Shown one piece after another: positions 1 through 64,000 of a stretch of 64,000 nt of DNA. A model generated the notes under the pieces. It made no database searches. It had not been told where the DNA came from and was given only the letters and a program-made list of their open reading frames with translations. How positions within the stretch are numbered: the first letter of the stretch is position 1; the number at the start of each line of letters is the position of its first letter. Origin of the DNA: Dehalococcoidia bacterium (GTDB lineage: Bacteria > Chloroflexota > Dehalococcoidia > SM23-28-2 > RBG-16-64-32); contig CAXXTF010000002.1 in assembly GCA_963665775.2 (NCBI GenBank), positions 1,056,001 to 1,120,000 of the forward strand, given 5' to 3'. The translations under genes were made by a program, and so were the position numbers.

Positions 1-327
1 GCCCCCCTGGAGGGGGTTGGCCGTCTCCACCCAGCGACCATCCAGCAACCGGTACTCGCTCTCGGCCGCGCAGGAGATACGAAGGGAGTCCGGCCCCACC
101 TCCAGCAGCTCCATGCTCTGGATGCCGCGCCAGACTTCGGGAGGAACCTCCTTGGGTCGCCGCGACGATCGCCAAGCGCCGATGGCGTCTTCCAGAATCT
201 GCCGGATCACCTCGACATCGCCGGCAGCGGCGGCCTTTCGCCAGGCCAAAGAGGCGCGCGTCCCCTGAATGACGACATACCCCACCACCAGGAAAATGAT
301 GGCTATGACGATAACGCCCCACACCAT
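1..327 (-). CDS. Hypothetical membrane-anchored protein (3' end runs off the window)
   Basis: Read manually on the minus strand from ATG at 327, 1 nt after the aroE stop: MVWGVIVIAIIFLVVGYVVIQGTRASLAWRKAAAAG...; N-terminal hydrophobic helix, no stop before the edge. Confidence 0.7.
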   Translation of the reverse strand, partial: MVWGVIVIAIIFLVVGYVVIQGTRASLAWRKAAAAGDVEVIRQILEDAIGAWRSSRRPKEVPPEVWRGIQSMELLEVGPDSLRISCAAESEYRLLDGRWVETANPLQGG

Positions 328-328
328 G

Positions 329-1201
329 CTACTGTCCCCCTCCCGATCCAACGGAGTCCAGGGCCTCACGCGCAGCGGCGAACATTAGGTCGAGCGGCGG
401 CTCACGACCGGTCCATACCTGGAAGGAGGCCGCGCCCTGATATACGAGCATGGGAAGGCCACCCAGGACACGGGCACCGCGGCGGCGGGCAGCAGCCATC
501 AGTTTCGTCTCCTGAGGACGGTAGAGCAGGTCGAAGATTAGAGCGCCCTCAGGTATGGCGTCTATAGGCACAGGCGATTCCTTCTCCTCCGGGATTCCGG
601 CAAGGCCGACCGAGGTACAGTTTATCAGAAGCTGCCAGCCGACGCCGGAAGCCGTCCAGGAGGCATTCGTATACGGCAGAGCATCGAGCTGCGTGGGGCC
701 GGCGATGGGCTGGATCTCCGCTACGAGGCGCTCGGCGCGGGCGAAAGTGCGGTTGATGACGGAGACGGACGCAGCGCCGACCTCGATGAGGGCGACCGCG
801 ACGGCGCGGGCGGCGCCGCCGGCCCCTACTACCAGGGCACGGCAGCCGCTAGCCTCGAAGCCGGCGTCCTCCCTGAGGGCGCGAAGGAAGCCATCCACGT
901 CAGTGTTGCTACCGTGGAGGCGCCCCCCTTGGTCGACGATGGTGTTCACGGCCCCCACGCGGCGGGCGACTTCGGTCAGGTCGTCAAGGTGAGGGATGAC
1001 AGCCTCCTTGTGGGGGATCGTGACGTTGGCCCCCAGGCAATCGCTCGCGCGCAGTCGTTGCATCCGCTCGGCCAAGCGATCCGGGGGCGTTTCCCAGGCC
1101 TCGTAGCGGATGTCGAGGCCCAGGTGGTCCAGGGCCGCCTGCTGGAAGAGGGGCGAGAGGGTATGCCCTAACGGGTAGCCGACGACTCCGATGTACTTCA
1201 C
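329..1201 (-). CDS. aroE: Shikimate dehydrogenase
   Basis: GYPLGHTLSP, GANVTIPHKE, GAVNT, NTDVDGF, GAGGAARA and MLVYQG motifs. Confidence 0.96.
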   Translation of the reverse strand: MKYIGVVGYPLGHTLSPLFQQAALDHLGLDIRYEAWETPPDRLAERMQRLRASDCLGANVTIPHKEAVIPHLDDLTEVARRVGAVNTIVDQGGRLHGSNTDVDGFLRALREDAGFEASGCRALVVGAGGAARAVAVALIEVGAASVSVINRTFARAERLVAEIQPIAGPTQLDALPYTNASWTASGVGWQLLINCTSVGLAGIPEEKESPVPIDAIPEGALIFDLLYRPQETKLMAAARRRGARVLGGLPMLVYQGAASFQVWTGREPPLDLMFAAAREALDSVGSGGGQ

Positions 1202-2256
1202 TGGCCCAGATACCTGTTCACGTTCTCTAGATGCCCCTCGAACGTCTCGGCGAAGGCATGCGAGCCGTCCAACTTCGCCACGAAGAAGAGATATTCCGTA
1301 TCCGCCGGCCGGATAACGGCGATGATCGAGGCGAGGCCGGGACTCGCTATAGGACCCGGTGGCAAGGCTGGCACGCCGTACGTATTGTACGGCGAATCGA
1401 CCTCCAGGTCTTCCTGGGTCAGCTCACGCTTCCAGTAGCCGTATTCCGCGACGCTGTCCGGATCGGCAGCTATCGCGTACTGGACGGTGGGGTCGGCCTC
1501 CATGGGCATCCCCAGACTGAGACGGGCCAGAAACACCTGGGCGATGATGGGACGCTCCTCGTCAATCTGAGCTTCCCGCTCCACAAGGGAGGCGATGGTG
1601 AGAATCTCGTGGAAAGTGAGGCCACCCAGGGTGGCCTCCTCCCGCAACGCCGAGGGGATCTTATCATCGAATCTCTGAAGCATGCCCTCGATGAAGTCGC
1701 GGGCGGACGTGTCGCTGCGGCGGAAGGTGTACGTATCCGGAAACAGGAAGCCCTCCAGGCTCTGTCCCGGGCCGAGATCGGCAAGGAAATCGAAGTCATA
1801 CTCGCCGGCATGGGCAGCGGCCAGGAACTCCTCACGCGGGATGCCGTGCTCCGCCAGAGCGTCCGCGATCTGCTCCAGACGCCAGCCCTCGACGATCGTA
1901 ACCTCGCGGGTGGCGATGCTGCCGCGCCGCATGAGGTAGACGGCCTCCAGCGCCGGCATGCCGGACCGGAACTCGTAGTCGCCCGCCTGGAGCACCCGAT
2001 CGTAGCCGAGAAGGGCAACCAGGGCGCGGAACTGGACGTCTGATTCGATGACGCCCAGCTCTTCCAGCAGCTGGCCGATCTCCGCTGGACTCTGACCGGG
2101 CTCGATGGTCACGTCGATGGGCTGGCCGGGAGTCGCGGCGGGAACGGCTACGGGAGCATCCTCCGGGATCGTGTCCGGGCTTTCGCTGATCTGCCAGACG
2201 GCGATGGCAGTCACGAATACCACCAGGAAGCCGACAACGACAGGTAGTTGGCGCAT
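1198..2256 (-). CDS. mltG: Endolytic transglycosylase MltG (YceG family)
   Basis: N-terminal TM helix, LEGFLFPDTY, ASLVEREA, ADPTVQY, SPYNTY, LPPGPIASPG; start placed at MRQLP. Confidence 0.93.
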   Translation of the reverse strand: MRQLPVVVGFLVVFVTAIAVWQISESPDTIPEDAPVAVPAATPGQPIDVTIEPGQSPAEIGQLLEELGVIESDVQFRALVALLGYDRVLQAGDYEFRSGMPALEAVYLMRRGSIATREVTIVEGWRLEQIADALAEHGIPREEFLAAAHAGEYDFDFLADLGPGQSLEGFLFPDTYTFRRSDTSARDFIEGMLQRFDDKIPSALREEATLGGLTFHEILTIASLVEREAQIDEERPIIAQVFLARLSLGMPMEADPTVQYAIAADPDSVAEYGYWKRELTQEDLEVDSPYNTYGVPALPPGPIASPGLASIIAVIRPADTEYLFFVAKLDGSHAFAETFEGHLENVNRYLGQ

Positions 2257-2257
2257 G

Positions 2258-2683
2258 CTAGTCAGAGGGCCGCCGGCTATCCAGGTAGGCCTGCAGGATG
2301 ATGGCGGCCGCCGCGGCATCGCGGCTGCCGACGGGGGCTCTGCGACCTCCCCTACGGCGTCGCTTCCCCTCGGCTGGACGACGTCCGGCCTGGACGCTGG
2401 TCAAGCGCTCGTCCCAGGTGTGGACGGGAAGGGTCAGGCGATCAGCCAGGGCGTCGACCAGGGCCTGGACGCGATCGGCCTGGGGACCGACGGCGCCCGA
2501 CAGGGAGAAGGGCATGCCGACGACGAGCGCATCGGCCTGCTGCTCCTGGACGAGCCGAGCGATCGCCTCGACCGGATCGCCCGCGACCGTCATGGTGTCG
2601 ATGGGGATAGCGATGCGGGTGCGGTCGTCGGCGGCGGCGACACCGATGCGCCGTTCGCCGACATCGATGGCCAGAATGCGCAT
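2258..2683 (-). CDS. ruvX: YqgF/RuvX family pre-16S rRNA nuclease
   Basis: MRILAIDVGERRIGVA, VVGMP, WDERLTS, DAAAAAIILQAYL; canonical alaS-yqgF-mltG order. Confidence 0.93.
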   Translation of the reverse strand: MRILAIDVGERRIGVAAADDRTRIAIPIDTMTVAGDPVEAIARLVQEQQADALVVGMPFSLSGAVGPQADRVQALVDALADRLTLPVHTWDERLTSVQAGRRPAEGKRRRRGGRRAPVGSRDAAAAAIILQAYLDSRRPSD

Positions 2684-2684
2684 C

Positions 2685-5669
2685 CTACGTTCGGGCCGCC
2701 ATCTCCCGGACGATCTCCGGTACTGCCGCCAGCGCCTCGTCCAGCTTCCGGGGGTCCTTGCCGCCGCCCTGCGCCATCTCCGGCCGGCCACCGCCGCCGC
2801 CGCCGGCGATTGTGGCGACCCGCTTCAGCAGCTGGCCGGCATGCTGGCCACGCTGAGTGAGATCGGGGCTCACTATCGCCACGAACTGCGGCCGACCCTC
2901 GATGGCACTGCCCAGCACGGCCACGCCGGAGGAGATCGCCTTGCGAACGCCGTCGCCGAGGTAGCGGAGGGCGTCCAGGCTGGGGGCGTCCACCCGGGCA
3001 GCCAGAACCCGAACGTCGCCCACCTCCACGGCACCCTGAAGAAGCTGCTCGGTGGTGGGGGCCGAGGCCAGGGAGCGCTCCAGCCGCTCAATGCGCTTGC
3101 GCTGAGCGTCGATCTCGGAGAGGAGGGCCTCGACCTTGCCTGGCAGGGCGTCCCGGGGAGCGCTCAGACGGCGGGCCATCTCGTCCAGGGCGGCCTGCTG
3201 GCCACGCACGTACTCCTCGGCGCCGCGGCCGGTGAGCGCCTCGATGCGGCGCATGCCGGCGCCGATGGAGGACTCGCCGGTGATGAGACAGTAGCCGATG
3301 TCGCCGGTGTGATGGCAGTGGGTACCGCCGCACAGCTCGGCGCTGAACCTGGGGACGACGGAGTTGACCTCGACGACGCGGACCTCCTCGGCGTACTTCT
3401 CGCCGAAGAAGGCGAGGACGCCCTCGCTCATCGCCTGATCGAAGCTGGTCAGCCGGGTCTCGACCTGGAGGTTCTGGCGAATCTTGTCGTTCACCAGCCG
3501 CTGCACCTCGGCGATCTGCTCCGACGTCATCGCCTCCGTATGGGTGAAGTCGAAACGCAGGTGGTCCGGCGCGACCAGGGAGCCGGCCTGGCGGACGTGG
3601 CTGCCCAGGACGCGACGCAGAGCCGCGTGGAGAAGGTGGGTGGCGGTGTGGTTGCGCATGGTGTCGGCGCGGCGCTGGGGGTCCACCTGAGCCTTGACCG
3701 TCTGGCCGACAGCGATGCGCCCTTCGACAACGCGGCCCCGGTGGACGATGAGCCGCTCGGCGACGCGCTGGGTGTCCTCCACGGCCATGCGACCCTGCGG
3801 CCCGACGATCTCGCCCTGGTCGCCCACCTGGCCGCCGCCCTCGGGGTAGAAGGGGGTCTCGGCCAGGAGAACCTCCACCTCGGCGGGTGGCTCGGCAGAC
3901 TCGATGGCCGCTCGTGGTTCGACAGGCTCACCATGAGCGGCCTTGTCCTCCGCTCGTCCTGAGCCCGTCGAAGGGCGAGTGGCGATGATACCGAGAACCG
4001 TGGTCTCGGTTTCCAGCGTCTCGTAGCCGCAGAAGGCGTTCTCCGTATCACCTAGGGAGGCGTAGACCGCCTCGGCAGCCACAGCCCCGGCGCCTTTGGC
4101 GGCGGCGCGCGCCCTCTCCCGCTGCCGCTCCATTAGCGCATCAAAACCGGCCTCGTCCACGGTGAAGTCGCGCTCGCGGGCGATCTCTCGTGTCAGCTCA
4201 ATCGGGAACCCGTAGGTGTCGTGGAGGAGGAAGGCTTCTCGCCCGCTTAGTGTCCGGCTTGGCGAACCACCACCCCTTAGGCTGTCCTCCAATTCGGGGC
4301 GGGTTATTTCGTCAATTATCGCGTTTCGCTGTGCTTTATCAGCGTAGCCCAATATCTCATTATGTCTATTTCCGAGCGACTCAGCTAAGCCAATAGCCAT
4401 AACCTTAAACGCCATTATCTCTGTCAGTAGCTGCTCGCCAGAAGTCAACGTCCTTCGAGACTGCTGCTCTTCGCTAATGATGGCTTCGAGGATGAATTCC
4501 CTCTGCCTTTGGATTTCCGGATACGCTGCCCGCACAGACTCTACAACTTGCTCCATTACCGGCACGAGGAACGAGTTCCCTGCTTCCCATTTCTGCTTTA
4601 GCTGTTTGACATGAATGCGCCGCGCGAGTTCCTCAACAGAGAGCTCATTAACCGCCCCTTCGCCGTCAGGATGGCGCACCCGTGCCAAATCTAGTAAATG
4701 GAGCTGATAGTACATGGTTCGCCTTAGGAGCTTCCGCACAACGTAGCCTTGCTCCTCCTTGGAGGGTAAAACTGGAGTCTGTTCATCGCCTATCAAGAAT
4801 GCCAGAGCCCTACTGTGCTCCGCCACGATTCGGATCGCGCGGTCGGTGGCCTCGTCCTCCCCGTAGCGCCTGCCGGACAGCTCCTCGATGCGACCGATGA
4901 TGGGCTGGAACAGGTCCGTATCGTAGACGGACGGGAGCCTGGACTTGTCCCAGCCTTCGCTCTCGAACAGGGAGGCCACCGCCATTCGCTCCAGGCCGGC
5001 GCCGGTATCGATGTTCCGAGAGGGCAGGGGGTCGCGCTTCTCGCCGTCACAGAAGTAGGACATGAAGACCAGGTTCCAGATCTCCAGGAAGCGGTCGCAC
5101 TCCTCGTGGTCGGGCTCGCAGGCGGGGCCGCAGCCGAACTGAGGGCCGAAATCGTAGTGGAGCTCGGAGCAGGGGCCGCAGGGGCCGACGTCCCCGGAGA
5201 ACCAGTAGTTATGCTCCTCCCCATAGCGACGGATGCGCTCCTCGGGCACGCCCACCTTGCGCCAGAGATCGAACGCCTCGTCGTCGTCCAGATAGACGGC
5301 CGGCCACAGCCGATCGGGGTCCAGGCCCAGCCAACGCTTGGAAGTGACGTACTCCCAGGCCCAGGGGATCGCCTCCGCCTTGAAGTAGTCGCCCACAGAG
5401 AAGTTGCCCAGCATCTCGAAGAAGGTGAGGTGGGAGGTATCGCCCACGGAGTCGATGTCGCTGGTGCGGAAGCACTTCTGGACGGTCGTCAGGCGGGGGT
5501 GAGGGGGCTTGGCCTGGCCCAGAAAGTACGGCTTGAACTGGACCATGCCGGCGCTGGTGAAGAGCAGCGTCGGGTCGCCGGCAGGCACGAGCGGGGCGCT
5601 GGGCAGCCGCCGATGGCCCCGCTCCTGGAAGAAGCGGAGAAAGGATTCGCGGACGTCGTAGGAGTTCAA
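2685..5669 (-). CDS. alaS: Alanine--tRNA ligase (with internal insertions)
   Basis: DPTLLFTSAGMVQFK, HLTFFEMLGNFS, IDTGAGLER, DTYGFP, NHTATHLLH, ELCGGTH, GGGGGRPEMAQGGG. Start placed at TTG 5669 (MNSYDVRESF), 9 nt below a TATAAT. Confidence 0.97.
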   Translation of the reverse strand: MNSYDVRESFLRFFQERGHRRLPSAPLVPAGDPTLLFTSAGMVQFKPYFLGQAKPPHPRLTTVQKCFRTSDIDSVGDTSHLTFFEMLGNFSVGDYFKAEAIPWAWEYVTSKRWLGLDPDRLWPAVYLDDDEAFDLWRKVGVPEERIRRYGEEHNYWFSGDVGPCGPCSELHYDFGPQFGCGPACEPDHEECDRFLEIWNLVFMSYFCDGEKRDPLPSRNIDTGAGLERMAVASLFESEGWDKSRLPSVYDTDLFQPIIGRIEELSGRRYGEDEATDRAIRIVAEHSRALAFLIGDEQTPVLPSKEEQGYVVRKLLRRTMYYQLHLLDLARVRHPDGEGAVNELSVEELARRIHVKQLKQKWEAGNSFLVPVMEQVVESVRAAYPEIQRQREFILEAIISEEQQSRRTLTSGEQLLTEIMAFKVMAIGLAESLGNRHNEILGYADKAQRNAIIDEITRPELEDSLRGGGSPSRTLSGREAFLLHDTYGFPIELTREIARERDFTVDEAGFDALMERQRERARAAAKGAGAVAAEAVYASLGDTENAFCGYETLETETTVLGIIATRPSTGSGRAEDKAAHGEPVEPRAAIESAEPPAEVEVLLAETPFYPEGGGQVGDQGEIVGPQGRMAVEDTQRVAERLIVHRGRVVEGRIAVGQTVKAQVDPQRRADTMRNHTATHLLHAALRRVLGSHVRQAGSLVAPDHLRFDFTHTEAMTSEQIAEVQRLVNDKIRQNLQVETRLTSFDQAMSEGVLAFFGEKYAEEVRVVEVNSVVPRFSAELCGGTHCHHTGDIGYCLITGESSIGAGMRRIEALTGRGAEEYVRGQQAALDEMARRLSAPRDALPGKVEALLSEIDAQRKRIERLERSLASAPTTEQLLQGAVEVGDVRVLAARVDAPSLDALRYLGDGVRKAISSGVAVLGSAIEGRPQFVAIVSPDLTQRGQHAGQLLKRVATIAGGGGGGRPEMAQGGGKDPRKLDEALAAVPEIVREMAART
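3908..3979. repeat. Inverted doublet of REP-like palindromes inserted in frame in alaS
   Basis: CCGCTCGTGG-TTCGACAGGCTCA-CCATGAGCGG (3908-3940) and the oppositely oriented CCGCTCGTCC-TGAGCCCGTCGAA-GGGCGAG (3950-3979) share the loop TTCGACRGGCTCA but have different self-complementary stems. Confidence 0.8.
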
Positions 5670-5730
5670 CTTGAGTGGATTATAGCGTGTCCGCGGGGGA
5701 TGGGACACGGCGGGCGGCGGGCGGCTCCGC

Positions 5731-5760
5731 TTGACAGGCGGGCGGCCCTACCGCTAGCAT
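5731..5760 (+). promoter_or_regulatory. Putative sigma70-type promoter for the glmU-like/CNNM operon
   Basis: TTGACA-N18-TAGCAT, divergent from alaS. Confidence 0.5.
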
Positions 5761-5990
5761 GTTTGAAGGAGACCGAAATAGAAGCAGGTTGACCACCTTT
5801 GGATATCAGCGACGAACCTCCCCATAGTTGGGGTTCCCACGTCCTAACGCCTCTCTCCCCACTGCTGTCAGCAGGCGCACGCTTCGCGTCTGATCTGTCG
5901 AGCCGCCCTATTCCATCCGGACTGCTGGACTAGAGCCATGATCGCAGACCAGAGGCCCCGAGGGCCTCGGGGCCTGAGCAGAGGCCAGCC

Positions 5991-6731
5991 GTGACCAAGG
6001 CGACCACCAATGCCCAACGAGGCGCCAAGCGGTCGGCCGCCCTGGCGGCGCTGCGGGCGCAGACGGAAGAGCGACTCGCCCAGTGTCTCCGGCTAATGGA
6101 GTCCGGAGTGCGGATCGTGGATCCGGCGACGACGTACGTGGAGCCGACCGTGACCGTAGGCGAAGGCACGGTGATACACCCCAACACGACGATCGCCGGC
6201 GATAGCGCCATCGGGGGGCGCTGCCGCATCGGCCCCAACACCGTCATCACCGATTGCCGCATCGGGGACGACGTGGCGGTGGTGGCGTCGATGCTGGAGG
6301 GGGCAGTGCTGGAGGCGGGGACGGACGTCGGCCCCTTCAGCCACCTGCGGCCGGGCACTCACCTGGAGGCGGATGTACATATCGGTAACTTCGTCGAGAT
6401 CAAGGCCTCCCGCCTGGGCCGAGGAACGAAAGTGGGCCACTTCACTTACCTGGGAGACGCCCAGGTGGAGGCCCAGGTTAACATCGGCGCGGGGACGGTT
6501 ACCTGCAACTACGACGGCGAGAAGAAGAGCGAGACCGTGATCGAGGAGGGCGCCTTCATCGGCAGCGACACGATGCTTGTGGCGCCGGTGCGGGTAGGCC
6601 GCAACGCATCCACCGGTGCTGGCTCGGTAGTTACCCACGATGTGCCCGCTGGGACTCAAGTGGTGGGAGTGCCGGCGCGCCGCGCCGCTCGGATGCGCTC
6701 ACAAAGGCAGGTGCTTAAACAGCTTGGATAG
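5991..6731 (+). CDS. Stand-alone GlmU C-terminal (glucosamine-1-phosphate N-acetyltransferase, hexapeptide-repeat) domain
   Basis: [65 protein letters not shown]; no N-terminal uridyltransferase domain. Confidence 0.85.
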
Positions 6732-7992
6732 CGATAGCTGGCCAGGAGTCATCCTCCTGGTGTTCGCAATCATCGGTTTCACCTTCGTGGTGGCTGCCGA
6801 GGCGGGCGTCATCGCCGGCGTGCGGGCGCGAGCGTTGAAGGAGCCGGCGGAGTCGCGCCTGGAAGCGCTGCGTCGCTTCTCCCAGGAGCGCCAGGTGACG
6901 TTATCGTCGCTCGCTCTGGCCCGAACCCTCACGCTGGTGGGCATTACGGCCATCGTAGTGTTCCTGGTCCTCCAGGAGACCGGGCAGAGCTGGGCAGCCC
7001 TGGCGGCAGCGGCCTTCGCCACCCTCTTCGGGCTGATGCTACTGCAAGCCTTTCCGCGCCTGTTGGTGTCCCAGGACACGGAGCGCTGGCAGCAGCTACT
7101 AGAGCCGTTCGTCTCCTTCGTGCGGCTGGCCTTTAGAGTACCGGCGTCGCTCCTGGAGTTGCCGGTGGTGGCGCTCCTGCGCTGGTGGAGCCGAAGGTAT
7201 CCCCAGGCTGACGTCGAGGCGGAGGAGGTGATCCGCCTGGCGGCGCTGGAGGAGACGAACGGCGCCCTCCCGGAAGAGGAACGGCAGATGATCCGCGGCA
7301 TCCTAGAGTTAGAGCAGACGCCGGTGCGAGAGGTGATGGTGCCCCGAATAGACATGATGGCGGTGGAGGCGAACGACCACTTCGACGTAGCGACCCAGAT
7401 GATGGTGGACAAGGGGTTTAGCCGCCTCCCCGTGTACGAAGGGACGATCGACAACATCGTGGGCGTGGCCCACGGCAAGGATGTTCTCAAGTGTCTGGCC
7501 AAGGGCACCGGCCCCGTGAGCCTACGGGAGATATCGCGGCCGGCCTACTTCGTCCCAGAGAGCAAACGGGTGGACGAGATGCTGACCGAGATGCGACAAC
7601 GCCGCATATCTGTCGCCATTGTGGTGGACGAGTACGGGGGCACGGCGGGCCTGGTGACCGTTGAGGACCTACTGGAAGAGATCGTGGGTGAGATCCAGGA
7701 CGAGTTCGACGTCCAGGAGCAGGAAGTACAGATCGTCACGGAGAGCGAGGCCATCGTGGACGCCCGAGTGGGGATCGAGGCCCTGAACGAAATCTTTGAA
7801 GTGACGATCGAGAAGGACGACTTCGACAGCATCGGCGGGTTCGTCGTCCATGAGCTGGGACGCATGCCGAATGTGGGCGACGAGGTCAGGGTCAACGGGC
7901 TGACCCTGCGCGTGCTCAGCGTCACCGGTCGGCGCATCAAGAGGGTGCGAGTGACCAAGGTGGGAACGCCGGTGGAGCACGGGAGCTCTTGA
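6724..7992 (+). CDS. Hemolysin/CNNM family protein (DUF21-CBS-CorC)
   Basis: TM helices, [47 protein letters not shown]; TTG start overlaps the upstream stop. Confidence 0.92.
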
Positions 7993-8042
7993 CGCCGTCG
8001 CTTTAGTGGCCGTCCGGGGCTGTGCTAGAATGACCTGCTGAA

Positions 8043-9161
8043 ATGACAGCCCCAAGCGAGCTCAAGTACTGGGTCGCATTCCACCGCATCTCCGGCGTTG
8101 GCCGGGTGCGCTACTCCCTGCTGCTGAAACACTTCCGCACGCTGGGGGAGGCCTGGCAGGCCGGGCCAGGCGAGCTTCAGGCGGCCGGCCTGGAGAAACG
8201 GGTGGTTCAGCATATCCTGAGCGAGCGGCCGCAGATCGACGCCGACGAGGAGATGGAGAGGCTAAACCAGCACAGGGTGCGGGCCCTGACCTGGGACGAT
8301 CCGGCCTACCCGCCGCGTCTGAAGGAGATATACGACCCGCCACCGCTGCTTTACCTTCGCGGGGAGCTTTCCGAGAGCGATGAGTGGTCGCTAGCGCTGG
8401 TGGGGACCCGGCGACCCACGCCCTACGGCAGGCAAGTAGCCGAGGAGCTGGCCTTTGGCCTGGCGGGCAACCGCATCTGCGTGGTGAGCGGCCTGGCCCG
8501 CGGTATCGACGCCATCGTCCACAGGGCGGCGCTGGAGGCCAGAGGCCGCACGATCGCGGTCATGGCCTGCGGCCTGGACATCGTGTATCCGCGGGAGCAC
8601 GCCAAGCTGGCCCGGGAGATTATGGAGCGGGGCGTCCTGGTGAGCGACTATCCCCTGGGCACGCAGCCGCGAGGCGAATACTTCCCTCGGCGCAACCGCA
8701 TCATGTCCGGGCTAAGCCTGGGAACGCTGGTCGTGGAAGGCGACATGGGGAGCGGGGCGCTGATCACCGCCAAGCTAGCGCTGGAGCAAGACCGAGAGGT
8801 GTTCGCCGTGCCCGGGAGCATCTTTTCGGCCCAGAGCCACGGCACCAACTGGCTGATCCAGCAAGGGGCGAAACTCGTACTGCGAGTGGAGGACATCCTG
8901 GAGGAGCTGAACCTGACGATGGTGCCACAACAAACGGAGATGAAGGAGTTGATCCCGACCACCGATACTGAGACCGATCTCTTACGTTATATATCTAAGG
9001 AGCCTGTGCACATCGATGAAGTCTGCCGTCAGAGCGGCCTCCCCGCCTCGACCGTGAGCAGCGTGCTGACTATGCTGGAGTTGAAAGGGTTGGTGCGTCA
9101 GATGGGGCCGACGGCGTACGTGCGGGCCAGAGAAACGCAGACGGCATACGGAGGTAATTAG
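8043..9161 (+). CDS. dprA: DNA-processing protein DprA
   Basis: VGTRRPTPYG, VVSGLARGID, FPRRNRIMSGLS, SGALITA, REVFAVPG; C-terminal winged helix; extended -10 TGCTAGAAT just upstream. Confidence 0.96.
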   Translation: MTAPSELKYWVAFHRISGVGRVRYSLLLKHFRTLGEAWQAGPGELQAAGLEKRVVQHILSERPQIDADEEMERLNQHRVRALTWDDPAYPPRLKEIYDPPPLLYLRGELSESDEWSLALVGTRRPTPYGRQVAEELAFGLAGNRICVVSGLARGIDAIVHRAALEARGRTIAVMACGLDIVYPREHAKLAREIMERGVLVSDYPLGTQPRGEYFPRRNRIMSGLSLGTLVVEGDMGSGALITAKLALEQDREVFAVPGSIFSAQSHGTNWLIQQGAKLVLRVEDILEELNLTMVPQQTEMKELIPTTDTETDLLRYISKEPVHIDEVCRQSGLPASTVSSVLTMLELKGLVRQMGPTAYVRARETQTAYGGN

Positions 9162-9164
9162 AGT

Positions 9165-11492
9165 TTGACGAAACGAAACAGAAAGGGTCCTTCGACAAGC
9201 CCTCGGGCTAAGGCCCTCAAGGCCGAAGGCTCAGGACATGCCCTGGTGGTGGTGGAATCGCCGGCCAAGGCACGAACAATATCACGGATCCTGGGCTCGG
9301 GCTACGAGGTGAAGGCCTCCATAGGCCATGTGCGGGACCTCCCCAAGTCCGCCCTGGGGGTGGACATCGAGAAGGGGTTCTTGCCCAAATATGTTGTGCC
9401 GCGAGAGAAGAGCAAGGCCGTGAAGGAGATCCGCGAAGCCGCCCGGCGAGCGGGCACCGTCTACCTTGCGACAGACCCCGACCGCGAGGGGGAGGCGATC
9501 GCCTGGCACCTTCTAGAGGCGGCTGGCTTGAACGGCCTGCCTCATAGTCGGGTGGTCTTCCATGAGATCACACCACAGGCCGTTCAGGAAGCTTTCCGTC
9601 ATCCCCGGGGGATCGACATGCAGCTAGTGGACGCCCAGCAGGCGCGTCGGGTGCTGGACCGGCTGGTGGGATACCGGCTGAGCCCCTTCCTCTGGAAGAA
9701 AGTTCGCCGCGGCTTATCCGCCGGCCGGGTACAGTCCGTAGCCCTGCGCCTGGTGGCGGAACGCGAGCGCGAGATCCAGGGCTTCGTGGCACAGGAGTAC
9801 TGGTCGATCGAGGCGGCTCTCGAGAAGGAGAACGCAGATCCCAAATTCCGAGCCAAGCTATCCGGTTACAGCGGAAGGCGGCAGAAGCTGGAGATATCCA
9901 GCGAGACCGACTCCAAACGGCTAGTCGACCTGCTGCAGACGGCGGCTTACAAGGTGCGAGGCGTCCAGAAGAAGGTCCAGCTGCGCCGGCCGGCGGCGCC
10001 CTTCATCACCAGCACCCTGCAGCAGGAGGCATCGCGCCGGCTGGGCTTCACGGCCCGGCGCACGATGGCGGTGGCTCAGCAGCTCTACGAGGGCGTATCC
10101 CTGGGCAGCAAGGGCGAGGTGGGCCTCATCACCTACATGCGGACCGACTCCACCCAGGTCGCCGCGTCCGCCCAGGAGGAGGCGCGCAGCTACGTCCGCG
10201 ACCGCTTCGGGGCAGACTTCCTGCCAGCCTCGCCCCGCGTTTATCGGAAGAAGGTGAAGGGCGCCCAGGAGGCCCACGAAGCGATCCGACCCACTTCGGC
10301 ATTCCGGACGCCGGAGAGCGTGAAACGGTCTCTGACCAACGATCAGTATCGACTGTATAACCTGATCTGGCAGCGCCTGGTGGCCAGCCAGATGGCCGAT
10401 GCCACGTTCGACGTGACGACGGCGGAGATCGAGGCGAGGCCAGTGCAGGACCGGGACGCGTACCTGCTCCGCGCCACGAACACCCAGTTGCGCTTCCCCG
10501 GCTACCGGCAGGTGTACGAGGAGGGCCGGGACGAGGAGGAAGAGGAAGCGCTGGGCACCAACCCCCTGCCCGAGCTGTCTGTGGACGACCCTCTCCGGCT
10601 TCTGGAGTTGCTCCCCGAGCAACACTTCACGGAACCGCCGGCCCGCTACACGGAGGCCAGCCTGGTCAGAGCCCTGGAGGAGAAGGGGATTGGGCGACCC
10701 AGCACCTACGCGCCGACGATGTCGACCATCCAGGAGCGGGGCTACGTCGAAAAGGACGGGCGCTACCTGCGGCCGTCCGATCTGGGCTTCGTCGTGAACG
10801 ATCTGCTGGTCGAGCACTTTCCGGACTTCGTCGACATGGGGTTCACCGCCGAAATGGAGGAGGAGCTAGACGAGATCGCCAGCGGAGAGCGGCCCTGGCA
10901 GCCGATGGTGCAGGAGTTCTACAGCCCCCTGGAGGAAGCCCTCACGCGCGCGGCAGCCGCTCCCAAGCAGGAGGAGGCCACCGACGAGCGGTGCTCCGAA
11001 TGTGGCCGGCCTATGGTGATCCGCTGGGGCCGACGGGGTCAGTTCCTGGCCTGTAGCGGTTTCCCGGAGTGCCGTGGCACACGGTCCCTGGATGGCGAGG
11101 AGGAAGCGCCCGAAGCCACAGACGAGACTTGCCAGGAGTGTGAAGCACCCATGGTGGTCAGGAGCGGCCGCTTCGGGCGGTTTCTGGCCTGCAGCCGCTA
11201 CCCGGAGTGCAAGGGCCGACGACCGCTGACCGCCAAGACCGGCGTGACCTGCCCTCGCTGCGGGGGAGAGATCGTGGAACGGCGCTCCAAGCGGAAACGC
11301 CTCTTCTTCGGATGTTCCAACTACCCCAAGTGCGAATTCACAGCCTGGAGCCGGCCGCTATCACAGCCCTGTACGCGATGCGGCGGCCTGCTGACGGCGG
11401 AGCGCGAGGGGAAGGCCAAATGCAGCGCCTGCGACTGGCGGGGCGAGGTAGGGGCGGAGGCCCCACAGCCGGAGCCCACCACCGTTACTTGA
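9165..11492 (+). CDS. topA: DNA topoisomerase I
   Basis: VVESPAKA, ATDPDREGEAI, SAGRVQS, LITYMRTDS, QEAHEAIRPT, GIGRPSTYA; C-terminal zinc ribbons. Confidence 0.97.
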   Translation: MTKRNRKGPSTSPRAKALKAEGSGHALVVVESPAKARTISRILGSGYEVKASIGHVRDLPKSALGVDIEKGFLPKYVVPREKSKAVKEIREAARRAGTVYLATDPDREGEAIAWHLLEAAGLNGLPHSRVVFHEITPQAVQEAFRHPRGIDMQLVDAQQARRVLDRLVGYRLSPFLWKKVRRGLSAGRVQSVALRLVAEREREIQGFVAQEYWSIEAALEKENADPKFRAKLSGYSGRRQKLEISSETDSKRLVDLLQTAAYKVRGVQKKVQLRRPAAPFITSTLQQEASRRLGFTARRTMAVAQQLYEGVSLGSKGEVGLITYMRTDSTQVAASAQEEARSYVRDRFGADFLPASPRVYRKKVKGAQEAHEAIRPTSAFRTPESVKRSLTNDQYRLYNLIWQRLVASQMADATFDVTTAEIEARPVQDRDAYLLRATNTQLRFPGYRQVYEEGRDEEEEEALGTNPLPELSVDDPLRLLELLPEQHFTEPPARYTEASLVRALEEKGIGRPSTYAPTMSTIQERGYVEKDGRYLRPSDLGFVVNDLLVEHFPDFVDMGFTAEMEEELDEIASGERPWQPMVQEFYSPLEEALTRAAAAPKQEEATDERCSECGRPMVIRWGRRGQFLACSGFPECRGTRSLDGEEEAPEATDETCQECEAPMVVRSGRFGRFLACSRYPECKGRRPLTAKTGVTCPRCGGEIVERRSKRKRLFFGCSNYPKCEFTAWSRPLSQPCTRCGGLLTAEREGKAKCSACDWRGEVGAEAPQPEPTTVT
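9187..9237. repeat. REP-like palindrome with a nested hairpin in the topA 5' coding region
   Basis: GTCC-TTCGACAAG[about 30-nt inner hairpin]CTCA-GGAC; same loop consensus as the alaS element. Confidence 0.6.
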
Positions 11493-12427
11493 TGGAAGCG
11501 CTCCTGGAGGCTTACGTCCGCTACCTAACAGCCGAACGCAACCTCTCGCCCTACACCCTGAGGAACTACCGCACGGACATCCGGGAACTGGGCCACTACC
11601 TGGCGGAAGTGGAAGAACTCGACCCGCTGGCGATCGATCGGCAGACGTTCCGTCGCTACCTAGCCCAGCTGCGCGGCCGCGGCGTAGCGTCCGCTAGCCT
11701 CACCCGCAAGGTGAGCACGATCCGCGGCCTCTATCGCTACCTGGCACAGGAGGGGAAGCTGCCGGCTGACCCCCTGGCCGGCCTGCGCGGACCCAAGCGG
11801 GAACAACGACTGCCCTCCGTGCTGACCAAGGAGCAGCTGACCGCCCTTATCGAGTCGGCGGACGCGGACACACCGCAAGGGCTGCGGGACCGGGCCATCC
11901 TGGAGCTAATGTACGCCGCCGGGGTGCGGCTGAGCGAAGTCGTCGGGTTGGACCTGACCCACCTGGACCTGGCCGAGCAGACCCTGCTGGTGCGCGGCAA
12001 AGGCAACAAGGAGCGGATGGTGCTGGTGGGCCGGCCGGCGGTGGAATCCCTGCGCCGCTACCTCTCCCAGGGACGGCCCAAGCTGGCCAGGGACCGGGAA
12101 CAGGCGCTGTTCGTCAACCGCGACGGGGGCCGCCTTTCGGGCCGATCGGTGCAGAAGATGGTTCGGCGGCATGCCTTGCGGGCCGGCCTGGACCAGCGCG
12201 TCTTTCCCCACCTGCTGCGCCACTCCTTCGCCACCCACCTGCTGGACGGCGGCGCCGAGCTGAGGGTGGTGCAGGAGCTGCTGGGCCACGCCAGCGCCAA
12301 CACCACCCAGATATACACGCACGTGACGGAGGAGCGGCAGCGGGAAGTCTACCTGCGGGCGTTCTATAATAAGGTGCACCAGCGCTCGCGGCGCAAAGTG
12401 TTACCGCATGCGAATCCTTCTAATTAA
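11492..12427 (+). CDS. xerC: Tyrosine recombinase XerC/XerD
   Basis: RDRAILELMYAAGVRLSE, GKGNKER, HLLRHSFATHLL, LLGHASANTTQIYTH; conserved dprA-topA-xerC synteny. Confidence 0.9.
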   Translation: MEALLEAYVRYLTAERNLSPYTLRNYRTDIRELGHYLAEVEELDPLAIDRQTFRRYLAQLRGRGVASASLTRKVSTIRGLYRYLAQEGKLPADPLAGLRGPKREQRLPSVLTKEQLTALIESADADTPQGLRDRAILELMYAAGVRLSEVVGLDLTHLDLAEQTLLVRGKGNKERMVLVGRPAVESLRRYLSQGRPKLARDREQALFVNRDGGRLSGRSVQKMVRRHALRAGLDQRVFPHLLRHSFATHLLDGGAELRVVQELLGHASANTTQIYTHVTEERQREVYLRAFYNKVHQRSRRKVLPHANPSN

Positions 12428-12851
12428 CGGACCGAACCTGAACGCCCTGGGGCAACGCCAGCCCCAGATATACGGCTCCCTCGCGCTCAAGGAGATCGAG
12501 GAGCGGGTGGCCCAGCGCGGACGGGAGCTGGAGGCCGAGTTGCGCTGCTTCCAATCCAACAGCGAGGGCGCCATCATCGACTTTCTGCAGGCCAAGGCCG
12601 CAGGGGCGGACGGCGTCATAATCAACCCAGGCGCCCTCACCCACTACAGCCTGGCCCTGCGGGACGCCCTGGAGGCGACAGAGCTACCCATAATCGAAGT
12701 GCACATCTCCAACATCTACGCTCGTGAGGAGTTCCGTCACCACTCCGTCATCGCCGATATCGCCATGGGCCAGATCAGCGGCCTGGGCTGGCGGGGGTAC
12801 ATATCGGCCCTGGAGGCGCTGGTCGGGTCGCTACAGGAGGACGGCCAGTGA
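12408..12851 (+). CDS. aroQ: Type II 3-dehydroquinate dehydratase
   Basis: LINGPNLNALG, QSNSEG, INPGALTHYS, EVHISNIYAREEFRHHS. Confidence 0.96.
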   Translation: MRILLINGPNLNALGQRQPQIYGSLALKEIEERVAQRGRELEAELRCFQSNSEGAIIDFLQAKAAGADGVIINPGALTHYSLALRDALEATELPIIEVHISNIYAREEFRHHSVIADIAMGQISGLGWRGYISALEALVGSLQEDGQ

Positions 12852-13960
12852 GCGACAGGCTGACTCGGCTGCGCCAGCGAATGGCCGAAGCGAGGCTGGA
12901 GGGCCTCCTGGTGGGGGAGCCCGTGGAGGATACCTTCCACACCCGCTCCGCCCACCGGCGTTACCTCTCGGGCTTTACGGGCTCCGCGGGCTGGCTCCTC
13001 ATCACCCGGGAGCAGGCGTTCATCGCCGTGGACTTCCGCTACTTCGAGCAGGCGGAGCGAGAGTCGCCGGGCTTCTCCATATATCGGATCGCCGGATCGC
13101 TGGAGAAATGGCTGGGGCCGCTGCTGCGGGAGGCCGATCTGGCCGGCAAACGCGTCGGCTACGAGCCGGCGGGCGTCACCGTCGGCAGCTTCCAGGCGAT
13201 GAAGAAGGCGATCCAGGCGCTGCCCGCCGAGGAGCGTCCCAAGCTTCTGGCGGCGCCGCCCCTGGTGGAGGCGATGCGGGCCCTCAAGGAGCCAGGGGAG
13301 ATCGAGCTGCTGCAACGGGCCGTCGACCTGGGGGATGAGGCCTTCGCAGCGGTCGCGGGGTGCATCGAGCCAGGCTGGACGGAGCGGCAAGTAGCCTGGG
13401 AGATCGAGAAGTTCGCCCGCGAGCACGATGCGGAGGGCCTATCCTTCGAGACTATCGTCGCCGCCGGCCCCTGGGGAGCGATGCCTCACGCCCAGCCACG
13501 CGATCGGCCTATCGAGGCTGGCGAGCCCATCGTCATCGATATGGGTGTACGGGTGGAAGGCTACTGCTCGGACCTGACCCGCACGATAGTCGTGGGCAAA
13601 CCGGACCGGAAGTTCGAGCAGATATACGATATCGTTTTGAGCGCCCAACTGACGGCGGAGGAGCTGCTGCGAGGCGGGATGAGCGGCGAAGAGGCCCACC
13701 TGCTGGCCCACAACGTCATCAGCGAGGCAGGCTATGGGGAGAGCTTCGGCCACGGCCTGGGCCACGGCGTAGGCCTCCTCGTCCACGAGTTGCCCAGGCT
13801 GGCCAAGACGTCGAAGGATGAGCTGAAGGACGGCATGGTCTTAACCATCGAGCCGGGGATCTACCTGCCCGGCTGGGGCGGCGTCCGCATCGAGGATATG
13901 GCGGTGATCGAGAACGGCAAGGCGCGGGTGATGACCAGGGCGCCCAAGCTGACTCAGTAG
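12848..13960 (+). CDS. Xaa-Pro aminopeptidase (M24B)
   Basis: YLSGFTGSAG, DFRY, DMG...GYCSDLTRT, HGLGHGVGL, TIEPGIY, GGVRIED; typical aroQ-pepP-efp order. Confidence 0.93.
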   Translation: MSDRLTRLRQRMAEARLEGLLVGEPVEDTFHTRSAHRRYLSGFTGSAGWLLITREQAFIAVDFRYFEQAERESPGFSIYRIAGSLEKWLGPLLREADLAGKRVGYEPAGVTVGSFQAMKKAIQALPAEERPKLLAAPPLVEAMRALKEPGEIELLQRAVDLGDEAFAAVAGCIEPGWTERQVAWEIEKFAREHDAEGLSFETIVAAGPWGAMPHAQPRDRPIEAGEPIVIDMGVRVEGYCSDLTRTIVVGKPDRKFEQIYDIVLSAQLTAEELLRGGMSGEEAHLLAHNVISEAGYGESFGHGLGHGVGLLVHELPRLAKTSKDELKDGMVLTIEPGIYLPGWGGVRIEDMAVIENGKARVMTRAPKLTQ

Positions 13961-13973
13961 GGAAAGGTACCGA

Positions 13974-14540
13974 ATGATCGAAACAGGCGACCTGAGGAAG
14001 GGAACGACTATCGAGATGGACGGCATCCTCTACCAGTTGCTGGAGGTCACGCACCTGAAGCTGGGACGAGGCTCCGCCCAGGTGCGCATGAAGCTGCGGG
14101 ACGTACGCGGCGGCCACACCATCGAGCGGACGGTGCAGGCTGGCTCCCGCTTTACCCGGGCGCGGGTCGAGCGACAGCCCGCCCAGTACCTGTACAACGA
14201 GGACGACCTGCACCACTTCATGAACACAGACACCTTCGACCAGTTCCCCCTCGACAGGGATCGGCTGGGGAACGCCCTGGACTACCTGAAGGAGAACAGC
14301 ACCTGTCAGCTCCTGATGTACGGGGATGAGCCGGTGGGGATCGAGCTGTCGGCGGCGGTGGAGCTGGCGGTAACGGAGACGGACTCCTGGGTGCGCGGCG
14401 ACACGGCCCAGGGCGGCACGAAGCCGGCCAAGCTGGAGACCGGGATCACGGTGCAGGTGCCCCTGTTCGTCAACAAGGGCGACATCCTCAAGGTGGACAC
14501 GCGAACGGGAGAGTATCTGGAGAGGGCGAGATTGGCTTGA
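13974..14540 (+). CDS. efp: Elongation factor P
   Basis: DLRKG, HLKLGRGSA, VRGDTAQGGTKPAKLETG, VPLFV, KVDTRTGEY. Confidence 0.96.
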   Translation: MIETGDLRKGTTIEMDGILYQLLEVTHLKLGRGSAQVRMKLRDVRGGHTIERTVQAGSRFTRARVERQPAQYLYNEDDLHHFMNTDTFDQFPLDRDRLGNALDYLKENSTCQLLMYGDEPVGIELSAAVELAVTETDSWVRGDTAQGGTKPAKLETGITVQVPLFVNKGDILKVDTRTGEYLERARLA

Positions 14541-14542
14541 CC

Positions 14543-14620
14543 GTCATTCGGAGCGCGGCGAGGGTTCTCAAGCGATACGGGAGACCCTGCCCCTTCGCTC
14601 CGCTCGGCGTGCCAGAATGA
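14543..14620. repeat. Intergenic REP/MITE-like inverted repeat
   Basis: TCATTC-GGAGCG...AGGGT / ACCCT...CGCTCCG...GAATGA form nested imperfect inverted repeats between efp and xseA. Confidence 0.6.
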
Positions 14621-14630
14621 GGCCCTGGAG

Positions 14631-15833
14631 ATGGTAAGCATGATCGAGGCGTATCGGGTCTCCTGGCTAAGCGGCTACCTGAAGGAGCTGCTGGAGAGCG
14701 ATCTCAGGCTCGCCGACATCTGGGTGGAGGGCGAGGTCTCCAACCTGAGCCGCTCCAGCGCCGGGCACGCCTACTTCACCCTTAAGGACGAGGAGGCGCA
14801 GATTCGCTGCGTCATGTTCCGCCGGCCTCATACCAGCGTTGATATGGAGAGCGGGACGCAGGTGCTGGCCCACGGCAAGGTATCCTTCTACCAGGCCAGA
14901 GGCGACCTCCAACTGGTGGTGGACTTCGTGCAGCCGGCGGGCGTCGGCGCCCGGCAGGCCGAGTTGGAGCGGCTGAAGGAGAAGCTGGAGGAGGAGGGCC
15001 TGTTCGATCCGGCCCGCAAGCGGCCGCTCCCTCCGTTCCCTCGCCGGATCGGCGTCGTCACCTCTCCCACCGGCGCCGTGTTCCACGACATCCGTAACGT
15101 TGTGGGCCGCCGCTGGCCGCTGGCCGAGGTCGTGCTGGCGCCAACGCCAGTGCAGGGGGCCGAGGCCACCGCCGGCATCTGCGGGGCGATCCACCGGCTC
15201 AATGGGGAAGCCGACATCGACGTTATCATCGTGGCCCGGGGCGGCGGCTCCCTTGAGGAGTTGTGGTCCTTCAACGAGGAGTCGGTCGCGCGCGCCATCT
15301 ACGGCAGCCGCCTGCCGGTGGTATCCGGAGTGGGACACGAGACCGACTACACGATTGCGGACTACGTGGCCGACGTGCGAGCGCCCACGCCCTCCGCAGC
15401 AGCGGAGACGGCGGTGCCAGAGCGGGCCGAGGTAACACGGCGCATCGAAGGGCTGGCGCTCTCGCTGCTGAGCGAGACGATGGGCCAACTGAACCGCAGC
15501 CGCGTCGACCTGGAGCGAACGTCGCAGCGGCTGCGCTGGGCCCTGCCCGACCCGTCGCGAGAGGGAGAGCGGCTGGCTGCCCTGATCAGGCACGCTCGGA
15601 GCGTCATGGGTCGGGGCCTGGAACAGCAAGCCGAGCGTCTGAACGGTTTCGCCCTGCAGCTGCGCTCCCTGGACCCGCAACGCACCCTGTCTCGAGGCTA
15701 CACCGTCGTCCAGCTCCGAGACGACAAGCAGGCGATAACCAGCGTGCGGCAGGTGAAGGGACGCGACCGGCTGGACATCCACGTGAAGGACGGACGGTTC
15801 CCGGCGGAGGTATCGCGCCAGTATGGGTTCTAG
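14631..15833 (+). CDS. xseA: Exodeoxyribonuclease VII large subunit
   Basis: WVEGEVSN, GHAYFTLKD, GVVTSPTGAV, ARGGGSLEELWSFN, SGVGHETD, APTPSAAAE. Confidence 0.96.
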   Translation: MVSMIEAYRVSWLSGYLKELLESDLRLADIWVEGEVSNLSRSSAGHAYFTLKDEEAQIRCVMFRRPHTSVDMESGTQVLAHGKVSFYQARGDLQLVVDFVQPAGVGARQAELERLKEKLEEEGLFDPARKRPLPPFPRRIGVVTSPTGAVFHDIRNVVGRRWPLAEVVLAPTPVQGAEATAGICGAIHRLNGEADIDVIIVARGGGSLEELWSFNEESVARAIYGSRLPVVSGVGHETDYTIADYVADVRAPTPSAAAETAVPERAEVTRRIEGLALSLLSETMGQLNRSRVDLERTSQRLRWALPDPSREGERLAALIRHARSVMGRGLEQQAERLNGFALQLRSLDPQRTLSRGYTVVQLRDDKQAITSVRQVKGRDRLDIHVKDGRFPAEVSRQYGF

Positions 15834-15852
15834 AGCCGGGACAAGGCGGTAG

Positions 15853-16158
15853 ATGGCTCCCAAAAAGAAGGAAGGATTCGAGGCGCTGTACCTCCACCTA
15901 GAGGAGGCCGTGGCGCGGCTGGAGGAGGGCGGCCTGACCCTTCAGGAATCGCTGGCCCTGTACGAGGAGGGGATGAAGCTGGCCCGCCGCTGCCAGGATC
16001 TACTACAGCAGGCGGAGCTGCGGGTGACGCGGCTGAAGGAGGCGTTCGCGGGGGAGCCGGAGGGTTCGGGCGAGGAGAGCGAGGGCCTCCTCCCGGAGGA
16101 AGGGGCGAGCACCGTTCAGGAAGAGACGCCCCTGGACGGCTCGACGGGATCGCTCTGA
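15853..16158 (+). CDS. xseB: Exodeoxyribonuclease VII small subunit
   Basis: FEALYLHLEEAVARLEEGGLTLQESLALYEEGMKL; follows xseA. Confidence 0.92.
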   Translation: MAPKKKEGFEALYLHLEEAVARLEEGGLTLQESLALYEEGMKLARRCQDLLQQAELRVTRLKEAFAGEPEGSGEESEGLLPEEGASTVQEETPLDGSTGSL

Positions 16159-16159
16159 C

Positions 16160-16831
16160 ATGAGCGACGCGCGACTTCTCCATGCGGACCTGCACAGCCA
16201 CACCCACTACTCGCCGGACGGCATCATCTCGCCGCGGCGGTTCGTGGAAGCCTGCCGCCAGAAGGGGATCGACTGCGTGGCGGTGACCGACCATAATACG
16301 ATCCGGGGTGCACTGGCGGTGCGCGAGTTAGCAGACTTCCGAGTCATCGTGGGCGAGGAGATACGGTCAGCTGACGGCGAGATTATCGGCCTGTTTCTCA
16401 CGGAGGAGGTACCCCGAGGGCTGCCAGCGGAGGAGACCATCGAGCGGGTGAAGGGCCAGGGCGGTCTGGTCGGCATCCCGCATCCCTACGACCGGCTTCG
16501 CAGCGCCCTGCGACACGAGGAGATGCTGCGCCTGGCCGAACGGATCGACTTTATCGAGGCGCTCAACGCTCGCATAGTGTTCCCCGGCAATAACGATAAG
16601 GCGGGTCGCTTTGCCCAGGAGCATGGCCTGGCCATCTCGGCGGGCAGCGACGCCCACTCCCCTGGGGAGTTCGGGCGAACCTACGTCGAGATGCGGGAGT
16701 TCGACGGCGCACCGGATTTCCTGGAAGCGTTGCGCGGGGGCAGGCTCATCGGCAAGCTGTCGAGCCCACTGGTGCACTTCTGGACCCGCTACGCCGTCTT
16801 GCGACGAAAGCTGGGCTGGAGGCCGGCCTAG
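16160..16831 (+). CDS. PHP-domain metal-dependent phosphoesterase
   Basis: DLHSHTHYSPDG, AVTDHN, GEEI, HP, GSDAH. Confidence 0.9.
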   Translation: MSDARLLHADLHSHTHYSPDGIISPRRFVEACRQKGIDCVAVTDHNTIRGALAVRELADFRVIVGEEIRSADGEIIGLFLTEEVPRGLPAEETIERVKGQGGLVGIPHPYDRLRSALRHEEMLRLAERIDFIEALNARIVFPGNNDKAGRFAQEHGLAISAGSDAHSPGEFGRTYVEMREFDGAPDFLEALRGGRLIGKLSSPLVHFWTRYAVLRRKLGWRPA

Positions 16832-17656
16832 ATGCTGACGCTGGGCTGGTTCTCCACCGCTCGCGGACCCACCTCGCGCCAGCTGCTGGCCGCCGCCCAG
16901 GACGAGATCGCGGCAGGGCGGCTGCAAGCGCGCATCAACGTCGTCTTCTGCAACCGCGAGCCGGGGGAAGACCCGCAGACGGACGCCTTCCTGGAACAGG
17001 TGCGGGGCTACGGCCTGCCCCTCGTCTGTTTGTCTTACTCCCGCTACCGCCGGGAGCGTGGCCTGCCGCTTGCCAGAAAGGGCGCGCCCCTGCCGGCCTG
17101 GCGTCACGACTATGACCGCGAGGTGATGCGGCTGCTGGAGCCTTACGCCTTCGATCTCGGCGTCCTGGCGGGCTACATGCTGATAAACACCGACATGATG
17201 TGCAACCGCTACGACATGCTGAACCTGCATCCGGCAGCCCCGGGCGGCCCCGCCGGGATGTGGCAGGACGTCATCTGGGAACTTATTGAGTCTCGGGCAC
17301 AGAAGTCTGGCGTGATGATGCACCTGGCGACGCCGGAGCTGGACGCGGGCCCGCCCGTGACCTTCTGCTCCTATCCCATCCGCGGCGATGCCTTCGAGGA
17401 GCGGTGGCGGGAGATCGAGAGTCGACGCGTCGCCGAGGTGCGAGCGGCGGAGGGGGAGGAGCATGCGCTGTTCAAGGAGATCCGCCGGCACGGCGTGGCG
17501 CGGGAGCTGCCGCTCGTGGTGGAGACGCTGCGGGCCCTCGCCGATGGCCACGTGCATCTCCGCGACAAACGACTCCTCGATGCCGACGGCCGCCACATCC
17601 AGGGCTACGACCTCACGGACGATGTCGAGCGGGTCGTGGCCTCGACGCTGGCCTAG
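16832..17656 (+). CDS. Formyltransferase, PurN-like
   Basis: LAGYM, LNLHPA, HLATPELDAGPP (N/H/D formyltransferase triad); N-terminal GAR-binding loop is atypical (FSTARG). Confidence 0.75.
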   Translation: MLTLGWFSTARGPTSRQLLAAAQDEIAAGRLQARINVVFCNREPGEDPQTDAFLEQVRGYGLPLVCLSYSRYRRERGLPLARKGAPLPAWRHDYDREVMRLLEPYAFDLGVLAGYMLINTDMMCNRYDMLNLHPAAPGGPAGMWQDVIWELIESRAQKSGVMMHLATPELDAGPPVTFCSYPIRGDAFEERWREIESRRVAEVRAAEGEEHALFKEIRRHGVARELPLVVETLRALADGHVHLRDKRLLDADGRHIQGYDLTDDVERVVASTLA

Positions 17657-17729
17657 GATCGTTTTTCGACGACCGGGCGGCTGCGGTATAATATCTAGCG
17701 CCGATCGGCGTTCTGCCCTGGAGGATTAC

Positions 17730-18089
17730 ATGAGATGTGCAGTCTGTGGAGCCTATGGAGCCCTGGAAGATAACTTCTGCCGCCGCTGCGGCGCTGGCCA
17801 GCACACCTCGCGCTTGCCCGTGAAACGGACGCCGGCCCTGCCGACCCCGTGGCGACAGGCGGCTCCGGCCCTGGCCCAAAGCGCCGCCCTCGTCGTGGCC
17901 GGAGTGGCCGCCGAGTGGCTCCTGCGCAGAGCGGCCACGCGAGTGCTGCGGCTGCCCCTGGATCTCCTGGGACAGCCCGCGCGCCCGAAGAGCAAGGCGC
18001 TGGCGCTGCGCGGGCGGAAGCCCGCATCCGAGGGCGCCCTGGCGATCAGCGAGACCGTGGTGATGCGCCGGATCATCCTCCGCCGCTAG
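17730..18089 (+). CDS. Zinc-ribbon hypothetical protein
   Basis: GGAGG RBS; MRCAVCG...NFCRRCG followed by a hydrophobic segment; TATAAT at 17687-17692. Confidence 0.75.
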   Translation: MRCAVCGAYGALEDNFCRRCGAGQHTSRLPVKRTPALPTPWRQAAPALAQSAALVVAGVAAEWLLRRAATRVLRLPLDLLGQPARPKSKALALRGRKPASEGALAISETVVMRRIILRR

Positions 18090-18145
18090 ATCCCCTACCG
18101 CCGAACCCCCCATAACGTCCGGTCTAAGTCCTCCTGCGCCCTTTG

Positions 18146-18173
18146 TTGACAAATTATCGGCTTCAGCTAGAAT
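18146..18173 (+). promoter_or_regulatory. Putative promoter of the surface-protein gene
   Basis: TTGACA-N16-TAGAAT. Confidence 0.55.
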
Positions 18174-18211
18174 GTACGTGACCAATCCTCCTGAAAGCCT
18201 CAGGCTCTCTA

Positions 18212-20428
18212 TTGAGCACACTCAGGTTTCTCGCTGTCGGAGTTGTCGCCGCCCTCCTCGCCGTCGGCTGGCAGTCGGCCAGGGCCGACGAACTGCTGAC
18301 CAACGGCGGCTTCGAGGCCGGCATCGCGGGATGGGAGGCAACCCAGGGAGAGCTCACGACAGTGGGATCGCCGGCACATGGCGGCTCGGCCGGCGGCCGG
18401 CTTAGCGGCGATTCCCCGCAAGTTCACGAAGTGTACCAGTGGCTGGAGGTGGCACCCGGTCAGACGTACACGTTCAGCGGCTGGGTCGTTCTCAACGACG
18501 CTACGGTCGAGCGGATATTCCTGCGGATACGCTGGTTCGACAACGGCGGCTCGCTGATCAGCTCCACGGATTCTCCGTGGTTGACGACCCTGGACAGTGC
18601 CTACCACTCCCTGAGCACCGGCCCACAGATATCGCCTCCGGCTGCGGTGACAGCACGAGTGGGGGTGATGATACAGCCCCTTAACGAGCTGTTCACGGTC
18701 TACCTTGATGACTTCTCGTTCCAGGGCCCGGCGCCACCCACCCCCACCCCCACGCCCTCTCCGACGCCAGCTCCAACGCCCACACCCGCGCCCACACCCA
18801 CGCCCACACCGACGCTTTCGCCTGTGCCCACGCCACCCGCCACGGTCACCCCCGCTCCTACATCCGCGCCCACACCCGCGCCGTCGCTCACGCCAACGTC
18901 CACACCCACACCCGCCCCATTGCCCACACCTGCACCTACAACCGCGCCCATGCCTACACCCTCGCCTTCTCCCGGCCCCACACCGGCACCGACGCCCACA
19001 CCCACGCCTACACCCCTACCTACATCGACCCCGACCGCCGCTCCCCCACCCGAGCCCCCCGTCTTCCCGGCGCTGGCCAACGGCGGCTTCGAGGAGATGC
19101 GACCCGACGGTACGCCCTTCGGCTGGCGAAAGTTCGGTGGTACGATGGCCCTCACCACTACCCCCCGCACCCAGGGCACATTCGCTCTCGCCTTCGCCTC
19201 CCAAACGAGCTCCACCAAGTGGGCCTACCAGGCGGTCGCCCTGCAAGGCGGCTCCTACTACAACCTGTCCGCCCAGGCGCTGATCGCCGACCCCGCTGCC
19301 GCAGCGGTATTCCTGCGCCTCTCCTGGTACAGCAGCCCGGACGGTAGTGGCGCAGCGCTAGGCTCGGTCGATTCCACGCACACCCTCAATTCAGACCAGC
19401 CGGCCTTCCGTCCACTCACCACCGGCTCCGTTCAGGCACCCGCCGAGGCCCGATCCGCCAGGATCAGGCTCATGCTCCGCCCGGCCTCGGCGGCGCCCAC
19501 CACCGTCTACTTCGATGCCGTGACCTTTCTCCAAACGGCCCCACCGACCTCCTCCTCGCCGATGTCCGAATCGACACCCACGGCCACTCCACAACCAACG
19601 CCCGCTCCTGAACCCGCCGTCTTCCCGGCGCTGGCCAACGGCGGCTTCGAGGAGATGCGACCCGACGGTACGCCCTTCGGCTGGCGAAAGTTCGGCGGCA
19701 CGATGGCCCTCACCACTACCCCCCGCGCCCAGGGCACGTTCGCTCTCGCCTTCGCCTCCCAAACGAGCTCTACCAAGTGAGCCTACCAGGCCGTCGCCCT
19801 GCAAGGCGGCTCCTACTACAACCTGTCCGCCCAGGCGCTGATCGCCGACCCCGCTGCCGCAGCGGTATTCCTGCGCCTCTCCTGGTACAGCAGCCCGGAC
19901 GGTAGTGGCGCAGCGCTAGGCTCGGTCGATTCCACGCACACCCTCGATTCAGACCAGCCGACGTTCCGGCCGCTGACCACCGGCTCCGTCCAGGCACCTG
20001 CCGAGGCCCGATCCGCCAGGATCAGACTCATGCTCCGCCCAGCCTCGGCGGCGCCCACCACCGTCTACTTCGATGCCGTGACCTTTCTCCAAACGGCCCC
20101 ACCGACCTCCCCCTCGCCAACATCGCCACCGACCGCAACAGCCGGAGAGGCGAGCACCCCCAGACCCACGCCGACCGAGGGTGGGTCGAGCGACCTCCTG
20201 CCATCGCCAATCGCGCCGTTGGGCGATGGTTCCACCCCAGGCCCGGTAGGATTGGCCAATCTGAGGGCAGAGGCACTTCCGCCGGCGCTGGAGCCGACGG
20301 CTACTGGAGGGAGAAGCTATGGCTGGGCGGTGGCACTGGCTGTGGCGGTGCCCCTGGCAACCATAGCCGTTGCGGCTGGCTACGAGCGCTGGCAGCGCCT
20401 TGCTGGCAGAGACAGGAAGAACCTATAA
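18212..20428 (+). pseudogene. Secreted/surface protein with three galactose-binding-like (CBM4/9-like) domains, PT linkers and a C-terminal anchor, interrupted by an in-frame TGA at 19778-19780
   Basis: Signal peptide (SARA), three L(T/A)NGGFE...W...(Y)xD modules, Pro/Thr linker, C-terminal TM with basic tail. ORFs 18212-19780 and 20030-20428 share a frame and the TGA aligns to TGG in the duplicate copy. Confidence 0.75.
19059..20118 (+). repeat. Near-identical intragenic tandem duplication, period 558 bp
   Basis: About 19059-19560 repeats at about 19617-20118 with only scattered substitutions (GTCTTCCCGGCGCTGGCCAAC at 19061 and 19619). Confidence 0.95.
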
Positions 20429-20436
20429 TCGAGACG

Positions 20437-21171
20437 ATGGGCGAAACGGCGAATGCTCTCGGTGGAAGGAAGGATAAGCTTTCGCAGCCGTCGCTCCCTC
20501 GGGTAATCGCCCTGGACGGGCCCGCCGCCGCCGGCAAGAGCACCGTTGGCCGGCAGGTGGCAGAGGCCTTAGGTTATCCCTTTCTTGACACGGGCGCCAT
20601 GTATCGGGCCATCACCTGGACGGCGTTGCGGCGCGGGATCGACCTCGGCAACGAGGATGCCCTGACTCGGCTGGCGGCATCGGTGCGAATGGAGGTCGGC
20701 CCTCCCTCGCCCGGCTCTATAGAAGCGTGCACGATCAGTGTCGATGGCGAGGACGTGACGGAGCGGCTACGCCAGCCGGAGGTGGAGGCAGCGGTGTCCC
20801 AGGTGTCCAGCATCTCCGGGGTGAGACAAGCGCTGGTAACTCTCCAACGGGGGCTGGCCGGGCAACGGCCGGTGGTGATGGCCGGCCGGGACATCGGGAC
20901 GGTGGTGATGCCGGACGCGGACCTAAAGGTGTACCTGGACGCCTCCGTGAAGGAGAGGGCGCTTCGGCGGCACCGGGAGCTTTCGGCCCTGAAGCAAGAG
21001 ATCGCGCCGGAGACCGTGCTGGCGGAGCTGCGCCGTCGCGACCGAATCGACTCCCAGCGAGCGGAATCGCCGCTGCAGGCCGCTGAGGACGCCGTCGTCA
21101 TCAACACGGATAGCCTGTCTCTGGACGAAGTCGTACAGATGGTACTGGAGCAGCTGGAAGGTTTGCCGTGA
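20437..21171 (+). CDS. cmk: Cytidylate kinase
   Basis: IALDGPAAAGKST, LDTGAMYRA, GRDIGTVV, RRDRIDSQR. Confidence 0.96.
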   Translation: MGETANALGGRKDKLSQPSLPRVIALDGPAAAGKSTVGRQVAEALGYPFLDTGAMYRAITWTALRRGIDLGNEDALTRLAASVRMEVGPPSPGSIEACTISVDGEDVTERLRQPEVEAAVSQVSSISGVRQALVTLQRGLAGQRPVVMAGRDIGTVVMPDADLKVYLDASVKERALRRHRELSALKQEIAPETVLAELRRRDRIDSQRAESPLQAAEDAVVINTDSLSLDEVVQMVLEQLEGLP

Positions 21172-21857
21172 AGGACCGGCTGCACATCCTCTTCTACTGG
21201 CTCCATGTCCGGACCTGGGGCGGGTCAATCATCTGGCTGACAACCAACCGTGCTGCAAAAGGGCGAAAGAATATCCCCCGCGGGGGACCGGTGATCCTGG
21301 CTAGCAACCATCTCAACCTGGCTGATCCGCCCATCCTGATGTCGGTAGTACCGCGGCGCATAATCTGGATGACTAAGCAAGAGCTATTCGACGCCCCGGT
21401 AATCGGCCTCCTCTACTACTCGGTCGGCTTCATCCCTGTGCGCCGTGGCAGGACAAACCTGCGAGCCCTCCGCCAGTCGGAGCAGACCCTGCGCAAGGGA
21501 TGCCTGCTGGGGATGTTCCCGGAAGGGACGCGGGGCACTAATCGCGGCCTGCAAAAGGCCGAGGCGGGGACAGCCCTCCTGGCCCTACGGAGCGGGGCGC
21601 CGGTGTTGCCTGTGGCCATCTGGGGCAGCGAGGTCATCAAGCTGCCTGCGTCTTTCTTCAAGCGAACCCGAGTGAACGTAGTCTTCGGGGAGCCGTTCCA
21701 GTTAACGAAATCGGAGCGGCCTACGAAAGAGCAGGTGGCGGCGGGCGCGGATGAGATAATGAGGCGGATCGCCGCCCTGCTGCCCGTCGACTACCGGGGC
21801 GTATACGGAGAGGGTTCAGCCGATGCGGTCTCCACCGCTGATGGGAAAGCCCGATAG
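21168..21857 (+). CDS. plsC: 1-acyl-sn-glycerol-3-phosphate acyltransferase
   Basis: SNHLNLAD (NHxxxxD) and FPEGTR motifs. Confidence 0.9.
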   Translation: MKDRLHILFYWLHVRTWGGSIIWLTTNRAAKGRKNIPRGGPVILASNHLNLADPPILMSVVPRRIIWMTKQELFDAPVIGLLYYSVGFIPVRRGRTNLRALRQSEQTLRKGCLLGMFPEGTRGTNRGLQKAEAGTALLALRSGAPVLPVAIWGSEVIKLPASFFKRTRVNVVFGEPFQLTKSERPTKEQVAAGADEIMRRIAALLPVDYRGVYGEGSADAVSTADGKAR

Positions 21858-21985
21858 GTAACCCGATGCTGCGGGCAGAGCTACGGTTCCGGCCTGAGCC
21901 GCAGGGATGGAAACGGACCGGCGGCAGCAACCACAAGCTCCTGGGGACGTTTCCTAAGAGGAACGTCGTCGGAGGGGGTTAGCTC
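21841..21985 (+). promoter_or_regulatory. Candidate structured cis-regulatory RNA upstream of glmS
   Basis: Several stems (GCCCG/CGGGC, CGGTTCCG/CGGACCG, GACGTTTCC/GGAACGTC); CTCC at 21938-21941 can pair with the SD GGAG at 21971-21974. Confidence 0.4.
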
Positions 21986-23827
21986 ATGTGCGGAATCATC
22001 GGCTATGTGGGTACGCGAGAGGCCGCGCCTGTTCTCGTGGAGGGGCTGAAGCGACTCGAGTACCGCGGCTACGACAGCGCCGGCATCGCTGTTCTGGAGC
22101 AGAACGGCGGCCTCACACTCCACAAGCGGGTCGGGAAGCTGGATAGGCTCACCGCCGCCCTGTCTAACCGCTGGCCCCCTGGTCGCCAGGGGATCGGCCA
22201 CACGCGTTGGGCCACGCACGGCAAGCCCAGCGATATAAACGCTCACCCCCACACCGACTGCGGCGGAGGCGTGGTGGTGATCCACAACGGCATCGTGGAG
22301 AACCACCGGCAGCTGAAAGAGCGCCTACAGGCGGCCGGCCACCACCTAACCTCGGAGACGGACACGGAGGTGATCCCACATCTCATCGAGGAGCACCTGC
22401 GGAGCAGCAGCGACTTGGAAGCGGCGTTGGGCCAGGCCATCCGGGAGCTGTCCGGGGCCCACGCTATCCTGGCGATGAGCACCGCCGAGCCGGGCACGAT
22501 AGTGGCTGCCCGCGTGGGCAACGCCGGAGGAGTCGTGGTGGGCTATGGTCACGGCGAGAACTACCTGGCCAGCGACCTTCCCGCGCTGCTCCCCCATACC
22601 AGGCAAGTCGTCTTCCTAGAGGACGGCGATATCGCCCGCGTGACAGCCCGCAGCGTCTCCTACTCGCGAGACAAGCGCCACCTAGAAAGAGAGTCACAGC
22701 AGGTACCATACGACCCCGTCTCGGCGGCCAAGGGGAGCTACAAGCACTTCATGCTGAAGGAGCTGATGGAGCAGCCGGAGGCGATCCTGGACACGCTCAG
22801 GGGCCGAGCCCTCTTCGCGGAGGCGAGGGTCGCGCTGGAGGACGTGAAGCTGAGTCGCGCCCGGCTTCGCCGGATCAGACGGGCCATCCTGGTGGGCATG
22901 GGCACCAGCCTGAACGCCGCGACGGTGGGCCGCCACTATCTGGAGCGGATCGCTGGTATCCCGGCGGAGGTGGAGAACGCCTCCGAGCTGCGCGCCCGGC
23001 AGCCCCTCATCGGCCCGGACACCCTGGTCATCTCGGTCAGCCAGTCCGGGGAGACGGTGGACACCCTGGCGGCCATGGAAGAAGCGAGAGAGAAGGGCTG
23101 CCCTCAGGTGACCATCTGCAACGTCATCGGCAGCCAAGCCGCCCGGCTGGCAGATGGCACCGTCTACACCCGCAGCGGGCTGGAGATCGGGGTGGCCAGC
23201 ACCAAGACTTACACGGCCGCCATCACGGCCCTCTATCTGCTAGCCTGCTACCTGGGCCAGGCACGAGGCGTCATCGACCGGGAGCGCATGGGCGGGTTGC
23301 TGGAGCCGCTGGCCCGACTCCCCTTCCTGGCGGGAGAGGTCATCAAGCGCAACAACGAGTACGAACGCCTGGCTCACAAGATGTTTCGCTACAACAACTT
23401 CCTATACCTGGGCCGGGGCATCCAGTACCCGGTGGCTATGGAGGGGGCGCTGAAGCTGAAAGAGGTCAGCTACATTCACGCCGAGGGGTATCTAGCGGGA
23501 GAGATGAAACACGGACCCATCGCCCTCATCGATCGCGAGATGCCCGTCATCGCCCTCGCTCCGCGGGACGGCCTGTACGACAAGATGATAAGCAACATCG
23601 AGCAGATTAAGGCACGGGAAGGCACCGTGATCGCAATCGCGACGGAAGGCGATCGGGAGCTAGAAGCGAAGGCCGACCACGTATTGTACGTGCCGGCGAC
23701 GGTTCCCTTGCTCGCCCCGGTGCTCACGTCGATACCCCTGCAGATGTTCGCCTATCACGTGGCTGTGCGACGCGGTTGCGACGTAGACCAGCCACGGAAC
23801 CTGGCCAAGACAGTCACGGTAGAGTAA
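21986..23827 (+). CDS. glmS: Glutamine--fructose-6-phosphate transaminase
   Basis: MCGIIGY, LEYRGYDSAG, GHTRWATHG, HNGIVEN, SQSGET, C-terminal DVDQPRNLAKTVTVE. Confidence 0.98.
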   Translation: MCGIIGYVGTREAAPVLVEGLKRLEYRGYDSAGIAVLEQNGGLTLHKRVGKLDRLTAALSNRWPPGRQGIGHTRWATHGKPSDINAHPHTDCGGGVVVIHNGIVENHRQLKERLQAAGHHLTSETDTEVIPHLIEEHLRSSSDLEAALGQAIRELSGAHAILAMSTAEPGTIVAARVGNAGGVVVGYGHGENYLASDLPALLPHTRQVVFLEDGDIARVTARSVSYSRDKRHLERESQQVPYDPVSAAKGSYKHFMLKELMEQPEAILDTLRGRALFAEARVALEDVKLSRARLRRIRRAILVGMGTSLNAATVGRHYLERIAGIPAEVENASELRARQPLIGPDTLVISVSQSGETVDTLAAMEEAREKGCPQVTICNVIGSQAARLADGTVYTRSGLEIGVASTKTYTAAITALYLLACYLGQARGVIDRERMGGLLEPLARLPFLAGEVIKRNNEYERLAHKMFRYNNFLYLGRGIQYPVAMEGALKLKEVSYIHAEGYLAGEMKHGPIALIDREMPVIALAPRDGLYDKMISNIEQIKAREGTVIAIATEGDRELEAKADHVLYVPATVPLLAPVLTSIPLQMFAYHVAVRRGCDVDQPRNLAKTVTVE

Positions 23828-24028
23828 GAGTAGCCCCAAGGCAGTACCTAGAGGGCACAGCGCCAGGCCCGGCAAGCCCTGCCCTTGCCGCAGACGCTCG
23901 CTGCTCTGGATAACGCTTCAGGGGGCACCTTGATCGCGCGAGCGCACCCGCCTTTTTTAGCCCTCCTCAGGCATCCTTCCCTTTCCAGCGATAAATCCTG
24001 TCTATGGCAGAGGATCACATCGATTCGG

Positions 24029-24057
24029 TGGACAGGCATTGACACCGCCGCTATAAT
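24029..24057 (+). promoter_or_regulatory. Putative ppsA promoter
   Basis: TGGACA-N17-TATAAT upstream of the GGAG RBS and ATG 24120. Confidence 0.55.
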
Positions 24058-24119
24058 TGGGCTGTTCTGCGCCTGGTGCTACGGCAGCGGAAGCGGGCAT
24101 CTTATCAGGGAGGGAGCTT

Positions 24120-26432
24120 ATGAAGCTGGTGGTCTGGTTCCCCGAGGTAGGCAAGGACGACGTAGGTCGTGTCGGAGGAAAGGGAGCAAATCTAGGGGAA
24201 CTAACCAGAGCCGGCATCCCCGTGCCGCCAGGATTCATCCTCACCGCCAACGCCTACTTTCAGCTCCTTGAGGAATCAGGTCTGAAGGCCAAGATCCAGG
24301 GCCTTCTCACCGGCTTGAATGTCGATGACAGTAACCAGCTCCAGGAGGTGGCTGCTGAGATCAAGGAAGCCATCATCGCTACTCCCATGCCCCAGAAAGT
24401 CGCCTCAGAGGTTACGCGGGCCTATCGGGAGATGGCGGGCGGCCTCGTCGCCGTAAGAAGCTCAGCCACCGCCGAGGACCTGGCGGAGGCCTCCTTCGCG
24501 GGCCAGCAGAGCACCTATCTGAACGTGACGGGCGAGGAGGCGGTAGTACAGGCCGTGCAGGCCTGCTGGGCCTCCCTGTTCGAGGCGCGGGCCATCTTCT
24601 ATCGGGAGAACGGTGGTTTCGACCACCTGGAGGTCGGGATCGCGGTGGTCGTCCAGCGCATGGTGCAATCGGAGCGCTCCGGCGTGATGTTCACGGTAGA
24701 GCCCGTGACCGGGACCCGAGACAAGATAGTAATCGAGGCCCTCTATGGCCTGGGCGAAGCGGTTGTCTCGGGCGCACTGACGCCCGATCTGTACGTGTTC
24801 GACAAAGCAACTTCATCGATCATCGAAAAGACGGCGGCCCGCCAGGAGAAACAACTGATTCGTAACCCGGAGGGCGGACCCGGACAGGAAGATAATATCT
24901 GGTCGCCGGTGCGACCGGAGGAGGCCAGCCTACAGAAGCTAAATGACCAGGAGATAATGTCTCTGGCCAAACTGGGACGTCGAGTGGAGGATCATTACGG
25001 CGCGCCCCAGGACATAGAGTGGGCAGAGGAGCACGGCGAGCTGTTCATCGTCCAGTCGCGGCCGGTGACGGTAACGGCGGCAGGTCCAGCGGAATCGGAA
25101 GCCAGCCTGGCCGCCGAGACGGCGCCGGTCTTGATGGAGGGTTCGCCGGCAGGCCCCGGCGTGGCTTTCGGCCCCGTGACAATCATCGTCGAACCGGCCC
25201 AGATCGACAGGGTACATGAGGGCGACATCCTGGTAGCGGAGATGACGACGCCGGATTTCGTGCCAGCCATGAAACGCGCGGCGGGTATCGTCACGGAGAA
25301 GGGCGGACGTACCTGTCACGCTGCCATCGTCAGCCGGGAGCTGGGAACCCCCTGCGTGGTCGGCGCCGGAATGGCCACAAGAAACCTATCGGAGGGGCAG
25401 CGGGTGACCGTTGACGGCTCACACGGGCTTGTCTACGAGGGGCGAGCGGAGACGCGGCTGGCCTGGGCACAGGAGGAGAAGACGCGATGGGATGCCGCCG
25501 CCAATATCCAGACTGAGACCAAGCTCTACGTGAACCTGGCCGAGGGGAGTGAGGCGAAGGAAGTGGCCAAGATGAACGTGGACGGCGTAGGCCTGCTGCG
25601 GGCCGAATTCATCATCGCCGACCACGTCAAGGAGCACCCGCGGCTGTGCCTCGAGGAAGGCCGGCCCGATGACTTCACCGATAAGCTGGCGGAGGGGCTG
25701 CGCGTCTTCGCCAAGGCATTTTCTCCGCGGCCGGTGATCTACCGGACCACGGACTTCAAGACGAACGAGTACCGCGGCCTGAAGGGCGGCGAAAAGTACG
25801 AGCAGATCGAAGAGAACCCGATGATCGGCTTTCGTGGCGCCTCCCGCTACATCCGTGAAGAGGAGGTGTTTCACCTGGAGGTGAGGGCGATCCAGAAAGT
25901 GCGGGAGCAGTGCCCAAACCTGTGGGTCATGATCCCGTTCGTGCGGACGCCGGAGGAGCTGGCCAGCGTGAAAGCGCTCATGGAGCGGTTCGGCCTGGCT
26001 CGCTCGCCGGATTTCAAGCTCTGGATGATGGCCGAGGTGCCGTCGAATGTATTCCTGCTCGACCGCTTCCTCGATGTGGGGATAGATGGCATCAGCATCG
26101 GCTCTAACGACCTTACCCAGCTCATCCTGGGGATCGACCGGGACAACGCCCGATTCGCGGCGGAGTTCGACGAGCGCAATGAGGCGGTGATGCAGGCCCT
26201 CAAGAAGCTGGTCACGGGGGCGAAGAAGCGCGGGGTGACGGTATCGATCTGCGGGCAGGCGCCGTCGGACTACCCAGAGATGACCCGGAAGCTGGTAGAG
26301 TGGGGAATCACCTCGCTATCGGTGAACCGGGACGTGATCAACAAGACACGACAGATTATCGCCAATGCGGAGGGCCTGCTAGAGGCGCAGGCGGCGGCCT
26401 CGCGGGCGCCCGCTGGCTCTCCGGCTTCCTAG
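24120..26432 (+). CDS. ppsA: Phosphoenolpyruvate synthase
   Basis: VGGKGANLGEL, VAVRSSATAED, SFAGQQ, GGRTCHAAIVSRE, GLLRAEF, SIGSNDLTQ, ICGQAPS. Confidence 0.96.
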   Translation: MKLVVWFPEVGKDDVGRVGGKGANLGELTRAGIPVPPGFILTANAYFQLLEESGLKAKIQGLLTGLNVDDSNQLQEVAAEIKEAIIATPMPQKVASEVTRAYREMAGGLVAVRSSATAEDLAEASFAGQQSTYLNVTGEEAVVQAVQACWASLFEARAIFYRENGGFDHLEVGIAVVVQRMVQSERSGVMFTVEPVTGTRDKIVIEALYGLGEAVVSGALTPDLYVFDKATSSIIEKTAARQEKQLIRNPEGGPGQEDNIWSPVRPEEASLQKLNDQEIMSLAKLGRRVEDHYGAPQDIEWAEEHGELFIVQSRPVTVTAAGPAESEASLAAETAPVLMEGSPAGPGVAFGPVTIIVEPAQIDRVHEGDILVAEMTTPDFVPAMKRAAGIVTEKGGRTCHAAIVSRELGTPCVVGAGMATRNLSEGQRVTVDGSHGLVYEGRAETRLAWAQEEKTRWDAAANIQTETKLYVNLAEGSEAKEVAKMNVDGVGLLRAEFIIADHVKEHPRLCLEEGRPDDFTDKLAEGLRVFAKAFSPRPVIYRTTDFKTNEYRGLKGGEKYEQIEENPMIGFRGASRYIREEEVFHLEVRAIQKVREQCPNLWVMIPFVRTPEELASVKALMERFGLARSPDFKLWMMAEVPSNVFLLDRFLDVGIDGISIGSNDLTQLILGIDRDNARFAAEFDERNEAVMQALKKLVTGAKKRGVTVSICGQAPSDYPEMTRKLVEWGITSLSVNRDVINKTRQIIANAEGLLEAQAAASRAPAGSPAS

Positions 26433-26524
26433 ACACTGATCGGGATCGCGCGCGGCGCCGGAAATGCCGGGGCCATCCCCAAAAACGAGGTTACTCTTTT
26501 TAGCGTAAGGGGCTTTCGGATACG

Positions 26525-27586
26525 ATGGCTTCCTCGATGGACATAAGCGTTGTCCGCCGCCGCCTGGAGGAGAGGGAGGATCAGCTCTCGCCGCAGGCGG
26601 CCAGGAGCTACCAGAGCCGCGGCCGGGAGCGCCCCGAGGAGCCATCGCCGGTGCGGACCGAGTTCCAGCGGGACCGGGACCGCATCATCCACTCCAAGGC
26701 CTTCCGGCGTCTGAAGCACAAGACGCAGGTGTTCATCGCGCCTACCGGGGACCATTTCGTGACCCGCCTGACCCATACGCTGGAGGTGGCCCAGATCGCC
26801 CGGACGATCGCCCGAGCCCTCAACCTGAATGAGGACCTTGTGGAGCCGATCGCCCTGGGTCACGACCTGGGGCACCCACCCTTCGGGCACGCTGGGGAGG
26901 AGGCCCTGGCAGAGCTGCTGCCGGAGGGGTTCCGGCACGCGGAGCAGAGCCTGCGGGTGGTAGAGAAGCTGGAGCGTCTGAACCTGACGTGGGAGGTCCG
27001 CGACGGGATATTGAACAGCTCCAAGGCGCGGGCGGACATGCTGGCCGAAGGGTTCGGCACACCCGCTACCCTGGAGGGGCAGATCGCCAAGCTGGCCGAC
27101 GCCGTCGCCTACATCAACCACGACATCTCCGACGCCATTCGCGCGGACCTCATCAAAGAAGATGACTTGCCACCCGCGGTACAGGAGACGCTGGGTCGCT
27201 CCCACTCCCAGCGGATCAACACCCTCGTATGCGACATCGTGGTGGAGTCCTGGGCAGTCTCCGGCCAGACAGAGGAGAACGCGCCCGAAACCGGGGAACA
27301 CGCTCAAATCGCCATGAGTCCGCCCGTCTCGGCGGCGGCCAACGCCCTGCGGGAGTTCATGTTCCAACGGGTCTACCTGTGGGAGGGACGCCGCGAGGAA
27401 GTGGACCGGGCGAAGCAGGTTGTGCGAGCCCTGCAAAATTATTATGTCGAGCATCCGGAGGAGATCCAGAGCGACTTCGTGATAGCGGCGGACCCGGCCT
27501 GGCGTCGTGCCGCCGACTACGTTGCCGGGATGACGGATCGATTCGCCCTGGCGACCGCGGAGAGGTTGCGAAACGTATTAAGATAA
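26525..27586 (+). CDS. dgt: Deoxyguanosinetriphosphate triphosphohydrolase
   Basis: RTEFQRDRDRIIHSKAFRRLKHKTQVF, RLTHTLEV, GHDLGHPPFGHAGE, DYVAGMTD. Confidence 0.94.
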   Translation: MASSMDISVVRRRLEEREDQLSPQAARSYQSRGRERPEEPSPVRTEFQRDRDRIIHSKAFRRLKHKTQVFIAPTGDHFVTRLTHTLEVAQIARTIARALNLNEDLVEPIALGHDLGHPPFGHAGEEALAELLPEGFRHAEQSLRVVEKLERLNLTWEVRDGILNSSKARADMLAEGFGTPATLEGQIAKLADAVAYINHDISDAIRADLIKEDDLPPAVQETLGRSHSQRINTLVCDIVVESWAVSGQTEENAPETGEHAQIAMSPPVSAAANALREFMFQRVYLWEGRREEVDRAKQVVRALQNYYVEHPEEIQSDFVIAADPAWRRAADYVAGMTDRFALATAERLRNVLR

Positions 27587-27785
27587 TGACCTCCGAAAGG
27601 GAATCATTCTTTTGGCAACCGGACGCAACTGTAACATTTTGCGTTGCCAAGTGTTCTATAATAGGATTGTCAACCTGGCGGGCGGTTACCGCTTGTTTTC
27701 GGTGTGTCCACGTTAGCTTGGGCGAAACAGACACGCGAACCTCAAATGCTACCTCAGCCTGCCCGCATGTAGGGATGCGAGAGTC

Positions 27786-29726
27786 ATGACGGAAGTCGAA
27801 GACGTTAAGGCGCGGCTGGATATAGTGGATGTCATTGGCCAGTACGTCCAATTGCAGCGGGCGGGCCGCAGCCTCAAGGCCCCCTGCCCGTTCCATAGCG
27901 AACGGACGCCTTCGTTCATCGTCTCGCCCGAACGACAAAGCTGGCACTGCTTCGGAGCCTGCGGCGCCGGGGGCGACGTCATCTCCTTCGTGATGCGCAA
28001 GGAAGGGCTGGAGTTCCCGGAGGCGCTGAGGCTGCTGGCCCAGCGAGCCGGGGTGCCCCTGCGCGAGCGCCAGGCCTCTGAGCAGGAGGACCGGCAGCGG
28101 GAGCGGCTACGGGCCGCGAACGAGGCCGCCGCTACCTGGTATCGGCAGCAGCTGCTGAGCGGCGATCCGGGTCGGGAGGCGCAGCAGTACCTGGCCGGGC
28201 GCGGCATCGACGGGCCTGCGGCGGAGGCCTTCCAGCTAGGATACAGCCCGGCGGCCTGGGAGGCGATGCGTAAGCACCTGGGGGAGCGGGGCTTTAGCGA
28301 CAGCGAGCTACTGGCGGCCGGACTCCTCGTCGAGGGCGACTCGGGGCCGCGCGATCGCTTCCGCGGTCGCCTGATGTTCCCCATCCGGGATGTCCGGGGA
28401 CGGATTACCGGCTTCGGAGGGCGGGCCCTGGACGATACCCTGCCCAAGTACCTAAACACGGCTCAGACCGCCATATTCGACAAGGGGAGCACCCTCTACG
28501 GTCTTGACCGGGCGGCGGAGGCGATTCGACAAGAAGGTGAAGCCGTGATCGTGGAGGGCTACATGGACGTCATAGCCGCCCACCAGCACGGGTTCACCAA
28601 CGTGGTGGCCGCTATGGGCACAGCGCTCACGGAGCGACAGGTATCGCTCCTGAAACGGCACGCCCGGAAGGCCATAGTCGCCCTGGACCCGGACCTGGCG
28701 GGGAGCGAGGCGACGCTGCGGGCCCTCTCCCTGCACGTGGAGATGGGGACGCGAGCGCAGCCGTTTAACCCTAGCCCCGCCTCGGCCAGCGAGGAGGAGT
28801 TCCAGGAGGACCTCTTCCGGATCCAGCGCGGCGTCGTGGCGGGGAACGTGGAGGTAGACGTCGAAGTGGCGACGCTGCCCCCCGGAAAAGATCCGGACGA
28901 GTTGATCCGAGAGTCATCGGAGGCGTGGCGAGAGCTGGTGGACTCAGCGAGGCCGCTAATGGAGTTCTGGTTTGAGACGGCCGCCAGCAGGCGGGACATC
29001 TCCATCCCCAAGGAGCGCTCGGAGTTGGCGCGGGAGCTGCTGCCCGTCGTGGGAATCGTACGGGACGCGGTAGTGCAGGCCCACTACCTGCAACGGTTGT
29101 CGAGGCTGGCCCTGGTGAGCGAGGGGGAGCTGGCAGCGATGCTGGCTGCCCAGCGCCGGGGGACGAAGCGCGGTGCGCCCGAGAGGCCAGGCCGCGCGGT
29201 CGGCACGGCGGACGCCCGTGGTAATACCAAGGAGGAGTTCCTCCTGGCGCTGCTATTGCAGCATCCTCAGTTGAGGCCGGAGGGGCTAGCGCTAGAGGAG
29301 GAGCTGTTATGGGAGAGCGAGAACCGGCAGCTGCTGGCTATCTGGAAGCGCAGGGAAGGGATAGAAGCGGTAAAAGGAGCACTGCCGGATGAAATACTGC
29401 CCCACCTGGAGCGTCTAATAAATCACAGGCTCCCTTCTTTCGGACCCAAGGAAGCCCGAGACGCGTTTGCCGACTGCCGCCAGCGGCTACAGCGACGCCA
29501 GCTTATGGTGGAGAAACAGGCCATAACGGCGCTACTGGCGGCCCGGGAGGAGGAGCTGGGGGCCTCGGCGCTGGCGGAGGCGGCAGTGTCCGCGGCGCCG
29601 GAGGACGAGAGTATGCGGGAGGTTGTTAGCCTCCACATCCGGGATATGGAGGCAGGACTAAAGTTGCACCGAAGGGAGAGGAGTGACGGCGGCGGCGAAT
29701 CCGTCGAGACAAGCATCGATGGTTAA
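27786..29726 (+). CDS. dnaG: DNA primase
   Basis: CPFH...HCFGAC zinc finger, [28 protein letters not shown]. Confidence 0.96.
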
Positions 29727-31284
29727 CAAATTTGAGAAACAGAAAGAGCGGCTGGACCGGCGCCAGCTCCGGGGTCGTCTGGCAGACGACTTGCTGGAGG
29801 ACGTAGTCGATGAGAGCGAGAGCGAGAACGAGAACGAGACGGAGGAGGCACCAAGAGTATCTATCGAGCCCGATGGCGACGTGGTGAAGGAGCTCCCGCC
29901 GATATCGCGTGCGACCCCTCGCACGCCGCTGGACATAGAAGAATGGGGAGAACGGACACCGAAGAAGCTGGCAGAGGAGGCGGGGGTCGTCGAACTAGAC
30001 GATCTGGAAGAGGGGGTAGACGATCCCGTCCGCATGTACCTGCGGGAGATCGGCAAGGTAAGCCTCCTGACCGCACAGGACGAGAAACGTCTGGCCCGCG
30101 CTATGGAGGACGGAGATTACATCCGCCGCATCGAGAATCTGTACATCGAGGAGCGGGGCCGACGCCCACGCGCAGCCGACGTGCTGGTGGTGCTCCTGAG
30201 GGACCTGTACGACCTGCGCAAGACCGTTAACATCGTGACTAAACAGCTTGGTCTAAAGCGACTACTGGTCTCAGATCTCATCACCAACGAGCAGCTCCGG
30301 GGGGTCGTGGACGGAGAGATAGACCTGGAAATGTCGGCCCACCTCGTCTCGCTGCTGAAGATCGAGGAGATGGATGCCAACCGGCTGCTGGTGCGGACGT
30401 CCATAGTCACGCACATCTTGACGCCGGACCTGGTGTCGTGGGCAGCCGAAGCGACCGGCAGCGAAAAGAAGCTCCTGCCGCCGGCCGACGATCTCGCGGA
30501 CAGACTCACGAATCGCGAGGGCCGGATTACAGCCCACTTCCAGCGGCTAAAGAAAGAGGGGCTCCAGGCCGAGAAGCGGCTGACAGAGGCGAACCTCCGT
30601 CTGGTGGTTAGCGTAGCCAAGAAGTACATCGGCCGGGGGATGTCCTTGCTGGACCTGATCCAGGAAGGGAACATCGGCCTTATCCGGGCAGTAGAGAAGT
30701 TTGATTACCGGAAAGGCTACAAGTTCAGCACCTACGCCACCTGGTGGATTCGACAGGCCATCACCAGGGCGATCGCCGATCAGGCGCGGACGATCCGCAT
30801 ACCCGTACACATGGTGGAGACGATCAACAAGCTGGTGCGGGTGAGCCGTCGCCTGGTGCAGGAGTACGGCCGCGAGCCGACCAGCGAGGAGATCGGCAAG
30901 GGGCTGGAAGTGGGGACGGAGAAGGTGCGGGAGATCGTCAAGGTATCGCAGGAGCCGGTTTCGCTGGAGACGCCGATAGGGGAAGAGGAGGACTCCCATC
31001 TGGGAGACTTCATCGAGGACCAGGGGACGATGGCGCCGGCGGAGGCGGCCTCGCACCAGCTGCTAAAGGAGCAGGTGCAGGAAGTCGTGGGCAGCCTCAC
31101 ACCCCGCGAGCAGAAGGTGCTCGTCTTGCGCTTTGGCCTGGAGGACGGCCGCAGCCGGACCCTGGAGGAGGTAGGCAGGGAGTTCAACGTGACACGGGAA
31201 CGGATTCGGCAGATAGAGGCGAAGGCGCTACGCAAGCTACGTCATCCCAGCCGCAGTAACAAGCTGAAGGACTACCTGGAATGA
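29719..31284 (+). CDS. rpoD: Primary sigma factor RpoD/SigA
   Basis: [67 protein letters not shown]. Confidence 0.97.
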
Positions 31285-31290
31285 GAAGGG

Positions 31291-31623
31291 ATGCCGATGA
31301 AGATCCTGGTGACCGTTGAACGGGATGACGATGGCAAGTTCCTCGCCGAGTGCCCTTACTTGCCTGGCCTCATAGGCAAGGGGGAGACATCCGAAGAGGC
31401 CCTGGCTAAGGTCCAGAAGGCGATAGAGGACTCTGTCAACAAGCGCCGGCAGGATGGGCACGACCCCGCTCTCGGAATAACCGGACCATCAGACCTGGTC
31501 GACATGTCTGACGAAGCCATCGCGACCATCAAGGAGTCGATAGAAGGCCTCATCCAGGCGCGCAAAGCGGACGGGCTCCCTACGGCAGACCTCGAGGTCA
31601 CCGATATAGAGGTAACGGTCTAG
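31291..31623 (+). CDS. HicB-like antitoxin-family protein (no hicA nearby)
   Basis: VERDDDGKFLAECPYLPG...GETSEEAL pattern typical of the HicB N-terminal domain. Confidence 0.75.
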   Translation: MPMKILVTVERDDDGKFLAECPYLPGLIGKGETSEEALAKVQKAIEDSVNKRRQDGHDPALGITGPSDLVDMSDEAIATIKESIEGLIQARKADGLPTADLEVTDIEVTV

Positions 31624-31682
31624 CCCGGATTTACGGAGGATAGCAGCCCTTATCATCGAAAAGTGGAGGCTATGAGAAGAGG

Positions 31683-31907
31683 ATGCCGCTTTACGAGTAC
31701 TTCTGCCCAAAGTGCGAGAGTAAGTACGAGCTGTTGCGGCCCCTGAGCCGCATGGACGAGCCAGCCGTTTGTAAGGCCGGCCATACCAGGGGCGAGCGGG
31801 TGCTGTCTATGTTCGCCGTGATGACCAGAGGGGGCGACGGCGAGGTGAGCTCCGTGGGCGGTTGCGGCTGCGGCGCCGGCAATTGTGGCAGCTGCGGCCT
31901 GAACTGA
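31683..31907 (+). CDS. FmdB-family zinc-ribbon protein
   Basis: MPLYEYFCPKC...C, with a Cys/Gly-rich tail. Confidence 0.85.
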   Translation: MPLYEYFCPKCESKYELLRPLSRMDEPAVCKAGHTRGERVLSMFAVMTRGGDGEVSSVGGCGCGAGNCGSCGLN

Positions 31908-31943
31908 CCACTCGCGGCCCTGCTATCGAAGCGCACCCCGACG

Positions 31944-32717
31944 TCAGGCTCGCAACGTGACTTCGCCGGCCACAACCGTCACCCTGGACTCGTCCGCTCG
32001 GCGCAGGATCAGGTTCCCTTCGGCATCCACGTCTTCCGCCAATCCCTCCTCCACCTGATCACCAGAGGTGACCCGCACGTGGCGACCCAGGGTCTCCAGA
32101 CGCGAGCGCCACGCCTCGTACACGGCTGTACCGCGCTCCGACTCCACGTAAAGCGCCTCGAATCGGTTCAGAAAGGCCGCCAGGACCTCCTCCCGCGAGA
32201 CCTCGTGCCCCAACTCTTGCCAGAGGCTGGTGGCGATGGAAGCGATCTCTGGTATCGCCCGGACGTCCAGGTTAACGTTCAGCCCAACCCCCACGAGCGA
32301 ATACTGCGGCATCTGCCCGGAAAGCTCTGTATCTATCATCACCCCCGCCAGCTTGCGTCCTGCCACTAGGAGATCGTTGGGCCACTTGATGCGGGGCGAT
32401 AGACGGGTGGTCGTCTCGACGGCCTGAGCCGCCGCCAGGGGTGCGACCATGCTGAGGGAGCGCATGCGCTCCAGGGACGGTCGTAAGAGCAGGGTCACGT
32501 AGAGGTTCGCTCCCGCCGGGGACACCCAGGAACGGCCCAGACGGCCTCGCCCGGCGGTCTGGGCTTCAGCCACGACGGCCGTGCCCTCGGGCGCACCGCC
32601 TTCGGCCTCGCCACGCGCCACGTCCTGGGTGGACGAGACGCTGGCGTGATAGAGCAAGCGGCGGCCAACGAACGCGGTGTTGAGCCGCCCGTCTATCGAC
32701 TCAAGATGTAACGACAT
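31944..32717 (-). CDS. birA: Biotin--protein ligase (no HTH)
   Basis: SSTQ, AEAQTAGRGRLGRSW, IKWPND, KLAGVM, GVGLNVN; no N-terminal HTH. Confidence 0.94.
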   Translation of the reverse strand: MSLHLESIDGRLNTAFVGRRLLYHASVSSTQDVARGEAEGGAPEGTAVVAEAQTAGRGRLGRSWVSPAGANLYVTLLLRPSLERMRSLSMVAPLAAAQAVETTTRLSPRIKWPNDLLVAGRKLAGVMIDTELSGQMPQYSLVGVGLNVNLDVRAIPEIASIATSLWQELGHEVSREEVLAAFLNRFEALYVESERGTAVYEAWRSRLETLGRHVRVTSGDQVEEGLAEDVDAEGNLILRRADESRVTVVAGEVTLRA

Positions 32718-32744
32718 GAGAGTGTCCGGGGGATAGTCGCGGTG

Positions 32745-32780
32745 AAAACAAAAGGCCAGCCGCAAGCGGCCGGCCTTTTG
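32745..32780 (-). terminator. Intrinsic terminator
   Basis: Minus strand GGCCGGCCGC-TT-GCGGCTGGCC followed by TTTTGTTTT. Confidence 0.8.
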
Positions 32781-32816
32781 CGCTAGGCACGTAGGCCTGT
32801 CCTACGCACCTTTCGG

Positions 32817-32891
32817 TTATCGCACCAACACCTCGGAGAGCTGAAGGTGTGAATGGACAGGCCTACGGCCAGAGCTTGGTTTGTCACCCAT
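32817..32891 (-). CDS. Putative 24-aa small peptide MGDKPSSGRRPVHSHLQLSEVLVR
   Basis: SD AAAGGAGGTGA 5 nt upstream of ATG; promoter-like TTGTGG-N17-TAGCAT upstream; downstream hairpin and terminator. Confidence 0.5.
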   Translation of the reverse strand: MGDKPSSGRRPVHSHLQLSEVLVR

Positions 32892-33107
32892 TCACATCAC
32901 CTCCTTTCCTGAGAAGGATGCTAACACAGGGGAGCATCATCCACAAGCCCGTGTGCGCACCGATCGAGCGCCACGGCGCGGGTCGCCATCTGAGAACTCT
33001 ACCCCTAGCCCTTTACGCCTCTCAATCCCTTGAATTGGTTACAAAAATAGGGACGAGGCGCGTCTGGGGCCAAGGAAGGGAACGGACGGAAGAGGCGCGC
33101 GGCGGCC

Positions 33108-34628
33108 TTAGCGGCCCGCCAGCAGTTCCCGGAGCACGCTCCTCGCCACGTTGCGATCGTCGCACTCGTACGAGGAGTCCGCCAGGAATACCTCCCCCTC
33201 GTGGCCCTTTCCGGCTAGCAGCACTACATCCTCGTCCACAGCCATGGCCAGCGCCTGGGCTATGGCCTGGCGTCGGTCCGGAATCAGGGCGAAGTCGTGG
33301 CCCTCACGCTTGCCGGCGGCGCGCAGGCCGGCGGCGATCTCCGCGCCGATCCCATTTCGATCCTCGCTGTACGGGTTATCATCGGTAACGATGGTGTAGT
33401 CGGCATCCTCTGCCGCCACCCGACCCATGGGGAGGCGCCGCTCCTCCTCACGCTCCCCGATGCAGCCGAAGACGGCGATCAGCCGTCCACGCGAGCGGGC
33501 CCGCAGCAGCTGGAGCGCCCGCCGCAATGAGTCCGGGGCATGGGCGAAGTCCACGACCACCGTAAAGGGCTGACCCTCGTCAATGAGCTCCATCCGCCCC
33601 GGGGCGCCAGGCCAGCTGTCCAAACCTCTAACGACGGCGTCCAGCTCCAGGCCGGCAGCCAAGCCCACAGCGGCGGCGGCCAGGGCGTTGGCAACATTGA
33701 AGAGACCGGGCCGCCCTATCCTCGCGCCGGCCTCCCCCGCAGGGCTCCTCAGCAGGAAGCGCGAGCCCCACCCCTCCGGCACGACCTCGGAGGCGGACAC
33801 GTCGGCCTGAGATCGAAGACCATAGGTGACCGGCAAGGCTCGGCTCCGGCCGGCAAGATACTCGTGGGATGGATCGTCCGCATTGAGAACGGCCGCCTTC
33901 TCGACATCCTTGGCGAGCGATCTATCCAGCATGGCGAAGAGCTGCCCCTTGGCGGCCAGATACTGCGCGGCCGAGCCGTGGAAACCGATATGGTCCATCC
34001 CCACGTTGGTAATCGCGGCGATATCGAACTCACAGCCGTCGAGGCGGTGGAGACTGAGTCCGTGGGAGGTGGCCTCAACGACTGCCCAGCGACAGCCGTC
34101 CGCCAGCATCTGAGAGAGCATCGACTGTAGGTGGGGCGCCTCGGGCGTGGTGAACCGCCCCGTGTCGGGTAGCGGGGCCTGGCCGCTGCGACAGCCAGCG
34201 GTACTCACCAGCCCGCTCCTCTGGCCGGCCGTCTCCAGGACGTGAGCGATGAGGTGGGCCAGGCTGGTCTTGCCATCGGTCCCCGTTACGCCCACGACCC
34301 GTAATCGCCGAGCCGGGTGCCCGTGCAGCGCTGCGGCGACCTCGGCCAGGGCAGCGCGGGTGTCGGGCACTACCAGCGCCGGGACGACGCCCGCTAGCGT
34401 GGGACGCCACCTCTCCTCACGATCGGCCTGCACGACGACGGCCGCAGCGCCGGCGTCCAGGGCCTGAGCGATGTAGTCGTGGCCATCGGCCTGGAGACCG
34501 GGCACCGCCACGAAGATAGAGCCAGGGCCGGCCTGACGAGAGTCGTAGCAAACCGAGGTTATCGTGACGCTGCCGTCGCCACGCAGTTCGGCCTGGGATA
34601 GTTCAGCCCGCAGTTGGCTCAGATTCAT
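33108..34628 (-). CDS. murE: MurE-family Mur ligase
   Basis: YDSR, DGHDY, GVTGTDGKTS, TTPEA, EATSHG, PGRME, VDFAHAPD, AGKGHE. Confidence 0.9.
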   Translation of the reverse strand: MNLSQLRAELSQAELRGDGSVTITSVCYDSRQAGPGSIFVAVPGLQADGHDYIAQALDAGAAAVVVQADREERWRPTLAGVVPALVVPDTRAALAEVAAALHGHPARRLRVVGVTGTDGKTSLAHLIAHVLETAGQRSGLVSTAGCRSGQAPLPDTGRFTTPEAPHLQSMLSQMLADGCRWAVVEATSHGLSLHRLDGCEFDIAAITNVGMDHIGFHGSAAQYLAAKGQLFAMLDRSLAKDVEKAAVLNADDPSHEYLAGRSRALPVTYGLRSQADVSASEVVPEGWGSRFLLRSPAGEAGARIGRPGLFNVANALAAAAVGLAAGLELDAVVRGLDSWPGAPGRMELIDEGQPFTVVVDFAHAPDSLRRALQLLRARSRGRLIAVFGCIGEREEERRLPMGRVAAEDADYTIVTDDNPYSEDRNGIGAEIAAGLRAAGKREGHDFALIPDRRQAIAQALAMAVDEDVVLLAGKGHEGEVFLADSSYECDDRNVARSVLRELLAGR

Positions 34629-34674
34629 AGCTAAGGATAGGAACGGCCCGCCGGCCGTTTCGTTGCGGCGGTGA

Positions 34675-35043
34675 GCGGACCCAGTAGGCCTGTAGGCCGA
34701 GTTCTGTATCCCGACACTGTCAGGACGGTGACCATCTATCTGGGACGACGGTTACCCGCCGCCTCCTGCAGCCAACCCGAGGGTTTGGGCCGGGCGTCCC
34801 TTAACACCCTCCTATTTGGCCTTGCTCCGCGCGGGGTTTGGCCGGCCTCCAACTCACGCTGAAGCCGGTGGGCTCTTACCCCACCATTTCACCCTTACCC
34901 CGATGAATCGAGGCGGTATGTTTCTGTGCCACTTTCCGTCGGGTCACCCCGCCTGGGCGTTACCCAGCGCGCTGCCCGGAGGAGCTCGGACCTTCCTCCC
35001 CCCGCCAGAGACGGGGAGCGGTCACCCGGCCTACTGGGCCCGC
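34675..35043 (-). ncRNA. rnpB: RNase P RNA (bacterial type A)
   Basis: Minus strand GAGGAAGGTCCGAGCTC...GGAAAGTGGCACAGAAA...GGGTGAAATGGTGGGGTAAGAGCCCACC...GGAGCAAGGCCAAATAG...TAGATGG...ACAGAACTCGGCCTA; terminal P1 helix; extended -10 TGCTATACT just upstream. Confidence 0.97.
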
Positions 35044-35168
35044 AGCCAGTATAGCATCCCGCCACAACCTCCCCTGCGGCTCCACACGACTTACCTGTAA
35101 CGTCCGGAAGCGATACGCATCCCAAGCTTGTTGCAACCGAATCGACTATGTTAAGGAGACGAGAGCCC

Positions 35169-35387
35169 ATGGAATGCCCGATGTGCCGCGGCGGTGGAAG
35201 CTGCCTCGAGTGCGATGGGCTCGGCGCGGTCACCTGCCGGGAATGTGATGGGCTGGGCTGCGAGGTATGCCGGCGGAGCGGGGCGGAGCCATGCCTGCCC
35301 TGCAACAGCAGTGGCTCTTGCCGCCGCTGCCAGGGAGAGGGCCAGGTGGACACGGCTATACCACTTCCCTTCCGCTACGGCCACTGA
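35169..35387 (+). CDS. Small Cys-rich protein with DnaJ-type CxxCxGxG repeats
   Basis: AAGGAG RBS; six CxxC motifs, most followed by xGxG. Confidence 0.75.
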   Translation: MECPMCRGGGSCLECDGLGAVTCRECDGLGCEVCRRSGAEPCLPCNSSGSCRRCQGEGQVDTAIPLPFRYGH

Positions 35388-35408
35388 GAACAGGCGGGCA
35401 ACCGGTCT

Positions 35409-35822
35409 CTAGTCCAGGCCGCGATCCAAGGCCAGATTGGCCAGCTCATCGGCCCGCCTGTTCTGCTCCCGCGGGATGGCACGCACCTGGAAGGCAGCGA
35501 ACTGTCGCCGGAGGTCCACGAGCCGCCCGAAAAGGGGCTTAAGTCGGGCGTTGCGCACCCGGTACCGGAACTCCAGCTGACGCACGACGAGCTCTGAGTC
35601 CATCCTCAGTTCGACGTTTTGCGCCCCCATGGCCACCGCCGCCTCCAGGGCAGCGATGGCGGCCTGATACTCGGCCTCATTGTTGGTGGCTCGGCCGATG
35701 CGGCGGGAGATAGCGTGAATCTCTTTCCCAGCCTCATCATAGATCGCTGCCCCAATAGAAGAAGGGCCGGGGTTGCCGCGGGAAGCACCGTCAGTGAATA
35801 TAAGCCACGTTGCGTCAGGCAA
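35409..35822 (-). CDS. rnhA: Ribonuclease HI (Bacillus/actinobacterial type)
   Basis: FTDGASRGNPG, TNNEAEY, DSELVVRQ, IPREQNRRADELAN. Confidence 0.95.
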   Translation of the reverse strand: MPDATWLIFTDGASRGNPGPSSIGAAIYDEAGKEIHAISRRIGRATNNEAEYQAAIAALEAAVAMGAQNVELRMDSELVVRQLEFRYRVRNARLKPLFGRLVDLRRQFAAFQVRAIPREQNRRADELANLALDRGLD

Positions 35823-35829
35823 CGGCGCC

Positions 35830-37230
35830 CTACGGATTCACCAGCGTCTCGACGCTATCATCACGCACGACGACTCGATCGAGCAGGACGCGCAGAAGCT
35901 CCTGCCGTTGCGGGAAGGGGAGCCGGCCCCAATCGTCTCTCAGACGAACCAGAACCCCTTGACGTTGGCGCCTCCTCTCCGCCTCCGTCACCTCCTGCTG
36001 AACCAGGCGCTGCGCCTCGGCGAGCTTCTCCTCCAGCTCCAGTTGTTGAGTGGCCAAGGCCAGACTGAGGGAGCGCAACCGCTCTCCATTCATGCGACCA
36101 GATGTCGTGGAGTCAAGATGGCGCTCCAACCGCTTGTCCAGGCCCCGCATCCTCTCTCGCAACCGCCGGCTGCGATCCTCCCTCTCCTCCGGAGTGCCAG
36201 CCCCATCGCCGGGTTGGGAATGCGCCGACTGCGATTCGCCACTGAGGAGGGCTTGACAAACGGCCTCCTCCAGCTCTTCCGCACGGTGGGTGTGATAGTC
36301 GCATACGCTGCGGTTGGCACGGGACTCGCACTGGTAGTAGCGGTACTTGGCAGCGCGAACGGTGCCATCGCGTCGCCGCCAGCTCTGCTTGCGAGTGACG
36401 CCGATCATCTTGCTGCCACAGTAGCCGCAGTGGGCCAGGCCCGAAAGCAAGAACGGTGACAGCTGGCGGGACCCCATCACGGGCTGCCGCTGGTCCAGCC
36501 TCTCCTGCACATCACGGAAGTCATCCTGGGAGATCAAAGGGGCATGGCTGGCCGGCACCCGTACTCCGAACCGGCTGTAGGTCCCAAGGTAAGCGCGGTT
36601 CCTGAGGATATCCCGCACCGTGACCATACTCCAGAGACCACCTCGGCGGGTGCGGAGACCGTCGTCGTTGAGCCGACGGGCTATGCGGCGAATACCCAGC
36701 CCATCCTTCAGATACAGGCGAAAGATGTATCGGACAATGGAGCCCTCTTCAGGCATCACCACCAGGCGCCGCTTGGCCCCGACCCGATATCCGTAAGGGG
36801 GACGGCCCAGCACCTCGCCCTTGATCGCCTTGCGCCGCATCGCCTCCCTCACCCGATCCCCCAGGCGCCCGTTGGACCGCTGACTCGTCCAGCGCTCCAA
36901 CAGCGGACTGGCGGCATCATCGCCGTTCTCAAGACTGATGACGGTAACGCCCAGGCTGGCCAGCTGATAGTAGCGTCGGGCGGATTCGGTGAGGGCGGCA
37001 CCCAGGGTGGCCAAGTCTGACACCACCACGAGCAGGAAGCCACGATTCCCCTGCTGCCTGACGAACTCCACCATCTGGCGGAAGCCGGGCAGATCGCCCC
37101 CGTCCCTGTTAGCATCGAGAAAGGCGGCGGCCGCCTCGTACCCGTTACCACGGCAGAACTCCAGGAACAGCCGGCTCTGCTCAGCCAGCGAGTCGCCTTG
37201 CCTTTCCCTGAAGTAGCCTATCGCCCGCAT
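35830..37230 (-). CDS. Large serine recombinase-like protein, apparently catalytically inactive
   Basis: Resolvase-like N-domain, PPYGY, recombinase domain (IFRLY...GIRRIARRLN...ILRNRAYLG), zinc ribbon (LLSGLAHCGYCG...YYQC...C) and coiled coil; YxRVS is replaced by YFRER. Confidence 0.85.
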   Translation of the reverse strand: MRAIGYFRERQGDSLAEQSRLFLEFCRGNGYEAAAAFLDANRDGGDLPGFRQMVEFVRQQGNRGFLLVVVSDLATLGAALTESARRYYQLASLGVTVISLENGDDAASPLLERWTSQRSNGRLGDRVREAMRRKAIKGEVLGRPPYGYRVGAKRRLVVMPEEGSIVRYIFRLYLKDGLGIRRIARRLNDDGLRTRRGGLWSMVTVRDILRNRAYLGTYSRFGVRVPASHAPLISQDDFRDVQERLDQRQPVMGSRQLSPFLLSGLAHCGYCGSKMIGVTRKQSWRRRDGTVRAAKYRYYQCESRANRSVCDYHTHRAEELEEAVCQALLSGESQSAHSQPGDGAGTPEEREDRSRRLRERMRGLDKRLERHLDSTTSGRMNGERLRSLSLALATQQLELEEKLAEAQRLVQQEVTEAERRRQRQGVLVRLRDDWGRLPFPQRQELLRVLLDRVVVRDDSVETLVNP

Positions 37231-37231
37231 G

Positions 37232-37933
37232 CTACCTTACAAGCAGTATCCGCTCGCAGCTGACGCACTGGACCACTCCCAGACCAGCCCTCGCCTTCTG
37301 CAATATGGACATAGGAAGCGTTATCCGGCACCCCCGGCACATCCCCCGCTCGACGATGGCCACCGCCTGACCACTTCGCCTCTTCCTCAGCAACTGATAC
37401 ATGCTGTGCGCAGCCCTCTCGATCCCCTCCGATCGCTTGGTCTGTCTCTCCCGGAGCCGCTCTAGCTCGGGCTCGATCCGGCCTTTTTCGATCTCCATCT
37501 CCTGCTGGCCAGCGCGCCAGCGAACCTCCAGCTGAGAGAAGGCTGAGTCCACCTCCTTCAGCTGCGCCGCCGCCTCCTCTATCTCCACCAGTACAGCCAG
37601 GAGCACATCCTCCTGCTTGGCGATCTGTCCCTGGAGCGATGTGAGATCGGCCTGCAAGTCCGCCAACTCCTTGGGGTTCCCTATGCTCCCGCCGTAGAGC
37701 TTCTTCTCGACCGCCGAGGCCTTGCCGCGGATCTCATCCACCCCATACTCCAGATCCTTTTGGCGTGAGCGAAGCTCCGCGACAGCCTGCCGCTTCCCTT
37801 CCACCTCCCGTCTGGCCTCTACGAGCTCCTCGCTCTCGCCCAGTTGCTCCTCGATCTCTGCCAACCGCGACATAGCCCCATCCAGAGCAAGATCGATCTC
37901 TTGCAGGGCATATAAATCAGTGGCTACCGTCAA
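37232..37933 (-). CDS. Coiled-coil plus C4 zinc-ribbon protein (zf-RING_7/DUF164)
   Basis: LYALQEID start, long coiled coil, CRGC...CVSCERIL. Confidence 0.9.
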   Translation of the reverse strand: MTVATDLYALQEIDLALDGAMSRLAEIEEQLGESEELVEARREVEGKRQAVAELRSRQKDLEYGVDEIRGKASAVEKKLYGGSIGNPKELADLQADLTSLQGQIAKQEDVLLAVLVEIEEAAAQLKEVDSAFSQLEVRWRAGQQEMEIEKGRIEPELERLRERQTKRSEGIERAAHSMYQLLRKRRSGQAVAIVERGMCRGCRITLPMSILQKARAGLGVVQCVSCERILLVR

Positions 37934-38087
37934 AATAAGAGCACCGGTCTGGCTTTACGCCTGTCAGGGGATGGACAGTGTTTGCAGCGGGATTATAGAC
38001 TCAGAGCGAGAGTTTTTGCAAGATGGTCGGCCATAGCGAAATGCCCAGTCTGCCCTAACCACAACGCTAATTCTCAACATTACCGCC

Positions 38088-38615
38088 ATGCTTATTCCCG
38101 TAGCCCAACTACTGCAGCAGGGCGTTGGAACGGTCACCACGATCGACCTCCAGGAGCCCTCCCTTACCGTGGAGGACACGATCCTCCGCGACTTGACCGG
38201 CGTGGCGACCCTCTTGCGCACCAACCGCGGGCTCCTGGTTTCGCTCCACATGGAGGCCACGGTCCACGAGAGGTGCTCCCGCTGCCTGATAGAAGTCAGC
38301 TGGCCCGTCAATATCGATCTCCAAGAAGAGTACATTCCGATGATAGATGCCCTGACCGGGGCGCGCGTGCGCCTGGACGAACCGGGCGACCTGTTCCGCA
38401 TCGGGGCGGACTTCGTTCTAGACTTGCGTGAAGGGGTACGGCAGTACACACTTATATCGGAAGCGGCCAAGCCATTGTGCAAGCCTGACTGCGCTGGGCT
38501 CTGTCCGGACTGCGGCGCGGACAGGAACGAGGGAGCTTGCGATTGCTCGCCACAAGTGGACGAACGCTGGCAAAGGCTGTCCGACTTCTCCACCACCGAT
38601 AAAGAAGGGAGCTAG
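38088..38615 (+). CDS. DUF177/YceD family protein
   Basis: CSRCL and KPLCKPDCAGLCPDCG motifs; precedes rpmF. Confidence 0.92.
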   Translation: MLIPVAQLLQQGVGTVTTIDLQEPSLTVEDTILRDLTGVATLLRTNRGLLVSLHMEATVHERCSRCLIEVSWPVNIDLQEEYIPMIDALTGARVRLDEPGDLFRIGADFVLDLREGVRQYTLISEAAKPLCKPDCAGLCPDCGADRNEGACDCSPQVDERWQRLSDFSTTDKEGS

Positions 38616-38618
38616 CTA

Positions 38619-38828
38619 GTGGGAGCCCAGCCCAAAAAGAAAATCTCTCTGTCACGCAAGCGGCGCCGTCGCGCACACCTTTCGGCAACCGTTTCTGCCC
38701 TGGTAATCTGCCCTCAATGCCGCAGCCCCAGGCCATCCCACCACGCCTGCCCAACCTGCGGCACATACCGCGGGCGCAGTGTCCTCGCCGTGGGTGGCCA
38801 ATCCCAGGGCCCGGCCGGCGGCGCCTAA
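38619..38828 (+). CDS. rpmF: 50S ribosomal protein L32
   Basis: AQPKKKISLSRKRRRRAH, CPQC...HHACPTCGTYRGR. Confidence 0.95.
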   Translation: MGAQPKKKISLSRKRRRRAHLSATVSALVICPQCRSPRPSHHACPTCGTYRGRSVLAVGGQSQGPAGGA

Positions 38829-38875
38829 CGTCGCCCTTCTCCACCTAGCCCAGCCCATGCTATACTTCGGCTGCC

Positions 38876-39070
38876 ATGCGACGAGCCGTCCTTCTACTAC
38901 TTCCCCTTAGCCTCCTGCTGGCAGCCATGGCCACCGTCGCCTACTTTGTCTGGTGGGACGCTAACCATTGCACTTTGTGCCGCGCCCGCGTGGACGAAAA
39001 CGGGCGCTGTCCGAACCCGGACTGTCACCTGAACCGCCCCGCGGGACAGCCGGAAGCCCAGGGGGCTTAA
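38876..39070 (+). CDS. Small membrane protein with a Cys cluster
   Basis: TM helix followed by HCTLC...CPNPDC; extended -10 TGCTATACT 9 nt upstream of ATG. Confidence 0.6.
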   Translation: MRRAVLLLLPLSLLLAAMATVAYFVWWDANHCTLCRARVDENGRCPNPDCHLNRPAGQPEAQGA

Positions 39071-39080
39071 GCGGCGTCAC

Positions 39081-40061
39081 ATGATCTCTCCTTCAGACCT
39101 ACCAAGCCAGATTCTAGGGAAGCTTCACCACAAGCCCCTGGAAGGAACCCTGGCCCTCGTGTTCCCCGGCCAAGGATCGCAGCAGGTAGGCATGGGAGCC
39201 GAGCTCTACCGGGAATCCGCCGCGGCCCGGAAGGTGTACCAGGAAGCGGAGACCATCCTGGAGTTCGAACTGAGCCATCTCTGCTTCCAGGGCCCTGAGG
39301 AGGAGTTGCAGCAGACCGTTAACGCCCAGCCCGCTATCCTGGTTACTTCCCTGGCCTGCCTCGCGGCAGCGCTGGACACAGGCGCCATCGGACAGCGGCC
39401 GGCGTTCGTAGCCGGTCACAGTTTGGGCGAGTACACGGCCCTTGTGGCCGCCGGCGCGCTCACCTTCGAGGACGGCCTTCGATTGGTGGGCCGGCGCGGC
39501 CGGATCATGCAGGAGGCCGGACAGGCCCAGCCGGGCACGATGGCTGCCCTCCTTGGCTTGAGTGACGAGACAGTCGCCGATGTCTGCCGCCTCTCTGGGG
39601 CCGAGCCCTGCAACTACAACTCGCCCGGTCAAGTCGTGGTCGGCGGCGACCCGTCGGCGGTGGCGAAGGCATCTGACCTCGCCAAAGAGCGTGGCGGGCG
39701 GGCCACCCCCCTCAACGTCTCCGCCGCTTTCCACACCTCGCTGATGAAATCCGCCGCCGGCAAGTTCAGCCGAGCCGTTCAGGACACCCCAATCTCTGAT
39801 CCAGTCATACCGGTGCTGGGCAACGCTAGCGGCCACCCCCTGACCCGCGCGGAGGAGGTCAAAGGTGAACTGCGACAACAGATGACCAGCCCCGTCCTCT
39901 GGCACCAATCCGTAGCAGAAATGGCGCGGGCCGGCGTCAACACGTTCATCGAAGTAGGACCCGGCCGTGTCCTGAGCGCTCTCCTGAAGCGGATAGCGCC
40001 CGAGGCAGCAGCCATCTCCATCGACGGACCGACGGCCATAGCCAGCCTTAGCGATGTTTGA
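39081..40061 (+). CDS. fabD: Malonyl-CoA:ACP transacylase
   Basis: FPGQGSQ, AGHSLGEY, VSAAFH, EVGPG. Confidence 0.96.
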   Translation: MISPSDLPSQILGKLHHKPLEGTLALVFPGQGSQQVGMGAELYRESAAARKVYQEAETILEFELSHLCFQGPEEELQQTVNAQPAILVTSLACLAAALDTGAIGQRPAFVAGHSLGEYTALVAAGALTFEDGLRLVGRRGRIMQEAGQAQPGTMAALLGLSDETVADVCRLSGAEPCNYNSPGQVVVGGDPSAVAKASDLAKERGGRATPLNVSAAFHTSLMKSAAGKFSRAVQDTPISDPVIPVLGNASGHPLTRAEEVKGELRQQMTSPVLWHQSVAEMARAGVNTFIEVGPGRVLSALLKRIAPEAAAISIDGPTAIASLSDV

Positions 40062-40800
40062 CCTCGCAGGCCGATCTGCCTTAGTTACCGGAGCCTCCCG
40101 TGGCCTTGGTCGCGCTATTGCCGTTCACCTTGCCCGCGCCGGCGCCGCCGTCGCCATCAACTACCGCCAGAGCGAGGCTCAGGCCAGGGACGTTCAGGCG
40201 GAGATAGAATCAGTCGGTGGCCGGGCCATCACCGTTCAGGGAGACGTGAGCGTCCCAGAAGATGCGGAGCGCATCATTCAGACGGCCGGGGACGCCTTTG
40301 GCCATCTAGACATCCTGGTTAACAACGCGGGCTTCAACCGCGACACCCTGATCCTGCGTATGTCCCCGGAAGACTGGGACCAGGTGATGAATGTGAACCT
40401 GCGGGCGGTGTTTCTGTGCACCAAAGCCGCCCTGAGACCGATGCTCCACAATCGTTGGGGACGGATCATCAACATCGGCAGCATCGCGGGCCTGGCCGGC
40501 AACGCTGGCCAAGCAAACTATTCCGCTGCCAAGGCCGGGCTCATCGGCTTCACCAAGGCCGTGGCCCGGGAGGTGGGCTCCCGAAGCATCACGGCCAACC
40601 TTGTGGCGCCCGGCCTGGTCCGGACGGAGCTCACGAAGGACCTCTCGAAGCAGATAGTGAAGCAGGCGATGGAGCGAATCATCCTGGGCCGGCTGGGGAA
40701 GCCGGAAGACATCGCCGCCACGATAGTCTTTCTGGGGTCGGAAGAGGCCTCATACATCACGGGACAGGTGCTGGCCGTGGATGGCGGCCTGGGGATGTAG
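40054..40800 (+). CDS. fabG: 3-oxoacyl-ACP reductase
   Basis: TGASRGLG, LVNNAG, GNAGQANYSAAK, YITGQ. Confidence 0.95.
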   Translation: MFDLAGRSALVTGASRGLGRAIAVHLARAGAAVAINYRQSEAQARDVQAEIESVGGRAITVQGDVSVPEDAERIIQTAGDAFGHLDILVNNAGFNRDTLILRMSPEDWDQVMNVNLRAVFLCTKAALRPMLHNRWGRIINIGSIAGLAGNAGQANYSAAKAGLIGFTKAVAREVGSRSITANLVAPGLVRTELTKDLSKQIVKQAMERIILGRLGKPEDIAATIVFLGSEEASYITGQVLAVDGGLGM

Positions 40801-40803
40801 CCG

Positions 40804-41214
40804 ATGGTAAGCAGACGACGCAGGGCCCGAATCCTGGCCCTCCAGGCCCTGTTCGAGCTGGACACCGTGGGCCATCAGCCCGACCAGACTATAGCTAGCC
40901 TCCTAGATGAGACCCCCACGCCAAAGGATAGCGAAGAATTCGCGCGGGAGCTGGTGCAGGGCGTCCTCCAGAACCAGGAGCGGATCGACGCGGTGATCCG
41001 CAAGAAAGCGCCAGCCTGGCCCCTGGAACAGGTGGCAGCCATAGACCGAAACATCCTGAGGCTTGCCATATACGAAATCGTCATTGATAATAAGGTGCCG
41101 ATGCGTGCCGCCATAAATGAGGCTGTAGACCTAGCCAAGGAGTTTGGCGGCGAGACTTCCCCAAAGTTTGTTAACGGAGTATTGGGATCAGTTAGCCTTT
41201 CGGCAACGGGCTGA
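40804..41214 (+). CDS. nusB: Transcription antitermination factor NusB
   Basis: RRRARILALQALFE, DRNILRLA, AINEAVDLAKEFG, FVNGVL. Confidence 0.96.
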   Translation: MVSRRRRARILALQALFELDTVGHQPDQTIASLLDETPTPKDSEEFARELVQGVLQNQERIDAVIRKKAPAWPLEQVAAIDRNILRLAIYEIVIDNKVPMRAAINEAVDLAKEFGGETSPKFVNGVLGSVSLSATG

Positions 41215-41243
41215 CGAGAAGGCTAACGATAAGGAGGTGACTA

Positions 41244-41510
41244 GTGGCCACTGTCTTGGAACGGGTACGGAAGATTATCGCCGATCAACTCGGCGTTGAC
41301 GAGAAGGAGATCACCCCAGAGACATCGTTTGTCGATGACCTCAACGCTGACTCCTTGGACCTGGTGGAACTCATCATGTCGCTGGAGGAGGAGTTCAGCA
41401 AAGAGGGCAAAAGCATGGAGGTCTCTGACGAGGACGCCGAAAAGATGGCAACCGTGGGGGACGCGGTCAACTACATCGTCGAACACGGTATCGCCGAAGA
41501 CGAGTCCTAG
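41244..41510 (+). CDS. acpP: Acyl carrier protein
   Basis: [14 protein letters not shown]; strong SD AAGGAGGTGA. Confidence 0.96.
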
Positions 41511-41622
41511 CCTGGCGGCGGCGCGAGCCTTCAATATCCCTCCATTACCCAGCAGGCTTATATCCCTCACCCAGCGCGGGGGCTCCTCTTGCCCCACGCT
41601 TGTCATATAATGGAACTGAGAT

Positions 41623-42366
41623 ATGAACATTCTCGGCGTCGGCCCTCTGGAGATCCTCCTGGTCATGATCATCGCGGTCATCGTGGTGGGGCCGCAGCGT
41701 TTCCCAGAGATGGCTGTACAGGCGGCCCGCGCCCTCAAGTACCTGCGCACTTACGCCACCAGCGCGACCGCCCAGATGCGCGGCGAACTGGACGAGCTTT
41801 CAAGGGAGTATGCGGAGGTCCGCAAGGAGCTGCGAGAGCTTCGGCAGGTGGCTCAACAGGAGGTTGGCTCCATTACGGAGCAGCTCAACCAAGAGGTCTC
41901 CGCCGTTGCGGATACAGTTGACCAAGAAGTTTCCGCCGTCAGGGAGTCGGTTGACAAGGAGGTCTCCTCGGTTACGGAATCGGTTGGCACAGAGGTCTCC
42001 TCCGCCAAGGATGCCATGAACCGGGCCTTGCACGACAGCCAACCGATCATCGAGTCCAGCGGCGAGCCCCCTCCCCGAAAGCGACAAGCCGCCTCGTCAG
42101 GAGCGGCCTCCGCTGCGGACACAGACGGCGAGAAGCCTTCCCCGGCTATAGATAACAAGGAGCCGGCCTTGGCAGACGCTCAGCCGATCGTAGAGTCCAG
42201 CGCCGAATCCGCGCCCAAAAAGCGACGAGCCGCTTCGTCCGGGGCCGCCTCCGCTGCGGACACAGACGGCAAGAACCCAGCGTCGCCGGACGACCAGCCG
42301 ATCGTCGAGTCCGGGGCCAAACCGCCGCCCAAAAAGCGGCGGGCGCGGGGTCCAGCCGCATCCTGA
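41623..42366 (+). CDS. tatB: Twin-arginine translocase subunit TatB-like, with a repetitive C-terminus
   Basis: GVGPLEILLVMIIAVIVVGPQRFPE; upstream of tatC. Confidence 0.85.
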   Translation: MNILGVGPLEILLVMIIAVIVVGPQRFPEMAVQAARALKYLRTYATSATAQMRGELDELSREYAEVRKELRELRQVAQQEVGSITEQLNQEVSAVADTVDQEVSAVRESVDKEVSSVTESVGTEVSSAKDAMNRALHDSQPIIESSGEPPPRKRQAASSGAASAADTDGEKPSPAIDNKEPALADAQPIVESSAESAPKKRRAASSGAASAADTDGKNPASPDDQPIVESGAKPPPKKRRARGPAAS

Positions 42367-42402
42367 AAGAAGCCCCATGGTAAGCGCCCCTGAGCGATCA
42401 CG

Positions 42403-43173
42403 ATGAGCGTCTCCGCACCGTCCGAGCAAGCCCCGGGCGGCCCCCCCAGCGGCATCAGCGACAAGCAGCTGACCCTGATGGAGCATCTACAGGAGGCCCG
42501 CTTCCGGCTCTTCGTGTCCGCGGTCACCGTGGTCGTCGGGCTCGGCATCACCGCCTACTTCGGCAAGGACGTAATCGAATTCCTGAAGCAGCCGGCCGTG
42601 GACCGCAGCCCCGACTTCGAGCTTCAGTTCATCGAGCCTTTCGAGCTGTTCGTCACCTACTTCCGGGTGGCCCTCCTGGGAGGACTTATCTTCGGCATGC
42701 CGATGATTCTCTACCAGACCCTGCGCTTCGTCTCGCCCGGCCTCAGCGGCAACGAACGGCGCTGGGTGTACTTCACCGTGGTGGGATCATCGGGGCTATT
42801 CCTGGGCGGCGTGGCCTTCGCCTACTACATCGCCCTGCCGCCAGCCCTCGGTTTTTTACTGAACTTCGGCGGCGACCTGGCTGATCCAAACATCCGGATC
42901 GGCAGCTACATCGATTTCGTGACCAGGCTACTCTTCTGGACAGGCATCTCCTTCGAAACCCCCATTATAGTCATGTTCCTGTCCCGATTCGGCGTCGTCA
43001 GCCCCCGCCAGTTAATCCGCTGGTGGCGCCTGGCAATCGTTGCCGCCTTCATCGTCGCGGCCATCGTCACGCCCACGATAGACCCCGTAACCCAGTCCCT
43101 GATAGCCGGGCCTATCATCGTCCTCTACTTCCTGGGCATCGCCCTGGCCTACTTGGTGACCCGAAATCGATAA
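42403..43173 (+). CDS. tatC: Twin-arginine translocase subunit TatC
   Basis: LMEHLQEARFR, FVSPGL, FETP, AAIVTPTIDP. Confidence 0.95.
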   Translation: MSVSAPSEQAPGGPPSGISDKQLTLMEHLQEARFRLFVSAVTVVVGLGITAYFGKDVIEFLKQPAVDRSPDFELQFIEPFELFVTYFRVALLGGLIFGMPMILYQTLRFVSPGLSGNERRWVYFTVVGSSGLFLGGVAFAYYIALPPALGFLLNFGGDLADPNIRIGSYIDFVTRLLFWTGISFETPIIVMFLSRFGVVSPRQLIRWWRLAIVAAFIVAAIVTPTIDPVTQSLIAGPIIVLYFLGIALAYLVTRNR

Positions 43174-43248
43174 GGTGGAGAGCGGCTCCCACCAAAAGGA
43201 TGGGCCTCCAAACGGCAGGGGTGCCGCCACCTCCCGTAGACGCCGGAA

Positions 43249-43277
43249 TTGACCCTCTTCCACGCTCACGCTATCAT
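43249..43277 (+). promoter_or_regulatory. Promoter of udg (near-leaderless)
   Basis: TTGACC-N17-TATCAT, 9 nt before GTG 43287. Confidence 0.6.
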
Positions 43278-43286
43278 CGTCTCAAC

Positions 43287-43895
43287 GTGAGCGAGCTCCA
43301 AGAGCTGCACAAAACCATCGCTGTCTGTACCGACTGCGACCTCTGCCGCACCCGCACCCACGCCGTCCCTGGTGAAGGGGCCCCAGACGCCGAAGTCATG
43401 CTTGTGGGCGAGGCCCCGGGCTTCTACAAGGATCAGCAGGCCCGCCCCTTCATCGGCCCCGCCGGGCGCTTTCTAGACGCCCTTATTACGTCCGCCGGAC
43501 TGAAGAGGGAGCAGCTGTACATCGCCAACGTCATCAAGTGTCGCCCTCCCGATAACCGCGACCCCCTGCCGACGGAGATAGAGGCCTGTCGCAAGCACCT
43601 CCGGCGCCAGATCGAGCTGATCAAGCCCCGTCTGATAGTCACACTGGGCCGCTACTCCCTATCCTGGTTCTTCCCCCGCGAATCCATCGGGAAGGTGCAC
43701 GGGCGTCCCCGCACTAGGGACGGCATCTGCTTCCTCCCCATGTACCACCCCGCCGCGGCCCTCCACGCCGGCAACATGCGCAAGGTGATAGAGGAGGACT
43801 TCCGGAGAATACCGGAGGTGCTAGAGACCGCCCGGCAAGCCCAGCCGGTGGCAACGGCCCCTGAACCTGAGCCTGAACAGATGCGGCTTTTCTAG
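43287..43895 (+). CDS. Uracil-DNA glycosylase family 4
   Basis: CTDC, VGEAPG, PFIGPAG, NVIKCRPP, YHPAA; Fe-S cysteines present. Confidence 0.92.
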   Translation: MSELQELHKTIAVCTDCDLCRTRTHAVPGEGAPDAEVMLVGEAPGFYKDQQARPFIGPAGRFLDALITSAGLKREQLYIANVIKCRPPDNRDPLPTEIEACRKHLRRQIELIKPRLIVTLGRYSLSWFFPRESIGKVHGRPRTRDGICFLPMYHPAAALHAGNMRKVIEEDFRRIPEVLETARQAQPVATAPEPEPEQMRLF

Positions 43896-43901
43896 GTCAT
43901 C

Positions 43902-45569
43902 ATGGCTGAGAAGCTACGCGTCGTGCCCCTGGGCGGCCTGGGCGAGATCGGCAAGAACATGATGGTCATGGAGCTGGCCGATGACCTCATCGTGGTGGAC
44001 GCCGGCCTCATGTTCCCAAACACGGAGATGCTGGGGGTGGACCTGGTCATCCCCGATGTATCCTACATAGAGGAGCGCATCCATAAGCTACGCGGCATCG
44101 TCATCACTCACGGCCACGAAGATCATACCGGTGCCCTTCCTTACGTACTGCGGCGTCTGCGCCCGCCCGAGGGGAAACCGGTGCCCATTTATTGCACCCG
44201 CCTGGCTCACGGCCTTATCTCAGTCAAGCTGAAGGAACATAACCTCCTATCGGACGCGGATCTGCGCGTCGTAGGGGCCGGCGAACGGGTCCGGCTCGGT
44301 AACTTCAACGTGGAGTTCGTCCACATGACCCACAGCATCCCGGACTCGGCGGCCCTGGCCATCCAGACGCCGGTGGGCACCGTCTTTCACACCGGCGACT
44401 TCAAGCTGGACCACACACCCATCATGGGAAGGCCGCCGGACCTGTCCCGCATCGCGGAGATTGGGCGACAGGGCGTGCTGCTCCTCCTCTCGGACTCCAC
44501 GTACGCTGAGATTCCGGGCTATACCCCCTCGGAGCAGGTGGTGTCCGAGGCGTTGGACCGCATCATGGCCAACGCGCCGGGGCGCGTCATCGTGGCCACC
44601 TTCGCGTCCCTGATCGCCCGGGTCCAGCAGGTGATCGATGCCGCCACCCGGCACGACCGGCGCGTCTTCGTTACCGGCCGCAGCATGCTGAACAACGTAC
44701 AGATGGCCGTCGATCAGGGCTATCTGAACGCCCCAGACAATCTACTGGCCCCTCTAGAGAAGATGCGAGGCCTCCCACCAGAGCGCATCGCTATCGTCAC
44801 TACGGGCTCGCAGGGGGAACCCACGTCCGCTCTGGTGCGCATGGCCAACCACAACCACCGCTTCATAAAGATCCAGCCCGAGGACACCGTTGTCCTCTCG
44901 TCCTCCCCCATTCCCGGCAACGACCTGCTCATCAGTCACACTATCGATAACCTGTGCCGGATTGGGGCCAAGGTTCTGTACAGCCGAATCGCCGACGTGC
45001 ACGTCCGGGGCCACGCCGCCCAAGAGGAGCTCAAGCTGATGCTTAGCCTGGTTGGGCCACGCTACTTCGTGCCCGTTCACGGGGAATACCGTCATCTGGT
45101 GATGCACGCTGAGATCGCCCGCTCTATGGGCGTGCCCGAACAGAACGTATTCACTCTGGAGGATGGCGATATCCTGGAGGTGGACGGGCAGGGAGCGCAG
45201 GTTGTTGGCCGCGCCTCTTCTGATTTCGTGTACGTGGATGGCCTGGCCGTAGGGTTCGACCAGGTGATTCTGCGCGACCGGAAGCACCTGGCGGAGGACG
45301 GCGTCATCGTCGCCATCGTCACCATCGACAAGCACACCGGTAAACCAATCGGCCACCCCGACGTTGTATCTAGGGGATTTGTCGAAACGGAAATGTCTGA
45401 AAGCCTGATGGAAGGAGCCCGGGAGGCCATCATGGAAGCGTTATCTGGGGCCGAGCACGTCGCCGAGCGCAGCGATTTCAACGCGCGCGTCCGGGACGCC
45501 CTCTCCCGCTACCTCTACGATGAGACCCGGCGACGGCCCATGATTCTGCCCATGAGCGTGGAAGTCTAG
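43902..45569 (+). CDS. rnj: Ribonuclease J
   Basis: PLGGLGEIGKN, THGHEDH, HSIPDS, TGDFK, TGSQGEP, PVHGE. Confidence 0.96.
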   Translation: MAEKLRVVPLGGLGEIGKNMMVMELADDLIVVDAGLMFPNTEMLGVDLVIPDVSYIEERIHKLRGIVITHGHEDHTGALPYVLRRLRPPEGKPVPIYCTRLAHGLISVKLKEHNLLSDADLRVVGAGERVRLGNFNVEFVHMTHSIPDSAALAIQTPVGTVFHTGDFKLDHTPIMGRPPDLSRIAEIGRQGVLLLLSDSTYAEIPGYTPSEQVVSEALDRIMANAPGRVIVATFASLIARVQQVIDAATRHDRRVFVTGRSMLNNVQMAVDQGYLNAPDNLLAPLEKMRGLPPERIAIVTTGSQGEPTSALVRMANHNHRFIKIQPEDTVVLSSSPIPGNDLLISHTIDNLCRIGAKVLYSRIADVHVRGHAAQEELKLMLSLVGPRYFVPVHGEYRHLVMHAEIARSMGVPEQNVFTLEDGDILEVDGQGAQVVGRASSDFVYVDGLAVGFDQVILRDRKHLAEDGVIVAIVTIDKHTGKPIGHPDVVSRGFVETEMSESLMEGAREAIMEALSGAEHVAERSDFNARVRDALSRYLYDETRRRPMILPMSVEV

Positions 45570-45576
45570 TCCAGCG

Positions 45577-47979
45577 ATGCCGGTAAAGACCAGGTCTCGG
45601 CCCCGCAGCGGGGCTGTTAGCTACCGATCCGGGCGCACTGGCCCGCGTCGCGTCTCTCGCCGCTCGTCCCCCCTGACCCGCCTGACACACTCCGCGCGGG
45701 TGCGACCACGGTATTGGCTGGGCGGAGCTGCCCTCCTCGCTCTAGCGGTGGCTATACTGCTCCTTAGGCCAACCATCATCGACGGCTTCGAGGAGGCCGT
45801 GAGCCTGTTCGGGCTGGGGCTGGCCCTGCTGGCCGTCGCCATCGCCGCCGACGTAAGACTAGCCCTGCGGCGACCGGCCCTCACCCGCACTTTCTGGCGG
45901 ACGTGGGCAGGGCTGCACCTGACCTTCTTCTTCGTGCTTGGGCTGGCGGCGTTCTTCAAGCCGGGGTGGCAGATCGGAGACGTCTCATTCTCGGAGGTGA
46001 GCGCCGGCGGCGACCTGGGCCGGCAGCTGGCGGGAAGCGTCCTGGGCATCCTGGGCTGGCTGGCTATAGGCCTGGCCAGCGTAAGCCTGATCTACCCACA
46101 AAGCATCCGCCTGGCCGGCCACGGCTCCCTCGCCAGCCTCAGGTATACCGTATCGTTGCGGATCCCGCAGCGCCTGGCCGGTGTCTTCCTGTCGTTCTTC
46201 ACCGCCCTTCTGCCCAAAGTTGAGGAAGAGACCGAGGCCATAAAGGAGCCTACCTACATCCCCCAGTGGGACGAGAAATGGGAGGAGAGCCCGCCTGCCG
46301 CGGAACCCGAGGAGTTTCCCGACTCTCCAGTCGCCACGGAGGAAACCACGGATCAGGAGGAAGGGGCGGAGCCCGTCCTGGCCGTCGGCAGGCCCGAAGA
46401 GGAGCCGGCCAACTTCCAGCCGGCGCTGCCCATGGGCCGCCCGGCCGGCAACCGCTGGGAGCTGCCGCCGTTGAAGCTGCTGACCGAAGCCGCCGAGATT
46501 GAGCTACGCCCCGTGGACAATGAGATCAAAGCCAAGCTTATCGTAGATACGCTCGCCTCTTTCGGGGTGAATGCCCGCGTAGTTAACATCAACCAGGGAC
46601 CGACGATCACCCAGTTCGGCATAGAGCCCGGATGGGAGACCAAGACCCGCGCCGTCGCCGTTCGCGACGAGAAGGGACGCCCCACCTATGACAGGGACGG
46701 CAAGCCAAAGATGCACACGGAGGTGGTCTCCCGAACCAGGGTGCGGGTAAGCCGGATCACGGGGCTAGCGAACGACCTATCGCTGGCGCTGGCCGCTCCC
46801 ACGATCCGTATCGAGGCGCCGGTGCCGGGCAAGCCCGTCGTCGGTATCGAGGTGCCCAACAACACCGCCTCCCTGGTCGCTCTACGCGGCGTCATCGAGC
46901 ACACGGCCTTCCAGAAGACCGTCGCCCGTACCACCCTCGCCATAGGGTTGGGCAAGGGAGTCTCCGGCGAGTCCATAGCGGCGGACCTGGCCAAGATGCC
47001 CCACCTGCTCGTGGCCGGCGCCACCGGCAGCGGCAAGAGCGTCTGCATCAACTCCATCATCGTCAGCTTGCTCCTGCACAACACACCGGAGCAGCTCCGT
47101 CTGGTCCTCATCGACCCCAAGCGGGTGGAGATGACCGCCCTCGCCCACATCCCGCACCTGGCCTTCTCCCGCGTCATCACCGACATCGAGGAGGTCCCCG
47201 GCGTCCTGCAGGCCGTGATCCACGAGATGGACAGCCGCTATCGAAGGTTCGCCAGCATGGGCGTCCGCAACATCGAAGCGCACAACAAGAGCCCTCGCGC
47301 TACCCACGAGCTGCCCTACTGGGTGGTCATTATCGATGAGCTGGCGGACCTTATGATGTCCGCGCCCTATCAGGTGGAACGTCAGATCTGCCGTCTGGCC
47401 CAGCTGGCCCGAGCGACCGGCATCCATCTGGTGATCGCCACTCAGCGCCCATCGGTGGACGTGGTGACGGGTCTCATCAAGGCTAACTTCCCTACCCGCA
47501 TCGCCTTCGCGGTCTCCTCCCAGGTGGATTCGCGCACCATCATCGACGGCGCCGGAGCCGAAAAGCTCCTGGGCCGCGGCGACATGCTGTTCATGCCCAC
47601 GGACGCCTCCAAGCCGCGGCGGCTCCAGGGCTCCTTTGTCTCCGATCAAGAGCTGGAGCGGGTCGTAGACTGGTGGACCAACGACCGCTTTCGCCACCTG
47701 CGGCCCGAGGCCATGGATCACCTTCTGCAGGAGGTTCAGGCTGAGGAGGACACGGGTTCGGCGACGGAGGATGACTCGCTGTATGAGTCCGCCAAGGAGC
47801 TGGCCACCCAGCACGCCCGTATCTCCACCTCGCTGCTGCAGCGCCGGCTGCACATCGGCTATCCGCGGGCGGCCCGCCTCGTCGATATGCTGGAGGAGGA
47901 AGGAGTCGTCTCAGCCTCCGAGGGAGGCCAGTCGCGCCAGGTCCTGATAACCCAGGACGACACCGAGCAGTTCGAGTAG
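45577..47979 (+). CDS. ftsK: DNA translocase FtsK
   Basis: N-terminal TM region, MPHLLVAGATGSGKS, IDELADLMM, ATQRPS, GAEKLLGRGDML, gamma domain LQRRLHIGYPRAAR. Confidence 0.96.
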   Translation: MPVKTRSRPRSGAVSYRSGRTGPRRVSRRSSPLTRLTHSARVRPRYWLGGAALLALAVAILLLRPTIIDGFEEAVSLFGLGLALLAVAIAADVRLALRRPALTRTFWRTWAGLHLTFFFVLGLAAFFKPGWQIGDVSFSEVSAGGDLGRQLAGSVLGILGWLAIGLASVSLIYPQSIRLAGHGSLASLRYTVSLRIPQRLAGVFLSFFTALLPKVEEETEAIKEPTYIPQWDEKWEESPPAAEPEEFPDSPVATEETTDQEEGAEPVLAVGRPEEEPANFQPALPMGRPAGNRWELPPLKLLTEAAEIELRPVDNEIKAKLIVDTLASFGVNARVVNINQGPTITQFGIEPGWETKTRAVAVRDEKGRPTYDRDGKPKMHTEVVSRTRVRVSRITGLANDLSLALAAPTIRIEAPVPGKPVVGIEVPNNTASLVALRGVIEHTAFQKTVARTTLAIGLGKGVSGESIAADLAKMPHLLVAGATGSGKSVCINSIIVSLLLHNTPEQLRLVLIDPKRVEMTALAHIPHLAFSRVITDIEEVPGVLQAVIHEMDSRYRRFASMGVRNIEAHNKSPRATHELPYWVVIIDELADLMMSAPYQVERQICRLAQLARATGIHLVIATQRPSVDVVTGLIKANFPTRIAFAVSSQVDSRTIIDGAGAEKLLGRGDMLFMPTDASKPRRLQGSFVSDQELERVVDWWTNDRFRHLRPEAMDHLLQEVQAEEDTGSATEDDSLYESAKELATQHARISTSLLQRRLHIGYPRAARLVDMLEEEGVVSASEGGQSRQVLITQDDTEQFE

Positions 47980-47998
47980 CACCAGCACCGGCGATCCC

Positions 47999-50065
47999 CT
48001 AGCGCCGGCGATGGGGGCGAGCGTGCGTGCTCTGCCGCATCTCCGAGATGTAGCTCAGCCCCTCTTCATCGCCGACCAGCTCGCGCCGCAGCTCGACGAT
48101 GCGATCCCGGAGAAGCGCCGCCTTCTCGAACTCCAGGTTGCGGGCGGCGTCCTTCATCTGCTTCTCCAACTCCTTGACCAGCCGCGCGATCTCGTCCTTG
48201 GGAATGGGCCCGGTAACGTAGTCCGGCCGCTCCTCCGCCACCTGACGGACCCGGTCCGTTATGTCCCGAACCGCCTTATGAATCCCCTCCGGCTGAATGC
48301 CGTGGCGCTGGTTGTGCTCCTCCTGGAGGCGCCGCCGCCGCTCCGTCTCGTCGATGGCGCGGCGCATCGAATCGGTGACCCTATCACCGTACATTATGGC
48401 GCGGCCGCTGACGTGGCGGGCGGCGCGGCCCATGGTCTGGATCAGCGACCACTCTGAGCGCAGGTAGCCCTCCTTATCGGCGTCCAGAATGGCTACGAGG
48501 CTCACCTCCGGCAGGTCCAGCCCCTCCCGCAGCAGGTTGATCCCCACGACGACGTCGTATACGCCCAGGCGAAAGTCCCGCAGGATCTCCACCCGCTCCA
48601 GGGTCTGGATCTCGGAGTGAAGGTAGTGGGTCTTGACCCCCATCTCGATCAGGTAGTCGGCCAGGTCCTCGGCCATCTTCTTGGTCAAGGTGGTCACCAG
48701 CACCCGCTCGCCACGTTCGGCGCGCTCCCGAATCTCGTCCAGCAGGTCGTCGACCTGACCCGCGGTGGGCCGGACCTCGACGACGGGGTCGAGGAGGCCG
48801 GTGGGGCGGATAATCTGCTCGACGATCTGCTCGCTGTGCTCATGCTCCCAGGGGCCGGGCGTAGCCGAGACGTAGATTACCTGCCTGACGTGAGCAAGAA
48901 ACTCGTCGAAGTTCAGAGGGCGATTGTCCAACGCCGAGGGTAGGCGAAAGCCGTAGTCCACCAGCGTCCGCTTGCGGGAGATGTCGCCGTGGAACATGCC
49001 GCGGATCTGGGGAACGGCCATGTGCGACTCGTCGATAAACAGAAGGAAGTCGTCCGGGAAGTAATCCAGGAGAGTCCAGGGCTGCGAGCCGCAGGCTTCG
49101 GCGATACCGTTGCCGGTGCGGTGTCGCCGCGCCAGGTGGCAGGAGTAGTTCTCGATGCCGGAGCAGTAGCCCTGCTCCCGCAGCGACTCCATATCGTAGC
49201 GGGTGCGCTCCAGCAGCCGCTGCGCCTCCACGAGCTTGCCCCGCTCCTGGAGCCAATCGCACCGCTCCGCCAGCTCCGTCTCGATGTCGGCGATTGCGAC
49301 CTCCAGCTTTTCCTGAGAGGTGACGAAGTGCTTGGCGGGATAGATATCGATGGCGTCCATCTCGGCCAGGACCTCGCCCGTAAGGGGATCGAGCTGGAGG
49401 ATGCGCTCCACCTCGTCGCCCCAGAAGTCGATGCGGACGGCCAGCTCCTCGTAGGCCGGCAGGATCGTGAGGCTATCGCCGCGCAGGCGGAAGCGGCCGC
49501 GCACCAGGTTCTGGTCGTTGCGCTCGTACTGCATGTCGACGAGGCGGCGGAGGGCGCGCTGGCGGTTGATCGCCCCGCCCTTCTTGAAGCTGAGGACGAA
49601 CTTGTAGTACTCGGAGGGCTCGCCCAGGCCGTAGATGCAGGAGACGGAGGCGACGATGACGATGTCACGACGCTCGAAGAGGGCGCGGGTAGCGGCATGA
49701 CGCAGCTTGTCGATCTCCTCGTTGATGTCGGCATCCTTGGCGATGTAGGTGTCGCTGCGGGGGATATAGGCCTCCGGCTGGTAGTAGTCGTAGTAGGAGA
49801 CGAAGTACTCCACGGCGTTCTCGGGGAAGAACTCGCGGAACTCGGCGTAGAGCTGGGCGGCGAGGGTCTTGTTGGGGGAGATGACGAGGGCGGGGCAGCC
49901 GTAGTGGGCGATGACGTTCGCCATGTTGAATGTCTTGCCGCTACCGGTGACGCCCAGGAGCGTCTGGTGCTTCTGACCGGCCTCCAGCCCCTGGAGGAGC
50001 TTATCGACGGCCTGCGGCTGGTCGCCGGTCATCTGGTAGTCAGAGACGAGGTGGAAGTCGGTCAT
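47999..50065 (-). CDS. uvrB: Excinuclease ABC subunit B
   Basis: [51 protein letters not shown] domain. Confidence 0.97.
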
Positions 50066-50165
50066 GGCTACCTCAATTGTAGCGCGTTTGCGGCCTCGCT
50101 TGTCAGGCCCTACGGCGCACGGTATCATTGCCCCATCGTAAGAGACGGAATCATCGGGAGGGCCC

Positions 50166-50693
50166 ATGCGCATCGGCCTCATCTCTGACACCCACATCCC
50201 TTCATTTGGACGTGAGCTCTGGCCCCAGGTCTACGAGGCGTTCCGCGGCATGGACCTGATCATGCACGCCGGTGACCTGTACATCCCGGCGGTGCTGGAC
50301 TGGCTGGCCGAGGTAGCGCCAGTCGTCGCCGTCAGCGGCAACGGCGACTACGTGAGCTGGAAAAACGGCAAGGAGGTGCTGGACCCCCGTCTGCCGGAGA
50401 CGCAGTTGCTGGAGATCGAGGGGCTCCGGATCGGACTGATCCACCAGCTAGAGCCAGAGAGCCCGCTCTTCGGCACCTGGGAGCGCACCATCGAGCACTA
50501 CTTCGGCGAGCCGCCGGACGTCATCGTTGCCGGCCATACGCACGTGGAGGAGATAAGGACCCACGAGGGCGTGCTCCTGGTGAATCCCGGCAGCCCAACG
50601 CTCCCACATAACCGGCAACCCCGCCTGGGGACCGTCGGATTCCTGGAGATCGAGGGGGGGCGTGCGCGTCCCTCCCTTCTGCAGCTATCGTAG
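50166..50693 (+). CDS. YfcE-like metallophosphoesterase
   Basis: ISDTH, HAGD, GNGD, GHTH, NPGS. Confidence 0.9.
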
Positions 50694-50780
50694 GGAACGG
50701 GCCAGCGCCACCTTCTCCCCTCGGCACCGCCTGAAAGACGAGAGGCGTACGGCTGATGAGCCTGTTACAGACCGCCAGGA

Positions 50781-52055
50781 ATGACGCCCGTGGAAGGGAT
50801 TGACCTCGCCGCCCTGCGGGATATCTGCTCGCAACCATACGGCTTCTGGCTGGACAGCGCCCTGACCGGCGGCCGCCTGGGCCAGCGCTCGTTCTGGGGC
50901 GCAGACCCTGATCTCGTGCTTCGCTCCTGGGGAGAGCGCATAGAGATCGAACGCTGTCGCGGCGTCACGGAGCGGTTCGAAGGCGACCCGTTCGACGTGC
51001 TGAGGGCGTTGCTGGCGGAGCGCACACAGGCGCCCGGCGGGGCCGCCGTCGGCTACCTCGGCTACGGGCTGAAACGCCACATCGAGCGCCTTCCCGATAC
51101 CGTCCTCGACGACCTGCGCCTTCCGGACTGCCACCTGGCGTTCTACGACCGGGTGCACCCGTTTGACCCTCGCCCGCTCTCCCCGCCGGCAGCGAGCCCG
51201 GGCCCGCCGGCCCAGTTCGAGGGGCTGCGCTCTACGTTCACCCGGGAGGAGTACGAGGCGGCGATCCGGCGGGCGCTCGCCTACATCCGGGCGGGCGACA
51301 TCTACCAAGTGAACCTCTCGCAGCGCTTCCAGGCTCCCTGCGGCGGCAACCCCTTCGATACGTACCTGGCCCTGCGCTCCCAGTCCCCAGCCCCCTTCGG
51401 CGCTTACCTCTCGTACCCTGGCTTCGCCGTCCTGTCATCGTCGCCGGAGCGCTTCCTGCGCTATCAGCCGCAAGGCAGCCTGGTGGAGACGCGGCCGATC
51501 AAGGGTACACGCCCGCGCGGGGCCGACCCGAGGTCCGATCGTGCCCTAGCCGGAGAGCTCTTGGCCAGCGCCAAGGACCGGGCCGAGAACGTCATGATCG
51601 TGGACCTGGAGCGGAACGACCTGGGAAGGGTGGCGGCGGTGGGAAGCGTGGTTGTCACCGGCCTCTGTGAGCTGGAGACGTACGCCACGGTCCATCACCT
51701 CACGTCGACCGTGCAGGCCCGCCTGAGTGCGGAACGGGATATCGTCGACCTGCTGCGGGCGACGTTTCCGGGCGGCTCCATCACGGGAGCGCCCAAGATC
51801 CGGGCTATGGAGATCATCGACGAGCTGGAACCGGTGGCCCGCGGCCTCTACACCGGCGCCATCGGCTACGTCGCCTTCGACGGCTCCCTGGACCTGAACG
51901 TCGCCATCCGGACGATGGTCGTAAAGGACGGCGTCGCCTCGTTTCATGTGGGCGGCGGCATCGTCGCCGACTCGGACCCGGCGCAGGAGTTCGAGGAGAC
52001 GCTGCACAAAGGTGCAGCCATGACCCGAGTCCTGGTAGGCGAGGGCGGACCATGA
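50781..52055 (+). CDS. pabB: Aminodeoxychorismate synthase component I
   Basis: GDIYQVNLSQR, SSSPERF, PIKGT, AENVMIVDLERNDL, FPGGSITGAPK, GGGIVADS. Confidence 0.9.
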   Translation: MTPVEGIDLAALRDICSQPYGFWLDSALTGGRLGQRSFWGADPDLVLRSWGERIEIERCRGVTERFEGDPFDVLRALLAERTQAPGGAAVGYLGYGLKRHIERLPDTVLDDLRLPDCHLAFYDRVHPFDPRPLSPPAASPGPPAQFEGLRSTFTREEYEAAIRRALAYIRAGDIYQVNLSQRFQAPCGGNPFDTYLALRSQSPAPFGAYLSYPGFAVLSSSPERFLRYQPQGSLVETRPIKGTRPRGADPRSDRALAGELLASAKDRAENVMIVDLERNDLGRVAAVGSVVVTGLCELETYATVHHLTSTVQARLSAERDIVDLLRATFPGGSITGAPKIRAMEIIDELEPVARGLYTGAIGYVAFDGSLDLNVAIRTMVVKDGVASFHVGGGIVADSDPAQEFEETLHKGAAMTRVLVGEGGP

Positions 52056-52903
52056 CGTGGGTGTATCTGGACGGCGCCTACCTTCCCGCAAGGGATGCGA
52101 AGGTGGCCGCCAGCGACGCCGGGCTCCTCTACGGCCGCGGCCTGTTCGAGACGTTCCGGGCGCGGCGCGGGGCCGTCTACCGGCTGGAACACCACTTCCA
52201 GCGGCTACAGACGGGAGCGCAGGTCCTGGAGATCACGCTGCCGCTGGCGCTGGCGGAGCTGCGGGTCGCCGTGCGCGATCTCGCTGACCGATGCGGTCTG
52301 GAGGACGCCCGTGTGCGGCTGACGCTGACTGCCGGCCCTTCGACGGGGGTCATGCCAGGCCCCGAGGGCGGGCAGCCCTCGCTCCTCATGCAGGCGCGGG
52401 CACCCACAGAGTATCCGCCGGCGCTGTACGAGCGGGGCATGTCGGCGATTATGGTATCGGTCCGGCGCAACGAGACATCGCCCCTGAGCCGGGTGAAGTC
52501 GCTGAACTGTCTGGATAACCTGCTGGCCAGGGAGGAGGCTCAGCGCGCCGGCGCGACCACGGCCGTCCTGCTGAACACGCGCGGCAGGCTTGCGGAGGGC
52601 TGCACGGCCAACCTCTTCCTGATCCGGGACGGCGACTTACTGACGCCACCGGTAGAGGACGGCGCCCTGCCGGGCATCACCCGCGGCGCCGTGCTGGAGC
52701 TGGCCCGCGCGAACGGGATCAGCGCGCGAGAGGCCTCGCTGTCCCTGGATGACCTGCGAGAGGCCGAGGAGACGTTCCTCACCGGCGCCGTGATGGGGGT
52801 GATGCCCCTGGTGTCGGTGGACGCAGCGAAGGTGGGCTCCGGCCAGCCAGGGCCACTGACGGGCCGGCTCAGGGCGCTCTACGAGACGGCAGCGAGGGGT
52901 TGA
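52052..52903 (+). CDS. pabC: Class IV PLP enzyme, probably 4-amino-4-deoxychorismate lyase
   Basis: YGRGLFETFR, KSLN, EGCTANLF, LPGITR; translationally coupled to pabB. Confidence 0.75.
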   Translation: MTWVYLDGAYLPARDAKVAASDAGLLYGRGLFETFRARRGAVYRLEHHFQRLQTGAQVLEITLPLALAELRVAVRDLADRCGLEDARVRLTLTAGPSTGVMPGPEGGQPSLLMQARAPTEYPPALYERGMSAIMVSVRRNETSPLSRVKSLNCLDNLLAREEAQRAGATTAVLLNTRGRLAEGCTANLFLIRDGDLLTPPVEDGALPGITRGAVLELARANGISAREASLSLDDLREAEETFLTGAVMGVMPLVSVDAAKVGSGQPGPLTGRLRALYETAARG

Positions 52904-53868
52904 TCGTGCCAGACGAACATACACTCCTGCCATCCGATCTCGCGAGCCTCCCAAAGGCCGAGGTGCATATTCATCTCGAGGGCGCTGTGCGCCCAGCAAC
53001 GCTCGAAGAGTTCTGCACCCGCACTGGCCTGAGTGTTCCCAGATCGTTCACAGACCTGGATAGCTTCGTTCACCTTTATGAAACCGCTTGGCAGGCGATG
53101 GCCTCGCCGGGGGACTATGCCCGCCTCGTGCGCGAGTATTGCCAAGACGCCGCCCGCGCTGGCGTGCGGTACGCCGAACTTGAGTTGACGCCCACCGGCC
53201 GGACGTTCGACTGCCTTCAGGAAGCTGTCGAGGCGGCGGCACGGCAGCGCGACGTGTCTGTTCGATTCATCGTCGAGGTATCACGCCACCTTCCGGTCGA
53301 CGACGGCTGGGAGATACTGGAGACAGCAAAGGACACACCGGAGGTCATTGGTGTCGGGCTGGGCGGCCGGGAGGATGGCTTCCCGCCAGATACCTTCCGC
53401 GATTTGTTTGCAGAAGCACGTCGTCGCGGCCTCCATGTCGTGCCCCATGCGGGGGAAGACGCTGGCCCAGAATCGATCCGTGAGGCACTGTCAGCCCTAC
53501 AGGCAGAGCGTATTCAACACGGCGTTCGGGCTGTCGACGACCCGGTGCTTGTCACAGAACTCGCCTCACGCCACATCCCGCTGGCGGTCTGTCCCACATC
53601 CAACTTGCGGCTCGGCGTAGTGCCCTCGCTCGACGAGCACCCTCTGCCGCAGCTTTGGGACGCAGGAGCCCTGGTATCCGTCAACACCGATGACCCAGGC
53701 TTATTCGGCTGCGATCTGGTCGATGAATATGCGATCGCCGGTCGCTTGCTCCATCTCGATCGCCAGGGCTATGCCCAGCTAGCGCTGAACTCAGTCGAGA
53801 GCTCCTTTGCGCCAGACACGCTGAAGGCGGAGATGATAGTCGCCATCGACGACTGGGCAAACCGGTGA
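52900..53868 (+). CDS. add: Adenosine/adenine deaminase
   Basis: LPKAEVHIHLEG, HAGE, RIQHG, CPTSN, NTDDPG. Confidence 0.9.
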   Translation: MIVPDEHTLLPSDLASLPKAEVHIHLEGAVRPATLEEFCTRTGLSVPRSFTDLDSFVHLYETAWQAMASPGDYARLVREYCQDAARAGVRYAELELTPTGRTFDCLQEAVEAAARQRDVSVRFIVEVSRHLPVDDGWEILETAKDTPEVIGVGLGGREDGFPPDTFRDLFAEARRRGLHVVPHAGEDAGPESIREALSALQAERIQHGVRAVDDPVLVTELASRHIPLAVCPTSNLRLGVVPSLDEHPLPQLWDAGALVSVNTDDPGLFGCDLVDEYAIAGRLLHLDRQGYAQLALNSVESSFAPDTLKAEMIVAIDDWANR

Positions 53869-53875
53869 GCCGCTC

Positions 53876-54466
53876 CTATTCCTCACCCGCTCTCGCTCGC
53901 CCGAAGTAGCTCAGGGCCAGGCGCACCTTCTCCTCCACCGGAGCGTCCGGCGGCAGGTCGCTCTTGGCCACGGCCTCCAGCGCCTCGGCCTGGGAGTAGC
54001 CGAGGCCGATGAGAGCGGAGACGACCTCGGACTCCTCGCCGGGTAGGGCCGTCGGCACCCCTGAGACCAGCTTGTCGCGGAGATCGAGGACGATGCGGCC
54101 GGCCAGCTTCTGACCGACGCCCGACGCTCGGGCCAGGGCAGCGGTGTTGCCGGAGGCGATTGCATAGGAGAGCTCATCGACGGTCATGACAGAGAGTAGA
54201 GCCAGGGCGGCCTTGGGACCGACGCCGTTGACGCCCACGAGGGCCTGAAAGAGCCGCTGCTCGTCGGCTGAGGAGAAGCCGTAGAGGGTCATGCCGTCCT
54301 CGCGGACGACCAGGTGGGTGTGTAGAGTGACCTCGGCGCCGCTGCGGGCGTGGGCGAGGGTGCCGCTGGGACCGTAGACGAGGAAGCCGACACCGCCGAC
54401 ATCGACGATAATCCAGTCGGGCCCGCGCTCGATGACGGCGCCTCTGAGGCGGGCGATGGGGCTCAT
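53876..54466 (-). CDS. ruvA: Holliday junction branch migration protein RuvA
   Basis: DVGGVG, VRED...LYGF, GVGPKAAL, ALIGLGY. Confidence 0.95.
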   Translation of the reverse strand: MSPIARLRGAVIERGPDWIIVDVGGVGFLVYGPSGTLAHARSGAEVTLHTHLVVREDGMTLYGFSSADEQRLFQALVGVNGVGPKAALALLSVMTVDELSYAIASGNTAALARASGVGQKLAGRIVLDLRDKLVSGVPTALPGEESEVVSALIGLGYSQAEALEAVAKSDLPPDAPVEEKVRLALSYFGRARAGEE

Positions 54467-54468
54467 GG

Positions 54469-54972
54469 CTACACCTCGACGAGGTTAGCGCGGCGGCGCA
54501 GGCAGTGGCAGAGGGCGACGGCCAGGGCGTCGGCGGCATCGGGCGGCTCGGGCGTCTCCTGGAAGTCGAGGAGGGCTCGCACCATCGCCTGGACCTGCTC
54601 CTTGCTGCCGCGGCCGTAGGAGGTGACGAACTGCTTCACCTCCAGGGGCTTATACAGGGAGACGGGGAGACCAGCCTCAGCGGCGGCCAGGAGGGCCATC
54701 GCGCGTGCCTCGCCAACGGCGACGGCGGCGCGGACATGGCCGACGATGAAGTCCTCAACCGCCACCTCGTCCGGCTTCCAGGCGCGGATGACGCCGGCAA
54801 GCGCCTCGTGTATGCGATGAAGCCGCTGCTCGCGGGGAAGACGGGCGCTGGTGCTGACGGCGCCGAACTCCAGGGAGCGCTGGGAGCCGCCCTGAGTGAG
54901 GACGAGCCCATAGCCGGTGACGGCGAGGCCGGGGTCGACCCCCAGAACGGTGAGCCCGCGCTGGTCTGACAC
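54469..54972 (-). CDS. ruvC: Crossover junction endodeoxyribonuclease RuvC
   Basis: LGVDPG, VAVE, KEQVQAMV, DAADALAVALCH. Confidence 0.95.
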   Translation of the reverse strand: MSDQRGLTVLGVDPGLAVTGYGLVLTQGGSQRSLEFGAVSTSARLPREQRLHRIHEALAGVIRAWKPDEVAVEDFIVGHVRAAVAVGEARAMALLAAAEAGLPVSLYKPLEVKQFVTSYGRGSKEQVQAMVRALLDFQETPEPPDAADALAVALCHCLRRRANLVEV

Positions 54973-54986
54973 GGGCAGCAGGCCCG

Positions 54987-55742
54987 CTAGCGGGCGGCGT
55001 ACTCCATGAGGACCGCTTCCGGAAAGTCGGCGTTAGAGTACACCTTCTGGACGTCGTCCAGCTCTTCGATCTGGTCCAGCAGCCTAAGCGCCTGGGCGGC
55101 CGCCTGCTCGTCCAAGGTCACCGTGGTCTTGGCAAGTTGGGAAAGCTCAGCGGAGGTCGCGGCAAGACCAGCCTCCTGGAGCTGGCGGCGCACCTTATCT
55201 AGCTCCGTCGGGGGGGTGTACACCTCGACGAGATCCCCCTCGACGTGAACGTCCTCGGCGCCGGCATCGATGGCCGCGAGAGCGATCTCTTCCGGGTCTG
55301 CCTCGTCGGCCACCTCCAGGGCGATCACGCCTTTGCTCTCGAACTGCCAGGCCACGCTGCCGGACTCGCCCAGATTGCCGCCGCCGCGATTTAGCGTGGT
55401 GCGGAGCTCGGAGACGGTGCGGTTTCGGTTGTCCGTGAAGACCTGGACGAGGATGGCGACACCGCCGGGGCCGTATCCCTCGAAGGTAATCTCCTGGAGA
55501 GCGGCGCCCTCGCCCCCACCCACACCACGCTCGACGGCGCGCTTGATCGTGTCGGCGGGCATATTGCTCTCGCGTCCCTTGTCGATGGCGAGGCGGAGGC
55601 GCGGGTTCATGGCGGGGTCGCCACCGCCCTCACGGGCGGCGACGGAGATCTCGCGGGAGAGCTTGGTGAAGAGCGTGCCGCGCTTGACATCGGAGGCACC
55701 CTTCTGCCGCTTGATCTGGGACCAGTGAGAGTGTCCGCCCAT
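54987..55742 (-). CDS. yebC: YebC/PmpR family protein
   Basis: MGGHSHWSQIKRQKG, EGYGPGG, TDNRNRT, ELDDVQKVYSN; promoter TTGACC-N18-TAAGAT at 55755-55784. Confidence 0.95.
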   Translation of the reverse strand: MGGHSHWSQIKRQKGASDVKRGTLFTKLSREISVAAREGGGDPAMNPRLRLAIDKGRESNMPADTIKRAVERGVGGGEGAALQEITFEGYGPGGVAILVQVFTDNRNRTVSELRTTLNRGGGNLGESGSVAWQFESKGVIALEVADEADPEEIALAAIDAGAEDVHVEGDLVEVYTPPTELDKVRRQLQEAGLAATSAELSQLAKTTVTLDEQAAAQALRLLDQIEELDDVQKVYSNADFPEAVLMEYAAR

Positions 55743-55906
55743 GGTTTCGCAGGTATCTTACCGCGAGGCGAGAGGGCGGGTCAAAGCGGAAGAGGCGACG
55801 CGGGCCGGGACGAGGTGCGCGGTTACACGGGGCGGTATATCATTGAGCGAGCCGCCCAGCCTCATCGAGGCGCTACACCTAAGCGGTAAGCTGAGGGGTA
55901 AGCGAC

Positions 55907-56383
55907 ATGATCACGTTTGACGAGGGCAAGGCGAGGTTCAACTACCGCGTGGTGGGGATCGCCCTGGATGGCAGCCGGGTGCTGCTGCACAGAGCGGACT
56001 GGGAAAGGTTCTGGTATCTGCCGGGAGGTCGAGGAGAGCTGCTGGAGCCCGCCCGAGAGACGCTAAAGAGGGAGATGCGCGAGGAGCTAGGCGTGGAGAT
56101 CGAGGTCGGGCGGCTGGTGTGGGTGGCCGAAAACTTCTTCGAGCATGAAGAGAAGTCCTACCACGAGCTGGGTTTCTACTTCCTGATGACGCTTCCGGAC
56201 GGCTCAGGTCTCCGCCGGAAGGATGAGTTCGTGGGGGACGAAGAGGGCGTCAAGCTGATCTTCAAGTGGTTTCCGATCGATGAACTCGAAGGTGTCCCGC
56301 TCTATCCCGCGTTCTTGCGAGAGGGGCTCAGGTCGATCCCTCAAAGCACAGAACACGTGGTGTACACAGATGTCATCAAGTGA
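55907..56383 (+). CDS. NUDIX hydrolase
   Basis: LPGG...E...LKREMREELG Nudix box. Confidence 0.9.
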   Translation: MITFDEGKARFNYRVVGIALDGSRVLLHRADWERFWYLPGGRGELLEPARETLKREMREELGVEIEVGRLVWVAENFFEHEEKSYHELGFYFLMTLPDGSGLRRKDEFVGDEEGVKLIFKWFPIDELEGVPLYPAFLREGLRSIPQSTEHVVYTDVIK

Positions 56384-56411
56384 CTTCGCTGGCTCGGCCT
56401 AAGCTCAAACC

Positions 56412-57254
56412 CTAGTCTGAGGCCAGACTCACGTTATCGATAAGCCGGGTGCCACCGATCCGCACCGCCAGCGACACCAGGGCCGTGCGGTCAACAACCG
56501 CCAGCTCCGCCAACGAATCGGAGTCGGCCACGCTGACGTAGTCGACCTGAGCCAGGGACTCCTGGGCCAGCACCTCGGCCACCGCCCGGCGCAGCCCTTC
56601 GGCGTCGCGCTCGCCCGCCCCGAACCGCTCCTCCGCCCGGCGGAGGGAGCGCCAGAGCACCATGGCCGCCCGTCGCTCCTCGGTCGAGAGGTTGACGTTA
56701 CGGCTGGACATGGCCAGTCCGTCGGGCTCCCGCAGCGTGGGGCAGGGCACGATCTCCAGCGGCAGGCCCAGATCGCGGACCATACGGCTGATGACCCGAA
56801 GCTGCTGGGCGTCCTTCTGGCCGAAGTAGGCGCGGTGGGGCCGCACGATGCGGAAGAGCCGGGCGACGACGGTCGTGACGCCGCGGAAGTGGCCGGGGCG
56901 TGAGGCCCCCTCCAGACGGTCGACCAGGGGCCCGCTCACCTCCACCCAGTCCTCGAAGCCGGGCGGATACATCTCTTCGACAGAAGGCATGAAGAGCACG
57001 TCCACGCTCTCGCCCTCCAGGAGGCGGAGGTCACGCTCCGGGTCACGGGGGTAGCGGTCGAAGTCCTCGCCGGGACGAAACTGGGTGGGGTTCACGAAGA
57101 TGCTGACGATGATCTGGTCGCTCTCGGCCCGGGCGCGCCGGACAAGGGAGAGGTGACCTTCGTGAAGGTAGCCCATAGTCGGCACCAAGCCAACGCTGCC
57201 CGCCATGCGGGCCCGCTGGGCCTCCATCTGGGCGACGGTCTCAACGACGTTCAT
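56412..57254 (-). CDS. panC: Pantoate--beta-alanine ligase
   Basis: VPTMGYLHEGH, FVNPTQF, RPGHF, FGQKDAQQ, GLAMSSRN, RLIDN. Confidence 0.97.
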   Translation of the reverse strand: MNVVETVAQMEAQRARMAGSVGLVPTMGYLHEGHLSLVRRARAESDQIIVSIFVNPTQFRPGEDFDRYPRDPERDLRLLEGESVDVLFMPSVEEMYPPGFEDWVEVSGPLVDRLEGASRPGHFRGVTTVVARLFRIVRPHRAYFGQKDAQQLRVISRMVRDLGLPLEIVPCPTLREPDGLAMSSRNVNLSTEERRAAMVLWRSLRRAEERFGAGERDAEGLRRAVAEVLAQESLAQVDYVSVADSDSLAELAVVDRTALVSLAVRIGGTRLIDNVSLASD

Positions 57255-57265
57255 GTTGGGGCGGG

Positions 57266-57298
57266 AAAACGTATCGCCCCGAGATCGTCGGGGCGATA
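57266..57298 (-). terminator. Hairpin/terminator between panB and panC
   Basis: 11-bp perfect stem TATCGCCCCGA/TCGGGGCGATA followed on the minus strand by CGTTTT. Confidence 0.55.
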
Positions 57299-57322
57299 AC
57301 GAGAAACACCTCGCTATGCTCG

Positions 57323-58165
57323 CTAGGCCAGGTGAGGCACCTCAGAGAACACCGACTCTTCCATGATGAAGCTCTCAAGATCGGTGGGGAAGCGACCGTC
57401 CTTCACCTCGGAAGTGTACTGGCGGACAGCGTCGACGACGGAATCGGCGAGGTGAGCGTAGCGCTTGGCGTGCTTGGGCATGAAATCAGCGATCAAGCCC
57501 AGCATGTCGTGGAGCACCTGCACCTGGCCGTCACAGTCGGGCCCGGCGCCGATGCCGATAGTGGGAACGCTGACCCGCTCCGTGATGGCCTTGGCCAGCT
57601 GAGTAGGGACGGTCTCCAACACGATGGCGTAGACGCCCGCCTGTTCCAGGGCAACGGCATCGTTCACGATCTTGACAGCGGCGGCGGGGGTCTTCCCCTG
57701 CACCTTGTAGCCGCCGAACTGATTGATGGACTGTGGGGTCAGCCCCAGGTGGCCCATAACTGGAATGCCTGCCTCCACCAGACAGCAGACCGCATCGGCG
57801 ACGCGCCGGCCGCCCTCCAGCTTCACGGATTGAGCGCCGCCCTCCTTCAGCATACGGCCGGCGTTGTGCAGAGCCTCCTGCGGACCGGCCTGATAGCTCA
57901 TGAACGGCATGTCCGCCACCACATGGGCGCCACGGGTGCCCCGCACGACAGGCTTCACGTGGTGAAGCATCTCGTCCATCGTCACGGGGATGGTGGAGTC
58001 GTAGCCGAGCACGACCATGCCGAGGCTATCGCCGACGAGAATGAGCGGTACGCCGGCCTCCTCCACAAGACGAGCGGAGGGATAGTCGTAAGCGGTCAGC
58101 ATGACGATCTTCTCGCCACGCTTCTTCATCGCCTTGAGGTCGGTTACTGATACGCGCCGGTCCAT
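57323..58165 (-). CDS. panB: 3-methyl-2-oxobutanoate hydroxymethyltransferase
   Basis: LTAYD, LVGDSLG, ADMPF, VKLEGG, GHLGLTPQ, IGIGAG, DGQV. Confidence 0.97.
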   Translation of the reverse strand: MDRRVSVTDLKAMKKRGEKIVMLTAYDYPSARLVEEAGVPLILVGDSLGMVVLGYDSTIPVTMDEMLHHVKPVVRGTRGAHVVADMPFMSYQAGPQEALHNAGRMLKEGGAQSVKLEGGRRVADAVCCLVEAGIPVMGHLGLTPQSINQFGGYKVQGKTPAAAVKIVNDAVALEQAGVYAIVLETVPTQLAKAITERVSVPTIGIGAGPDCDGQVQVLHDMLGLIADFMPKHAKRYAHLADSVVDAVRQYTSEVKDGRFPTDLESFIMEESVFSEVPHLA

Positions 58166-58178
58166 GTGGGATCACCCC

Positions 58179-58553
58179 TTATACAGCTAGGGCCACTTCC
58201 TCGGCTACCCGCACGACGCGGTTATCCTTGTCCACGTAGACGAGCTTCGGCCGGTGGGAGCGGGCTTCCTCTTCCTGGAACTGACCGTAAGTGAGAACGA
58301 TCACCAGGTCACCGGCATGGACGAGGCGGGCGGCGGCGCCGTTGAGCACAACCTCTCCGGCCCCGGGTGTCCCCTCTATGGCGTAGGTGGTCAGGCGAGC
58401 GCCGTTGTTTATGTCGAGTACGTGCACTTGCTCGTAGGGGATGATGTCGGCCGCCTCCATGAGGACGGGGTCCAGAGTGATGGAGCCCTCGTAATCGATG
58501 TCGGCCCCCGTGACGGTAGCCCTATGTATCTTGCTCTTGAGCATCGTCCGCAT
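58179..58553 (-). CDS. panD: Aspartate 1-decarboxylase
   Basis: KSKIHRATVT, YEGSIT, NGARLTTY, NGAAA. Confidence 0.97.
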   Translation of the reverse strand: MRTMLKSKIHRATVTGADIDYEGSITLDPVLMEAADIIPYEQVHVLDINNGARLTTYAIEGTPGAGEVVLNGAAARLVHAGDLVIVLTYGQFQEEEARSHRPKLVYVDKDNRVVRVAEEVALAV

Positions 58554-58581
58554 CTATCTCACCTCAGTCCCTCAGGCACCT

Positions 58582-58613
58582 AAAATGCCCTCCCGGTGGC
58601 AACCGAGAGGGCA
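58582..58613 (-). terminator. Attenuator terminator in the panD leader
   Basis: Minus strand TGCCCTCTCGGT-TGCC-ACCGGGAGGGCA-TTTT. Confidence 0.8.
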
Positions 58614-58628
58614 CACATGTTTCGCCTC

Positions 58629-58670
58629 TATGTGCCGTCTCGGTCGGGTTTCCGATCCAAGCGGGTGCAA
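58629..58670 (-). ncRNA. pan RNA motif-like cis-regulatory element
   Basis: Minus strand CCGCTTGGATCGG-AAA-CCCGACCGAGACGG hairpin with bulged A residues directly upstream of panDBC; resembles the pan motif from memory, not tested against a model. Confidence 0.7.
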
Positions 58671-58714
58671 CTATTCTTCGTGGCTCGCTGCCCACATGGG
58701 TCAGCGGCAGGCCG

Positions 58715-58744
58715 ATTATAGCAGGCACATAGACAGCGGGTCAA
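58715..58744 (-). promoter_or_regulatory. Promoter of panDBC
   Basis: TTGACC-N18-TATAAT with extended -10 TG. Confidence 0.7.
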
Positions 58745-58816
58745 GTACACGAAGACCGAGAACCCAGTTGCCCACACTGAAGAAACTAAAGAAAGAGTCA
58801 CAGCAAACACACCCCC

Positions 58817-59803
58817 CTAGGACGCTGACTGCAGCCACTCCCTCGCCGAGGGCACCCCGGCCAGACCTGTCGCCTGCGTCACCCCTCGCACGATGGCCCG
58901 CTCGACGGCGCGGGCCGCCAAGGCGCCCAGCTGCAGGATGTCCGTCTCGGCGTTCGTGCTGCCGGTGGCCAGAGCGAAGATCGTGTCGCCGTCGACAGGG
59001 CTATGCGCGGGACGGACGGCGCGGGCGAGGCCGGTCTGGGCCATGACGGCGAGCCGGTAAGCCTCCTCCTTCGTAAGGGAAGCGTCTGTGGCGACCACGC
59101 CGATGGTGCTGTTGGGCTCTCGCGCGAAAGGGGAGCGAGGCGGCCGCGCCCGCAGCGCCGCCAGGGTGTCGGCGAAGGCACCGGCGGTCTCGCCACGGGG
59201 CCCAGCGACGACACGACCGCTGTCGGGCTCAACCACCTCGCCGAAGCTGTTGACGGCGACGATGGCGCCGACGGTGACACCTGAAGCCGTGCGCTCACAG
59301 GCGGTTCCGAGGCCGCCCTTGAGAATCCGCTCTCGACCGAGGGCCTTGGCCACCGTGGCCCCCGTGCCGGCACCGACGCAACCCTCATCGACAGCGCCAT
59401 CGCCGGCAGCCCGGCAGGCCGCGTAGCCGCTGTCGGCGTTCGGCCGTACGTCGGACCGGCCCAGCGACAGATCGATGAGCACAGCGCCCACGACTATCGG
59501 TACCACGCCCGCCGAGATGGGGAAGCCGTGGCCCCGCTCCTCCAGCCAGCGCATGATGCCGGCGGCGGCGTCCAGGCCATAGGCGCTGCCCCCCGTCAGG
59601 AGAACGGCGTGCACGCGCTCGACAAGTTGGCCCGGCCTCAGGAGGTCGGTCTCGCGGGTGCCGGGGGCGCCGCCGCGAACGTCGGCGGAGGCGACTGCGC
59701 CCTCCGGACAGAGGACGACAGTGCAGCCGGTAGCGGCCTCTGAATGGGTCCAATGGCCTACTTGAAGACCGGCTACAGCGGTTATCGCGTCAGGTTTGAT
59801 CAA
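58817..59803 (-). CDS. P1/S58 family peptidase (DmpA-like)
   Basis: VGH, TGCTVV, DVRGGAPGTRET, LTGGSAYGL, VGAGTGA, NSTIG, DGD. Confidence 0.9.
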   Translation of the reverse strand: MIKPDAITAVAGLQVGHWTHSEAATGCTVVLCPEGAVASADVRGGAPGTRETDLLRPGQLVERVHAVLLTGGSAYGLDAAAGIMRWLEERGHGFPISAGVVPIVVGAVLIDLSLGRSDVRPNADSGYAACRAAGDGAVDEGCVGAGTGATVAKALGRERILKGGLGTACERTASGVTVGAIVAVNSFGEVVEPDSGRVVAGPRGETAGAFADTLAALRARPPRSPFAREPNSTIGVVATDASLTKEEAYRLAVMAQTGLARAVRPAHSPVDGDTIFALATGSTNAETDILQLGALAARAVERAIVRGVTQATGLAGVPSAREWLQSAS

Positions 59804-59960
59804 GATGATGCATCCGATTGGGCACGCAGCACGTCTATAATAAATGATACTCTGAACTAGAGACCAAGCCTGGGGTAACGTATCCGTTGGTCCATTCGTT
59901 TATACTCAAGAGTTGGGCAGGCAGTAGCTTGCGCCGAAATCAGCGTTTATCGGAGGTTAG

Positions 59961-60728
59961 ATGAGGGGCATTCTGAGTAGGCGAGTACTGGTCTCATTGG
60001 GAGCAGTCGCGTTCGTCGTGGGGATAATCATGACGGCGGTGGGAGTGCTCAGCGTCCTCGACTCCCCCGACAAGAGCGCGGCAAACCTAAGCCTACCCTC
60101 TGCAGCGACAGCAACCGCGACAGCGGCACCCGATACGACGCCCACACCCGCGGCGACCCTATCGGCTACGGTAACAGATACGCCATCGCCCACACCAGAG
60201 CCGACGCCGCCCCTGGGAGAGACGCCGTTCCGTATGGTTATCGAGAGCATCGGCGTGGACGCGCCGGTCGAGACGTACGGGCTGGACGCTAACGCGATAC
60301 CCGAGGTGCCCACCGATTACAACAGCGACAACCCCGCTGGCATCGTCGCCTGGTACAGCTTTTCGGGAGAGCCGGGAACGGGCGATAACGCCGTATTCTC
60401 CGGCCACGTGACCTGGTTCGGAAAGGCCGTGTTCTGGGACCTCAACAAGCTGGAAATTGGCGACACCATCAAGCTAAAGGGTGAGAACGGGGCAGAGCTG
60501 GTATACGCCGTGTCCGACAGCTTTCTGGTGGACCCCACCGATCCTGAGGCTGTCAGGGTGATGGACCACGCAACAGAGGACATCATCACCCTAATCACCT
60601 GCGACGGTGCGTTTGTCGACACCGGTGACCCCGTCTTCGGCGGCGAGTACTCGGACCGACGCGTAATCCGCGCCGAGCTGATGAGCATCACCGGGCCGGA
60701 CACGCCGGCGGGGCCGTACGAGCCTTAA
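59961..60728 (+). CDS. Class F-like sortase
   Basis: N-terminal TM, Pro/Thr linker, IGVDAPV, PGTGDNAVFSGH, LITC and downstream Arg (His/Cys/Arg triad). Confidence 0.88.
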   Translation: MRGILSRRVLVSLGAVAFVVGIIMTAVGVLSVLDSPDKSAANLSLPSAATATATAAPDTTPTPAATLSATVTDTPSPTPEPTPPLGETPFRMVIESIGVDAPVETYGLDANAIPEVPTDYNSDNPAGIVAWYSFSGEPGTGDNAVFSGHVTWFGKAVFWDLNKLEIGDTIKLKGENGAELVYAVSDSFLVDPTDPEAVRVMDHATEDIITLITCDGAFVDTGDPVFGGEYSDRRVIRAELMSITGPDTPAGPYEP

Positions 60729-60798
60729 GGCGGCGGCTAGAATCCACTGAACTGCAACTCCTGCAGCTAGCCTTAATCCGCGCTCATCTGTAGCTGAT

Positions 60799-61614
60799 CT
60801 ATCGCTGACACCGGGGGCAGAAGTGGGTGCTGCGGCCGCCCACCTTGACGCGCCGGATGGGGGTGCCGCAGTCGTAGCAGGGCTGGCTCGTGCGTCGGAA
60901 GACCCGCACGTGCAGCTGATGCATGCCCTCCCTTCCGGCGCTGTCCACGTAGTCGCGAAAGCTGGAGCCGCGGTTGCCCATCGCCTCGACCAACACCTGC
61001 CGGATAGCGGCATGGAGACGGTCGCTCGCCTGCCTGGAGAGGCCGCGGGCGGCGCGCCTGGGGTTGATCCTGGCGACGAACAGGGCCTCGTCGGCATAGA
61101 TGTTGCCGATACCGGCGATCGCCGCCTGATCGAGGAGGACAGACTTCACGGGAGCCGAGCGCCGCAGCAGCGGGCGCAACTCCTGGGGTCCGAACTCCTC
61201 GCCCAGCGGTTCGGGGCCGAGCTTACCGACGACCATAGACTCGTCGTCCACCAGCCACATCATGCCCAACTTGCGCAGGTCCCGGTAGCAGAGCCAGCTA
61301 CCGTCATCCAGGCGGAAGCGAGCGCGCAGGTGCAGGTCAGCGGGGCAGCCGGAGCTGCTGTACTGGAGGGAGCCGGTCATGCGCAGGTGGACGACCCAGA
61401 CGAGGCCGCTGGCCAGGCGGAAGAGGAGGTACTTGCCACGGCGGGCCACGTCATCGATGCGCTGGCCGGACAGGACGCGGCAGAGCTCTTCCGGCGGCAG
61501 AAGCTGGACCAGCTTGGGGGCGTCCGGCGAGACCCTGGCCTCCACGATCGTGCGGCCCAGGATGAGGGGCATTAGGTCCCGCCGAATCGTCTCGACTTCG
61601 GGGAGCTCAGGCAT
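60799..61614 (-). CDS. mutM: Formamidopyrimidine-DNA glycosylase
   Basis: MPELPEVET, RRGKYL, HLRMTG, GIGNIYADE, C-terminal zinc finger. Confidence 0.97.
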   Translation of the reverse strand: MPELPEVETIRRDLMPLILGRTIVEARVSPDAPKLVQLLPPEELCRVLSGQRIDDVARRGKYLLFRLASGLVWVVHLRMTGSLQYSSSGCPADLHLRARFRLDDGSWLCYRDLRKLGMMWLVDDESMVVGKLGPEPLGEEFGPQELRPLLRRSAPVKSVLLDQAAIAGIGNIYADEALFVARINPRRAARGLSRQASDRLHAAIRQVLVEAMGNRGSSFRDYVDSAGREGMHQLHVRVFRRTSQPCYDCGTPIRRVKVGGRSTHFCPRCQR

Positions 61615-61669
61615 CTACGCTTTTCGGGCGACGAAGTCGTCCTGCGCGTAGCCGCCGGAGGGGTCCACG

Positions 61670-64000
61670 CTACCCGCCCATCTCCTCGATGCCGGAGGGC
61701 TCTCCGTACTCCATCTCACCCCAGTTGCGGCCCACCTTTGTGTCCACCTTCAGGGGAACGAACATCTCCATCGACTTGGGCATTATGTCGAGGACGAGGG
61801 CGCGAATCTCCTCCAGCTCCTCCTGGGGGCACTCGAAGATCAGCTCGTCGTGGACCTGGAGCGTCATGAGAGCGCGCATCTTGCGGCGCTCCATCTCGGC
61901 GTCGATGCGGCTCATGGCGATCTTGATGATGTCGGCGGCCGTGCCCTGGACCGGCATGTTGATAGCCGCCCGCTCGGCGGCCTGGCGGACGTTGAAGTTG
62001 CCGGAGCTGATCTCAGGCAGGTAGCGACGGCGGCCGAACAGGGTCTCCGCGTAGCCCAGCTCGCGCACCCGCTGGACAGTCTCCTCCATATATCGCTTGA
62101 TGCCGGGGTACTTTTCGAAGTAGGTACGGATGAACTCGGCCGCCTCCTCGCGGGGGATGCGCTCGCGGGTGGAGAGGCCGTACTCGCTGAGGCCGTAGAG
62201 GACACCGAAGTTGAACACCTTGGCGCGGCGGCGCATGTCGGACGTGACCTCCTGGAGGGGGACGCTAAAGACATGGGAGGCGGTCGTGGCGTGGATGTCC
62301 TCGTCGCGGAGGAAGGCCTCAACGAGGCCGGGGTCCTGGGTTATGTGAGCCATGATGCGCAGCTCTACCTGGGAGTAGTCTGCGGAGAGGAGACGCGGAT
62401 CGGGCCCGACATCACGGGCGACGAAAGCGCGGCGAATCTGGCTGCCCAGCTCGGTGCGGACGGGGATGTTCTGGAGGTTGGGGTTGCTGGAAGAGAGGCG
62501 CCCGGTGGCCGCCCCCGTCTGGTTGAAGTCGGTATGGAGGCGGCGAGTACGAGGGTGAACGAGGTCGGGAAGGGTATCCAGGTAGGTAGACTTGAGCTTG
62601 GTCAGCTCCCGGTACTCGTAGATGAAGTCGACGATGTCGTGCAGGCCACGCAGGCCCTCCAGGGCCTGGGCATCGGTGCTGTAGGCGCCGCTCTTGAGAT
62701 GACGGGTCTTGGGCAGGTGCAGCTCCTCGAAGAGGATGTGGCTGAGCTGCTGGGGCGAGCTCATGTTGAACTCGTGGCCGACGGAGCGGTAGATATCCTC
62801 CTCAATGCGGCGAACCTCCAGGGCAAGAGTCTCCGACATCTCCCGCAGCGCTCCCCTGTCGATGGCGACACCGTTCATCTCCATGCGGGCGAGGATGGAG
62901 ACGAGCGGCATCTCGATCTCCTGAAACAGGCGGCGCATCCCCTTCTCCTCCAGCTCGGGCTCGAACAGGTCGCGGAGCCGGGCGGTCATGTCGGCGTCGG
63001 CGCAGGCGTAGCGGGCAGACGTCTCGATATCGACCTGATCCATGGTAAGCTGCGTGCCCTTACGGCCGCTGCCCAGGAGGTCGGAGATCGGGGTCATCTC
63101 GACGCCCAGGCGGCTGGAGGCGAGCCACTTGAGGCCCAGGGCACCCTGGCCGGGGCGACCGCCGCCTTCGCCCAGGAGATAGGCGGCGATCATGGTGTCG
63201 AAGGCGACGCCACGGGGCCAGACGCCGTGTTGGGCCAGAACCACGATGTCGTACTTGAGGTTGTGGCCATCGAGGCGAACCTCCGGCTCCTCCAGGAGGG
63301 GGCCGAGGCGTCCCAGGACGGTGGAAAGCGGTAGCTGACCATCGCCGGCGTGGCCCACGGGCAGGTAGAACACCTCGCCGTCGCCGAGGCCGATGGAGAT
63401 GCCCACGAGGTCGGCGCGCATGGCGTCGATATCCGTGGTCTCGGTGTCGAGGGCGAACCGCTTCTGCCCGGCGATGCGCCCGGCCAGCGCGTCCAGCGCT
63501 TCCTCCGTGCGGACGGTGGAGTAGCGCTCCTCCGGGGCGCCGGCGGAGGCGGGCATAGCCCGGGCGACCTCGCTGGCTGCCGCCCCTTCTGGCACGCGGG
63601 ACGCGAGGCTGCGGAACTCCAGCTCCCTGAAGAAGTCTAGGAGGCGCTGGCGATCGTAGTGGGCGGCGACGTCCGCGCCATCAAGATCGAGCTGCACGGG
63701 CGCGTCCATGACGATGGTGGCTAGGAGCTTGCTCTGACGCAGTTGCTGCTCGCCGGCACGAATGGCGCCCTCGATCCTCGCCGGCTGCACGTCGTCGATC
63801 CGCTCCAGAATCGCCTCGACGCTGCCGAACTCCTGGATCAGCCTGATGGCGGTCTTCTCGCCGACACCGGGCACGCCAGCGATGTTATCGGATGCATCAC
63901 CCTTCAGGGCCTTGAGGTCTGGCATCTGGTTAGGCATGACGCCGTAGCGCTCAGCCACATCATCGTCGGTGAGGTAGAGCACGTAGTCGCGCTGATAAGG
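61670..64000 (-). CDS. polA: DNA polymerase I (5' part outside the window)
   Basis: GDASDNIAGVPGVGEKTA, DTET, TGRLSSSNPNLQNIP, ADYSQVELR, QGTAADIIK, QVHDE. Confidence 0.97.
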   Translation of the reverse strand, partial: PYQRDYVLYLTDDDVAERYGVMPNQMPDLKALKGDASDNIAGVPGVGEKTAIRLIQEFGSVEAILERIDDVQPARIEGAIRAGEQQLRQSKLLATIVMDAPVQLDLDGADVAAHYDRQRLLDFFRELEFRSLASRVPEGAAASEVARAMPASAGAPEERYSTVRTEEALDALAGRIAGQKRFALDTETTDIDAMRADLVGISIGLGDGEVFYLPVGHAGDGQLPLSTVLGRLGPLLEEPEVRLDGHNLKYDIVVLAQHGVWPRGVAFDTMIAAYLLGEGGGRPGQGALGLKWLASSRLGVEMTPISDLLGSGRKGTQLTMDQVDIETSARYACADADMTARLRDLFEPELEEKGMRRLFQEIEMPLVSILARMEMNGVAIDRGALREMSETLALEVRRIEEDIYRSVGHEFNMSSPQQLSHILFEELHLPKTRHLKSGAYSTDAQALEGLRGLHDIVDFIYEYRELTKLKSTYLDTLPDLVHPRTRRLHTDFNQTGAATGRLSSSNPNLQNIPVRTELGSQIRRAFVARDVGPDPRLLSADYSQVELRIMAHITQDPGLVEAFLRDEDIHATTASHVFSVPLQEVTSDMRRRAKVFNFGVLYGLSEYGLSTRERIPREEAAEFIRTYFEKYPGIKRYMEETVQRVRELGYAETLFGRRRYLPEISSGNFNVRQAAERAAINMPVQGTAADIIKIAMSRIDAEMERRKMRALMTLQVHDELIFECPQEELEEIRALVLDIMPKSMEMFVPLKVDTKVGRNWGEMEYGEPSGIEEMGG

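What the first reader, a model, noticed from the sequence alone, without database searches (positions are those of the whole stretch)
35830..37230. Apparently domesticated, catalytically dead large serine recombinase inside a housekeeping operon (zf-RING_7, LSR-like, rnhA, near rnpB)
Seen: the protein has the full LSR layout (resolvase-like domain, recombinase domain, intact Cys4 zinc ribbon, coiled coil). The nucleophile motif YxRVS reads YFRER, and the (D)RL(G/S)R motif reads ATLGA. By my eye alignment to gamma-delta resolvase numbering, S10, D67, R68 and R71 are all replaced. The ORF is intact, starts 1 nt after the zinc-ribbon gene's stop and ends 7 nt before rnhA. No att-like repeats, cargo or phage genes flank it. 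Known: these residues are needed for serine recombinase catalysis, and zinc-ribbon/RNase HI/rnpB adjacency is a core arrangement in other bacteria such as Actinobacteria. Inference: an integrase co-opted as a non-catalytic DNA-binding or bridging protein, perhaps acting with RNase HI (R-loops) or as an att-site blocker against phage integration.
Basis: partly seen in the sequence, partly recalled or inferred. Interest (0 to 1): 0.8.

Follow-up and report, generated by a model that had tools for sequence, protein, structure and literature searches.

The report
Catalytically dead integrase turned core gene
A phage-type serine integrase that has lost the residues it needs to cut DNA is kept intact and single-copy inside a housekeeping operon across a large group of Dehalococcoidia bacteria, so it was probably recruited as a DNA-binding protein and no longer works as a recombinase.

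Summary
ORF 35830-37230 (-) encodes a 466-aa protein with the full large-serine-recombinase (LSR) layout, shown by Pfam, PHROG 95 and Foldseek matches to the SPbeta, Bxb1, PhiC31 and A118 integrases. It reads Y6-F7-R8-E9-R10 where active enzymes read YxRVS, and A75-T76-L77-G78-A79 where they read DRLxR.

This is not a decaying element. Full-length homologues occur in 230 of 401 sampled Dehalococcoidia genomes, all-or-none by family and almost always single-copy. The gene lies immediately after a CT398/DUF164-like zinc-ribbon gene in 79 of 80 and 11 of 12 loci, and the stop-to-start gap is -1 to +4 nt in 76 of 85. It is usually followed by RNase HI and rnpB.

Every domain is under purifying selection (dN/dS 0.12 overall, 0.035 in the recombinase domain, 0.135 in the dead N-terminal domain). 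Its divergence tracks that of murE and fabG. Relatives without the gene have CT398-rnhA-rnpB directly adjacent, so an integrase gene was inserted there once and kept.

Best reading: a non-catalytic, sequence-specific DNA-binding or bridging protein, probably working with the CT398-like protein. The target, the partner and the role are inferred. I found no description of this family in print.

The parts
35830..37230 (-). LSR-like gene, 466 aa, intact ORF. Full large-serine-recombinase architecture without the Ser nucleophile or the DRLxR arginines.
36811..37230 (-). Residues 1-140: resolvase-fold N-terminal domain plus helix E. Y6 and R8 are kept. E9-R10 stands where V-S is expected, and A75/T76/A79 stand where D/R/R are expected. 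The domain is under purifying selection: dN/dS 0.135 for residues 1-105 and 0.168 for 106-140.
36481..36810 (-). Residues 141-250: recombinase domain (PF07508). It is the most constrained part, with dN/dS 0.035 and a nearly invariant stretch at 195-233.
36241..36480 (-). Residues 251-330: zinc beta-ribbon domain (PF13408) with C268, C271, C301 and C310. dN/dS 0.10.
35833..36240 (-). Residues 331-466: coiled-coil motif (model helices 347-376 and 382-433) and a C-terminal beta hairpin. dN/dS about 0.18.
37232..37933 (-). CT398/DUF164-like gene, 233 aa: coiled-coil hairpin plus a C4 zinc ribbon. Its stop lies 1 nt before the LSR-like ATG, and AAGG sits just upstream of that ATG. It is the constant upstream neighbour.
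35409..35822 (-). RNase HI gene, 137 aa, TTG start 7 nt after the LSR-like stop. It is the downstream neighbour in 70 of 80 loci.
34677..35037 (-). rnpB (bacterial RNase P RNA, class A), same strand, at the end of the gene string. A copy lies within the locus, downstream of the LSR-like gene in nearly all, in 79 of 92 loci.
37992..38021 (-). Promoter-like site upstream of the CT398-like gene: TTGCAA, 18 nt, TATAAT. The -10 block AGTCTATAATCC is present in 45 of 80 loci. Its function is inferred from sequence only.

Best explanation
This is an exapted large serine integrase. An integrase gene of phage or mobile-element type became fixed between the CT398-like gene and rnhA-rnpB in an ancestor of a large Dehalococcoidia clade. 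It lost its catalytic chemistry and has since been inherited vertically as a single-copy core gene.

Proposed mechanism (inferred): the protein still folds and dimerises through the resolvase-like domain and helix E. It binds a specific DNA site of about 40-50 bp through the very strongly conserved recombinase and zinc-ribbon domains. It can bridge or synapse sites, or recruit a partner, through its coiled coil, but it does not cleave or exchange strands. Because it is translationally coupled to the CT398-like protein in almost every genome, the two most likely act together. CT398-family proteins are linked in the literature to sigma factors and RNA polymerase. One possibility is that the LSR-like protein places that factor at particular chromosomal sites, giving a transcription-linked or nucleoid role.

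Shown: the architecture, the loss of the active-site residues, the synteny, the purifying selection and the vertical pattern. Inferred: DNA binding, the partnership with the CT398-like protein, and the cellular role.
For: Architecture and origin:
- All three Pfam LSR domains are present and PHROG 95 integrase matches at E 1.2e-76.
- The best fold matches are full-length serine integrases.
- In a FastTree tree, 40 members (labelled dead by me from their N-terminal motifs) form one side of a branch with support 100 against 9 active-type LSRs.

Active site:
- All 11 active-type comparators have S, R and R at the Ser10, R68 and R71 columns.
- Among 200 close members these columns show S in 0, R in 3 and R in 10.
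- The window protein reads R8-E9-R10 and A-T-L-G-A.
- The pattern reaches members at about 31% identity.

Vertical, core-gene pattern:
- 13 of 401 sampled genomes of the phylum have a match, all of them in the same class.
- 230 of 401 sampled genomes of the class have a match, all-or-none by family: f1 16/16, f13 30/30, f22 30/30, f4 23/25, f5 0/13, f98 0/11, f24 0/12. There is one match per genome in nearly all.
- Identity to the window protein co-varies with that of murE, fabG, rnhA and CT398 (Spearman 0.76-0.88). The median identity of 62% equals that of murE.

Selection:
- Nei-Gojobori dN/dS over 27 independent pairs is 0.12 overall, 0.135 in the N-terminal domain, 0.035 in the recombinase domain, 0.10 in the zinc ribbon and 0.175 in the coiled coil.
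- The only 12-mers shared by at least 40 of 80 loci, apart from rnpB and the promoter, lie inside this gene.

Coupling to the CT398-like gene:
- It lies directly upstream in 79 of 80 loci (the 80th is cut at a contig end) and in 11 of 12 more distant loci.
- The stop-to-start gap is -1 to +4 nt in 76 of 85 intact pairs.
- AAGG sits just upstream of the ATG.

Insertion into an older arrangement: in genomes without the gene, CT398-like and rnhA are directly adjacent in 4 of 5 loci, and rnpB follows in 4 of 5.

Literature on the CT398 family:
- Passages of bioRxiv 10.64898/2026.07.15.738315 predict, by AlphaFold modelling, that the family binds the RNAP beta' subunit.
- Section 8 of PMC3372290 reports synteny with rpoD, dnaG and NIF3. 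A figure legend in the same paper shows rnhA, and RNase P RNA downstream of the flgZ homologue, in gene neighbourhoods.

Weak hint of expression: contigs from two metatranscriptome libraries of one study match parts of the CT398-like gene and the 5' part of the LSR-like gene with 0-1 differences. One contig (36910-37267) spans the junction. The tool warns that DNA can be present in such libraries.
Against: - No binding site, DNA-binding assay or partner interaction was shown here.
- Counted without a gap, the nucleophile position (R+2) is Ser in 25 and Thr in 92 of 189 close homologues. Some members therefore carry a hydroxyl there, and one distant representative (P0138) still reads YFRVS.
- Y6 and R8 are retained and nearly invariant in the close family. 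This would also fit a residual chemical role.
- One lineage (f4, e.g. L098 4770-6029) keeps a 419-aa version with a degenerate N-terminal domain and no CT398-like neighbour. The partnership is therefore not obligatory everywhere.
- The conserved promoter block upstream of the operon looks like an ordinary -35/-10 and changes in more distant genomes, so it is no evidence for an autoregulatory site.
- The E <= 1e-30 tally may include a few active-type LSRs at its weak end. About 8 genomes have E > 1e-50, although one of them (G292, locus L099) is a dead member with the CT398-like gene upstream.
- The mapping of residues to active-site positions rests on sequence alignment and on recalled gamma-delta resolvase numbering. 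It does not rest on a residue-level structural superposition.
Confidence: 0.6

Rival explanations
1. It is still an active site-specific recombinase or invertase that uses non-canonical chemistry, for example Ser or Thr at position R+2 in most members, Tyr6, or residues supplied by a partner. It would perform a conserved chromosomal rearrangement.
For: Y6 and R8 are nearly invariant. Position R+2 is Thr or Ser in 117 of 189 close members. The N-terminal domain is under purifying selection, with dN/dS 0.135. Developmental LSRs that are chromosomal and vertically kept are known (XisF, SpoIVCA; recalled).
Against: - Position R+2 is Arg in the window protein and is Arg, Ala, Lys, Gly, Met, Val, Pro, Gln, Leu, Asp or Ile in 72 of 189, so no nucleophile is conserved.
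- The two DRLxR arginines are absent in at least 190 of 200. That they are needed for catalysis is established knowledge that I recall.
- In the 94 more distant representatives the whole YxR motif is absent in 60.
- No inverted or direct repeats that could serve as sites flank the gene.
- Gene order around it is the same in more than 90 genomes, so there is no sign of an invertible or excisable segment.
Confidence: 0.07
2. It is a decaying remnant of a prophage or integrative element and has no function of its own.
For: It derives from the phage-integrase family (PHROG 95). The active site is lost. The same genome carries several active-type LSRs.
Against: - The ORFs are intact in 85 of the 92 loci examined, each paired with an intact CT398-like ORF.
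- dN/dS is 0.12, and 0.035 in the recombinase domain.
- The gene is present in every sampled genome of many families.
- Its divergence tracks the housekeeping neighbours.
- No cargo, att repeats or tRNA are nearby.
Confidence: 0.02
3. It is an immunity or decoy protein: it occupies attB-like sites, or binds incoming integrases through its coiled coil, and so blocks integration by LSR phages.
For: The DNA-binding domains and the coiled coil of an integrase are retained without catalysis. Active LSR elements are present in the same genome.
Against: - No PADLOC family matches.
- Its distribution is core-like, single-copy and slowly evolving, whereas defence genes are usually patchy and fast-evolving.
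- It sits in an operon with housekeeping genes and is translationally coupled to the CT398-like gene.
- Its very strong conservation would imply one fixed target across hundreds of species, which is hard to reconcile with diverse phages.
Confidence: 0.06
4. It acts on nucleic-acid structures tied to its operon partners, for example R-loops with RNase HI, or transcription or maturation of the downstream RNase P RNA, and is not a general DNA-site binder.
For: The gene string CT398-like, LSR-like, rnhA, rnpB is conserved: rnhA lies directly downstream in 70 of 80 loci, and rnpB lies within 79 of 92 loci, downstream in nearly all. In the most distant members rnpB follows the LSR-like gene directly (L096, L097, L099). 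A figure legend of PMC3372290 shows rnhA, and RNase P RNA, next to homologues of the CT398 family in other bacteria.
Against: - The CT398-rnhA-rnpB linkage predates the LSR-like gene and exists without it, so adjacency to rnhA and rnpB is inherited context.
- Ten of 80 loci have no rnhA directly downstream.
- LSR recombinase and zinc-ribbon domains are known as double-stranded-DNA binders (recalled; the PDB matches are DNA complexes).
- Nothing here tests RNA or hybrid binding.
Confidence: 0.15

Closest known systems
Large serine recombinases / phage serine integrases (SPbeta SprA, A118, Bxb1, PhiC31; PHROG 95)
   Same: Same four-part architecture: resolvase-fold N-terminal domain with helix E, recombinase domain, Cys4 zinc ribbon and an embedded coiled coil. 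Significant sequence and fold matches.
   Different: No Ser nucleophile in the window protein and no DRLxR arginines in the family. No att sites, cargo or mobile context. Single-copy, vertically inherited and in a housekeeping operon. Far below the NCBIfam cut-offs of every named LSR equivalog.
Developmentally domesticated but active LSRs (XisF of the fdxN element, SpoIVCA of skin; recalled, and NF041201 XisF was the top NCBIfam hit at 66.9 bits against a cut-off of 375)
   Same: Integrase genes kept by the host chromosome for a host purpose.
   Different: Those enzymes keep the active site and excise an element (recalled). This family has lost the active site and has no element to excise.
Nuclease-dead transposon proteins reused as DNA-binding regulators (e.g. 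TldR derived from TnpB; recalled, not tested here)
   Same: The same evolutionary logic: a mobile-element enzyme loses catalysis and keeps sequence-specific nucleic-acid binding for a host function.
   Different: An unrelated protein fold, and RNA-guided. The analogy concerns how it may work, not membership.
CT398 / HP0958 (FlgZ) / MSMEG_4306 / DUF164 family (the upstream partner gene)
   Same: The neighbour has the CT398 coiled-coil hairpin (45 bits, passes) and a C4 zinc ribbon. PMC3372290 shows rnhA and RNase P RNA in the family's gene neighbourhoods (figure legend), and the arrangement was found here in genomes without the LSR-like gene.
   Different: No member of that family has been described with an integrase-derived partner, as far as four literature searches show and in the passages and section of PMC3372290 and the passages of the 2026 preprint that I read.

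Membership tests
Large serine recombinase (as a protein fold and architecture) | Resolvase-fold N-terminal domain followed by helix E | tested here: met
   PF00239 over profile positions 3-143 of 145 at 29 bits. The model has beta-alpha repeats at 2-99 and helices at 107-135. Foldseek matches catalytic domains 3bvp (TMt 0.68), 3guv and 2rsl.
Large serine recombinase (as a protein fold and architecture) | Recombinase domain (PF07508) | tested here: met
   79.1 bits over the full profile 1-102.
Large serine recombinase (as a protein fold and architecture) | Zinc beta-ribbon domain with four Cys | tested here: met
   PF13408 at 53 bits. C268, C271 and C301 are invariant and C310 is kept in at least 90%.
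Large serine recombinase (as a protein fold and architecture) | Coiled-coil motif embedded after the zinc ribbon | tested here: met
   Model helices 347-376 and 382-433 with pLDDT about 85-93. HMMER alignment to the SPbeta and A118 integrases runs through this region.
Large serine recombinase (as an enzyme) | Catalytic Ser nucleophile in the YxRVS motif | tested here: not met
   The window protein reads Y6-F7-R8-E9-R10. S at the aligned column in 0 of 200 close members, against 11 of 11 active-type comparators. Counted without a gap, position R+2 is T 92, S 25, R 25, A 18 and other 29 of 189, so it is not conserved.
Large serine recombinase (as an enzyme) | Active-site arginines of the (D/S)RLxR motif (R68 and R71 in recalled gamma-delta numbering) | tested here: not met
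   The window protein has A75-T76-L77-G78-A79. R at the two columns in 3 of 200 and 10 of 200 close members, against 11 of 11 comparators.
Large serine recombinase (as an enzyme) | Cognate att or recombination sites and a mobile or invertible segment | tested here: not met
   No flanking repeats beyond chance matches, no tRNA, housekeeping neighbours and the same gene order in more than 90 loci.
Large serine recombinase (as an enzyme) | Recombination or cleavage activity | not testable with these tools
   Needs an in vitro or in vivo assay.
Anti-phage defence system component | Match to a known defence family, or a defence-island context | tested here: not met
   No PADLOC match for the LSR-like protein or for RNase HI. 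The CT398-like protein gave only coiled-coil noise, E about 1e-3. The context is murE, rnpB, yceD, rpmF, fabD and fabG.
CT398/DUF164 family (neighbour gene 37232-37933) | Coiled-coil hairpin plus C-terminal C4 zinc ribbon | tested here: met
   PF24481 at 45.4 bits against a cut-off of 27. PF02591 at 24.8 bits, below the 29.1 cut-off, but C199, C202 and C226 are invariant and C223 is kept in at least 90% of 29 orthologues.

The most novel reading that the evidence does not exclude
A serine integrase has been turned into a core chromosomal protein. It would act as a non-catalytic, sequence-specific DNA-binding and bridging adaptor that forms a stoichiometric pair with the CT398-like, RNA-polymerase-associated zinc-ribbon protein. 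It would direct that protein, and through it transcription or sigma-factor use, to fixed sites in the genomes of a large share of Dehalococcoidia. As far as my four literature searches show, this would be the first exapted, catalytically dead serine recombinase. It would also give the poorly understood CT398/DUF164 family a DNA-targeting partner.
Probability: 0.3. Interest if true: 0.85.

Novelty: new variant of a known kind. Interest (0 to 1): 0.72.

Why it matters
Serine integrases are known as mobile-element enzymes and as genome-engineering tools. A lineage in which one has lost catalysis, yet has been kept under strong purifying selection as a single-copy core gene in hundreds of species, would show that the LSR DNA-recognition and coiled-coil machinery can be reused for a host function. 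No curated family covers this group, and four full-text searches found no paper describing it.

It also offers a handle on the widespread but poorly understood CT398/HP0958/DUF164 family. In these bacteria that protein has an obligate-looking, translationally coupled partner with a readable DNA-binding module. The partner's binding sites, once mapped, could show where and on what the CT398-type protein acts.

The very highly conserved recombinase and zinc-ribbon domains predict a conserved target site, which makes the question directly testable by DAP-seq or SELEX with recombinant protein.

Tried and rejected
1. Complex prediction of the LSR-like protein with the CT398-like protein, using alignments A2 and A3 of 29 rows each. 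The verdict was 'no answer' (score 0.00 against a mark of 0.32).

No earlier notes were seen.

3. I looked for a binding site in the operon's upstream region. The conserved block TTGCAA-N18-TATAATCC...TGTCCA was found by its -10 pattern in 42 of 72 intergenic regions. It looks like an ordinary strong promoter and changes in distant members, so I rejected it as evidence for an LSR site.

4. A scan of the 80 loci for 12-mers present in at least 40 of them found only the promoter block, rnpB and three places inside the LSR-like gene. Those three encode WSMV, NKMIG and RYYQCE. Invariant residues plus codon bias explain them, so they are not evidence for a DNA site.

5. RNA-library contigs. Only parts of the stretch are covered, at depth 3-5, in two runs of one study, and DNA carry-over cannot be excluded. 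The uncovered parts say nothing. I used this only as a weak hint.

6. The protein atlas only returned Chloroflexota 'recombinase family' clusters and gave no new lead.

7. A phmmer search of the N-terminal 150 residues against PDB sequences gave only weak hits, 3guv at E 0.021 and 2mhc at E 0.065. I used them only to check the register of the DRLxR region.

8. The first tree script gave no answer. I repeated it with fewer rows and FastTree. That tree has only 9 active-type comparators, and I assigned the labels from motifs, so 'single origin' is not excluded but is not proven.

9. PMC3372290 (passages and section 8 read) mentions rnhA, RNase P RNA, rpoD, dnaG and NIF3 neighbourhoods. The M. 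tuberculosis arrangement is my recollection.

10. Supplementary files of papers were not opened. They may hold neighbourhood tables for DUF164 that I could not see.

Papers in the listings, other than the two named above, were seen only as titles and abstract starts.
Full report
**What is there.** ORF 35830-37230 on the minus strand encodes 466 aa.
- Pfam finds the three domains of a large serine recombinase (LSR): Resolvase at 5-138 (29 bits, weak but nearly full-length), Recombinase at 160-248 (79 bits) and the recombinase zinc ribbon at 261-328 (53 bits).
- PHROG 95 'integrase' matches residues 9-462 at E 1.2e-76.
- NCBIfam gives only far sub-threshold hits to XisF and CcrA/B/C, so no curated family covers it.
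- An AlphaFold2 model built on 20 homologues (mean pLDDT 71, N-terminal domain about 80) shows the alternating beta-alpha resolvase fold, helix E, and a long helical pair at 347-433 for the coiled coil.
- Its best Foldseek PDB matches are full-length serine integrases on DNA: SPbeta 9y66 at E 6e-18, then Bxb1, PhiC31 and A118. The N-terminal part also matches isolated catalytic domains (3bvp, 3guv, 2rsl, 1gdt).

**The active site.**
- The N-terminus reads M-R-A-I-G-Y-F-R-E-R, and the later stretch reads V-V-V-S-D-L-A-T-L-G-A-A.
- I aligned 294 family members with 11 active-type LSRs. Six of these came from the same genome and five were the nearest active-type representatives.
- All 11 comparators have Ser at the nucleophile column and Arg at both DRLxR columns. 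Among the 200 close members, S occurs at the nucleophile column in 0 of 200 (E in 186). R occurs at the first Arg column in 3 of 200 (mostly S, T or G) and at the second in 10 of 200 (mostly D, E, G or A).
- MAFFT opens a gap at the Val. Counted without a gap, the residue two places after the conserved Arg is T in 92, S in 25, R in 25, A in 18 and something else in 29 of 189.
- That position is therefore free to vary and is Arg in the window protein, but 117 of 189 close members do carry a hydroxyl there. The uniform loss of the two arginines is the firmer sign of inactivity. That these arginines are needed for catalysis, and the gamma-delta numbering, are recalled knowledge.
- Y6 and R8 remain nearly invariant in the close family. 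In the 94 more distant representatives even the YxR motif is missing in 60.
- The same genome holds seven other resolvase domains at 57-123 bits, against 32.7 for this one.

**It is not a remnant.** The word-indexed protein search returned at least 120 full-length relatives at 62-85% identity, all named Dehalococcoidia or Chloroflexi where a name exists. The exhaustive representative search found 177 clusters at E <= 1e-30. The motif-less family reaches down to about 31% identity, and the first active-type sequences (RVS plus DRxxR) appear at about 150 bits. A scan of species genomes found 307 with a relative, and 80 loci were kept.

*Distribution.*
- In an even sample of the phylum, 13 of 401 genomes have a match at E <= 1e-40, all in the window's own class.
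- In an even sample of that class, 230 of 401 have a match at E <= 1e-30. That is 229 of 400 without the unpublished G573. There is almost always one match per genome.
- The pattern is all-or-none by family: f1 16/16, f13 30/30, f22 30/30, f19 5/5, f102 7/7 and f4 23/25, against f5 0/13, f98 0/11 and f24 0/12. Family f3 was 0/9.
- About eight of the 230 are weak (E > 1e-50) and could in principle be active-type LSRs. One of them (G292, L099) proved to be a motif-less member with the usual neighbour.

*Selection.* Nei-Gojobori dN/dS over 27 non-overlapping pairs is 0.12 for the whole gene. By domain it is 0.135 (N-terminal domain), 0.168 (helix E), 0.035 (recombinase domain), 0.10 (zinc ribbon), 0.175 (coiled coil) and 0.18 (C-terminus).

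*Co-divergence.* Identity to the window protein co-varies across loci with that of murE, fabG, rnhA, CT398 and yceD (Spearman 0.76-0.88). For fabD the value is 0.56. The median of about 62% equals that of murE.

*Tree.* In a FastTree tree of 49 rows, the 40 motif-less members form one side of a branch with support 100. The nearest group is four active-type LSRs of similar length. This fits a single origin, but the comparator sample is small and I set the labels from the motifs.

**Context.** The gene sits in a fixed string.
- A CT398-like gene (coiled-coil hairpin plus C4 zinc ribbon) lies directly upstream in 79 of 80 loci (the 80th is cut at the contig end) and in 11 of 12 loci from the phylum sample.
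- In 76 of 85 pairs with both ORFs intact, the LSR-like start lies -1 to +4 nt from the CT398-like stop. In the window the gap is 1 nt, and AAGG sits just upstream of the ATG.
- RNase HI follows in 70 of 80 loci; in the window it starts 7 nt after the stop.
- A copy of rnpB lies within 79 of 92 loci, downstream of the LSR-like gene in nearly all. In the most distant members it follows the LSR-like gene directly.
- The other side holds divergent yceD-rpmF-fabD-fabG, and murE follows rnpB.
- There are no att-like repeats, no tRNA and no phage genes.
- Five class members without the LSR-like gene were examined. CT398-like and rnhA are directly adjacent in four, and rnpB lies just downstream in four.
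- The older arrangement is therefore CT398-(rnhA)-rnpB, and the integrase gene was inserted into it.
- One lineage is an exception. In f4 a 419-aa version with a degenerate N-terminal domain lies elsewhere, without a CT398-like neighbour (L098 4770-6029).

**How it most likely works.**

*Shown:* an integrase-derived protein without the canonical catalytic residues, under strong selection in every domain, core-like in distribution, and translationally coupled to a CT398-like gene.

*Inferred:* the domains that read DNA in LSRs are the most constrained parts. The former catalytic domain, which also makes the dimer and tetramer contacts in this family, is still constrained. The simplest model is therefore a dimeric, sequence-specific DNA binder that can bridge sites or recruit partners through its coiled coil without cutting.

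The tight coupling suggests a stoichiometric pair with the CT398-like protein. The literature links that family to sigma factors and RNA polymerase:
- HP0958 is reported to protect RpoN from rapid turnover. DUF164 genes are syntenic with rpoD, dnaG and NIF3 (PMC3372290, abstract start, passages and section 8).
- A 2026 preprint predicts by AlphaFold modelling that the mycobacterial and chlamydial members bind RNAP beta' (passages only).

I therefore favour a transcription-linked or nucleoid role in which the LSR-like protein supplies site specificity. My odds are roughly:
- 0.85 that it is not a recombinase;
- 0.95 that it is a selected host gene;
- 0.6 that it is a specific DNA binder;
- 0.45 that it works with the CT398-like protein;
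- 0.3 for the adaptor model as a whole.

The complex prediction gave no verdict and counts for nothing either way. Contigs from two metatranscriptome libraries of one study match parts of the CT398-like gene and the 5' part of the LSR-like gene, and one spans the junction. This is a weak hint of expression, because DNA carry-over is possible.

**Rivals.**
- Residual non-canonical catalysis (0.07) is kept alive by Y6, R8 and the frequent Thr or Ser at R+2. It is contradicted by the variability of that position, the missing arginines and the absence of any rearrangeable segment.
- A decaying remnant (0.02) is contradicted by the selection and distribution data.
- A defence or att-blocker role (0.06) has no PADLOC support and fits poorly with a core, slowly evolving gene.
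- A role tied to RNase HI, R-loops or rnpB (0.15) cannot be excluded, but the adjacency is inherited context.

**Comparison with what is known, and novelty.** By architecture the protein belongs to the LSR fold family. It fails the defining enzymatic features (nucleophile, arginines, sites), so it should not be filed as a recombinase. The nearest functional analogies are domesticated but active LSRs such as XisF and SpoIVCA, and catalytically dead transposon proteins reused as DNA-binding regulators such as TldR. Both analogies are recalled, not tested. Four full-text searches found no description of a catalytically dead, vertically inherited serine recombinase or of this Chloroflexota family. 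The library does not hold most subscription journals, and I did not open supplements. I rate it a new variant of a known kind, with interest 0.72.

Noticed in passing
window 35148-35387 (+): A 79-aa Cys-rich ORF with repeated CxxC(x)G motifs lies between rnpB and rnhA, convergent with rnhA. tblastn finds it at the same place in 11 of 80 related loci at 48-58% identity. It has no Pfam or PADLOC match. It may be a real small zinc-finger protein.
   Followed up: partly
window 37992-38021 (-), and the same position in L001-L045: A strongly conserved promoter-like block, TTGCAA-N18-TATAATCC followed by ...TGTCCA, lies upstream of the CT398-like gene. The -10 block AGTCTATAATCC is found in 45 of 80 loci. 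The conserved bases just downstream of the -10 are unexplained.
   Followed up: partly
L098 4770-6029 (+) (genome G045, family f4): A 419-aa variant of the dead LSR with a degenerate N-terminal domain and a shorter C-terminus. It has no CT398-like neighbour and lies next to a PIN-like ORF and rplU. Matches of this strength (E about 1e-66 to 1e-69) occur in 23 of 25 sampled f4 genomes.
   Followed up: partly
L101-L105 (Dehalococcoidia genomes without the LSR-like gene): CT398-like, rnhA and rnpB form a tight string. In L103 the CT398-like gene is followed directly by rnpB. The link between the CT398 family and the RNase P RNA gene seems older and wider than this finding; a figure legend of PMC3372290 notes it for Borrelia.
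   Followed up: partly
own genome G000: L081-L087: Seven other resolvase-domain genes with canonical RVS and (D/S)RxxR motifs, including two nearly identical LSRs of about 530 aa on different contigs (L085, L086; tree end branches 0.023 and 0.064). This suggests a recently duplicated or active mobile element.
   Followed up: no
G727:C11:17002-18453 (-): One genome's copy of the LSR-like gene shows a TAG stop inside the match. It may be a pseudogene, a sequencing error or a recoding event. I did not examine it.
   Followed up: no
L091 2418-2547 (-): A c-di-AMP riboswitch (RF00379, 88 bits) lies about 2 kb downstream of rnhA in one related locus. It is unrelated to the finding.
   Followed up: no
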